Of a DNA stretch of 64,000 bases, positions 1 through 64,000 are shown piece by piece. Position numbers and translations under genes: made by a program. Positions within the stretch are counted from its first letter, which is position 1, and every line of letters begins with the position of its first letter. The notes under the pieces were generated by a model. It made no database searches, was not told the origin of the DNA, and saw nothing but the letters and a program-made list of their open reading frames with translations. This DNA comes from the human T2T-CHM13v2.0 reference genome, Homo sapiens. The stretch lies in the NCBI RefSeq assembly GCF_009914755.1, contig NC_060940.1; one strand, given 5' to 3'.

Positions 1-285
1 TTAATATGATCAAGATGACTGCCCAGATAAGGCCATGGCCTGTGTGTCTCTGCTGAATCTATTTAATTGGGATGCAGATTATAAAATTATCAACTTCTGA
101 TAAAATTATTATTAGAGCTCTGTAATATCCAATGAGAAAGAAAAAAAATTACAGTTAAAACATCTTAACTTGAAAATGTCTTGAGAACATATATTCTATC
201 CCAGTAGAGAGATTCAAATGGTATGTAAATCCCCCACTTGCCCTCCCCTCCACACTCTTTCCCACCTCTGGATGTAGAGAGGGGG

Positions 286-411
286 ATGATGGGAAAATCT
301 TCGCTGAGATGCTCATTCTACACAGAGTTTCCTGGCTATAGGGTAACGATGGTCCCAGGAGACCGGTTCAGGGAAGCATGCCAAGCCCTTTTAGTTACCC
401 AGGACATTTTG
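286..411 (+). other. Candidate upstream RBFOX1 exon in frame with the 14217 exon
   Basis: Consensus donor TTG|GTGAGT at 412. The open frame MMGKSS...VTQDIL ends at phase 0. Possible acceptor CTACACAG| at 325. G-triplets at 446-465. Confidence 0.35.
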
Positions 412-2054
412 GTGAGTATTGCTTGAATTTTCTTAGACTGAGCAAGGGTTTGGGATGGGATGGGGTTGAAGGAGGGCAATTATAACCCTTGATCATGAGG
501 GAAAGAAATGGTGATTGCTTTCGCTGCTGAAACAAATAGAAATCATCTTTGTAATAACTGCAATTGTTTTCTCCAGCCCTCCTCTGCCTTGGTTCACAAA
601 ATACCTTATTAAATCTGGAGAATAAAAATGTACCTGGGGTAATGGTTTATTATTAGAATAAATAATAGGCAATATGTTTCTTCCACCCTGCAAGGTATCA
701 GATGCCAAGACATTTCGTGGTTTAGCTTGTAAAGGTGCTTACATGTGTCAGACCAGCCAGGCTCTTCATGGCCAGGGGCTGCCCTTTCATTTCAAGACCA
801 GCATCAAGCCTGAAGTGAACAACTCCACGAGACTGCATTCTTGCAGAAAGCAGATGTGGGAGGCCGAAGGGGATATTGGCCACGTGCTGCCTGGGGCTGC
901 CATGTCTTGCTCAATGTTTGTCTGTCTGATTAATCTGTCTGGACCTGGGGGACTTCTTTTGTTGATAATGGGGTCTTTACCAAGAGGGTGCATGGCAGAG
1001 CAAGTGTGAAAAGCACTTCCTCCCAAGAAAACACCTCATTAAAACGTGTAATTTGAGGTTTGTTCAAATTCTGTGGGCATCCTGACCTCTGACATCCCTT
1101 TAATCAGATAACCAACACTTGAATCTCTCCAGTGACTTATAGCCAGAGCAGTGACTCTCTTGATATAAGTACCATTATTACCAAACAATATGATGTTTAA
1201 AGGAATATCAGAAGTGCTCACTAAATGTGTTGTCCTGCCTGGGAGATAGCACCCCATAGGTCATTCGAGTGCTAAGAATACTAAGTGTTTTGAGATTTTA
1301 GGATATGCTCCATAAAGTATTCCCGAGGACTCTTAGCCATAAATTAAATATGTTAGAGCTTTCAGCATTTGGGTTTATTGTGCAAGTTTACGTATAACAA
1401 CAAATCCATTATTATTTTTTCTACTTAGTACTTAGCCTTGACAAGCTCTTTCGTCCGTCTCCCTTGACCCTCCAAAGCTGGCATCCTTTCAAAACCAGAC
1501 AAGATTTTTACAGCAGATAATGGTCTTCCCCAAGGTTAAGAGGAAAACATCGTGGGAGAGCTGGGTGTGTTCTCCAAGCTATTTTCTCAAGTGTATTTTG
1601 TTCGTTTATGCAACATGAGACAGAATCAAGTTCATTAATCATGGCTGACTTGAGTCATTGTTGTGACTTTTTGTTTTTACTTTTTTAATTGATTATTTCT
1701 CACCTCCTTTCCTGAAACCTAAGCATTTACTAGTGTAACACACTTTTGTTCTTCCTTGTGACAAAAAGTAACAACCGCCATGACCGGTGGTGGGATCTGT
1801 ATTTGCTTATCTGACATAAACTATCCTGTCTTCTTAGAATCAGAGGACACACTTTATTGTGTGATACACTTGCAAGAAGCAGTGGGTATGATTACAACCA
1901 TACGTCGGATTATAGGACTGTATTATGTTCAAAGATTTCAGGCCTTTATAAACTCAGGTATCTAATAAACATTACACATGAGACCCTAGAAGCAGACGAG
2001 GCAAAGCGACCTCTCTCTTTTTATTTTCTGTTTGTACTTTTACTTTCCTACTGA

Positions 2055-2477
<423 letters not shown>

Positions 2478-2982
2478 GAGTTATTTTATAGCCACCATTA
2501 ATCACATACTTACTATGTGCCAGGCCAGATTTGGCTTTGATGCTCTACAAATAACATCTCATTTAATTATTACAATAACCATATAACTCAGGCATTTAAA
2601 TTATATTATTATTGCTGCTCTTAGTATGAATTTATAAAACTGATGCATGCTCATTGCAATAAGTTGAAGTGATATAACAGAATCCAAGATTAAAAATGAG
2701 AAAACCTGCTTCTCTGTCCCTTCTTCTCCACTATTGGTCTGGTTCCCAGGACATCATTTTTCTGCTTTTGTCTGAAGTTTGTTGTTTATCATTCCAGACT
2801 TTTTTCCAGGTATAAATGGATATTTTTCTGTGTGTGTACCTTGTGTGTGTGCATAGTTTTTTATACACAAATGGATTATAGGTTAAAAATGATTTTAACT
2901 TGCTTTTGTTTTATTTTGTCATAGACATCATTCCTGAAATCATTCATTTTCTAATGGATTCATAATATTCCGTAGTATAGGT

Positions 2983-3570
<588 letters not shown>

Positions 3571-3859
3571 AATGTAGATGAACCACAATTCTTTTAACCA
3601 TTTCATTACTTGTGGACATTGGCATTCTTCTCAGTTCTGGGTCTGTTCTGTGACAAGCGCTGTCCTTACTTCCTCATTCGCCGTTGCACTCTGGTAAAGT
3701 GATTCCTAGAATACTAACCATTGAATTAAAGGAAATGGAAGTTCTACATAGTGATAACTGCCAGCTGCCCCCTCGAAACAGTCAGTACCAATTTACCACC
3801 CTTCTTAAAAAGATAATATCAAACCTTTCGAAAGGAATCTGATGCTACAAAAGTGTCAT

Positions 3860-4190
3860 TAATTTAGCCAAATTCACAAGGCCTCTTGGGGAACAAAGCC
3901 AGGATTTGGACCCAAGTCATTTGACCCAGTGCTTCTTGTGAAAACCTCCTGTGTCATTAATTTGAATACCAATTGCTGGTATTTGCTGAATTTTTAAATG
4001 TGTTAAGTGCTTTGCTTAGTAATTCTTATAGATTATGCTCACAATAAAATTAGACACTTTGCAGGTACCATATTATCTCTATGGTACAAATGGGGAAATT
4101 GCCTGCAGAGATTATATAATATGGCTAACGTTACTTAGGAGATGTTCAAGGACTGGACTTCCTTAGTCTGATTCCTTAACCTCCAGTCTC
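3860..4190 (-). mobile_element. MIR fragments
   Basis: Degenerate MIR-like motifs (GCCAGGATTTGGACCCAAGTC; TACAAATGGGGAAATTG). Confidence 0.5.
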
Positions 4191-4584
4191 CATTGGGGAG
4201 AAAACTGGATCTACAGAAGGGCCCAGTGCTTTGATATCAGAGAAATCTAATTTGGTGGAAATTATACTGGTTCTTACCTCAATAAGCCAAGTTTGGAAAT
4301 TTATGTGTTTTATGGAACTAGACAACACTAGCTAGTCGGTGCATGTCTTGTTTTAGAGAAACACAAGTGTGTAAACAGCATCTTGTCAGGGCACAGTAGC
4401 TAATGAGCACCTGCTAAGGACAAGTGAGGCGCAGATTGGGGAGGAGGGCTAACAGTGTAGGTATCCATGGTTTTGTTTGGTTTACCTGACCCTGGAAACT
4501 GTGTACAATGGTGATTCAGAGAGGAAACCTAGTCAACCCATCCAGATGGTAATTCCCTCTTGAATATTTCCTATCTTTACGGTT

Positions 4585-4790
4585 TTAGGAATTCACTCAC
4601 TCTGTGCCTCAGTTTTTCCACCTGTAAAATGGAGCTAAAATCAAATCAGCTAATGAAATCAATTGTCAGCTGCTTACAAAGTTCTGAGAATTAACTAAGC
4701 TTATAACTAGGAACTGTTTAGCACATTTTATGACATATTACAAACATTGGATACATTTTAACGAATGTTAGTGTGCAATTTATTTCAGCA
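4585..4790 (+). mobile_element. MIR
   Basis: Core CTCTGTGCCTCAGTTTTTCCACCTGTAAAATGG. Confidence 0.75.
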
Positions 4791-4802
4791 AAAAGTGATT
4801 AA

Positions 4803-5104
<302 letters not shown>

Positions 5105-6039
5105 AGTGATTAAAACAATTACTTTCCTAGCAGCATAGTTAAAATTGAGCAAAACCTAAATATTTTGCAATCCCAAAGTTCCTTCGCTTCCATCCTCCAC
5201 CCCCCACAATCTCCCTGACTTTATCCTGCTTTTGACTGTGCCATTCACGGTATCTTGTTTCTGTATCCTTGGGGAGGTCCTCCCGCCCAACTCCTATTTA
5301 CTCAGTAAGGGTTAGATCAAGGGTCTCAGCTCCAGAAACAACTGACTGATGTCTCCTCCACTGCTTCCCGTCCTTCAGCAGGCTGGGTTGGTGCATCTCC
5401 TTTGAGCACCCCTGGAACCCTGTTTTTTCTTTTCTATCACATACGACCCTGTATCATCATCATTATTTTATTCATCACTCCTCCCCTGTCTTTTTTAAAT
5501 AAAATGTACAATGTGTCATTTAGATACACACCCCCTTTCATTAGCACAGCGCTAGGCAGTTAGTACCCTGAGTACATATGTCAAATGTGTATCATAGTCC
5601 TGAAATGCATCAAGGAAAACGCAAACTCCAGGGCTCACCCTAGGTACTTGGAGACGTGCGTTTATAGGAAAATGCCATCTTGTTTCAGAAGAGTTTATAA
5701 TGATTACAAAAACAGCAACGCTGAGAAATAAAGCTACCAATTGATTTGATATATTGAGTTCTATGCTGGTAAACTTGTCCAGTGTTTTCCTTCTAAGTGA
5801 TTCATAATTGTCCTGAAAACTGGATTTTCCAACATTCTATTATTGTGGACATGAAAACATGAACATCTATTTATCCATTCATTTATTGTGTGTCTTCTGT
5901 TTCTTTGGACTCCTACTTTCCCCAGTTCAAGTTAATCTCTCACCAGTTCCCTCTTGCACTTGACTCTTGTGTCATATTCAATTACTGCACTTCCATAATC
6001 TCACTGAGCTTTCCACACATCCTCCTGCCTTTCCTCTGA

Positions 6040-6320
6040 ATATATTTTTTTCATTCTTTACCTGGATACATTGTCTAAAAGACAAAACAAAAACAAACAA
6101 AATACACTAATACCTTTTTCAATTCTCCAAGACAAGTTGGGCCACCTCCTATGCACTGCAAGCACCTCTTACACTTTCACTGTACAAATGTTCTCTGTAT
6201 TGTAATTATCCATAGACTCATCTTTTTCCCCACCTAGACAATAGCTCCAGTAGCCTTCTTTGCTGTTGTATTCCTGGCACTTAGGACAGTGTCTGACATC
6301 CAGAAGGTGCTTGAGATATG
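6040..6320 (+). mobile_element. L2 3' fragment
   Basis: TGTATTCCTGGCACTTAGGACAGTGTCTGACATCCAGAAGGTGCTTGAGATATG resembles the L2 3' end. Confidence 0.55.
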
Positions 6321-7811
6321 TGTATGTATATGTGCATGTGTGGGTATGGGTGTGTATGTGTGTGAGTAAATATATATGAAAGGATGGATGAGTAAACAAG
6401 TGGATTCCAAACATCGTACTCATCTCTAGAAAAGGAAAGCCACCTAAGGCTCAGTTCTAGTTCTTGCAGAGCCAGTCTGATGTGTGGGAGAGAAAAATCA
6501 GACTGAAAACAGGGTCAGAATAAAGCAGGAAGAACTGATAAGAGAGAACTCAAAGTCAGGAGAAGGATGAAAAAGGCTGAGTGAGAAAGCGTCTTTGGCC
6601 CTGTTGGCTAAATGAAGATAGGAGACGGGGAAGATGAATCCCTGCTATTAAACATCTCGTTCAACCGGGAGAGCAAAGGGTCTCATGCTGAAGTTTATTG
6701 CTTCAGTTTCTAACCTTTCATAAGTGCTTACTTGGCAGCCCTTTCAAGAGTGGTATTTGATTCTGGAAGCATCTTAAAGGAACAGCGCCCGACCTTCCAC
6801 TTTACTTTTTTTCATTTAGGCCATAAAATATATTGGTTTTGTGCATTACTGCCATGGGAGAAAAAAAATATCACATGTTAGTTTCCAAATGAAATGACAT
6901 TTGATAAAGTGTACATTTAAGATATTTTTCAAGGCTAGCTTTTAAAGAATGCACAGGCAGGGTCTTTCTTCATCACAGACTGTAGGGAGTTACAGGTGCC
7001 TTTTTTTCCACCTCCCCTCTCCCCACCCGGAGCCTCTCCCATAATGGTTATGGAGAAAATTTTTTAAGAGCCTCATTAGTTGCAGCAATAACTTACTGAG
7101 TCTTCCAAGAATCATTACACCCTGTTTGGGGTGCTGTTTGATGAGCAAGGTTGCAGCCGAAACACACAACTCATGATGGGATTCTGCCGTTTTGTGCAAT
7201 GGACAGCTCTTTCTTCACGGAAGATGTGAGGAAAGCATGGATCTGCATTCGATGATCCCTACTTAAAGGAGGGGAGGTCACTGGCCACCTAACTCATGAG
7301 ATGTGTATGTCACTGGATTGACTCAAATTGGCCAGGGACTCCCACTTCCAAACAAAGGGGTTGGCAGTAGGTGGAGTATGGTGGTGGTGGTGGCAACCAG
7401 TTTACTAATAATTTATGAAATGGAACAGGTGCATGACCCAAAAAAAGAAGCAGGATATTGTCACTAGAATATAAGCAAAATAATATGGGATGCTGTGCAG
7501 GGAAAAATAAACACAACAAAAACAAACATGTCTACTATAGAGATTACTTGAAATATCCTTTTTCTTATTCCCAAATCTCATTTTCCTTATTTGGCTTCAT
7601 TTGAAGGACAGCATGGCTATTTCCTTGGCTACTGTTGGATTTTGCATTGTCTGCAATAGGAATATGATAATGTGGTGCCACTTCACATGGCACAAGTCAG
7701 AGGTCAGTAGGCCCCCTGGTTCCTTCAGTGTCGTCATTGTGCTTTTGTGAGTCTGGCAAATCCTTGTGATATTTGAAGGCAGATGTTAAAAATATTAATC
7801 TTGTTATATAC

Positions 7812-8116
7812 TTTTTTTTTTTCAATAGAGCGAGACATTGTCTCGCTTTGTTGCCCAGGCTGGAGTGCAGTGGCTTGATCTTCATTCACTGCCTACCTCT
7901 GCCACCCAGGTTCAAGCAGTTCTCTTGCCTCAGCCTCCTGAGTAGCTGGGACTACAGGCGCATTCCACCACGTGTGGCTAATTTTTTTGTATTTTTAGTA
8001 GAGACAGAGTTTTACCATGTTGGCCAGGTTCTTCTGGAACTCCTGACCTCAGATGATCTGCCCACCTCGGCCTCCCAAAGTGCTGGGATTACAGGTGTGA
8101 GCCACCATGCCCGGCC
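7812..8116 (-). mobile_element. Alu (AluSx-like)
   Basis: Antisense Alu; source of ORF 7773..8123. Confidence 0.95.
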
Positions 8117-8394
8117 AAGATAAACTTTTTATTAATTAACGAAAATCAATGCTATCACTATTACTATACATTTTTAAAAACACTTGTATTTCTGCAAGGT
8201 ACTGATATTAAAATACTTGCTGATTATAAATGCCCTGTATGTCACAAAGGATAGTTTGAAAACTACAGAAAGCATTAAGAAGGAAGCATTGCCCTCAGTC
8301 TTTAATTGCATCAGCCATTTAGTTTATATTTTACATGTAGACAGGTGTTCCATTTTGACTTAATTTTTGTATAAAGTGTGAGGTTTAGGTAAAG

Positions 8395-8396
<2 letters not shown>

Positions 8397-8425
<29 letters not shown>
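8397..8425. repeat. (TG)n microsatellite
   Basis: Direct reading. Confidence 0.95.
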
Positions 8426-8428
<3 letters not shown>

Positions 8429-8747
8429 ACATCCAGTTACTCTATCATTATTTGTTCTGGATGTTTCACTTTTTTCGGTTTTCTTAAAGGTTGTGTTATA
8501 GGGATTATCACACACATATTTCTCTCAGTCTACAAGACTCAGTATTTTGCCTCTTTAGTTGGAATGCAGAAACCTTATCACCCATGTTAATTAGCTTGAC
8601 TTCGGTGATTGTTTTTACAATTTATACATACATTAAAATATCAAGTTCAATACGTTAAATATATGTAATTTTTATTTTTTAATTGTGCCTCAATAAAGAT
8701 GGGAGATAATAAAGTTTATCACCACGTATGCCTCTTTGTTTCTGTAG

Positions 8748-9146
<399 letters not shown>

Positions 9147-9873
9147 TAAGCCATTAAACATATTTTAATGAACTCAAGAGTATAGAAAGCTCTTCATGCA
9201 ATTTCCTTTTTTTTTTTTTTTGCTTTAAGCCATTAAACATATTTTAATGAACTCAAGAGTCCAGTCACCTATTAACATTTACTCATATGTTTACCATTTC
9301 CATTTCCAGCTCTTCCTTTCTTGTTGTTTGAAGTTTCCTTCAGGTATCCTATTTCCTTTATCTGGAAAACTTCCTATAGCGATTATTTTAGGGCAGGTCT
9401 GTCTGCAGTGAATTTTCTTAGTTACTTTCATATTTCACCTTCATTTCTAAAGGATATTTTCATTGGATGTAGTATTCTCAGTTGACAATTATTTTTTCAG
9501 TATTTCAATAACTGTGTGTTATTTTCTGCTGACCTCTCTGGATTTTTGTTTGTTTAGTTTGGATTTTGTTTTAAATCCATAGTTCTTTGAATTGTTGGGC
9601 CCTTACAAGCATTGCATTGTTTGTCTCTGGTTGTTTTCAGTGTTTTAATTTTAGGCTTTACCAATATGACTGTGATATATGTGGTTGTGGATTTCGTTGA
9701 TTTTAACTCTTTTAGTTCCTTGAAATTGTTTATATCTTTTGTCAAATGTAGGAAGTTTTCAGCCATTATTTCTTAATTTTTTTTTTTGCAGTGAACTCTT
9801 TATCCTTATATTCTAGAATTTCAGTAACATGAAATATTGTACGTTTTGATATTTGTTCCACAGGTCCTGCATT

Positions 9874-9906
<33 letters not shown>

Positions 9907-10049
9907 TCTTCAATTTTTTTTTCCCCTATGTTGTTTAGAATGGATACTTTTTATGTACTCAAGTTTACTTCTTTTTCTTCTGTTGTCTTCATTCTGTGTT
10001 TGGACACCTTCAGTGAGATTTTATTTTATTCCGTTTTAATTAATTAATT

Positions 10050-10338
<289 letters not shown>

Positions 10339-10363
10339 CAATATTTTATTTTTATTTTTTTAA

Positions 10364-10717
<354 letters not shown>

Positions 10718-11999
10718 TCCTTTTGGTTCTTTATTATCTTTTGTTTCTTTGCTAATGCTGTCAATTTTTTTCTCAGTTATTTTCAGTGTGTTTTTTCTTA
10801 CCGTTTGGAGTCGTTTTATAACAGCTGCTTTAAAGTTTTTATTTGATAATTCCAACATCTTTGCTATGTTGATGTTGGTGTCTGTGAATGTCTTTTCCCA
10901 TGCAAATTTAGATTTTCTTGGTTCCTAGTATGCTAAGTCATTTTGGTTTGTATTCTGGGTATATTGAATATTGTGTTAGGAGACTCTAGGTCTTGTTTAA
11001 AATCCCATGGAAGTTGTTGATATTTTTGTTTTAATAAGCAATCAATCTTGTTGCATTCAGGCTGAAAGCTCTTGCTTTTCTTCTGTGGATTTGTTTCCAA
11101 TATCAGTTCTGTTGGGTGTCTCCCATATATATATCAAGTCTGGGACATGGGCAGTAGTCTATTCCTTAGTTCAATTCTCAAAGCTTATGGAAACATTTTA
11201 GGGTCAGATACAGACATGAGCACAGAGGTCAGTGCAGGAGTTTATAAAAATACTGTTTGGGGGTGATTTTCCCAAATTATTTTCTCTCCGGGATCCTCAA
11301 AGTAATATTTGTTTTCTAGGGTTCCCTGTTTGTTGTCCTCCACCCAGAAAGCTGGTGGTTTTTTGTTTGTTTTTAATTTTTCTGTTCACCTGCTTCTCAT
11401 CTGAGTCTGCATTTAGGGCAAAGTGTCAAGAGAAGAGAGGAAATAAAGAAAAGCAATGGGAGGTGGGAGTTGTTTGCCCAACCTCTTGAGACCACAGTCC
11501 TAGATGTTAAGTGTCTGCAGCCACCCCTGTTGCCACTGTTGTTTATACATGAACACTACCCTGAGATTGCCTGGAGACTGCAGCATAAGAGGACACACAA
11601 ACTTTTAAAAAGAAAGAACAGTAATAAAAAAAAAAGAACAATGGGGATTTTCCCTATTCTCTTAGTGTTAAGACTCATCTGTCTTGTTTTTCAAGACAAA
11701 ACCAGAGTGCTTCTCCTGAGTCTTTATATGGCTGGGTGTCTGATTTTCAGCCCTTGGCTACCTTGCACCCACACTAAGGGGTATTGGTGGTGGGAGGTGG
11801 TAATTCACCACTTATGTGGCGGTACTTTAAATTTTGGTCGTTTTGTTCCCCCCTCCACTTGCTGCTTTTTAATTTTCAGAGATCTCAAATAGCTCCCCCA
11901 TGCATTCTATACAGATTTCCTTGCTGCATTCAGTGGGGGAAACAGGATGAAGTGTTTTCGCTCCATCTTGTCAAGAACCGAAACCTCACCACCCACTTC

Positions 12000-12340
12000 A
12001 TTTATTTTGTGTTAAAATACACATAAAATAAAATTTACCTTTTTTATCATTTTAAAGTATACATTTTACTGGCATTTAAGTACATTCACAATGTTGTGCA
12101 AATATCCAGTTTGAGAACATTTTATTCACCCCAAATAGAAACCTCATACCCATTAAGCAGTCACTCCTCCTTTTCCATTAACCCAGTCCTCTGGCAACAT
12201 TTAATTTGTTCTCTGTCTCAATGAATTTTCCCTACTTCATCTTTTAACAGTTTATGGAGACATAATTTACATAATATAAAGTCACCTATTTCAGGTGTAT
12301 AATTCAATGTGGGCTTTTTTTTTTTGGATATTTATAGAAT
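12000..12340 (-). mobile_element. L1M 3'-end fragments
   Basis: GGCATTTAAGTACATTCACAATGTTGTGCAA...CCCATTAAGCAGTCACTCC is typical of an L1MB/MC 3' UTR. Confidence 0.7.
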
Positions 12341-12402
12341 TGTACCAGTTTCTTTTTTAATTTTTTGGAATATTTCTCCCAGTCTTTTCCTCTTTAGCTT
12401 CT

Positions 12403-12725
<323 letters not shown>

Positions 12726-14216
12726 TTCCTTCATTTTCTTTAATGATCTGTTTCACTGTATTTTTAACCCAAGATAGGAACCATAATATTGTATATTTCT
12801 GTGGTTTCTTTTCTTAACAACTAAATGGTGTCTTTTGAACATTTTTCATATCTCTATATTTAAAACTATGTTTCTAAATGGTACATGTTATGCCATACTA
12901 TCAGTATACTATATTTTTTAATTTTTCCATTATCACACATAATGTTTATAATTTCTTTTTTCATACATAATGTTGTTGTTAATTGACATGGAAATAAACA
13001 TTTGTGTGCCTCTGCATATTTTTTTAAGAGCTAATCTTAGTGGTAATATTTCTGGGTAAAAGGGCATAGAAAAGCACTGATTTATAGATTTGGGGCTCTG
13101 GTGCATCCTTAAGTAAATATTCTTCCTTTTTTGTTTTTAGAGAAAGTCAAAACAAACTTTGTATACAAAATGCGTAAAATATACATCAAAAGTTGGTTCC
13201 TAAACCTTCATATCCCTTAGTAAAAGTTTCAAAAACTTACAGTATATTGTCTGGTCCTGGAAGTCGGGAGTTGTTTCACTGGTTAAAAAAAAATACTGGA
13301 AAGATATAGAATAAAGGTGAATGAAGACCTAAATTTTATTTCAGCTTAACTATTTTAGTTGACAGTGGAGTCTACCAGCTCCTGATGACAGAATGACCAT
13401 ATATCTCAAAATTCCTTCTATGTGTTCCTTTTTATTTGTGTCCTTAGCATAATCATGTAATACGACTCCACCCATCCCCTTAACCCACCTATGTTTTCTT
13501 GTTTGGATAATAAATTATATGGCCACTCCAAAGAAGCGTCCTTGGACATTAAGTAAAACATGTCAGTAGGGCAAAGATAATTAATGCATGGCATATGTAT
13601 TGCTAATACCCACTTTCCTATCTGATGGCCGATACCAGAAACCTATCAGGATCTCTTTCTGTGATTGAAGGATTGGCTTCACAATTCTCCCCAGCACAAT
13701 CCTATGGGGACTTACTACCATCTGATTAGAACTGGACCATAAAATGTAACCCAGTTGCCAAGGCATGACAACTGACACTACTGGCCCTAAACATTGGAGA
13801 AGACTTTGTGTGTTTTCCACTGACTTATCATGACCATCTGGAGTGGGCCTTTATGGAGGAATTCTTGCACCTGTGATATAGGGCAAGCTGGGGTTTTCAG
13901 GGAAAAGGGTGGGGAGTTTCATGACAAGAGGGGAGGTGCCCTCATCCCAGGCAGATGCTGCCTCCCACACATACTCCTGCACGTCTCTCCTCTTCCCCTT
14001 TCCAGTCTCTGACTTATCCTAGCTGTGCTTCTGAATCACACAATTGAACTCCAAGTGAAGCTTGAGCTATGTAGACCTAAAGAAAAATTAAATACATAAT
14101 TAATTAATTATGGGTTTTCTTTGAGCTGAGTAATTAAAAGTAACTTTCTGTTTTCTTTCATGTTTTTCTGATCCGGAGCCTTCTGACTTTTCCCCTTCAT
14201 TTTCTTTTCTTTCTAG

Positions 14217-14258
14217 GTTTCAAGACAACAGATGAATTGTGAAAGAGAGCAGCTAAGG
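14217..14258 (+). other. RBFOX1: RBFOX1 42-nt internal exon (15 nt before the ATG, 27 nt coding)
   Basis: Long polypyrimidine tract (about 14143-14214), branch-like CTGAC (A at 14186), acceptor TTTCTAG| at 14216, donor |GTAGGT at 14259. Confidence 0.93.
14232..14258 (+). CDS. RBFOX1: RBFOX1 (RNA binding fox-1 homolog 1 / A2BP1): coding part of the start-codon exon, MNCEREQLR
   Basis: ATG AAT TGT GAA AGA GAG CAG CTA AGG translates to MNCEREQLR, the N-terminus I recall for canonical human RBFOX1. It ends at a phase-0 donor AGG|GTAGGT (14259). ORF-track entry 14232..14417 simply reads on into the intron. Confidence 0.95.
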
Positions 14259-16386
14259 GTAGGTGCACCTGCTTGTAAAATGCTTCCTGATTCTCATTTT
14301 TGTGTGATAAGCAAAAATTTCCTTGTCTCTCCCAAGACACGGGTTCTAAATAACAGGCTTCATCTTAAGACTGGTAGAGTTGAAAATATTTATCCCAGCT
14401 TATTTAGTATTGATTGAGCTGTTAAATACAGTATATCTTCTTTGGAAGTGCCGTTATAGTAGATATGGATTTTTTGATTTAGATTCAGCAATAAATACTT
14501 TTCTTCTGGAATTTGTTTGACATCATTGTACTCTTTTTATGTACAACACGAGGTCTAAGTAATAACAAAGGTCAAAAGGATGGCTGGCTGCCTTCTTAAT
14601 ATGAATACCAGGCTGTTTGCTGAGTGGCTAAAATGCTCTTTGGCTGTTGACTGGGGTGGGTGAGCAAGGAATATGTCAAGGGCGTTTTCTGGGAGAATTT
14701 GTGTTATCTATAGACCTCTTGGTTTTAGTGACATTTGTGTATATGGGAGAGGGAGACAAAATTTTAAACCTTATATTCTGTTTCCCCACTTAAAAATGAA
14801 ACTGTCTTGGTGCTCAGGCATATCGGTGTAAGAAGTATTCCCTAGATGTGCAGGGAGTGTTTGGTTATAAATGGAGCTTGGTGACATTGTTCTGCTTTCA
14901 TTGTGTCAGAGTGGACATTCTTCTTGGTATGGGGATGGCATTTTAAGAAACTTTGGGATTTCTTCCCATTTGTTTTCTTCTAAATGAATTCGTGTTTTCA
15001 GTGGATGAGATTTAGATTATGATTGGTGTATTTTTCATGTCACTAATGGAAGTTGGCAGTTTTTACTGGACAATGTGCCTTATAGCCATGTTTTCAAATT
15101 GTTATAAAAATCAGAGAAATATGCTGCTTTTAAAACCACAACAGTGGGATTTGGCGTTAGGAAACTCCTGTGCCCAAAGGTGTCTAATAAATAAGCATAA
15201 TGTATTTAACAGGCCTAATGCCTTCATACACTGCCCTGTAACTTTTCAGAGCATTTACCTAATGATAGTCTCATGATGGCAATAATTTGTAGAGTTGCTT
15301 CCATTTCACAGTTGCTGTTGGCATCAGGTTTGTGAAGTACTTGGGTAAAATAAACAACAGAATCCAGGTGCATGAAACCGAGAAAGTGAGACAAGGTTTT
15401 CTGTTTCTTTTATGCATATTTGTTTTATGCAGTATCTCAGTATGGCCCTCTCTACCCACTTTCCTCCAAGTACCTGTGCCGACATTCGTTGTGACCCTTT
15501 CCTTCATGGAACAGACTTCAAGATTTTTAAGCTTTTCTGAACTGTCTTACTGCTTTTTTCCTGTAGTCTGAATTACTGGTTCATCCTGTTAAATAATGTA
15601 TTACAACTTTAGATTTCTCTTGCTGTTTGGATGGGGACGATGGTCAGAACTAGGTCAGAGCTAGATAAAGAGAAATATGTGCCTTTGTCTCCAGGAGTCC
15701 CTGATAAATGCCTGAGAATTAAGATAATATTGAAATCTCTATTGCAAATGACACTTGCTTGGCAAGTTAAGGACGCAGTAGGTAATGAAGGACCTGTTTG
15801 CATTTTGAGGGATTATTTCCCATTTATGAGTCCATTGTCGACAGGAGTGTGGTTTAGGTTCAAGAATGGAGTCTTCCCCTCTCTGTTACATAAATGCAGG
15901 GAGTGGCTTGATATTAACATAATGGTTCATTTAGTTTAGTCCCAAGTATGGCTCCAATAGCCCCATCTCTAACATCACGAACCAGTGCTTTGTTTGTTGT
16001 TACTTTTATGGTCACTGTTCTTGCTTTTTAAATGAATTTATGTTTTGAATTGATAGATGGCACATTTGATTGGATAGAGCACACATATATAGGGTTCAAA
16101 ATTTAAATAGTACCAAAGAGAGTGCAATGGAGTTTTCCCTTCCCACGTGACTTAGGCGTCTAGTTCCCTCTGGGAGACCCCTAGTGTGATTAAGTACTGG
16201 TAGCTATCTCATCTGTAGATATTTTCTTCTGCCCTCTTCATTTTTGTTCTCTGTCTTTCCATCTCTTTCTTCTTCCTTTCCTCCCTCCCTCTTTTCCTTT
16301 CACACCTGTGTCTGTAAGAGCCCTTCCATCACCTCAAAAGAAAACTTCCCTTATTAAGGTGATTTTTTTTTTCGGGGGGGGGGGGC

Positions 16387-16393
<7 letters not shown>

Positions 16394-16418
<25 letters not shown>

Positions 16419-16700
16419 TAGAGAGAGTCTCTTTCTTTCATCATGCTGGAGTGCCGTGGCGCAATCTCAGTTCACCGCAACCTCTGACTCCCTGGTTTAA
16501 GCAATTCTCGTGCCTCAGCCTCCAGAGTCGCTGGGATTACAGGCACGCGCCACCACGCCCAGCTAATTTTTTTTGTACTTTTAGCAGAGATGGGGTTTCA
16601 CCATGTTGGCCAGGATGGTCTCGATCTCCTGACCTCGTGATCCGCCAGCCTCGGCCCCCCAAGGTGATGGGATTACAGGTGTGAGCCACTGCGCCAAACC
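16394..16700 (-). mobile_element. Alu (AluSc-like) preceded by a G12-C-G4 run
   Basis: Antisense Alu; poly-G at 16374-16390. Confidence 0.93.
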
Positions 16701-19049
16701 TGGGTGGGGGGGCATTTTTTAAGGGTTTCTGAAAGGAATTTAGAACTGGAAGGTAAATACCTGTCCATCTCAATGAAATGCATTTTCCTCAATCTCATTT
16801 TGCTTTCTTAGAAAGAGAGTGGAAGAAAATTAGAAATCTGTTTAGTTACCACATCGTTGAAGGGTAACTGTCTGCAAGCCACAATAAAAATGTGTCCTAA
16901 GTGCAGCAGTCAAAATGCATTTCCAGATTTGCTATCCAGGATGACTGGACTGTGGCCGTGTTATCATGTCGAGGGTCCTTCATTAGTGCATTCTGTTGTC
17001 AGAATTCAGGGATATAAGTGGATAGTTGTCAAATTTATTCCTTTTCCTTGGCCTCCTGGAAATAGCAGATGATTTAGAAAGATAAAGCTGCGCTTTCTGT
17101 TTTGTGCCCCATCGAGGCTGTGTAGGAATTGGCGTATCCAATACTTGGTGTTAGGATCTCCTTTCTTTTTCTCACGAAGCCTAAATTAATTTTTCCAAAA
17201 CAGACACTGTGAAGTGCTTAATATCTTGAAGATATTAAGGAGTCTTTAAAATGATCATATGATTAATTTTAGGAAATACCATGTTAAAAAAAGCTAAACA
17301 GTTTTTATTTTTTAACTGCAGGTCTTCTCATAGCCTTTAATTTGCAAAAATGAAATACAAAGAGTTGGATATAATATACAACGTTTTTCTAACTCAGCTG
17401 ACTACGCAACACTTTTGTTTATAGAACATACTCTTGAGATCATATCAGTATTATCAGTTAAGATGCTATTATCTGTGAGTTATAGACAAGCTAAGAGTTA
17501 TGGAAAAGCTAAGAGTTATTTACAAAAATAAATAACTCTCCACCTCCCAGTTCCAGGGTTGATTCAGAGGCTTTTTGGTATCAGGGCAGTGGTTTGCAAT
17601 CCCTGTGCTTCCGTTGGCCTTTCTTTCCTTCTTCCAAGATGTCTGCCATCTACCCCATATCACGTTCTCACAGGGCAGCACTCTCATCAGAAGGAAGGAG
17701 AAGAGGAGTTTCTCCTTCACACGTCTTGCATTTTACTGCAGGAAAATAATTCCCAGAATTCGTCACTGCAGTCGTTTTCTTAGATGTCATTGGCCAATCT
17801 CTACATCAATCACTGGCAAGGTGAACTGGAATCTCAGCGATTGGCTACAGCAGTTATGATTCATTTGCAGCATCAGGCACATTGTTACCTGCACAAAAGT
17901 AGGATTTACTTAAACTGGAGGAAGCAGAAAATGCACTCCAGTGTTGTTACCCAATGGAGTCTGCTACAAAAGGAATTCACAGGGGTCCACTCTGTTTGTC
18001 AGGGTGCTGGTTTCCTGTCATTAGTTTTCATTACTCTCTTTCATCCTACATGTGTGGGCTCAGCAACTTTGTGAATTCTGGTTTGTGGAATTTGACACAG
18101 ATGATTTCTCTGCCAACATTGAATCTCACAGGTCACATCTTCCATCCTAACCTATATCCTAACTTTTCTACCCATCTTGGCATTGTCTTTGTATTTTGCC
18201 TTGTGTAATTTGGACTGCACTGGATATAGTCTTTGGTCATATCCCCTCAGCATTAGGTGTGGGCAGCAGGCATGGGGCATCGTGCATTAGTAACCAGCTC
18301 AGCCCACAGATGCTGTCCATGAGCTTCCTGTCCCCTACCCTTCCCCAAAGAAGGGCATCAGCCAGTTACTCCCAACAGTAGGGTCACTCTTCTCAGAGAA
18401 CTATTGGGATTACTTACATCGCTCGGTTGTTACGCACACTACACAACAGGGAAACTTGTTCATTCCTCCGTCCCAAGGTTTGTCAATCTAGAGTAGACTG
18501 AGTGTTCTTCTGAGCTTGCAATTCACATTATTGGCTGGATTCTTCTGGGGACATGGTCAGAGGAGCTCACTATGGAATCTGTGCATTAACCACTCCTGAT
18601 CCTATAGGCTGTATTTACCAGCTTGTTCTAGCATCAGCACAGGTTATGGTGATAGTCGTACAGTGACCATATCCAATTATCAACATTTACCTCTCCAGCA
18701 TCTGCACCAACAGATGGACAAATAAACAACTAAGAGAGAAATAAAATGATCCTGGGGGCCTGTTGTTTCCCTGAACTATCTACCAGTTGAGGGAGATTGT
18801 ATGTTCATAGGGTGGGAGATTCCAAAGCCCACCTTTCTGAGCACTCATAAAATATTTGATTACAAAGGGATCTTTGTGCTTGAGTGGTAGATGTTGGTTT
18901 GGGGGCTGATTAACGAGCTTAGTTAGAAAACTACTAGGTAGCCAAATGCATGACTGCCAGATTCTGTTCTGTGGATTCAAATACTGATCTGCAATATGGC
19001 AATGTGACTCTATAGTCAGCATACTAGGAAGGGTGGTTAGGGCTGGTGA

Positions 19050-19240
19050 AGCACTGGTATGGACTTAGGTTCAGATCCCACTTCTAAATGCTCCTTAGTG
19101 TCTCAAAGCTTTACTTTACCTATACGTAAAATAAGAATAGCTTTCTCATAGGATTGGTGACTGGATAAAACAACTTCGTTAAAGCACTGAAAAAAAAAAA
19201 AAAATGCAGGCCTGATACTCAACAAGGTGAGCTACTGTTA
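19050..19240 (+). mobile_element. MIR
   Basis: GGTTCAGATCCCACTTCT...GTAAAATAAGAATA...CTCATAGGATTG. Confidence 0.55.
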
Positions 19241-19409
19241 ATACAGTGTTATTCCCAATAATTATTTCACTTCTCTTCCTCCTAGAAATACCAGGCATGA
19301 GAATACAGAGAACACATATCTACTGCCACCAAACTCCCCACAAGGAAAGACAACATAAAGGGCAGGCTCTGTATTTGATTTCATGGTGAAGTATTTAGGA
19401 GATAACTCC

Positions 19410-19870
19410 CTCTCAGTTAAGGTTGTTTGGAATGCAAACAATAGAGACAGATTCCAGCTATCTTAAGCAGAAAAGGCATGCAACCAGGCCTCCCAGGAAT
19501 CAGAGCTTAGAATGGGAAAGCTGCCTGAACTCAACGTATGTCTTGCTCATCTCCTGTCTTTGTTTCTGTTTATGGGTCCACTCTGGATTTTTCTTTTGAT
19601 AAAGACTCCCTCTACCTTTATGCACACATCACACCTTCTAGCCCCTAAGATGTATGTTGCATCGCTTTCCACCGGTATAGGGACTAACCATCAGTGCATC
19701 CTCGTTACAAATTCCTGGAAAAGGAGCCTGATTGGCTTAGTCTGGATCAGTTGTTCACTCTGGGCCAGTTGGATCTGTCCAGGGAAGTGGTATGAAGCAA
19801 CACAGTTGCCCAGGGCCAACTCTTGAGGGAAGACTTCATTACTGGGGAAAAGGAGCCATTGCTAGCTGAG
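19410..19870. mobile_element. MLT1 (ERVL-MaLR) LTR remnant
   Basis: TGCAAACAATAGAGAC...CTTAAGCAGAAAAGG and TGATTGGCTTAGTCTGGATCA resemble MLT1J/K. Confidence 0.5.
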
Positions 19871-19887
19871 TAAATAACACCATAGAT

Positions 19888-20233
<346 letters not shown>

Positions 20234-20579
20234 TCAGCTGAACAAAGGATCCTGGAAAATACATGTGCTACCACCAACTGCTAGCTCTGTATTTCTCAAA
20301 ATATAGGACACCTACCGCACGTCTTACTCACAGCTTTCAGGCGAACACTAACTCATTAAGAAAGGGGGAATCACTTAGAAAGTTACTCCCCTTTCCATTG
20401 TCTCTCTGTGGTTTTTATGCCAATCAGAAATGCTCAGTTTAAACTAAAGTATCTTTAGCAGGGCTGTAACACTTTCTAAGCTTTCTTTTTTAAGGGAAAG
20501 GGAGTGTGCCTCAGGATGAGAGCCTCCAGCCCCAGAGCATCTCTTTGCACTTTGAAAACATTGTTTGCAAAATACACTA

Positions 20580-20870
20580 TTAAGAATCAGGGGCCTGGAG
20601 CTACGCCTACTGAGATAAAATCTAGACTTTGCAACTTAGCACTTTGTAGCCTTGTACATGTTACTTCAATCCTCTCTATGTCAAATTCCTCACCTGTATA
20701 GTGGAGATAATCATTGCACAGATTTCATAAGTTTGTGTGTGTGTGTGTGTGCATGCGCATGTGTCTTCGTGTTTGTATTTTTGCATGCAAAAAAAGATTA
20801 AACTAATTAATGCATATGAGGTTGTTAGAAAAGTGTCTGGAATAAAAAAGGTTCTTAATTATTGTTGGAT
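20580..20870 (+). mobile_element. MIR with internal (TG)n
   Basis: TTCCTCACCTGTATAGTGGAGATAAT core; (TG)n at 20734-20751. Confidence 0.6.
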
Positions 20871-21534
20871 ATTAATGGATTTTTTTCATTAACTTTTATG
20901 TGTGACTGTTGATATTGGTTTTTCATTTACCGTGGCAATACAAAGTTTCCTTGGCACACATCGTATTTTATGTTCCATTTATTGTTCCACTTATTTAAGT
21001 TAAAAATGGGTTGCTTTAAAGATAAATATTAACTTCATAATGTTACATATTGCCCGCAGTTATGACAAAGATTGTGATACTGGAATGCAAATGACTGAGT
21101 TTTTTAGAAATACTGAAATCATGGTACCCGCCTTGTGAAAGAGGTTGTAGAGCAGATCTGCATTATCAATATTTAATTTGCCAGTTACAAGCGAGTTTCT
21201 CATTTCTGCTAGATATGAGAGTGATGTGGATTGCATAATGAAAATTGCTAATGATCTTCTTGGCTTAAACCCATCGCCTTCATCTGGACATCAGATAATG
21301 AAACTTCCCAACTGCCTTGCAATTGAGCTATCAGAATCAGAGATACCTTCTCCCGCTGTGTCTCACCCCTCTCCACTTTTTAAAGCCCAGCTTTTCATTC
21401 CTTAGTGGCTCTTACGATAGCACGGAAGAAAATGTAAGCCCCCCTTCTCCCCACCCCTTGGTGAGACCTCACAGGATCCATGAGTTCTTCCTGACTATAA
21501 TTTTAGGATGGTTCGTTGTAGAAATGCCTGCTTC

Positions 21535-21790
21535 TGTTCAGTTATTTATTCAAGAAATATTTTTTGAGCAGAAACCGTATGCCAATCACTGTGCTAGGCA
21601 GTAGAGGTATAATAATATACTAAAACTTGCACCACTCTTATTCTCTTATACCTCACAGCCTAGTGGAAAAGACATGCATTTGTCAAATAATCATTGACAA
21701 CCATTGGCAAAAAATGTTCAATGTGAAACTGATGAATATGAGAAACAAGAGATGCTGTGTAAAAGGGTATGAATAGAAGAAGCTTACCTG
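21535..21790 (-). mobile_element. L2 fragment
   Basis: TTATTCAAGAAATATTTTTTGAGCA...CACTGTGCTAGGCA. Confidence 0.6.
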
Positions 21791-21794
21791 ATTG

Positions 21795-22670
21795 ACCTTC
21801 ACTTATCAAACGTACCAGATTAATACATACTGTCCCATCTCTTTATAAAGCATATTGGCAGATGTGCACAGCATCCTATGTAGTGACTGTTTGGTACAAA
21901 TTTACCTTTCTCTTCACCCGTTGCAGTGTCTGCTTGCCAAGAGTCAGTTGTATTTGTTCCCAGGGCTGCTTCTGCCAGCTGCACTTTTCATTGTAATTAC
22001 ATTAGTTAGTGGAATATTATGTAAACTGATGAAAAATGAGTGCAGTAAGAAAAAGAGCTGTTTCTATGAAAACTAAATGCTTTGGAAACATTGTATGAAA
22101 ACACGATTCAAAAATTATTTTGCTTAGCTGTGGGTGAGAAGACTGTAAAATATTAGTGGAAAAAAGCCCTCAGAAATGTGGAAAGATTCTGCAGTCAGAT
22201 TCTTTTCAATGTGTCTTGACATTCTCATTCCACTTTAATCAAACCCAGAATTGATACCATAGAGTTAACAAACTTTAAACTTTTTCTGAAAAAAGCCAGA
22301 TTGTGACTATTTTAGGACCTGAAGGCCATAGGGTCTCCATTGCCCCCACTCGACACTGCCATAATAGCACAAAAGCAGCCATAGATAAAATGAATGATTG
22401 AGGCTATGTCTCAATAAAACTTTATTTACAAGAACAGGCAGTGGGCCATAGTTAGCCAACCCCTGCTGGTGACTGAAATGTTAGTGAGGTGTATGTGGGA
22501 AGGTTAATGAGGGATTTTTATCAACAGAGAAATCATTCAAAGAAAAGGCCTTAGACTCACATCAAAGATCAATAAATGCATGCACGTTCATATGTTTTAC
22601 ATTAAAACAAAAGCCTGAAGTTATTTCTATATCACTTTAAAAGTGATTTCTTGCTTTAAAGGCTTCCAGT
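21795..22670 (+). mobile_element. TcMar-Tigger remnant with a degenerate transposase N-terminus
   Basis: ATGAGTGCAGTAAGAAAAAGAGCTGTTTCTATGAAAACTAAA (MSAVRKRAVSMKTK), GGTGAGAAGACTGTAAAA (GEKTVK) and GAAAAGGCCTTA (EKAL) resemble a Tigger/CENP-B-type HTH region. Confidence 0.55.
22261..22465 (-). mobile_element. MER58A-like element nested in the Tigger remnant
   Basis: AAAGCAGCCATAGA...CAATAAAACTTTATTTACAA...GGGCCATAGTTAGCCAACCCCTG. Confidence 0.8.
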
Positions 22671-24196
22671 TAAATACCTTCTGCCATTCTCAAATGAAAT
22701 GGCTTTTAAAGAACAGAATAGCTACAATTAGGGCTGGAAACACAAAATAAAATTATGCTTATTTTTATGTTCCAACCCTAATGACTCAGAACCCCATCTG
22801 TCTATAATGGAAGAACAAATTTATCCTTTTTTATTGGATCCCCCAGCAAGTAATTTCTGGGACTCCCCAAGGAGGGTGACATTTCCACGTATACATCCTG
22901 GTGCTTGTCCTATGCAAATTGTTGTTCGGCTGTTCCAGAATTCTCCCCTCACTTAAGAAAAGTCTGGTAAGTTCCCTCTCTGGATTGTTCTGTCCTCAAA
23001 AGCATTCCTCTGTAAGCATGAATACCATTCTTTGCATTAACTTTCCAAATGATCAGCTAAAGCCAGACTTCAGTGATTAGCTCAGGGGTTAGCAGAAATC
23101 CCAGGTAGGTGGTGACTTACAGAGAACCCTCAGGATTCAGGCCTGAGATCTTCATGGTTGATGAGATTTCATGTATGTTCTCCTGTGTGTGTGTGTGTGT
23201 ACGTGCACGTGCACACATACAAGGAAAAAACTGGCAGAAGTTTGCTTGCTTTAATCTTACATAACGAATGGTCCCAACTTTGTGATTTTCTCCAAGCAAA
23301 GGGAGTTTGCCCCAAAGTAATTAGTTCTCTACTTCTAGAAGCTGCAGGAACTCAGGCAAATGATCCCCAGGGGCAGCTTCTCTAGTAAAATAAGAAACTC
23401 ATAAGTACATTTAAAATGTTTTTTAAAATGTTTTTTAAATGTCATCTTCACAAGACCTGTTCCATACAGAGCTTGTATGTTCTCCAGTCTTTGCAAGAAC
23501 ATTAATTGATGAACGCAAGGAAATCAACTTCTTGATTGATTCTGATCAAGAAATCAGCCAACTAGTCACAGATTTTAATTTCTCCAACTTCATTGTGAAA
23601 TATGATTAAATAAAGAAGTGTACAGGTGTCCACTTTTCTTCATTTTTGATGCTGAATCTTATAATTCACATATATGTTAATTAATTCTTTGAGTCTCCCC
23701 AGGCATTTGAACACTTTATTTGGAGAAGACTCAAAAAAAAGTTCACACATTTAGGATATTTGGCCTAATATTCATTCTCCCTTTCCCTTGCTTTAATTTA
23801 GCCTATTATCCCCAGTCCTCATGCCCCTTTCCAGGGAAAATCTATTCCCATTTCTTGCTTTATCATTAAATCTGTATCAAACAGCTCCAAGCAAATCGCT
23901 AATAATGCTGACATTTTAATTTGTCATAGCTACTCTTCATTTCTATGACTGATGCCTCAGCAAGGACTTGTCTTCCTGCTCTGTTCCTTTGAGGTCTAAA
24001 TACCATTTCAGGAGAAAAAAAAATACGTGATAGGCAAGGGAAATAGGGCAGGAAGCAAATAAATAGGGCATCTCTAGTTCCCTCCAGTTGGGGGTAGGAA
24101 GGGGCAAGTTTCAGTGGGAATGAGTAAGGAGCAAGAAACTCTCCTTTCCTGATGATGCAGACAAACCTGAGATGGTCCCAGGAAAAATGGCAACGA

Positions 24197-24510
24197 GGCC
24201 GGGTGTGGTGGCTCACACCTGTAATCCCAGCACTTTGGGAGGCTGAGGTGGGCTGATCAGCAGGTCAGGAGATCGAGACTATCCTGGCTAACACGGTGAA
24301 ACCCCATCTCTACTAAAAACACACAAAAAATTAGCTGGGCATGGTGGCGGGTGCCTGCAGTTCCAGCTACTCAGGAGGCTGAGGCAGGAGAATGCCGTGA
24401 ACCGAGATCATGAGGTTGCAGTGAGCCGAGATCATGCCACTGCACTCCAGTCTGAGAGACAGAGTGAGACTCCATCTCAAAAAAAAAAAAAAAAAAAAAG
24501 AAAAGAAAAA
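24197..24510 (+). mobile_element. Alu (AluY/Sc-like)
   Basis: Sense Alu with GGCTAACACGGTG; TSD GGAAAAATGG(C/T)AA(C/T)GA. Confidence 0.95.
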
Positions 24511-25050
24511 AGGAAAAATGGTAATGAGATATAAAAGCTTTCTGTCTTCCTTCATGGCCATAGTTAAACCTTATTTACCCTGTGCTTGTATGTGGATGAA
24601 TCATGGGTACAGCAAGCATGTGCTTCCTTGTTGTCTGCAGTATATGCTTCCTTGTTGTCTGCATCCAACAGACATTTCTGCCTATGGTAGCTAGTACTTT
24701 ATTATTCTATTTGGGTTAAATTTCCTCTTTCACGTGTGCAGTCTTGGAGAGAGGATAAATCACAACACCTGTCCCTAGCCAACAGATGTGGATATGGCCA
24801 AGGCAGGACAGTTGAATTCTTTCTCCTGAGACTCTGAATATTGAGTAGGGTAATGCTAAATATGGTGAAGAAAACAAGCATGATTGAAAACCTGGAGTTC
24901 ATTCATTTCGGTAGTGATATTCTGGTGAAATTGAGTGAAGAGACGGTTCCCAGGGCTAGACCTCAGATTCACCCTGATTCCTGCCTTTATGTTTAACCCT
25001 GGTTATCCATCTATCCGTCCCTTAAGCTACCTCATCTCATTCAAATGATC

Positions 25051-25054
<4 letters not shown>

Positions 25055-25092
<38 letters not shown>
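25055..25092. repeat. Poly-T tract (about 38 nt) inside an MLT1-like LTR end
   Basis: Direct reading; the flank GAAGTTAGTCAGA...CCCTACTGATACA resembles an MLT1 terminus. Confidence 0.85.
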
Positions 25093-25096
<4 letters not shown>

Positions 25097-25609
25097 AAGT
25101 TAGTCAGACCTATTCCTTTTTTCTGTGATCGAAGAATCCCTACTGATACACTGGGGAAATGTGCTAAACTTGGAGAACTGCAGAGCCAAGAGTTTGGTTA
25201 AAGGTTTGCTAAAAGCCAACTCTTCATCATACCCTGCAATGCCTCCCTGATGCCTCTGTGAATCGGCGCTGACTTTATGTATTGACAGCTAAGAGAAAGG
25301 AGCTCTTGGTTTAGGGCACACGCAGGGCTAGATGCTTACCTGAATTTGTACATCTTTTTGGGTCAGTTCTCAGTCATCAAGAGCAGGTAGGCACAGGAAG
25401 AGAGGTCTGTGCTTCAGGGTCTTTGGAACTCTGTCCTTCCCTGTAGGAGTAAGATATTCCCCCCAACCCCAGGGGACCACCCCCGTGCCCACAGATAAAG
25501 GATCTGTATCAGTATCAAAGATATATCAGTATCAGAGGAACTTGTGATGTTACGGGATCATCACATGTCTCTCTGCCAACTTCTTCCTTCTCAGAGTACC
25601 CTTCAAAGG

Positions 25610-25740
25610 CCACTGAGAATGTTTATAACAAGTGCCATTTCCTCAGCTCTACCCCAGACCTACTGGATCAGATTCTGGAGATGGACCCAAGGGACTATTT
25701 TTAAGCCATTTCTCAAGTGGGAATGAGAGTTGAGAATAGT
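25610..25740. mobile_element. MER5A-like DNA transposon
   Basis: CTACCCCAGACCTACTGGATCAGATTCTGG. Confidence 0.65.
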
Positions 25741-25796
25741 ACTTTTCAAATTTAGCTGGTAAAATGTTTTGATGTCTCAGCCTTATCCTAGGAATG

Positions 25797-26150
25797 CTAT
25801 TGGCCCTTCATATCTGTAGGTTTCATATTTGCAGATTCAACCAACTGTGCTTCAAATATATTTAGGGGGAAAAAAAACCCAACACACACCTGGGTCTGCA
25901 CGGAACATGTGCAGACTTTTTGTCATCATTCCCTAAACATTCTGGATAATAACTGCTTACATAGCATTCGCATTGCATCAGGTATTCAAGTAATATAGAG
26001 ATGTTTTAAAGTATGTGGGTGGATGTGCATAGGTTATATGCAAATATCACTCCATTTTATATCAGAGACCTCATTTTATATCAGCATCCATGGACTTTGG
26101 TATTCGCAGGAAGTCTTGACACCAAGGTCCATGGATATGGAGGAACAACT
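25797..26150. mobile_element. MER2 (TcMar-Tigger)
   Basis: GATTCAACCAAC...TCATTCCCTAAACA...AGGTTATATGCAAAT...CCATTTTATATCAG...GGAACAACTATA matches the remembered MER2 consensus end to end. Confidence 0.85.
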
Positions 26151-26164
26151 ATACTAAATTATCA

Positions 26165-26870
26165 TGTTATATGGGCTGAGTTGTGTCCTGACAAAAGTCA
26201 TACATGGAAGTTCTAGCCTCTAGTAACTCAGAATGTGACTGTACTTGAAGCTAAGGTCTTTAAAAAGATAAGTAAGATAAAATGAGTCCATAAGCGTGGG
26301 CCCTAATCCAGTATGACTGGTGTTCTTTTTTTTTTTTTTTTTTTTTTTCTGAGGTGGAGTCTCACTATGTGGCCTAGGCTGGAGTGCAGTGGCGTGATCT
26401 CTGCTCACTGCAACTTCCGCCTCCCAGGTTCAAGTAATTGTCTTGCCTCAGCCTCCTGAGTAGCTGGGCCTACAGGCACCCGCCACCATACCCAGCTAAT
26501 TTTTGTATTTTTAGTAGAGATGGGGTTTCACCATGTTGCCCAGGCTGGTCTTGAACCCCTGACCTCAGGTGAGCTGCCTGCCTCAGCCTCCCAAAGTGTT
26601 GGGTTTACAGGTGTGAGCCACCATGCCTGGCTGGGTGGTGTTCTTATAAGAAGAGGAGATTAGGACATAGACACGCACAAAGGGCAAACTACATGACCCA
26701 AAGGGAGATGATCACCTACCAGTCAAAGGAGGATGATCTGAGAAGAAACCAACCCCCCTGACACCTGAGTCGCAGACTTCTGGCCTCCAGCACTGTGGGG
26801 AAGTAAATTTCTGTTGTTTGATTTCCCTGGTCCACGGTACTTTGTTACGGTAGCCCTAGCAAACGCACAT
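26165..26870 (+). mobile_element. MLT1B-like MaLR LTR split by an Alu
   Basis: TGGGCTGAGTTGTGTCC...CTCAGAATGTGACTGTA...GGGCCCTAATCCAGTATGACTGGTGTTCTT[Alu]ATAAGAAGAGGA...AGCCCTAGCAAAC. Confidence 0.85.
26326..26632 (-). mobile_element. Alu (AluSx-like)
   Basis: Antisense Alu; TSD TGGTGTTCTT. Confidence 0.95.
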
Positions 26871-27679
26871 CTAAACCTCGTGAGAATCAAATACATTGCT
26901 ACTAAAATCAAAAGCAAATGAACAACCAACTAACCAACAAAAAGCCCCCCGAACTTGATAGTTCATCCTGATGTGTATTGGTACCTCTGATTTAATTACA
27001 TATTCTAAATCCTATTGCCCTTTTGAAATGCAATTTTAAACTAGCTGTGGTATGATACTCCCTCTGTATGTGCATTTTCTTGTTTACTTAAAAAATAGTG
27101 GACTCCCTTGGGGGATAGAGATGATGTCCTTGGCTCCCTGTGTGTCACCACCACATACAACAAATCAGATGGACGCAGCAATCCTCTATTGTTCGATATG
27201 GATGGAGAAAGGAACAGATGAGTATGTGAGTCACAGCGTGTTACTTGGTTTCATCTCTGGAGTTTACAGCCTCCTGTGAGACCAATTCTGTATGGAGACG
27301 CATTTGTAACCTTACCTAAATGAGCAAGCAACTGGTGTTTGGAAGAATGCATTCTAATATTTCATGGTTTAGTGCCCCTAGCTTACTTAGAAATTTTGCT
27401 TCTATCTAGCTTTCTTGTAGCGAAGGTAGAAGGTGCCCGTGTGGTCCTTTTAGGGATGATCTGATGGAGCCGTGTAATCTGCTTTCTTCAGGTGCACGTC
27501 TCATCTTGAATGCCACCTTTCCCCTGATACACTCCACCTGCCCACTCGTGTTCAGCATCATCTCCAAGCACCCTGCCTCGTTCCTCTGTCCACATGCTCC
27601 ATGGTTTTGCATGGGTTTTTCTGAACCTGCTTCTGCAGCAAAGCTGCCATCTATCTAAGACGCTGACCCTTTTTAATAC

Positions 27680-28080
27680 CATTTTTCTAAAATTGACAAA
27701 TTAAAATGGTATATCCTTATTGTATACAGCATGGTGTTTTAGTATGTGTACATTGTGAAATGGCTAAATTGAACTAATTAGCATTGCATGACCTCACATA
27801 CTTACCTTATTTTTTAGGGTAAGAATACTTAAAATTTACGCTCTCAGCAGTTTTGGGGAATATAATACGCTGTGATTACCTGTAGCCGCCATGTTGCACA
27901 GTAGATCTGATGAACTCATTCCTCCTGTCTAAGTGAAAGTTTGTATTATTTGACCAATATCTCCTAAATCCTCCAGCCTCCAAGCCTCTGGTAATCACCA
28001 TTCTACTCTTGCTTTTATGAGTTTAATTTTTTTAGACGCTACATGGAAGTGAGTTCATGGGGTACATGTCTTTCTGTGTA
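27680..28080 (-). mobile_element. L1MA-type 3' end
   Basis: TACATTGTGAAATGGCTAAATTGAACTAATTA...CATGTTGCACAGTAGATCT...TTTGACCAATATCTCC. Confidence 0.8.
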
Positions 28081-29433
28081 AGGCCCTGATCCTTATGTGT
28101 TTTTCCCCCACAGTAACTTGTGTAAAACCCTATACCCAGAGAATAACAAATAAATAACAACAAAAAAAAACTATTACCAATTGAAATGGTTTAATTCACT
28201 CCAAGGGGGAAAAAAGTTTTGCAAACATCTAAGTCACTTCAGAGTGTTTTGATAGTATTTGCATGAGAATCTTAAAGCCTATAGTCATTAGGCACAAACA
28301 AATGCTAAGCAATGCACATATTAGTCCAGAGATTCTCTTTAATTCACACTTAGAGAAAAAGGGAGGTTAAGAGTTAGAACCATAGCTAATTGTGGAGCTG
28401 GGAATTGAACCCAGGTCTATATTCACTTGTTTTGACAAACATGGTACGTTACCTTGATGTCTATTGAGATTGCCTTAGCTCAAGGTAAGAATGCATTTGC
28501 TTTTTAGAAAGGAGCTAAAATGATCAGTCCCATTGTGAGGCTAAGATACGAGAAGGGTATGGTTTTCTTTATTGATTTGGACTTTGGGGTTAGACCTAGC
28601 ATTGAGGCCCAACCTTTGTAGGATCCAACTATGACAGGTGGAAAATGCCTCCCCTGGTTAGTTAGAAATTTAAATAGCTACCAAATGAGCTGAGTATTTT
28701 ATGTGCAAAGTTTTAGGTGCTACCAGTTAAATTATTTAACATCTACCTTCTTGACCCTGACTCATAAAGCGGGGGGTGTTTTTGTTAAAAGTGTAGACAA
28801 TTTCCCAAAACTATAGCAGCAATTATAGAAATCTATGTGTTCTAATTTAAGGTCCTTCCACAGTCAGGACTGAAGTCACTGAGTGGATTGGTGGTTGAAA
28901 TCATTTCTTCTTTGTATGCCAGGGTTTTCCAGGGAGAAAAGTGAAAGAAAACACAAAGGTTTGGTTCAATAAGAGGAGCACTTGATGTCAACTCTGTCTT
29001 CCCAGCCAGTGAGTGGCAGAATCCTTCTATTTCTAGCCATTTACTTATTTTGAACCCAGACCATTTATTTTCTAAAAACAGATTACTCATGTGGTAGTTT
29101 ATATACCAAACTGTAGAATTTTTCATTCCAAAGACACATGGAAATGCCTCTTTATGCTCCTAACAAACAGTAACAGATTATGCACACAGAGCATCTACTG
29201 TAAGTAAATAATAATAAGTTAAGCTGAAGGGACACACACAGAATCTATACCAGGCATATCTGAAGGGGAACTCATATGCCAGCGGCAGCCTTCCATGCTT
29301 GTGACATGGGCCCGGAGAACTGAACAGGTGATCCTTTCACCAAACCCAGAGGGTGATCTTGAAAACTTAATTAAAGCAGAGTTCTTCCAGGCAGCCGAAA
29401 TTATTAGTTCAGAGTTGGTACTCATGTTGAAAT

Positions 29434-30400
29434 CTGTGTTAGTTTTTTATTGTGGCCCTAACAAATTACCACAAAAAAAATAGTGGTTTATAGAACACAA
29501 ATTTACTATTCTGCAGTTCTTTAGGTCAGAATTTCAACAAGAATCTCACTGAAGTAAAACTGAAATGTCGCCAAGGCTGTGTTTCTTTTGGAGGCTCTAG
29601 GAGAGAATCCTTTTTTTTTTTTTTATCATTCTGATTGCAGTCAGAGTCCAATTCCCTGTAGTTGTAGAACTGAGGTCCCTGTTTTCTTTTTTTGTTTTCT
29701 TTTTTTATTTTATTATATTTTAAGTTTTAGGGTACATGTGCACAATGTTTAGGTTAGTTACGTATGTATACATGTGCCATGTTGGTGTGGTGCACCCATT
29801 AACTCATCATTTAGCATTAGGTATATCTCCCAAAGCTATCCCTCCCCCGTCCCCCCACCCCACAACAATCCCCAGAGTGTGATGTTCCCCTTCCTGTGTC
29901 CATGTGTTCTCATTGTTCAATTCCTACCTATGAGTGAGAATATGTGTTGTTTGATTTTTTGTCCTTGCGATAGTTTACTGAGAATGATGATTTCCAATTT
30001 CATCCATGTCCCTACAAAGGACATGAACTCATCATTTTTTATGGCTGCATAGTATTCCATGGTGTATTTTACTGGGTGTGAGCTGAGGGTCATTCCTAGT
30101 GTCTAGAGGGCGCCATTTTTTTTTTTTTTTTTTGTAATTCATGGCTCCTTCCTTCATCTTTAAAGCCAGCCATGGTTTCATGAATCACTCTCATGGTTTG
30201 ACTCTCTCGTGCCTCTTCTTCTGTTGTATCTGTCGGACTGGTTTCTCTCCTGCTTTTAAGGGTTCATGTGATTACGTTGGGTCCACCCAGATTATCCAGG
30301 ATAATCTCCCTATTTTAAGATCCGTAATTATAATTCCATTGGCAAAATCCTGTTTGCCATGTACCATAGCATACATAGATCTAAGATCAGCCAGCCAAGA
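29434..30400 (-). mobile_element. MLT1D/E-like MaLR LTR split by an L1PA
   Basis: TAACAAATTACCACAAA...GGAGGCTCTAGGAGAGAATCC...ATCCAGGATAATCTCCCTATTTTAAG. Confidence 0.8.
29688..30067 (-). mobile_element. 5'-truncated young L1PA 3' end
   Basis: TTTAAGTTTTAGGGTACATGTGCACAA...CCCTACAAAGGACATGAACTCATC. Confidence 0.92.
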
Positions 30401-30740
30401 TTGTCGGTCCAAAATCATGCCACACTAGTTATGTAGTATCCCCACTCTAAGTAGACTGATTCTCCATGTGTATTCAAACACTGCAGACATTTGATTTGTG
30501 TTCTGGGATGGTCCACCTCCATTTTCATATAAAATATAGAAAGTCAGAGACCAGAGCATTCAGAACTACCATCCAAGGTAGCCCAGGGTGGCCATTGGCC
30601 CAGGACTCACCTCTACCTGCCTTTTGAACTTCTTCTTTTGCAGTCCCTACTGGCATTCATTGCTTCACCATTTAAGTCCAGCTGTTACAAAAGAAGCATT
30701 GTTAGAATGTCTACCATAATAGTACTGACTCTTTGATACT

Positions 30741-31052
30741 ATTATTATTATTATTATTTATTATTTTGAGACAGAGTTTCACTCTTGTTTCCCAGGCTGG
30801 AGTGCAATGGTGCAATCTCAGTTCATTGCAACCTCTGCCCCTCCGGGTTCAGGAGATTCTCCTGTCTCAGCCTCCCAAGTAGCTGGGATTACAGGTCCCT
30901 GCCACCACACCCAGCTAATTTTTTGTATTTTTAGCAGAGATGGAGTTTCACCATGTTGGCCAGGCTGGTCTCGAACTCCAGACCTCAAGTGGTCCACCTG
31001 CCATGGCCTCCCAATGTGCTGGGGTTTCAGGCATGAGCCACCGCGCCCGGCC
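30741..31052 (-). mobile_element. Alu (AluS) with (TTA)n tail
   Basis: Antisense Alu; TSD TGATACTATT. Confidence 0.95.
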
Positions 31053-31329
31053 TGATACTATTTTATTACTTGATAGTTCTGTTGATTTCTACTCACGAAG
31101 TGTGTCAAGTAAGGTAATGAGAATGTAGAAATGTAAAATTATTAAAACCAGAAGCATTTGTATGTGTCACTTAAGTGCTAAGTAAAACACATGAATGAAT
31201 GAGTGAATGGATGTTTCTAAAGACTCTAGGAGATGTCTGTAGCAGATGGCATCAGATCCCTGACATTATTTTATCACCCACTCCTTTATGTCAAAAGCTG
31301 GCTATGAAAAACACCTATGAACCTATATA

Positions 31330-31700
31330 TTTTTTAATCCTTTAATTTATTTATTTTTTAATTATTGTTTTTTAAGTTCCAGGATACATGTGCAGGATGT
31401 GCAGGTTTGTTACATAGGTAAACATGTGCCATGGTGTTTTGCTGCACCTGTCATCCCACCATCTAGGTATTAAGCCCTGCGTGCATTAGCTGTTTTCCCT
31501 AATGCTCTCCCTCCCATCAGTCTCCCCAAAGAGGCCCGGTGTGTGTGGTTCCCCTTCATGTTTCTGTGTGTTCGTTGTTCAGCTCCTACTTACAAGTGAG
31601 AGCATGCGGTGTTCAGTTTTCTGTTCCTGTTTTCGTTCACTGAGGATAATGGCTTCCAGCTTCATCTATGTCCTTGCAAAAGACATGATAGTGTGCTTTT
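31330..31700 (-). mobile_element. 5'-truncated older L1PA 3' end
   Basis: AGGATACATGTGCAGGATGTGCAGGTTTGTTACATAGGTAAACATGTGCCATGG. Confidence 0.9.
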
Positions 31701-31779
31701 ACACTGAACCTCTTCATAAGGGCTATTTTTCTGGCTATGGGACACATTCCTTTCACGGCCTGGGTAAGCAAGAAGCATC

Positions 31780-32092
31780 ATGGAATTAACAACCCTGGAA
31801 AAAGCACTCAACTGAGGATAAATGGGGACTTAGTGGATCGTGCCCCAGCTTCCTCATGCGCTAGAGTAAGTGGGGCAGCATCGAGGTGTGTTCTGCCATC
31901 TCCCAGAGCTCTACAATGGGATTAAGCCCCAGTTGCCCATAGTGGGCACTTGCTCGTTAACAAAAATTGTGTTCCTCCTATCCATGTCTCAATTTCCATT
32001 CCCCATTGATGTTCCCTTACATCACTCCAAAATGTAGAATTTGCGCTTGAATTTTACCCCAGCTCTGCTTTCAGGGAAACGGAAACTAAAAT
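31780..32092 (+). mobile_element. LTR16-like ERVL LTR fragment
   Basis: GGGATTAAGCCCCAGTTGCCCATAG...CTGCTTTCAGGGAAACGGAAACTAAA. Confidence 0.55.
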
Positions 32093-33748
32093 AGTACATT
32101 CGCCATAATGAGAAACACCATAGCCTAATAATTCCATCAAGTAAGGTTTTCTGATCAGTGGATATTCTCATCATCATCCTTTTGCCATCAGTCTTTTATC
32201 CCTCCTCCTCTTTTTCCTCTCTTGCACAGTACATCACTGCTGTTGTAGGATGTGGATTCTTGGATTATTGAATAGGTTTGCAAGCAACTGCCGCTGTGCT
32301 CATGGTGCATTTCCCAAAAGTTAAAAAACTTGAGTTTGGCTCACTGAGCGATCAGAGCACGAGGTTTTGATGGCACAGTGTCTTGCTCACATATGAGGAG
32401 ACTGATGTATTTGCTGCCACATTCCACTCATTTATACTTGCCTCAGTGTGGTTTCTTATTTGCAGGTTGCTTTTAACAATATAGATGCTTTCCTGGATAG
32501 AGAACATGGAGGCATGATTTTGGAAAACTTGTCTGCCTCAGATGCACCCACGCATACACAGATATATGCATATACCGAGTATTCTGATAACAACTTAGAG
32601 ATTTAAATATTTTTGGCAATTTTGTGGTGTTATTTTCAGGGGTTGTATATTCTTAATCTTGATTGCATATGTGTCTTGACATCTTTACGCCAAAGGCATG
32701 TTTTTATAGATGTCTGAATTAAACACTGAACTCTTTTCAAGATAGCTGAGTTTACGTTTAAGTGGTTTTGATTAACCTGGGTTTGCTTATTTGCTCCTAA
32801 ATGTTCTAATGCAGAGCCATCTCCCTTGGCATGAAGTGATTTGGGAGCACAGCTTTAGTAATAATACTTTTCTAAGTAGGCAAGAGCATCCTGCCCTGAA
32901 TGTTTCCCAAAACTGGCCTTAAACTGAAGAATTGAGGTTTAGCCATCCCCCTTCCCCTTAGCCATTCAGGTGGTGCGGATTGGGAAACTGGAACCTAACT
33001 GCACAGACACCAAATTGACCAAGGGTGACAAAACCAGCACTGACAAGACTGTGGTTGTTGGGTAGGTGAAGGGTTCATGAGCTAGTAAGCAGGACTCAGC
33101 TTGGAATTTGGAAAATCCTTAGTGCAAGCAATTTTGCCCAGAGTGGCATGTTGTCAAGTTGTCCTCAAGCTACATTTGCCATTAAGAGAAATGAACTTCA
33201 AAAAACAGCATAGCCCTTCACAAGCCTATCTTTACTCAAAGCCTGAGAAAGGAGGGTCCCATCTGGCTTAACACATTACAATTTCTTCACAAGTGGAGCT
33301 TCTCGGCTGCTACCCTGAAGCTTCCGTTTTGACTAGTATTGGTTCTTAGGTATCACAGAGGAATTAGATTATTCTAAAAGCTTTTATTGAGCATATACTA
33401 CATACACCACTAGGAGAATAGTAATGTCTTGCTCTCAAGGGCTGTGCATTCTGGTAGGTGGTGTGAAAAGGTAGGTATATGTAATTATAATGCCAGGAAA
33501 AAGAAAATGCGATTTGTTAGTCATGAAATTAGGTGTTAGAAAAGCGCAGAGGAGAGTATTATTACCCCTCCTAGCCTCCTAGCTGCAGGAAGTGTGGCAG
33601 ATCATTTAAAGGATATATATGTATTACATACATATTATATTTTATGTATCTGCTAATTCTTGGATTTTTGAATAGATTTGAAAGCAACTACAACTTGATC
33701 ACAAATTGTTGTTGGGGTCACAACTGACCCCAACACTAATTTGCCCAG

Positions 33749-33751
<3 letters not shown>

Positions 33752-33785
<34 letters not shown>

Positions 33786-33842
33786 TCTGTATACATAACC
33801 TGGGTAATTTATACATACATACATACATACATATATATATAT
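33752..33842. repeat. (TG)n plus (TACA)n/(TA)n microsatellites
   Basis: Direct reading. Confidence 0.9.
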
Positions 33843-33869
33843 TTTCCCAGTATTGAAATACTACCTGAA

Positions 33870-34690
33870 TTCTAGGTCCCTATACACAAAAAGTTACTGT
33901 TTATTTTAACTTAAATATCACTTAGACATCTTAAACTTCATATACCCAAATTCACACTCATCATCTGTGTCTTCTACACACACACACCTGCCCATTAATC
34001 TGCTCTTCCTCCCTTATCATGTCTTTTTACAACAGCTCCTAATTCAGTTGTTGAGACCAGAAGCTCAGCTGTTGCTCTTCACTACTACATCTTTTTCAGC
34101 TCTACCTTCTCCTTTAGATTTGTGATTCCTAATATCTCTTAAGTCTATGAATTCCTCTCAAAATTCACTCTCGCAAACCTACTCGAAGTCATAACGATTT
34201 CTAAACTAGATTATTTCAATAGCATTCCAACTTTCTGACCCGTTCTCTAGTCTTTGTTCCTTTTACGGTAAACATGTATCTTGAGCTGCCTGGAACAATA
34301 GTAGTTACAACTGTTGTCCTGGTATAATTATTAATAGCACTTTCTTCTTTCCCCAGAAAGTCCTGGTTTGGAGAATAAATTATGATCACTGAACCTTCTA
34401 TTCACTCCTTAGGGCCAGAATGACCTTTAAAGAGCTTAATTAATGCTACTCTTATTCTTCATTCATCACTTTCATTACAGTGCTTATCACCTTCCTTACG
34501 CTTACCCACAATCTGTTATTCCCTCGTTTGTTTTGTGGTTTACTTGGTCATGGTTTCTCGTTCTCCTGTCTTCTTACTCCCTTTAGATTGACTCCTCTTA
34601 AGGGTAAGAGAATGCTTATTTTGTTCTTAACTCTACTCTCTACTGCCTATAACATAGTAGAAACTAAATATTAATACATGTTTGCAAATA
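33870..34690 (+). mobile_element. L2 remnant with a nested MER94-like hAT-Blackjack element (about 34266-34392)
   Basis: L2-like AGACATCTTAAACTTCA; MER94-like CTGTTGTCCTGGTATAATTATTAATAGC...GTCCTGGTTTGGA...ATAAATTAT. Confidence 0.55.
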
Positions 34691-35297
34691 CCAGTGGCTA
34701 TTGTTTTTTGTTGTTAATACAATGAAAGAATCAGTATGCACCAATAACATAATCTGGCTACAAGATAACCGTTATTCTAGAAAGCTGCCCTAGGAAGAGA
34801 TTTCAGAATATTTCAGAGGATCTTCTGTTTTTTGCCATGTTAGAATAACTTGTACCATAAACAACTTTAATACTGGACAAAATATATGAAGCATCATTTT
34901 CAGGCAATGGGTACAAAGCAGCACAGAGCTGTGATCCTTCAGAGAATCGGAGACATGTGAGATGAAGCTACCGTTGGCCCAGTTTTATTCCTGGGAGGAA
35001 CGTCTTGAACATAAGTGCTCTGAGATGAAGAATTTACAAGTTGGGGATGAGGAAGTAGCTGGAATTTGTGGAACCGGTTGCTACAGAAAGGACAGATCTG
35101 TGTGGGAAGGAGAAGTCTCCATGCCCTGAGTTCTTGGCTGAGGAATAAGCCACTTATGTGCAGGGTCAGGCTTTGTGAGTCCTCACAGGGAGGGTTAACT
35201 GTGACACAGAGGCCAGGGTAGAGGTAGTACAGGTTGTAGGTATTCAGTTGAGACTCCAGAAAGATCAGACTTTAGGAGTAAAGTGTGTATCTTAGGG

Positions 35298-35482
35298 CAA
35301 GGGTCAGCAAATTATGCTCTGCAGGCAACATCTGGCTATGGGCTGTCTTTGTAGTCTGTGATCAACTAAAATGGGTTTTAGATGATTAAAACTTAATAAT
35401 ATGTGACTGAGACTATTTTACCTGCAAAGCCTAAAATTTCTACTATTTGGCTCTTTTCAGAAAATGTCAGCCAATCCCTTCC
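35298..35482 (+). mobile_element. MER58-family hAT element
   Basis: CAAGGGTCAGCAAATTATG...CCTGCAAAGCCTAAAAT...CAGAAAATGTCAGCCAATCCCT. Confidence 0.7.
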
Positions 35483-35725
35483 CTATATGAAGGGGCATGG
35501 CCCATGACTGTAGACAAATCCTAAGAAGATCTTCCCAACAAAGCATGAAAATGAGCTTTACAGGGTCAAGAGCATGCATGAGTTAGCCGAGCGCTGCCAG
35601 AACAAAACTCAACCACCATTTAAAGAAAGACGATATAATTCAGACCCCCTACAATTCGTTCTATGTATTGAAATCCACACAATTGAAATGTCCAATGGTA
35701 AATGTCCAGTAATGATAAATACCAT

Positions 35726-36042
35726 GGCTGGTGTGGAGGCTCACACGTGTAATCCCAGCCCCTTTGGGAGGTCGAGGTGAGTGGAGCACTTGAGCCCAAG
35801 ACTTCAAGACCGGCCTGGGCACCATGGCAAAACCCCTTCTCTACAAAATAATAAAAAAAAATATATACAAAAAAAAATTACACAGGAACGGTGGCACATG
35901 CCCTTGGTACCAGTTACTCAGGGGGCTGAGGCAGGAGGATTGTTTGAGCCCAAGAGGTCAGAGTGAGCTGTGATTTCATGACTGCACTCCAGCCTGGGTG
36001 ACAGAGCAAGGCATTGTCTCATAAAAATAACAAATAAATAAA
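35726..36042 (+). mobile_element. Alu (AluJ-like)
   Basis: Diverged sense Alu with GGAGGATTGTTTGAGCCCAAGAGG. Confidence 0.9.
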
Positions 36043-36087
36043 TACTAGATGTGTAGAAAAGAAAAAAAAATTGACTGACAATCCAGA

Positions 36088-36302
36088 GCAGTGTTTGGCA
36101 AGCCACAGTTTATGAGACAGCTCCCTGTTTCTGTAAATATTCTTATTTCATTGGAATATAGTCATTCCTATTTGTTTCCATTTTGCCTATGGCTTCTTTT
36201 GTTTTGTAACAAGAAGGTTGGACAGTTTCAACGGAGACCATATGGCCCACAGAGCCTACAATATTTGTTTTCTGTCTCTTTTAAGGAAATGTTTTGTCCA
36301 CT
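36088..36302 (+). mobile_element. MER58A-like element
   Basis: TTGGAATATAGTCA...CCTATGGCT...GAGACCATATGGCCCACAGAGCCTA. Confidence 0.7.
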
Positions 36303-36497
36303 GATTAGGAGAAAAAACAGTCAGTAGAAAGGGACTACAAGATGACCCAAATGTTAGGATTGAAGTAGACAAGGACTTTGAAATAACTGTTTGAAATATT
36401 GTAGGGTTTATAGGAAAAGATGGACATGATGAGTTCGCAGATGGGAAGTCTCAGAAATCGAATGAAAACCATAAGCAAGAACCAAACTGAGATTCTG

Positions 36498-36590
36498 TTA
36501 GGTTGATGCAAAAGTAATTACGGCTTTTGCCATTAAAATGATAATAATTAAAATAATGGCAAAAGCTGCAATTATTTTGCATCAACCTAA
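36498..36590. mobile_element. MADE1 mariner-derived MITE (miR-548-type palindrome)
   Basis: TTAGGTTGATGCAAAAGTAATT...TTTTGCCATTA / TAATGGCAAAA...TTTTGCATCAACCTAA, followed by TA. Confidence 0.93.
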
Positions 36591-37678
36591 TAAAATTGAC
36601 AGTACAGTATCTGAAATGTAAACATCAGATTGTAAAATGCTGAATACAGAAATCTGTTAACTTGAAGACAGTGAAGAATAGAACTAAGGAACAGGAAGAA
36701 GAAAAATATTGAAAAAAATTGAAAAAAGCCTCAGTGATTTATGGGAAATATCAAGCATTTAAATACATATAATTGGATTTCTGAATGGAGAGAAGAGACA
36801 GACAATGGGACAAAAAACCATTTTAAGGAATAAAAGCTAAGATTTTCCAAATTTGGTGAAAACATCAGCTTATACTCCAGAGAGCATGGGGAAAAACAAG
36901 CAGTATAAGCATAAGAAAAAATTATACCTGAAAACATTATAAAGAAATGCTTAAAACCAAAGATAAACAGATGCATTTTCTTTTGGAAAAGAGATCTATA
37001 TTTGTCTATTGCGCAACATATCTCTGTAATGAGTACAGGTAACTAAGTTCTCTAAAGCCATCCCCCAGTGAGACATTGTGAAAACTTCTGGGATTGGAAA
37101 TGGTGAGGTTGGGAAGAGGTAGGGGAGCTCATTGAGAGTAGAATCAAAGGGAAGTCAAAGGGTGAGAATTAAAGAAAAAGAGAAAAAAGGGGCAAAGGAA
37201 CTCCCCAAAGCGTAAAAGCAACATACGGCAAATTCGATAGTAGCCAAGATGAAGTTCTGTGTTATTTGAAATGTGTACTCATGGGGCTGAGGCTGTGCAG
37301 TTGATCTTACTACAGACAAGTTGGTTTTGTTCTGTTGCATAGGTACAGACTGCAGTGATGTTGCATATATAGGGAATCCACTTCTGGGTACCAACAGTAA
37401 AAGTGCTTCATTGCTCAGTGATGATCAAACCGTCTTCAAATGCAAGCAGTTATTGGTTTTAGTTAACAATTATTTATAGAGCACTGAGAGGTTGCCCAAA
37501 AGAACTCTAGGAGAAGAGTTGGGAAGTCAAAAACTTTCAGTTGCTGTGTTGCCTTGTAACAGTGTTTGTTAGCATACATGATTAGGGGAAAGAAGGATAA
37601 AACAGTTGCAAGTATTTAATAATCTGGAAGTTTTACAGAAATATCTAGATTTTTTTTGGCTTCTCTTTAAAACAATAA

Positions 37679-38043
<365 letters not shown>

Positions 38044-38158
38044 TGGGCTTGCATTTCAACATGTAAACAATTTCCTGTAACTGAATAACCATGGCTTTAT
38101 TTGAATGAGGCATACTACACTTTGCCACCGTCCTTGCACTTCCCTATTAGTCCCCTAA

Positions 38159-38495
<337 letters not shown>

Positions 38496-40515
38496 ATTTT
38501 TTTCTTTATGGTAGAATTAAGTAGAAATGAAATCATTTATTTTACCCGAGTCTTTGTCAAAACCAGCAAAAGAAAAGACCAAGAAGAGTCCCATGCTTGA
38601 GAAAAAAGTTAAGAAAATAGGATATACCAGATTTCTTGGTGGAAGTGTAAAATATTTTCATATGCCTAATATACAAAAAATAATGCCATATCCCTTCTCA
38701 CTTGACTCAAATGGAACACCTGTGGGATGCCTGCAGATACTTGAATTTCTTCAAATTACTGCTTTAGCAAAACTTTATTTTTGCACATGAAATTTTTTTC
38801 CTCCCAATAATATACCATCATACTAACAAAGGTTAACAACACAAAGTGTAAACAATTCTAAATACCACCTTCCCATTTCTAACCAAGATGTTCACTCGTA
38901 ACAGTGTATGCATAATATGAAATGACCAGTTTAAACTTCCATTCCAATGTCATGGTTTATATGCCCACTCATATACCTCCTGTGAGCCCTGGGGATAATG
39001 ACACAGTTTCTTGTACAATTTAAGTGGTGTCACCTCTCTGGAGACCAGTGAACAGACTGCTGGTTGTTGTCTTAGTTAAACACTTACTTTCTAACAATTT
39101 TCTAACATTGCATTTCTGAAACAGCTTGGAAATGTGCAGTGTTATTGGGTGTACGCGAGAGAGGTGGGCAAAGACATCCATCTGATTTCTTGGAACAGGG
39201 CCATTTAGTTAGTGGACGAGACCTCAGAGGTTTTCTTTGCACAGACTTCTCCTGATGCACTTATAATTTTCTGCCCAGAAATCTCTTCAAGGCCTGTGGA
39301 GTTTTAGCTCTGGGGGAATTATTCCTCTGAATAAGCGGTTTCCCAGCTGCGCACATAATGCTCCAATCAGGCTAGTCTTTGTTCAGACAATCCATGAGGG
39401 GAAATGTTGGCATTGGTGGGCAAGGTACTGTTAGCCCCACTGTCTCAAAGTACATCGGTGATGTCCATGTGTAACTGACCAAAGTAAATGCAGTTTTGCA
39501 AACTGCAATGAGTTTTACGTGATGAATTTTCCTACAAAAGTCAAAATGGGAAATTCAGGTTAGTGTAGGTGGTGAAGCTACTACATTTATTAGCATCAAA
39601 AGCACAGAGTCTCAAAGACGAACTAATCTGTGAATAACTGTGCCATTAGTAAGATCATAAACATGGACTAATGGGGATATGGTACAGTGAAATGCTGGTA
39701 TTTGCAGCCTGTCATCATATTAGTACAATGATGAAATTTGCTGCTAAGTTCCTCAGCAAATGTTCAGTATCATGTTTGTGCCTTTTTGTTATAATTTGTA
39801 CCGTATTAGTAGCAACTTACCATATTAGTGACTTTAAAATGTTTTTAAAATTATATCTGTCGGGTTGATAGAAATGGAATGTTCTGGGGTTGTGCAAGTA
39901 TTAGTCGTATTAAACTTGTCCTGTTAGCAGCTTTCCCTTGAACTGATACTTAAATGAGGTTTTGATATAAACAAAATGTGCTTCTGAGATGTGCTTCCAG
40001 CTACAACCAATTTCTCCCAGTCCATTAGCTACTTTGTATCCCTTTTAAGCAACTTGAGATTGTGCTTTTATTGAGGAGCCAAAATGTTTGCTCAACTCAT
40101 TAGGCCAAACAGAGAGAAAGTAAACTCAAGGGCTGTGCTGTCTCCTGAGTTACTCTGGGGCCCGGTGAATGGAGCATTACCTCCATCACTGCTAAGACAG
40201 ACAAACACCTTTTGAGATTTTCCTGCCTTTGCCTCTCTCTACCACTTGCTCCTCCTCCTCTTTGGCTCATGAGAAAGGCTGGTAACTCCACTGTTCATTC
40301 TTTCTCATCTTTAGTCTCTGGATTTCAAAAGTCATCGTTTTCCTGCAGAAGAAGGAGAAAGGAGCATTGAATAGGCAAACCAGCTGATGTCCACTATACA
40401 GAGTTTTTTGGTGTTAGAAAAGCTGGTTTAGAAACCACCTTAGGAAGTGACCTAACCCAGAAATGGTTTATCTTTGTAAAATGGCTTTCTCTTGTTTATA
40501 ACCAACCCCATATAC

Positions 40516-41132
<617 letters not shown>

Positions 41133-41869
41133 ACAAGACCCTATTTTCAAATGAGGTCATATTGTGAGGCACTGGGAGTTAGGGTTTCAAAATATCTTTT
41201 TTGGGGGGAAACATGGTTCAACTCATGACAGCCTGAAGTCTTTATTTACGTGTATCTATCCCATATGGTGTACCATTCTCAATCAGCAGGAGCCATACAT
41301 TGTCTGTTGCTGTAGGATTATAATCAGACTCACTGACTTCACTTCCTATCTCTGCACCATCCAGGCGCGGGACTGCATATGTTTATTGGCCAAACCCAGT
41401 TTTACTTGCTCATCATACATCTGGCTCTGCCCCAACTGGAGCTTGCAAACTGAGGGTTGGGCAGGGGAGGTTTGTTAAGAGGAGACCAGTGCATGTTCCT
41501 AAAAGAAGGGGAGCAGAGGAAAGGTATGCTGAGCAGGTACAACAAAGAAAACACAGAATGCTTCATATGGAAAGTTCTGCCTGAGCAGAACCACAGTTTA
41601 CACTGTGTACCTGCATTTTGTCATGCAGCACAAGCAAGAATAGAGGGAGCTATTCAGCAACTCACAGTCCTTCTTTGTCAAGTTCAGATTGTAAATTCTT
41701 GGAGTATTTAGAGGTGGTGTCACATCTGTTTCTCTCCCTCTGTATAAAGAAAAATAAAATGCCATATTGAATAAGTACCTCATAAAGCCTTTTGCGTTAT
41801 GATGGAGAGACAGCCAGGAAGATGAGAGTGAAAAGTAAACATTTTCCTGCATGGCAAATGGAGGCTTTT

Positions 41870-42345
41870 GAGGGTGCTTGAGATGTTTAAGCTCTTGTCT
41901 TGATCTAGGTGGTGGTTACACAGGGTGGTGTTTGTGTGTGTTTGTCAAACTGTACACTTAAGATTTGTGTGCTTTAACCCCATGGTTGCTAGTGGCTGTA
42001 GGGTGATAATGGGAAGTTATTATTAAGTGAGTGTAGAATTCCAGTTTTGCAAGATAAGAAAAAGTTCTGTGGGTGGATGGTGGTGATGGTTGCCCAACAA
42101 TGTGAATGTACTTAATGCAGCTGAACTATGCATTTAAATTAGTTAAAATATTAAATTCATTGTGTATATATATATACATATATATACGTATATATGTATA
42201 TAGATGTATATATATATACATATATATATACATATATACATATGTATATATGTATATATATATAAAACCACAATTTAAAAAAGACTAGTATACTTTACTA
42301 TATCAATATTATTCCTCAGCCAAAAAGTAAAAGTAAATAAAATGT
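41870..42345 (+). mobile_element. L1M 3'-end fragments with a (TA)n-rich microsatellite (42162-42263)
   Basis: AAAAGTTCTG...GATGGTGGTGATGGTTGCCCAACAATGTGAATGTACTTAATG. Confidence 0.8.
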
Positions 42346-43186
42346 CCCATTCCCATTTGTTTTTGGGAGTCACAAGAAGGGTTGAACTGACCTCTGATTT
42401 CATGCAGCGTGGACAGGCAATTTTAGGGATCTTTACTGCAATATCTCAGCAGATAGCTGAACACTGGCATAAATAGATTATTTCCTCCAATGCCTTGCCT
42501 ATCATTCTGTACCTTCTTCGGCTTCCTAAATCCTAGCAACAAGTAACCTGTCTTTATCCTGGCAGAACGGTCTTCACTATGATTTCAGTGCCAAAGTAAT
42601 GACTGTTTGTACTGAATACATGTAACAGAGCCTCATTCCTTAGGGAATGTGTGTTTTTCCCCTTCATGTTTGTTATAAAGTTTGCAGATCACCATCCCTG
42701 TAGTCACTTAAGCTCTCTGACCTGTTCAGAGATTCCTCAGCAATTTGCTCTCTGGGTATCCTTTTTTCATGGTCCATGTTCTCTTGGGGTACACTCACAA
42801 CTTTATTTTTCTAGCTGCATGCTGCCATTTTGGGATTGGCTGCCATATGAACCCTGGGTGTTAGGGTATGCTTCCCATCACAGATGACATTGAATAGTTC
42901 AACCCTCTCCATCTCTCCTCTTGCAAGGTATCATCATCATTCATTGCGTGGAAGACCACAACAAACTCTTGACTGGCCTTTTCGCTGTCACTTTGCCTCA
43001 AGGCCACAATCCATCCTCAGGACCAAGGGAGCCTTTGAAATAAGTCATTCCCTCCTTGACGTTCGTTAGCAGTTTCTCATTGCTTGTGGAGCAAAACACA
43101 GATAGCACCTTTAGTAACTAAAGCTCTGCATGAACTGGTCTTTACCTCACTTCCCCTCCTCAGCCCTTGCGAGTTGCTGGCCGTAG

Positions 43187-43495
<309 letters not shown>

Positions 43496-44446
43496 CACAC
43501 TGGCCTTATTAACATGCAGAACATGGTAATAGTGTTCATTCTACTAAACCTGTTTGTGTGTTTGTGTCCTAAACTTTAGCTATTATAACTTGGCCACTCC
43601 TCATGGGGGAATCAAAGGGAAGCTGTTCTTGGCTTTAGAGAAATTCACCTCCCAAGGCTAGAAAAATAGAAGCACTCATTTCTCACTAATGATGGGAATG
43701 AGAGTAGTGGGAGTTTTTATATGGAGGACATTATTTATGTACTTTTTAAATTAATTTGTTCATTGACTCAGTACAAATTGATCATCTCACTACACCTGTG
43801 TTGTATATCTCAAGAGTTGGGTAGTCAAGTGATAGTTTTATTATTGTCTATATTTCATAATTATTTATTTTAAATATTTCATAATGAGTAATTTTTTAAA
43901 ATTATACTGATCACCCTGGCCTTGGTAACATGGATGATTTGAACACCTGCCTGGAGAATCCAATAATAGGATTGCTCTTATTGATGAACTAATATGTTTA
44001 ACCATCTTCCTGTTGAGGTCAGTCTTTTTAGTGGCATAAATATTCCTTCCAGGCAGTGGAGTTTGGGATAATGTAGTAGAAATTGCTGGAGTTTCTCCTA
44101 AAGGAGAAGAATCTGTGCTTGCTCCTGTGGCCACAGAGATCACAACTGGAAATGAGCAGCCACGTGGCTGAAAGTGGAAGAAGCGATTGAATTCCTCCCA
44201 TCCTCTCTGGTTCATAGTGATGGTCGGTGGTAACCACCCCAATTTGCAGGATCTGGGAGAACCACTCTGGAGATCACTCCTTGGTATCCTAATTCCCTGT
44301 TATCTATCTTGGTAAACTCCAGCCTTCTGGTTGGATATTTTAGCTACTGCAACATTGAAGACCTATGGTTCAGGATGAATCTACCTTCTCAGGAGCTTCA
44401 GTTGTACAGAATACATTGTCAAGTGATGTCCTGTAAACACATATTA

Positions 44447-44750
<304 letters not shown>

Positions 44751-46974
44751 GAAGGTTTCAGCACTGATTCAGTTGAGTTTATCAAGTCATTTTTCACATT
44801 TCGTTCAGTGTTTAGTAACACAACTGTTTAATGAAGGCTTGCAGACTTTCTTTCATAAAGTTTAAAGTTGTATGCTGATTGCTGTATATAATTAATGTAT
44901 CACAATGGCATTCAATTTCTGTAGCAGATCAGAAGCCACTGAAACAGAGAGGCCACCAGTAGCTTAATCAGTGTTGGTTTCAGGCTATTGCTTTGCAGTT
45001 GATTAATTATTGTGTTGAGTTGATAACTGATAACTGGATTAATTATTTTAAAATAATTTCTCTTGAAGCTTGACAACAAGAGTTGTAAATGTTTCCACTG
45101 TGAAAGCAGCTCTGGACCTACCAGCCTGCTTGTAAATATGGAAAAAAATGGTTTTGAATTGAATATTTGAATATATTTACTTTGTTATTAAAATGATTTA
45201 AAATGGAAGGTTTTGGGAGTGACAATAAATAGAAAATGTCACTCTGCTCATTTCAAGGAACAAGGTTTGAGGAATTGATTGAATCATCAATTTGGTTATG
45301 AGCAGAATTTAAAACATAGAAATAATTTGCTGACACCCCCCGAGGGGACAGTCCACGGAATGTTCCATTCCGTCTGTTTAACCTCTGGACTCCAGAGTAC
45401 AGGGATTGTAACACCTCCCACACTTGATTAATGGGAAACAGCTGTCTCCTGCTTGTGTCACAGTGATAAAATGTTTCTCCATCTTAGGGCGAATCTCATT
45501 CCTTGCAGAGGGACCACATGTTCAAGCAGGTGGGAGAATGAATGGGTGCAAACTGAGCAGAGGCAGGAAGAGCATAACCAGGGGACTCATTTAGGCTCAC
45601 AGAAGCTTAAGATTAAATATAAAAAAACAAGAAATGACACATACCAATCCACTGGTGTATCAGAGGCCATGAAGTATAGCCTGTGTACACCCCTCACCGT
45701 GGATCAAATGGGTTTCTTTGTTGGCTTTCTCAGAGCTTGTAAGAGAACTCAGTCTGCTAACTCAGATGCACAAGAAACAACTTATTACATTATTCATTTT
45801 TAATCAGTTTAATTTTAAATCCAGATTCTTATCCCTATCAGGCAAAATGTTCACTTTCAGCTATTTCACTCCTTTCCCTTTTCCTAGAGATGGGCAAGAG
45901 CCTGGGAGAAGGTAGTGCCCAGAAGGCACCGTGCATGGGTCAGTTGTTAGTGGTTGCCATGGTGACATTTGCTTTCAGGTACACATAGTGCATCTTGGCT
46001 TGGTGGCTCCCTTGGTTCTCTACCATCCTGAGGAATGGTGACTCTGTGGTGAAGCTAGGAACCCTATCACTTAGCATCCTGCCCACCTAGAGGTACCATG
46101 CAGCTGTTTTTTTCCTGGGACCCAGAGCTGTTTGCCCCGCTCACAGTCTTGATACCCTGTGACCTGTTAAAGGCCCTAACACTCTCCTGATCATCTTTCA
46201 GGTCATTTACCCTAATCCCACCCGGGGGCTTCTGATCAAACGTCTGCAAAGCATGGGCAAATAAATGTGTGGGACAGACCTGGTATAATACAATCAAAAT
46301 ATGGAAGGACTGTGGTAAACAGGAGAGCATGATTCAGGTCCAAAGGCATTCAGATGCAATTAAATATAACAGAACACTGTGCTGGTCAAATGGACTATAT
46401 ATGTATATATGTGTGTGTGTGTATAGAGGTATGAACTAATATATATGTATGAAATACATATATACACACACACTTATATGTGAGGGAGTAGTGGAGGAGG
46501 GAAGAAAGAAAAAAATGTGGATAGAAAAAAGCATATTAATATTTGAACAAATAATCTTGCTATGTACACCTCGAAGAGGAAAAAAGAAAATGTGAATTTG
46601 CATGGACCTAGTAATGTCTTACTTAGAGAGATCCATTCTTTCCTTTAGCTGATTTCAGAAGGCCACTTGTGAGAAATAGTGCCCCATGCAGCAATGCCCC
46701 AAAAGAAAGGGGAATGTCAAGGTGCTGCCTCATAACTGACTTCAGTGACTATGTGAGAGGTATAAAGGATTTCAGAGGTGGTGATACATTTCTTCAAATT
46801 GAGCTTCAAAGACCAGAGGCTGATTGGTCTCCTGTGCTCACTTGCCCTAAGTGAAATGAGGTTTCTCCGTAATGTAGAATAGGTGACCTGTAACTCTCAT
46901 TGCAGAAAATGAGCATTGAGTGAATGTAAAATGTACACACAACCATGATGTGTTCATATTCCCCCCTCTCTCAT

Positions 46975-47165
46975 GTCTGTCTGTATCTGGCAATCTTGTC
47001 TGTCTGTCTGTCTTTCTGTCTATCTATCTATCCATCTATCTATCTTCTATCCGTTTGTCCAACCAGCCATTCAGCCATCCATCCATTTGTCCATCCATGC
47101 ATCTATTCATCTATCTATGTATCTGTCTGTCTGTCTGTCCATCCGTCCATCCATCCATGCATCCC
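46975..47165. repeat. Compound (TCTG)n/(TCTA)n/(TCCA)n tetranucleotide repeat
   Basis: Direct reading; source of three spurious ORFs. Confidence 0.95.
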
Positions 47166-47307
47166 ACTAATATGTCAGTGTCTTACTCAGAATGGAAATA
47201 CTGAAGATAAAGTAGGTATTATATTGTAAAAGTTCTATATGAACGCCGTATCTAAAGTTGTGTGTGTGTGTGTGTTTGTGTGTGTACTTACATCTCAGAT
47301 CAAATAA

Positions 47308-47670
47308 AGAGGCTACAAACATAAATGCCTCCAAGGGCCAGGCCTATAAAGGAAAATTGGTTATTCTACTTGCCAAATAACATCTGATTCCATGGATTGA
47401 TGCAAACTAGAGAACTGGAACATGTTTGTCACCTAAAGAGAACAGCTGCCACTCAGCACCGGCTCATGGTTATCACTTTGAAAATGTAGACCTTACCTTG
47501 CTGGATCAGCCAGTACTTCAAAAAAAAATATATATGTGCAAGTTATTTGAAATCTCTTGGTTTTTAAATATTGGCAAATAAGTTATGTTTCAAAAAAGTA
47601 TCGATATATTGGCCAAATGAACTGCACCGTCAGGGTATTTGCTGGCATGGATTTGACCGATTCACCACCA
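47308..47670. mobile_element. MER102-like hAT-Charlie element
   Basis: AAATGCCTCCAAGGGCCAGG...CAGCTGCCACTCAGC...TTTTTAAATATTGGCAA. Confidence 0.65.
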
Positions 47671-47957
47671 CTGCATCCCGGGTGCCTCCACAGAGATAGA
47701 TACAGAGCACGTGTTCAGTAGAATATTTGTGGAATCAATGAATGAACATATGCCTGCAAAATTTTAAAGAGTAGGGTGCTTAGTTATTTTTCCCTAAGTT
47801 TTCCTATCAGAAAGGGCACATTTTGTCCCTGTGCAAATTGAGAATTTGTGGGGATCATGTCCGGAGGTGATCTCTGTCACCGGAAACCATAAGAAAGATG
47901 AATTTTCGGTTTTTTCTTCACTGTAATGACAGAGTGTGTTCAGAACTTCTCCCAAGT

Positions 47958-48068
47958 AGGAGAAAGCAATCAATCCTGGTTTGTTCAGATGGTCCTGGTT
48001 TTAGCACTGAAAATCCTGCATCCCAGGAAACCGTTCTGCCCCATCAAACCAGGATGGTTGGTGATTCG
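47958..48068. mobile_element. MER81-like hAT-Blackjack element
   Basis: TCCTGGTTTG...GTTTTAGCACTGAAAATCCTGCATCCCAGGAAACC...CAAACCAGGATGGTTGGT. Confidence 0.75.
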
Positions 48069-49049
48069 GTTCTTGATGCTCTGTGCTGTGATTCATGGGC
48101 TCTAAAATGTACTAAGCAGATTGGTCAGTGTATGTGCCTGATTGAGAACTTGTCAGTTGAGGGCTGTGTTGTTATTTTCTTACCTCTCTGAGATAGCCAG
48201 CTCTGAGGCTGTCTCCATCACTGCTTGTTTTATGGCATGGCTTGGTGGTGATTCTCTCCATCATGCTTAGCCAGTATGCATCTTGATGGGACTACCTATA
48301 GGCTATTTTAACAGGTTACTCGCCACCCGTCTCATGCTGCCAATGATTCCACAGTTTACCTAATGCTTTTTAATTGTTTAGGTTGACATTTTGCCATGCG
48401 CAGTTGTAGGTAAAAATTTAAATCAACAAGGGGCTCGGTTAAGCAGTTTTCTCTGTGTGCCATGTAAAAATATCACTAATGGTCAAAACTCAGACCTGAG
48501 CAAGAGATAATATTTCCCCCTCTCCCCTTCTGTACATTGTATGTTTTAATATTAATTTCTTCTTTATCCATATATCAATAATTGAACACTGCATCAATTA
48601 ATATGCTGGGCAAATTGCATTCCCCATCCTCTCATTCATGATGTGTTTCAGTAATGGAGATAATTTTCAAGATAAAGCATACAATTTAAAATGGATTAAA
48701 AAGAAAAACTAATAAAGGAAAAGTGATTTATAGAAAAAAATTATGGATACTTTCAGGAAATCTTAGCTGTGCTTCCAAGCCGATGGATTTTGTAAGGAGA
48801 GCCTATTGAAACGATCAAGTTTTATGCCTGCTGCAAAATTTCCTAGGTCTGCGATTGCAAAGAGAGGGAGGGAAGAATGTATACACACACACACACACAC
48901 ACACTTTAAAATTTGGTCTTCTAATGAGGGCGTGTGTATCATCTTCATCCTTAGATTAGGAAGCCACAGATTCATGCTAGCAAGTCTTCTTGAAGCTTTC
49001 CATTTGCTGGGCTTAGTTGGTGGGGCTTGGTTTTTTGCTTTTGATTTGC

Positions 49050-49800
49050 TGAATTGGCACACAGGCTTCTGACGGCCCATCCCCCGGCCCTCCTTCCCTT
49101 TTCCCGGTCCACACCCTGGCTGAGAGCCCTGCACAGAGATGGGCAGGCGGCAGCTGCAGCGATGGGCAGGACCGCAGCCTCTGAGCCCGCAATGACACCG
49201 TGGCGTCGGTAGATGGCTGTAGACAAGTGTGCTGAGCTGTGCGGTGTGAAGAGTAATGAGTCTGGGGAGGCCTTGACCTGACTGGATGCTGCTTTTATCT
49301 GAAGTACATTTAAAGAGATAAAGGGGAAGCCGGGTTGCTGCACATGTTCTTTTCTCTGCGGCTGGAGCTTTACTTTGAGTTTAAAAAAATTCTCAGATGC
49401 TGGCCTCCCAGAGTCACCGGCTCTGTGCAGATGGGCTTGCCTCAAGAGGATCGGCCGCCTTCCTGTAAATTCCACCAGTGGGGCTTCCGTGAATCTCCCA
49501 CCCGCCATCAGGAAATGGTGTAGTGCCTGTCTGTTGATGATCAACACCATCGCTAGTATTATGAATATTGCTAGTATCATCAGTTTTTGTTTTCGCCACT
49601 GTGGCTGGCCGCCTAAAGTGTCTGGATTTGCTCATTAAACAGCCAAACCAAGAATTTGTTACCTAAGCAGGCTTGACAGAAAAGAGAAGAAGGGCAAGAG
49701 TTAGGAAGGGAAAAGAGAGAGAGAGAAGGAGGGAGAGAGGGAGGGAGGGAGGGGGAGAGAGAGGGAGAGAGAGAGAGGCAGCCAGAAGCAAGTCACATCA
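49050..49800 (+). promoter_or_regulatory. Candidate internal promoter (CpG-enriched segment followed by a GA-repeat)
   Basis: About 20 CpGs in about 550 bp (49070-49620) by manual count, well above the window background. A 76-nt purine tract follows. The surroundings are Alu-free and a candidate first-exon donor lies at 50024. Confidence 0.5.
49703..49778. repeat. 76-nt pure purine (GA) tract including the G4 motif GGGAGGGAGGGAGGGGG
   Basis: Direct reading. Confidence 0.95.
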
Positions 49801-50005
49801 CATACAGTGCCACTGAAGGAATGTTATCCTCATAAACTCATAAACAAGCACACCAAATCTTGTGTAAGGAAAGAAGAGGGTCTCTAAGGACTTGACAGGA
49901 AAAGGCAAGATTTTCTACCCACTGCTTTCAGTTTTTCTTCCAGATACTCTTGGTGAAGTAAGGAGACTTCTGTTTGCTGACAGAGCCCTTGATTTCTCTT
50001 TCAAG

Positions 50006-50023
50006 ATGATGATGTATTTGTGG
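50006..50023 (+). CDS. RBFOX1: Candidate alternative RBFOX1 N-terminal coding segment MMMYLW
   Basis: AAG ATG ATG ATG TAT TTG TGG|GTAGGT: triple ATG with a purine at -3, and a phase-0 donor with the same GTAGGT hexamer as the known exon. It sits downstream of a promoter-like region. Confidence 0.55.
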
Positions 50024-50033
50024 GTAGGTAGTG

Positions 50034-50090
50034 TCTCTTCCTCTGTCTCTCTTTCTCTTTCTCTCTCTCTCTCGCTCTCTCTTTCTCTCT
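50034..50090. repeat. (CT)n-rich pyrimidine tract
   Basis: Direct reading. Confidence 0.95.
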
Positions 50091-53000
50091 GATTAATAAA
50101 TTGACTTTGGGGATAAAGATTGCAGCCCAGAGTAATCGCATTTTGTGTAAGGTGATTATACTTGTGGCAGAATAATCTTGCACTGGTATAGTACATGTGC
50201 TCGCATTTCCAGTGGGAGTTCAGGCAAGACCTGGTTCATTAGCATTAAGCTGCAATTTTATTTTCAGTTGCAAAAAGGAATGACAAAAAAATGTGTATGT
50301 GTATGGGGTTTGGGGGGATGTACGGTTTTCTGTTTTTTGAAAACATTGATGGTGGTGAATTCAGAAAAAAGGTCTAGGGAAGTCGGGTTAGACATGAAGC
50401 AAATCCTACATCACTTGTAGCTGTGAGGTATTTCATTTAATTACCAAGAATGAACTGCTCTGAGTAGTGATGGCTTTGTTTATTTGTTTTGTTTTTGTTT
50501 CTGTTTCTCTCTCACAAGTGACTACTTATTTGTCATTTTGGGGTTGAGTGCTGTAGAGGAGAGTAGCGTCTTTCATTTGCTTTAACCAGATGTGTGTCCG
50601 TATGTGTGTATGTGAGAGTATATTTTACAAGATTGGTCTTGAAAAAGGTAGATTTACATGCACTTATTCTGGCTTTCTGATAAATACTCTGTAGTTGTTT
50701 TTTGTTGTTTTTTTTTTCTGGAGATCGTATTAAAATAAGAGCAATGAAGTGGTAACCCGTAGTTATGAATTACAATATTTAACTCTTGAAGCAAGAAAAA
50801 AATAGTAATCTAGCATGAATGGTTTAGAAAAAATTACTTATTATGTTTTGGGAGACAAATATATATCCTAGTGGAGTTTAGCCAATAAAGAGCATGTGTG
50901 AATTTCTTATGCCAGTAACCAAAGTCCTTGCTCTGTGATTTCAGGTTTAGAGCAGGTGTTCCCTGCTTTGCCAAGGGAGGGAGGCGTTTTCGAGGTTCAA
51001 CTCAACCTCTGTCTTTCATCAGCATCATCATCACTGTTGTTTTTCGTTGCTCGGCAGGCTTAGAAAATCCTCTTTATCCGCTTCCCTCCAGTCCCTGCTC
51101 TGGTTCAACTCAGATCTATGAACTCTCTTTGCTGTAAAGGAAGAAGGCCTTTTTGTTGAATTCTTTGTTAATCACATTGGTTCTTTGACCTCTGCTGGTC
51201 TCTAGGTCTGCCTTGCCCCTCAGTGAGCCTTGTCATTTACACCCTTGCCCCCTTTCTTTGGGACATTTTCCTTTGTAGCGACTTTAGCTCCATTTCCACC
51301 CGGTTTAGTTTTGCACAATTTAGTACAATGAATTCCGGCAGCTGGAGACAGAGTTTATTATTATTTTGTCTTCATTTCAGGGCAAGTTTTCTCTTCGAGC
51401 TTGCGTATCACGAAAGAGGTATTTTGAAATATAAAATCACTAGTTAAAACTGCATGAACTTAATAGAGAGTTCTATCTAACAACACTGAATTCTCATAAC
51501 ATTTATTTTTGACAGTGGAGGTTGAAGCAATTAAAATTTTGAATGTTTACAAATGCTGATTTTTAAGCATTAAAAAAAAGTAGTCACGTGGGATTGTCGC
51601 CTCAATAATTAAGGAAAAAACTATACTAGCATTTCATGGAAAGGAGCCTTTTTGGCTTTTATTTTGTGAACAGATTCTGGTTAATTATAAACAAATATCA
51701 ATAATTCCTTTAGGCTGTGGTGAGTTGGTTGCTAGTCACACTCTTTCTCTGAGTTGTTAAGTAGTGTCTGTGATATTATTTATGAAGTTTGTTAGCTCTT
51801 ACATATGTACATATTTGCAACTCAAAGCAGAGGAAAAATGATGCGTGTCCCAGACCCCCTTCCACATCCGAAAAACTTGCTGATTTGTTTCCTAGTAATT
51901 AATCTTGACTTAAAAGCAGCATCCCTCAATTTCTATTTTCTTCTCTCAGACCAATGCATTTTAGGGCTACATGGCTTTATTAACTGCATTTATCACATTG
52001 AAAAATGGGCACTACCTTCCTTTCCTGTGCTCAAGTATTCTATTTACATCTTTAATTCAGATTTTTTTTCTGCATTCAAAAAAAAAAATGGCAGAGACTT
52101 TAAATTGGAACAGCTGGATGCAGGCTGTTTAAGGAGATATGAATTAGCAAGCTAGCATTAACACTGTGAGGTTGGAGGGGTTTTCCATTCTTTTCTTCTT
52201 CTTCTTTTTTAATGCAGAGGTTCTGCTCTTGCCTTCTAGTCTGTAAATAAAGATAGTCTAAATGTGGTTGATATCTCTGTTTAAGAGCTCATCTTGCTTT
52301 AGGAAAATGAGCCTCAGCTACATTGATGTGTGAAAATAGTGGTTGCTACTGTCTCATGGATATAAAAGTGAAAATGAAGAGACAAGGAGAGACAATAAAA
52401 TAGAATCCATATTCAGTTTACTCCTGTCATTGTTTCTTAAATTTGTAAAGTAACCTCTTTATATGCACCTATCTGTGTTAATAGCACACGATTTCAGTAT
52501 GTTTTTACTAAGATGGAAAACTTTTTGCTGGGGGGAGGTGTGGGGTAGATGGTATAGTCTCCCTTCTCTAGACTGACTTTGTCATTTTAGTCTATAAGGA
52601 TGGTCCTGTGTATTTGAAAGGTAAAGAAATGCTTTGGAATCGTATCAATTAAAAATAGTGTGGCCCCATTAAGCCAGTCCAATTAAATAGTTACAGATGC
52701 TTAATATGTCCATCATTTGGTGTCATCTCAGATTTATACATTTTTTTCCCTTAAATTTCTTTAAGAAGGTTTTCCTATCAAAAATAAATTTTGTAGTTTT
52801 CGTTGTATTTTATTTTCCCTGAGTGAGTACAGGTTGCTGTACAGGGGAAAGAAAGTTGAGTTCTCTGCAACCATTGGCTGACTTCCGGGCGGTTTTGATT
52901 CACCAAACTTGGCCACGGTAGGAGGGGGAAACAGCCTTCCCTACGGACTTCTTGGAAAAGCAGGGAAGTCACTTTTACTGAGGATGTGATCTGAGCTGAG

Positions 53001-56000
53001 CACCAGGCTACACTTGCCGTAGAATGAAGTAAAACCCTCTTGACCAGCACAACCTCCCTTGACCAGCACAAACTCCTGCTCTCCTGTGGTTATTTAATTC
53101 CGCCAGGATTAGAGGTTCTTTGGAATACAATTGAGCTGTTTCTCCTAGGGCTGGAAAGTAGGCATTTGGCACCTACTCATCTAATTCACAAACAGGATAC
53201 AAATTCCTCTGCCACTCAAGTCTTGGACCAAATGGTCCCCGCTTAAACTCTACTACAATAGGTATTTGTTTGACTTTATAACCTTTTCGTTTCTCTTTAC
53301 TTCTTTAGTTGGTTGAAACAAATAACTCTTTCCATTTTATTATTTTTACTCACATTTTCTCATTTACATTCCAAATACACTTCCTCTGTTTTTACTTTAA
53401 GTTAAAATACTGCAATTTTTAATTTTAACTTTACTTTTTTTTTTGTTACAAATTTGGTGTTCCATTTATTCACTGAAAATAACTTTTCTTCACTTTATCA
53501 TTTCACACTTCATCCTCACCTTTTAAAAACTTTTTTTTTTTAGAAATATCATTTTATAGAAACATACCTGGGTTTAAAATGGGAGAAGAGCAACAAGTCA
53601 AGTCAAGAATTTCTGAGGGATGTTGAAAAGACGGGGAGAGAGTTATGCCAGGCGGCAGCATCTCTCCTTTTACCAATGTAGTTCAGTCACTTAAAAAAAA
53701 AAAAGAAGAAAACGAAAATGCATCATTTTTTCTACAGGATCCTGAGAGTCCTCTACCTCCCAGAGTGTGTTACACTTGGCAGAAACTCCACCACCCAGAC
53801 AGCTCCAGTTCTCAGCCTGCTGTAAGCAAACTTGTGAAGTAGCTGCCTGTGGCTTATCTCTGCTCTTTCACCCCATCCTCAGTACTGGGGGAGCCTCCTC
53901 TGAATTCTGCATTTTCTTTCCTGAATGCTAAAGCTTTTTCTGATCTGTACTCTACATTCTAGAGCTTCGTTATTAACTGAGTATAGAGATGGCCTGATTT
54001 GTAGATTCTATGTGGATCAGAGATTATGCAGAAGTTGCAGATATAGAGTTGCTTTATTGTCTTGGATCATCATGCCAGTTTAATTTAAGGTCTTTCAGGA
54101 CAGAAACAACATCTGCCCATTTTGTTTGACATTCTCTTTTCCCCTTTATTTCAAACAATACACGTGCCCTTTGTAGTAAAATTAGTCAATGAGAAAAAAA
54201 ATAAATAGCACCACCTCTTCTAGCACCTAAGATATATGCTGGAACACTGGTTAAACTCTTAAAGATATTTAAAGACATCTTAAAGATGTTTTTATAACAT
54301 GCACACACACCCTTCTTTTCTCAATTTGAATATAGCATTGATTACAAAGTTACAAGGTATAGCACTGTTTTATTAGTAGGGTTTGTTGTTGTTTGTTTCT
54401 CTTGTTTGTTTCTGCTTTAGTGTGTGTTTGTGGAGAGCCAGAAATGCTATCGCATTAAAAGCCTGTATCAATTGTAAAACACATCTCCATTTCAGATACA
54501 TTAAAATGTGAAGAAGGAAAAACAAAGCCTCTGAGAGGAAATACTCTGTTTCAAAAAATGAGATCACACTGCTTTAGAACTTACTGTTTTGTAACCTGCT
54601 TTTATCACTTAACATTTTGTGCCATTCAATATTTTTCCACAACAGCCTCTTTAATACTGTATAGACAGTGTTCCAGCGAATGGCGATTCCAGAACTTATT
54701 TAACCAATTCTTTGATTATCAGTTGTTTCTGCTTATAAAAATCCTTGCTAGTTCCTGGTATGGTGTGAATGCATTCACTAATCATATATGTATTTGTTCA
54801 GTGGGTTGGTTATTGACAGAGCCTTTACGGACTTGGGCACTGTCTATGGTACTGCGCCTTGGGGGACGCACAGTTAAGTTAAAAGTATGTTAAAAGGTAT
54901 GAAGAGCTGAAAACAGAGGATTGCTTGTTAATATTAATCACCTGTTGATTGCAGTTCACAAGTTTGGTAATTATTTTTTCTTCAAGTATTCTGTCCCCTT
55001 TACCAAATCGAAGGCTGGGACATCCGCCTTTTCACAGTGATTCTTCTTTCCGCCTTGGTGCACTGGAGGCCTAAGTGTCATCTGTTTTTTTCCAAGTTAG
55101 TTGACGCATTCGTTGAATGGTTCCTTTTCGTAGGAACTTGTGCTGGAAATTGCCTCTGGCAGTCAAAGGAAACATTTTTGTTTTGGAGAGAGAAATTTTC
55201 GTTTTTTATTCCAAAGTTCAGCATTTCTGTGTTTCCTATGAGTGCAGTGCTTTACAGCAAAATGCCTCAGGAATACAAAGATGACTTCTTTTACCCCAGT
55301 GAATTCTGATTCAGAAATTCGTTTCTGTTGACCTGGCAAGTTCATTCAGCACCCATACTGGTCACCGTGTATCTCAGTTAGGGGGCTGAGAAAATGGCCC
55401 AGCAGACTCTGATTACTGTGATGAAGGTGTTCATTATATTATCCCTTATCTTTCTTGACTGTGATGTATACTGAGCTTGCCTCTCTTGTCTGTGTCACCA
55501 GGAGATAGTTCAGAGCCCTGAATGTTCTCTGTTGTCTCGAATATTCCAGCCGCCATGTTTTTCTTGCATACCCAGCCCACTTCTTCTTTGACACTCTGAC
55601 ATAGTCACATCTTTAATGTTGCTTAAAGATGTTTTTGAACATTTGGAAAGGGCTAGTTTCCCAGCATCTTTAAGTCAGAGGTACCCACTTATCCAGATAC
55701 TCTTCAGGCAGAGGAATGATGATGGACCCTCATGAACATCTCAAACTTCTCGTTGATTAGAGGGAAACTGGATGGATCGAAAGTTAATGAATGGGAGCTC
55801 ATTTGTGACTTACATCTTCCCCCTCTAGCTTAACCATTCATGGCCTCCCCACTCACTGCAGACTTTGTCTGGCAGAGGGAGTAATACGCTATTTTCCGCT
55901 TGAGCACCCAGAAGCTGTTGATGTAAATTGATCAGTACTTTTTTGTGTTTTCCTGAAATTCTGTTTACATGCACATTTCTTCTTTGTCTGTAAAGTGATT

Positions 56001-56907
56001 TGTATCATAAAGCCACATCCATTTTTTCCCACTGTAATAATGAGACAAAACTCATTGAATATTTGTGTTTAAAGATTCTTGGAAAACATAATGGTGTGAC
56101 TATATAAGGCGTATATAATTTTTTTAAACAAAACCTGGTGAGTATTAATAAAAACAATGATGTTGTCTTTATGATTGTGTTTTAAACATAGTAATTGGTC
56201 AAGTGGATGTTCCTTAGTGCTAGAGGATCAGAGCAAAACATACTAGATGTGAAATAGCCCTTCTCTTCTTCATTTTACATTTTGAGTGGTGTTTCACTTA
56301 CCTTTAGAAAATTTTCCAAACCTTCAGACAAATACTTGATCAAATGATGCGGGTTTGAAAGACATAAGCAAATTAGTTTCTGTGCAAACTTGTGTCCCCA
56401 TTCAGAGAAGAACAAATTGAAAAATTGATATTCAATACCAACAAGATAATTTCGGGAAGCAATAGAGCATTGTTTTGACCACTAAGGAACATGAAGCTTT
56501 TAGGAGAAGTAGAGAGAGCTTTGCCCATTGTCTTCCATTTATTATCCGAAGACATTCCAGGTGAAAAAAAACATGGGAAGGAAAGGTAGGAAGAGAAAGC
56601 TTTGAAAATGATTTGGAGACATGCAATGCTATTTCAAGTGGTTCTGGGGACTGGATAGAATACATCATTGCTTTCTTTGCATTCCTATGTCATCTTCTCC
56701 TGATGTTATCATTCGAAGTCAGACTGTCAAATCCTGTGTATTGGGAAACACTCTTTGTTCCCTTGACTTGGGGACTCCTGCATTTCTTTTGAAGTTTTTT
56801 TTTTTTTTTTAAATCATTACATTGTTCACCCTACTCCAATGTCTTGTTAGTGGTTGGGTGGTATGGCTAAGATGGCTGATGAACTGAAATAAGGGCAGAC
56901 TGTACAG

Positions 56908-56908
<1 letters not shown>

Positions 56909-56944
<36 letters not shown>

Positions 56945-56985
56945 GGTGTGTGTGTGTGTTGAGAGAGAGAGAGATTGAGACAGAG
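56909..56985. repeat. (TG)n-(GA)n compound microsatellite
   Basis: Direct reading. Confidence 0.95.
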
Positions 56986-57110
56986 GGTAAGAGAATTTTT
57001 CTGCTTACATTTAAATAACTCACTTATGGATAACATTTGGATAACGTGTTCTCTTTAATCACACAGACTTTTGCCCCGTCTCTTAATACCTGTAGAACAA
57101 ATATTGTATC

Positions 57111-57158
57111 TGTAAACATCTATTGTAAACATCAGTGTAAACATCAAAGGTAAACATC
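57111..57158. repeat. 4x GTAAACATC tandem motif array (forkhead consensus)
   Basis: GTAAACATC at 57112, 57125, 57137 and 57150. Confidence 0.9.
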
Positions 57159-57269
57159 AATTGTGGAATAACCTTTTTACTCTTACAGAGTGATTTGCAA
57201 TTCTGTTATTTGCAAATCTGTCTATATTTTGTTGATGATATTAGTAATTTGTTTTAACTAGAATGTTCT

Positions 57270-57603
<334 letters not shown>

Positions 57604-57908
57604 CTTAGAATGTTCTTCCTTAATAGAACTCATGACAAAATGAAAACATGCTTAATTTTTATCTGTGATGTGGAGTTGTGTGTCCTCTTTTCCACTTGGT
57701 TGTTTCTTTTCTCTTACTTTGAGTTACATTGTGAGCCCTTTCACACAAAGAAGGGTCTGAGCTTTCTCTATACTTGGATGTCATGATACATACCAGGTGG
57801 GAGCTTGGAATGTGTTTACAGATGATAATCATGTTGGTAAGGTCTTGGTTGATCACTCGATAAGTAGCAATTTGTTTTTTAATTCATTTCCTTGTTAAGA
57901 AAATATGG

Positions 57909-59228
<1,320 letters not shown>

Positions 59229-60331
59229 ATAAACACATGTGATCATTTGCAAGGAGATCTAGGACAAAAACAAAAAATGTGCTTGGGAAATGCAACCGCG
59301 AGAGAGGTATTGTGAATGGTGACTTCGAGCAAGACTTTTCCAAGAAGGTGTCTTCTCAGCTAGGACCTGAGAGTTAGGAAACTGCTATGAGGTAGGAGGA
59401 TGCTAGGGAGGTGTGGTGGTTAGAAGGCCATTGTGTACGTGGAAATTCCAGGAGGCTAGGCTGGCTCAGCCTCAGATGTGAGGAGTATGGTCAGAGAGAG
59501 AGAGAGTTCTGAGACAGGCAGGAATCAGAGCCTGGTAGATTAGAGTTGCTTGCATCAACCCCAGTATCAAGGATCCCCATCTCCCATGCAACACCCTGGC
59601 ATTAAAGCAGGGAAAGAGAGAAGAACCCTACAGAGGAGGACAGTAAGAGAGTGAGTGGAGTTTTCTTTTCTGTTTTAATTCAGAAGTGTTAGAGAATTGT
59701 GGAATCATTTCTTTCTAGGATTTTAAGCACCTCTCCATCTGCCTCAAATAATCAAATTCCATCCAATTAGATGCTGTTGCCACTCATAATATGCAAGTCT
59801 ACATATGTACTAAACCCAGGGCCTCTCTGCATCTGGTTTTGATCTATATTTTCAAAGAAACCTGCTCCCCAAACTTGCACAATGATTCCTTCACAGATGC
59901 TGAGTCAGCAGAGAGCTAGTGCATATTTATCCAGAGATTCTGATGAAAAGAGGGAGAAAGAAAAATCTAAAAGCAGAAAAATACGAAGTATATGGAAATT
60001 TTGAGGTTTCCTGCTGAGTTAGGGAGAAGGGGTTGGGGAATCCTTGAATAAATCATAGTGCCTCACACAATGGCCTGCTTTGTCTAGTAAAAGCACTTTT
60101 GGTTGAGGATCAGAAATACAAAACAGTTTAATAATAGTGAGTGTTGTGAGGAGTTTCAAGAATCTTCGAGGGCATTTGACTTAAATGAGCTCAGTGATGG
60201 AGTATTCAAGTAAAGCCAGTGTTGTCAATATGCTAACTTAAAAGGCTAATCAAACAGGCAAGTGGTACAAGTGAGGAAAGGAACACAATTAGTTAATGGA
60301 AGATGGAGGGTAATATGGAAGGGACAAAAAG

Positions 60332-60636
60332 TTTTTTATTTTTATTTATTTATTTAGAGACAGAGTCTAGCTCTGTCATCCAAGCTAGAGTGCAGTGGCA
60401 CGATCTTGGCCCATTACAACCTCCGCCTTCCTGGTTCAAGCCATTCTCCTCTCTCAGCCACCAGAGTAGCTGAGATTACAGGTGTGCATCGCCATGCCTG
60501 GCTAATTTTTATATTTTTAGTGGAGATGGGGTTTCGCCATTTTAGCCAGGCTGGCCTCAAACTCCTGACCTCAAGTGATCCACCTGCCTAGGCCTCCCAA
60601 AGTGCTGAGATTACAGGCATGAGCTACTGTGCCAGG
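60332..60636 (-). mobile_element. Alu (AluSx/Sz-like)
   Basis: Antisense Alu consensus. Confidence 0.93.
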
Positions 60637-60838
60637 TAGGCAAAAACTCTTATTCTATTCATTCATTTGTAAAATTAAGCCAAAGATAGCATACTTTACT
60701 TTATGGAAATGTAACACACACACATCAGCACCCTTAAACATATACATTCGGTTATAATGTATTGGTAATAACACAGGAAATTCATTGGTTTCTTATGGGG
60801 ATATAGGACATTAGAGTGGTTAAAATAGTGATGATCTT

Positions 60839-60980
60839 GGCTGGGTGGTGGCTCATGCCTGTAATCCTGGCAGTTTTGGAAACTGAGGCAGGAGGATCAT
60901 TTGAGCTCAGGAGTTTGAGACCAGCCTGGGCAACATAGTGAGACCCTGTGTCTATCTTTAAAATAAATAAATAAATAATA
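60839..60980 (+). mobile_element. FLAM / Alu left monomer inserted in a MIR
   Basis: Single Alu arm plus (AAAT)n; MIR core CCTCAGTTTCTTCATCTTTAAAATGGG downstream. Confidence 0.8.
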
Positions 60981-61675
60981 ATTAAAATCGTGGTCTTTCT
61001 AGTGAGGCACAGCTATATTCAAAATTTGGTCCTTATCCTATTTTTTGCAGTAACCCTCAGTTTCTTCATCTTTAAAATGGGACTGTTACTAGTGCCTGAG
61101 GTTGTTTTTCAACTGATATTGAGCTGGTTGCTTATAGCCATTGGTCTTTTTGATTGATGGCTGCCTCTTTTTGGTGGGTCAGTGTCCAAACTCTCTCTTG
61201 TTAAATAGTTCACAAACTATCCTTGCATAGTATCTTTCTCAAACAGTTATGGTGAAAGTTTATATTGCAAAAATAGTACTTAGAATCAGAGATGGCAGAT
61301 AGTAGCTGTTTACTAAAAGTTAGTTGTAACCATCAATACTGTTGTCATTACAAAAAAACTGAGTACAAACAATGTCTTCTGCATACGTGTGGATGTAGAA
61401 TGAGGGAGGGTAGATACAGGGCAGGAGAGATCACTCTAGCTGCAGTGGGAAATGGCTCAAAAACCAAGGAATTTCGTAATTCCTGGCTGGTGTAAACTCA
61501 TTTTGTACCAGCTTCTCCTCGTAGGATCTTTCTTGGGTGTTTTATTTAACCCCTCTTTAAAATGGGGCTAATACCAGAAGGGGAATGGGATGAAATAATA
61601 GAACCATATTTAGTGTCTAGCTGAGTGGTTTGCACTGGTATGTGAGACTTTATATTCTTCTCTTCTCCTATTACT

Positions 61676-62269
61676 TATAAACCAACAAGTATCTGAGACA
61701 AGTCTCAGTCAACTTAGAAAGGTTATTTTGCTGAGGTTAAGGTTGCACCCTTGACACAGCCTCAGGAGGTCCTGAGGACACGTGCCCAAGGTGGTTGGGG
61801 TATAGCTTGCTTTTATACATTTAGGGAGACATGAGACATCAATCAATACATGTAAGATTTGCATTGGTTCTACCTGGAAGGGAGGGACACTTCAAGGAGG
61901 AAGGTGTTTCCAGGTCATAGGTAGATTTACACATATTCTGATGGGCAAGTGGTTCGTAGAGTTACCGGGAGAAAAGAATGTGTGGGTTTCAATAAAGGGT
62001 TATGGAGACCTAGGTTTTATCGTGCGGTTACAGCCTCTAAGTAGCAGGTTTTAGGGAGAATAGACTGTAAATGTTTCTTATCAGACTTAAAGTTTGTGTT
62101 GATGGTAATGGTGGAGAGGGGTATAATGAGGCATGTTCACCCCTCAGTTCTCATCATGGTCTGAACCAGTCTTTCAGGTTAAACTTTAGATTGCCCTGGT
62201 CGAGGAGGGGGTCCTTTCACATGATGGGGGGTGAGGGTGGTCACCTTCAAATTTTATTTTTGATTTACA
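61676..62269 (-). mobile_element. MER4-family ERV1 solo LTR
   Basis: AGCCTCAGGAGGTCCTGAGGACACGTGCCCAAGGTGG...TTTCAGGTTAAACTT...ATTTTATTTTTGATTTACA; 4-bp TSD TACT on both sides. Confidence 0.88.
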
Positions 62270-64000
62270 TACTAAATAAAGCTCTCTGGTGAAGGGAACA
62301 AAAAAAAAAGCTTTAGAGAGGGATGCAGAGAAAACAAAATTGAAGTTGAAAGGAATTTCGAAATTTGTGTGTTAAAGGAATGACTATTCAGTGCTGATAT
62401 CAGTGTTGTGAAAAATGGTTAGAATAAAATGCTCATGAAAATTTCTCTTTTTAAAAAGAACCCTGACTCTTTCTGAAAATAAAAGTCATATTTGGACATT
62501 ATGAAAAAATTTGCTATATGAAGTAGAATCTGACTCCCCCCAGCCTATCACTCATCACTCAACATTTTTGACGTATTTCCTCCTCTTTTAAAATATCAGT
62601 ATATTTGAATTTTCATAGATACCCATTTTCCTCCAAAACAGAATCATACTATAAACATATTTTCATACAAATTATCTCATAAACATTTTCTAGTGTTACT
62701 GATGGTTTGGGAAAACATGGGTTTTTAAAGGTTGTTTTTTTTTTTTTTTTTTAGCATATGGCTATACTGTAGCTTATTTACCCATTTGCCTACTGTTGGA
62801 TGTCAGGTTTTTCTTGACATAGCCTGTGATAAATATTAATGAAATGAACAATAACAACTTTAAAAATGTACAAAATGGACAAGGGAGAGTGAACAGAGGA
62901 CTCAGAGGGGGAAAAAAGATCCAATGGCCGTAAATATAGGACACTGTGTTCACCCTCTCCAATGTCAGATGAATGCAAACTAAAAATGTGTTGTCAAATT
63001 GAGAAATGTTTTGCAAAGGGCAATACTATACTGAATGCTTGTGAAGTTAAACTGCTAAACATTTTTAGAGGTTGCTTTGCAAGTACAAGGGATTTTTTTT
63101 AAGTGAAAGTGATTGTACTTTATAGCCTCATCAAGGATTATTTTTTGAGGAAACACTCAGAGATATAGTGAAAAAATGTTGCATACAAGGATATATGGTA
63201 CAAAGTTACCTATATACACTAAAACATCTCTCAAGTTTTCATTCAAAGAATAAAAGCTAGTATTCTCATGCTATGGTACTTTTAAGGCACTAAACGATGC
63301 CTGCCGTTGGTTGCTGAGTATTAATTTAGTCAGAGCTATGCATGCAGGCAGAGCTGGCCTATGCAGGCCCCATTTTTGTGACTAGGAATTTATTCTGCAC
63401 CAGCGTGGCATAGAGAGAAACCGAGTGAGTGCAGTGCCAGCTCGCCGCTAGCTTGGATGAATACATGACACACCATTGCGCTTGGAGAAAATGCTATTCA
63501 TTGAAAATAAAAGGGAATTTAGGAAGAAATGTAATACTCATCAGTAATTGCAAGGAAACTCTTGGATTTCGTTCCAGAGTCTTGGTAATAGTGGTTACAT
63601 AATATAGCAGTGAATGTATGCGTGAGATTAGAGAATTTTAGAAGGAAGAAACTGAGATTCAGAAAGAGACCGGGTGTACCAAAGTGTATCCAACCAAAAG
63701 CATTCACAGAGAGGGGGCAGATCACATATTGAACAGTGGTGCTTTTGGAAAAGATCATATGACAGCTATAAAGACTCTGATGAAAGGTTACTAGCAGGTT
63801 ATTCAAAGGTACTTTTTTTGAAGGCAAGATTTTAAGGCATGTTAGGGTAGGCATTCAAGTAGGGTGATTTTTTAAAAATGTATTTGCTTGCCGCAGAAGA
63901 CAAGTACAGGTTCTGCTCTGATGCCTGTCCTGGTCCTCTTTCCCTTTTAATGTTAGAATGTGGCAAATGCTCAGTAATCACTGAGCTAGGGATTTCCAAG

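What the first reader, a model, noticed from the sequence alone, without database searches (positions are those of the whole stretch)
49779..50029. Candidate alternative first coding exon of RBFOX1 giving an MMMYLW N-terminus
Seen: ...TTTCAAG ATG ATG ATG TAT TTG TGG|GTAGGT (50006-50023; donor 50024). It has three tandem ATGs, each with A at -3, 18 coding nt, phase 0, and the same donor hexamer as the MNCEREQLR exon. Established: RBFOX1 isoforms swap short N-terminal peptides onto a common exon starting GNQEAAAAPDTMAQPY. Inference: this exon splices to that common exon to give MMMYLW-GNQEAAAAP..., driven by the adjacent promoter-like region. I cannot tell whether predicted gene models already include it.
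Basis: partly seen in the sequence, partly recalled or inferred. Interest (0 to 1): 0.85.

Follow-up and report, generated by a model that had tools for sequence, protein, structure and literature searches.

The report
Ancient unannotated RBFOX1 first coding exon
A tiny six-codon start exon (MMMYLW) hidden in a huge RBFOX1 intron has near-identical copies in the sister genes RBFOX2 and RBFOX3 and in RBFOX3 gene models from sharks to birds, so it is very probably a real, very old alternative start of this brain and muscle splicing regulator.

Summary
The sequence is exactly as described: ATG ATG ATG TAT TTG TGG | GTAGGT at 50006-50029, the same donor hexamer as the annotated MNCEREQLR exon. No RefSeq RBFOX1 model (53 mRNAs) has an exon here.

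5 of 14 GTAGGT hexamers on this strand have an in-frame, stop-free ATG upstream.

Independent evidence supports the conclusion:
- 18 of the 239 vertebrate proteins fetched begin MMMYFW (one MMYFW) directly followed by the GNQ exon. 16 are named RBFOX3; they come from skate, shark, gar, teleosts, salamander, turtles and duck.
- A genome-wide search for M-M-M-Y-[L/F]-W+GT finds three exact sites (about 0.18 expected). One is this site. One lies in RBFOX3, sense strand, 105 kb upstream of its GNQ exon.
- RBFOX2 carries MMYLW|GTGAGT 85 kb upstream of its GNQ exon.
- All three copies have a purine-rich tract 150-220 nt upstream.

I conclude it is an ancestral RBFOX alternative first coding exon retained in RBFOX1. 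Human transcript evidence and RBFOX1 orthologues could not be examined. I found no mention of the peptide in print.

The parts
49678..49788 (+). Purine-rich (GA / GGGAGGG) tract, 218 nt upstream of the first ATG; candidate promoter or leader element shared with the RBFOX2 and RBFOX3 copies
   Evidence: It is the only sense-strand stretch in the 64-kb window with >=95% purines over 60 nt. A like tract lies 211 nt upstream of the RBFOX2 ATG; it is one of 2 in the 110 kb scanned. A weaker one (>=85% purine) lies 158 nt upstream of the RBFOX3 ATG. The tracts align with each other.
49789..50005 (+). Putative 5' leader; the transcription start is somewhere here or upstream and was not located. It holds one out-of-frame upstream ATG at 49821 (4-codon ORF) and an in-frame stop at -141.
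   Evidence: There is no significant similarity to the RBFOX2 or RBFOX3 leaders (scores 9.0, 7.5 and 10.5, within the shuffle range). The region has 1 CpG in 430 nt and 44% G+C, so it is not a CpG island.
50006..50023 (+). Coding part of the candidate first exon: ATG ATG ATG TAT TTG TGG = MMMYLW, ending in phase 0
   Evidence: It differs by 1 of 18 nt from the RBFOX3 copy (TTG vs TTT, L vs F). RBFOX2 has ATG ATG TAC CTC TGG = MMYLW, which is synonymous at Y and L. 18 of 239 fetched proteins begin MMMYFW/MMYFW followed by GNQ.
50024..50029 (+). 5' splice donor GTAGGT (TGG|GTAGGTA)
   Evidence: The paralogues have GTGAGTA (RBFOX2) and GTATGTA (RBFOX3). The GT and the GTA at +5 to +7 are invariant in the three-way alignment.
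50030..50095 (+). CT-rich tract just after the donor, reverse-complementary to the GA tract. It is specific to RBFOX1 and is not part of the conserved module.
   Evidence: arms 49712-49762 and 50034-50084, 51 nt, 73% complementary; predicted long stem. No such tract follows the RBFOX2 or RBFOX3 exons.

Best explanation
Window 50006-50023 is the coding end of an unannotated alternative first exon of RBFOX1. It descends from a first exon that already existed in the single ancestral RBFOX gene, before RBFOX1, RBFOX2 and RBFOX3 separated. Transcription would start downstream of, or within, the GA-rich tract (49678-49788). The leader would run to the ATG cluster and translation would start there. 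The donor at 50024 would splice over about 432 kb to the common exon at chr16:7549723, giving MMMYLW-GNQEAAAAPDTMAQPY... The exon, its frame, its donor and its paralogues are shown. The splice partner is inferred from the fish, turtle, bird and shark RBFOX3 models that read MMMYFW|GNQ. The start site, the expressing tissue and the role of the hexapeptide are inferred or unknown. Selection appears to act on the six codons and the donor rather than on the leader, so the peptide itself probably matters. A hydrophobic Met-Met-Met-Tyr N-terminus could set N-terminal acetylation or protein stability; this is speculation from general N-end-rule knowledge.
For: (a): 18 of 239 fetched proteins carry MMMYFW (one MMYFW) directly before GNQ/GNP. 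16 of the 18 start with it. Species: Danio (two loci), Gadus, Scophthalmus, Scleropages, Epinephelus, Doryrhamphus, Cottoperca, Lepisosteus, Pleurodeles, Terrapene, Mauremys, Natator, Anas, Rhinoraja and Heterodontus. (b): the pattern ATGATGATGTAYYTNTGGGT has 3 exact hits in 3.1 Gb against about 0.18 expected. They are this site, chr17:80115316-335 on the sense strand of RBFOX3, and one antisense hit in KMO, taken as chance. (c): RBFOX2 has ATGATGTACCTCTGG|GTGAGT on its sense strand, 84.8 kb upstream of its GNQ exon. It was the only hit in the 110 kb scanned, with about 9e-5 expected. (d) Differences among the three human copies are synonymous or conservative: TAT/TAC/TAT and TTG/CTC/TTT. The flanking leaders show no similarity above shuffles. 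This is the pattern expected of a coding constraint. (e) An upstream purine tract is present in all three. (f) Each copy has a purine at -3 of the first ATG, an in-frame stop upstream, and 0-1 upstream ATGs in 330 nt. (g) Exon order is the same in two genes. The MMMY-W exon lies 5' of the ...F(M/L)YLQQ exon and that lies 5' of the GNQ exon, in both RBFOX1 and RBFOX3. (h) RBFOX1 already has annotated first exons contributing 1, 11, 29 and 34 codons, and an exon carrying a 9-codon start (MNCEREQLR), all joining the same exon. (i) The exon lies in the longest repeat-free stretch of RBFOX1 (12,475 nt; 1 of 1606 gaps).
Against: There is no transcript, junction, CAGE or peptide evidence for human RBFOX1; none of these could be examined here. 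RefSeq RS_2025_08 has no exon and no functional element here. None of the 239 proteins reads MMMYLW, and none of the 18 carriers is named RBFOX1 or RBFOX2 or comes from a mammal. The mammalian RBFOX3 entries seen (for example P0045, P0074, P0079, P0090, P0100) start otherwise. However, one search was capped at 308 aa and one search was biased to RBFOX3. The text of the mouse P0 cortex Iso-Seq paper names first exons E1A-E1F and mentions none between exon 7 and E1E (sections 3 and 16 read, figures and supplement not seen). The RBFOX1 copy is CpG-poor with no recognisable core promoter. RBFOX1 orthologues in other species could not be checked, so constraint on the RBFOX1 copy is inferred from human paralogues alone.
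Confidence: 0.75

Rival explanations
1. A relic in RBFOX1. The exon is real and used in RBFOX3 (and perhaps RBFOX2), but in the human RBFOX1 lineage the promoter is silent. On this reading the intact sequence reflects past constraint, or present constraint of another sort such as an enhancer.
For: All 16 of the 18 carriers that bear a gene name are named RBFOX3. There is no RefSeq model for RBFOX1. The RBFOX1 copy is CpG-poor whereas the RBFOX3 copy sits in CpG-rich DNA (1 vs 22 CpG in 430 nt). The mouse Iso-Seq text lists no such first exon.
Against: The paralogues separated before sharks and bony vertebrates split. Callorhinchus has distinct RBFOX1 and RBFOX3 proteins (P0006, P0055). Unconstrained DNA would not keep 17 of 18 nt plus the donor over that time. 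Every element needed for use is intact: three ATGs, an open frame and GT.
Confidence: 0.12
2. An internal 18-nt cassette (microexon) rather than, or as well as, a first exon. On this reading AAG at 50003-50005 would act as the acceptor, giving ...MNCEREQLR-MMMYLW-GNQ... in transcripts from upstream promoters.
For: Read. A pyrimidine-rich run (49986-50002) precedes AAG|ATG. A CTGAC branch-point-like motif lies 26 nt upstream (A at 49980). The length is a multiple of 3 with no stop. The other 5' coding exons of RBFOX1 are 33-63 nt and are all multiples of 3.
Against: The acceptor is not conserved. RBFOX2 has ...CTGAC|ATG and RBFOX3 has ...CCGAA|ATG, with no AG. A at -3 of an acceptor is disfavoured (recalled consensus). 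16 of the 18 homologous models start at the first Met. The GA/CT stem predicted for long pre-mRNAs would bury the exon.
Confidence: 0.08
3. Chance: an ATG-plus-donor pseudo-exon in a deep intron, with no function and no homology.
For: Such configurations are common: 5 of 14 GTAGGT and 16 of 46 GTRRGT on the + strand. The site is unannotated.
Against: About 1.3e-5 exact matches to the MMMY[L/F]W+GT pattern are expected in this intron, and about 0.002 even for MMMxxW+GT. The same motif sits at the equivalent place in both paralogues, each with an upstream purine tract.
Confidence: 0.03

Closest known systems
RBFOX3 N-terminal exon MMMYFW in predicted and Ensembl-derived gene models of non-mammalian vertebrates (for example P0057 and P0089 Danio, P0147 Natator, P0150 Anas, P0166 Rhinoraja, P0168 Heterodontus)
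   Same: A six-codon ORF with three Met, then Tyr, a hydrophobic residue and Trp, ending in phase 0 and joined directly to the GNQ exon. The human RBFOX3 locus has the same 18 nt apart from one base.
   Different: It is in a different gene (RBFOX3, not RBFOX1) and has F instead of L. The human RBFOX3 copy lies in CpG-rich DNA 105 kb from its GNQ exon, against CpG-poor DNA and 432 kb in RBFOX1. Whether the human or any mammalian RBFOX3 copy is annotated could not be checked; only chr16 annotation was on hand.
Annotated RBFOX1 exons carrying an alternative start that join chr16:7549723: MEEKGSRMVQQ, MLASQ...GLIQ and MMQHP...FMYLQQ (first exons), and the 42-nt internal exon with MNCEREQLR
   Same: Each gives a short N-terminal peptide, ends in phase 0, joins the same acceptor and lies in the same orientation. 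MEEK..MVxQ is likewise shared with fish RBFOX1 and with RBFOX2 (MEKKKMVTQ, P0069).
   Different: Those are in RefSeq and this one is not. It is the shortest peptide except for the models whose first exon supplies only the ATG.
Mouse Rbfox1 alternative first exons E1A-E1F (Casanovas et al. 2020, PMC7214753; Kuroyanagi 2009, PMC2777236)
   Same: The same gene architecture: many promoters and first exons spread over the long 5' region, stage- and tissue-specific.
   Different: The text read (sections 3 and 16, and section 7 of the review) names no exon at this position and gives no N-terminal peptide sequences. Figures and supplements were not seen.

Membership tests
Alternative first coding exon of an RBFOX gene | ATG-initiated open frame that ends at a GT donor in the phase (0) required by the common GNQ exon, on the gene's sense strand and upstream of that exon | tested here: met
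   18 nt, no stop, GTAGGT donor. The GNQ exon starts in phase 0 at chr16:7549723, 431.7 kb downstream.
Alternative first coding exon of an RBFOX gene | Homologous exon used as the N-terminus in related genes or species | tested here: met
   18 of 239 fetched proteins read MMMYFW/MMYFW followed by GNQ. Human RBFOX3 and RBFOX2 loci carry the same ORF plus donor. No RBFOX1 orthologue with it was seen, and the searches were not suited to finding one.
Alternative first coding exon of an RBFOX gene | First in-frame ATG of the transcript (upstream in-frame stop, few upstream ATGs) | tested here: met
   in-frame stops at -141, -18 and -120 in RBFOX1, 2 and 3. There are 1, 0 and 1 upstream ATGs in 330 nt, both out of frame. 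This holds only if the start site lies within that stretch.
Alternative first coding exon of an RBFOX gene | Own transcription start or promoter | tested here: inconclusive
   A purine tract is conserved upstream in all three paralogues. The site lies in the longest repeat-free block of the gene. But there is no CpG island, no RefSeq functional element, and no CAGE or chromatin data on hand.
Alternative first coding exon of an RBFOX gene | Transcript evidence: reads starting in the exon and spliced 50023 to the GNQ exon | not testable with these tools
   Sequencing reads are off for this job. RefSeq has no such model.
Neuronal microexon (3-27 nt internal cassette) | Functional 3' splice site (AG, pyrimidine tract, branch point) directly upstream, conserved with the exon | tested here: not met
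   RBFOX1 has AAG with a pyrimidine run and CTGAC. RBFOX2 (GAC|ATG) and RBFOX3 (GAA|ATG) have no AG. The acceptor is therefore not part of what is conserved.
Neuronal microexon (3-27 nt internal cassette) | Frame-preserving length and no stop codon | tested here: met
   18 nt, no stop.

The most novel reading that the evidence does not exclude
The ancestral RBFOX gene already had a dedicated promoter. Its first exon encodes only the near-invariant hexapeptide MMMY(L/F)W. All three human paralogues have kept this module (purine tract, short leader, ATG cluster, donor) since before the cartilaginous/bony fish split, yet it is unannotated in RBFOX1 RefSeq and was not found in the searched literature. 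On this reading the hexapeptide defines a distinct class of RBFOX proteoforms, for example with different N-terminal acetylation, stability or partner binding. In RBFOX1 the GA/CU stem would keep the donor silent in pre-mRNAs from upstream promoters, while transcripts that start between the two arms could use it.
Probability: 0.3. Interest if true: 0.75.

Novelty: new member of a known kind. Interest (0 to 1): 0.6.

Why it matters
RBFOX1 is a dosage-sensitive neuronal, heart and muscle splicing regulator. Its disease-linked copy-number variants fall mostly in the long 5' region and remove some promoters but not others (PMC7214753, introduction). An extra, deeply conserved promoter and first coding exon 36 kb downstream of the MNCEREQLR exon would change which deletions are read as hitting a transcript. 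It would add one more RBFOX1 N-terminal proteoform. It would also show that part of the alternative-promoter architecture of the family predates the gene duplications. The six-residue peptide, conserved in RBFOX3 models from sharks to birds and encoded at all three human loci, is a small and testable handle on why RBFOX genes keep so many N-termini.

Tried and rejected
(1) DNA search of the human genome with window 49780-50110. Only the CT microsatellite (query 252-317) matched elsewhere. A 20-nt paralogous match is below BLAST's reach, so this blank said nothing.

(2) First protein search with the GNQ exon. None of the 19 hits carried the peptide.

(3) Pattern search with 2 mismatches. It gave 447 hits and the list was cut before chr22, so it was useless for RBFOX2. 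I scanned the fetched loci locally instead.

(4) Alignment of the leaders and of the intron starts among the three paralogues. Leader scores were within the shuffle range, so I claim no homology there. Of the three intron-start comparisons, RBFOX2 against RBFOX3 was reached by only 5 of 500 shuffles (1v3: 26 of 500; 1v2: 329 of 500); I did not follow this up. The GA-tract alignment (30 vs 17.8 +/- 2.9, max 25) is low-complexity. I count it only as 'a tract is present'.

(5) BLASTP of the RBFOX1 ...FMYLQQ exon against a gecko RBFOX3 protein aligned only the last 6 residues (E 0.036). The collinearity argument is therefore suggestive, not proven.

(6) Rfam gave one sub-threshold mir-1277-like hit (27 vs 81 bits), rejected as chance.

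(7) GCATG motifs near the three exons occur at about the expected density, so I make no autoregulation claim.

(8) Literature. The peptide strings MMMYLW, MMMYFW, MMYLW(G) and MMYFW(G) gave only one unrelated ecology preprint, seen in the listing only. The topic searches gave PMC7214753 (outline, sections 3 and 16, and passages read), PMC11204294 (outline and passages) and PMC2777236 (section 7 and passages). Damianov & Black 2010, Yang et al. 2008, Underwood et al. 2005, Conboy 2017 and Nakahata & Kawamoto 2005 are not held. Any of these five may describe the RBFOX2 or RBFOX1 exon.

(9) Supplements are closed. Supplementary Figure S1 of PMC7214753 (all Iso-Seq first exons) and the HAR coordinate tables of PMC11204294 may bear on this site and I did not see them.

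Full report
WHAT IS IN THE SEQUENCE

Window 50006-50023 reads ATG ATG ATG TAT TTG TGG and is followed by GTAGGT. Each ATG has A at -3, and the six codons end in phase 0. The annotated 42-nt RBFOX1 exon at 14217-14258 ends ...AGG|GTAGGT, the same donor hexamer.

The common exon that every RBFOX1 model uses next lies at chr16:7549723-7549965. It translates GNQEAAAAPDTMAQPY.... RefSeq joins several N-terminal coding exons to it in phase 0:
- [11 protein letters not shown]
- [29 protein letters not shown]
- [34 protein letters not shown]
- the MNCEREQLR exon (an internal exon that carries a start codon)
- further upstream, models whose first exon supplies only the ATG

The observation and the 'established' part of the finding are therefore correct. 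None of the 53 RefSeq RBFOX1 mRNAs has an exon at 49779-50029. No functional element or masked repeat is listed there.

IS THE PATTERN ITSELF MORE THAN CHANCE? NO

- On the + strand of this window, 5 of 14 GTAGGT hexamers have an in-frame ATG with no stop in between. One of these is the real exon.
- On the - strand the figure is 1 of 7.
- For the wider class GTRRGT it is 16 of 46 on the + strand and 10 of 47 on the - strand.

WHAT CHANGED THE PICTURE

I climbed from the GNQ exon to longer RBFOX proteins in three searches and read the residues in front of GNQ in all 239 proteins fetched.

- Eighteen carry MMMYFW (one MMYFW) directly before GNQ/GNP.
- Sixteen of them have it as the very N-terminus.
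- Two (gar P0142, Cottoperca P0148) have an upstream extension that looks like a translated leader.
- Sixteen are named RBFOX3 and two are named 'RRM domain-containing protein'.
- They come from two zebrafish loci, cod, turbot, arowana, grouper, pipefish, gar, a salamander, three turtles, duck, a skate and a horn shark.

THE HUMAN PARALOGUES

A genome-wide search for ATGATGATGTAYYTNTGGGT found three exact sites in 3.1 Gb. About 0.18 are expected from base composition.
- One is the candidate.
- One is chr17:80115316-80115335 on the minus strand, which is the sense strand of RBFOX3. It reads ATG ATG ATG TAT TTT TGG|GTATGT and lies 104.6 kb upstream of the RBFOX3 GNQ exon.
- The third is antisense in KMO and is taken as chance.

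A local scan covered 110 kb of the RBFOX2 upstream region, 60 kb of RBFOX3 and both strands of the window. It found one site per gene and none on the window's antisense strand. In RBFOX2 the site is ATG ATG TAC CTC TGG|GTGAGT at chr22:36354579-36354565, 84.8 kb upstream of its GNQ exon.

Expected chance counts are about 1e-5 for the RBFOX1 intron, 2e-5 for RBFOX3 and 1e-4 for RBFOX2.

SIGNATURE OF THE CONSTRAINT

Among the three human copies the codons differ only as TAT/TAC/TAT (Tyr) and TTG/CTC/TTT (Leu/Leu/Phe). The GT and the GTA at +5 to +7 are invariant.

The 150-215 nt leaders do not align better than shuffled sequence (370, 355 and 56 of 500 shuffles reach the observed leader scores). 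For the first 150 nt of the introns the counts are 329 and 26 of 500, but only 5 of 500 for RBFOX2 against RBFOX3; that weak signal was not followed up. Conservation confined mainly to a tiny ORF and its donor, with synonymous change inside it, is what a translated exon predicts. It is not what an enhancer or a chance match predicts.

Each copy has a purine at -3 of the first ATG, an in-frame stop upstream (-141, -18, -120) and at most one out-of-frame upstream ATG in 330 nt.

PROMOTER SIDE

Each copy has a purine-rich tract at a similar distance upstream:

| Gene | Tract | Distance from ATG | How rare |
|---|---|---|---|
| RBFOX1 | 49678-49788 | 218 nt | the only >=95% purine stretch on the sense strand of the window |
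| RBFOX2 | 73 nt long | 211 nt | one of two in the 110 kb scanned |
| RBFOX3 | weaker (>=85% purine) | 158 nt | not counted |

This fits a shared promoter or leader element, but it is low-complexity sequence and I could not locate a start site. The RBFOX1 copy is CpG-poor (1 CpG in 430 nt, 44% G+C). The RBFOX3 copy is CpG-rich (22 CpG, 62% G+C).

The RBFOX1 exon sits in a 12,475-nt stretch without any masked repeat. It is the only gap that long among 1606 inside RBFOX1, and among the top 147 of 104,066 on chr16.

EXON ORDER

In RBFOX1 the order is MMMYLW exon, then the ...FMYLQQ exon (7335661), then MLASQ... (7364301), then MEEK... (7541853), then GNQ.

In human RBFOX3 an MLCSMANSG...FLYLQQ|GT exon lies at chr17:80078471-80078367, between the MMMYFW exon and the GNQ exon. 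The two ...YLQQ exons are of like length (34 and 35 codons), but BLASTP aligns only their last six residues. The collinearity is therefore suggestive only.

FIRST EXON OR CASSETTE?

RBFOX1 alone has an acceptor-like context: a pyrimidine run, AAG, and CTGAC 26 nt upstream. RBFOX2 and RBFOX3 have no AG before the ATGs, and 16 of 18 homologous models start at the first Met. The conserved role is that of a first exon. Extra use as an 18-nt cassette in RBFOX1 is not excluded.

EVIDENCE AGAINST, AND GAPS

- No expression data of any kind could be consulted.
- No protein among the 239 reads MMMYLW, and none of the 18 carriers is named RBFOX1 or RBFOX2 or comes from a mammal.
- The searches were length-limited or RBFOX3-biased, and the database is clustered at 90% identity. 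A six-residue variant would be hidden, so this blank is weak.
- The mouse P0-cortex Iso-Seq study names first exons E1A-E1F and, in the text I read, mentions none at this position.
- The older papers that defined the Fox-1/Fox-2 first exons are not held, and supplements are closed.
- Whether GENCODE, or RefSeq for RBFOX2 and RBFOX3, already carries these exons could not be checked.
- Full-text searches for the peptide strings found nothing relevant.

VERDICT

This is a real, ancient element. It is most likely an alternative promoter-linked first coding exon, inherited from the ancestral RBFOX gene and retained in RBFOX1, and not annotated in RefSeq for this assembly. It is a new member of a known kind (RBFOX alternative first exons), not a new kind of thing. 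Its interest lies in three points: its depth of conservation, its relevance to reading 5' RBFOX1 deletions, and the near-invariant hexapeptide whose role is unknown.

Noticed in passing
window 44759-57233: A 12,475-nt stretch without any masked repeat of 100 nt or more. It is the only gap that long among 1606 inter-repeat gaps inside RBFOX1 and among the top 147 of 104,066 on chr16. This suggests a densely constrained regulatory block around the candidate exon. Whether published human accelerated regions or conserved elements fall in it could not be checked because the coordinates are in closed supplements.
   Followed up: partly
window 49712-49786 and 50034-50090: The GA tract upstream and the CT tract just after the donor are reverse-complementary (51-nt arms, 73%). 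As RNA they are predicted to pair in a long stem that loops out the whole exon and abuts the donor (-157.3 vs -138.8 +/- 6.4 kcal/mol for shuffles, z = -2.87). The stem could hide the donor in pre-mRNAs from upstream promoters, and the DNA could form a triplex. It is not conserved in RBFOX2 or RBFOX3.
   Followed up: partly
L039 5565-5579 (chr22:36354565-36354579, minus strand) and L020 1503-1520 (chr17:80115318-80115335, minus strand): Human RBFOX2 and RBFOX3 each carry the paralogous tiny ORF plus donor: MMYLW|GTGAGT and MMMYFW|GTATGT. Their annotation status in human could not be checked here. The RBFOX3 copy lies in CpG-rich DNA (22 CpG in 430 nt).
   Followed up: partly
L032 8367-8471 (chr17:80078367-80078471, minus strand): Human RBFOX3 has an MLCSMANSG...FLYLQQ|GT exon matching the N-terminus of reptile and amphibian RBFOX3 models. 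It ends like the annotated RBFOX1 exon MMQHP...FMYLQQ. This hints that a second alternative first exon is also shared between the paralogues.
   Followed up: partly
window 50595-50676 (+): A sub-threshold Rfam match to the mir-1277 precursor family (27.2 bits against a gathering score of 81, E 0.039). Probably chance.
   Followed up: no
window 14218-14225 and 49999-50006: The annotated MNCEREQLR exon begins GTTTCAAGA... and the candidate's ATG cluster is preceded by CTTTCAAG-A. They share the 8-mer TTTCAAGA as well as the donor hexamer GTAGGT. This may be chance and was not tested.
   Followed up: no
protein P0044 (Ascaphus truei RBFOX3): Its N-terminus ends ...VQVHLW directly before GNQ. This may be a diverged or mis-started version of the same exon in a frog.
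   Followed up: no
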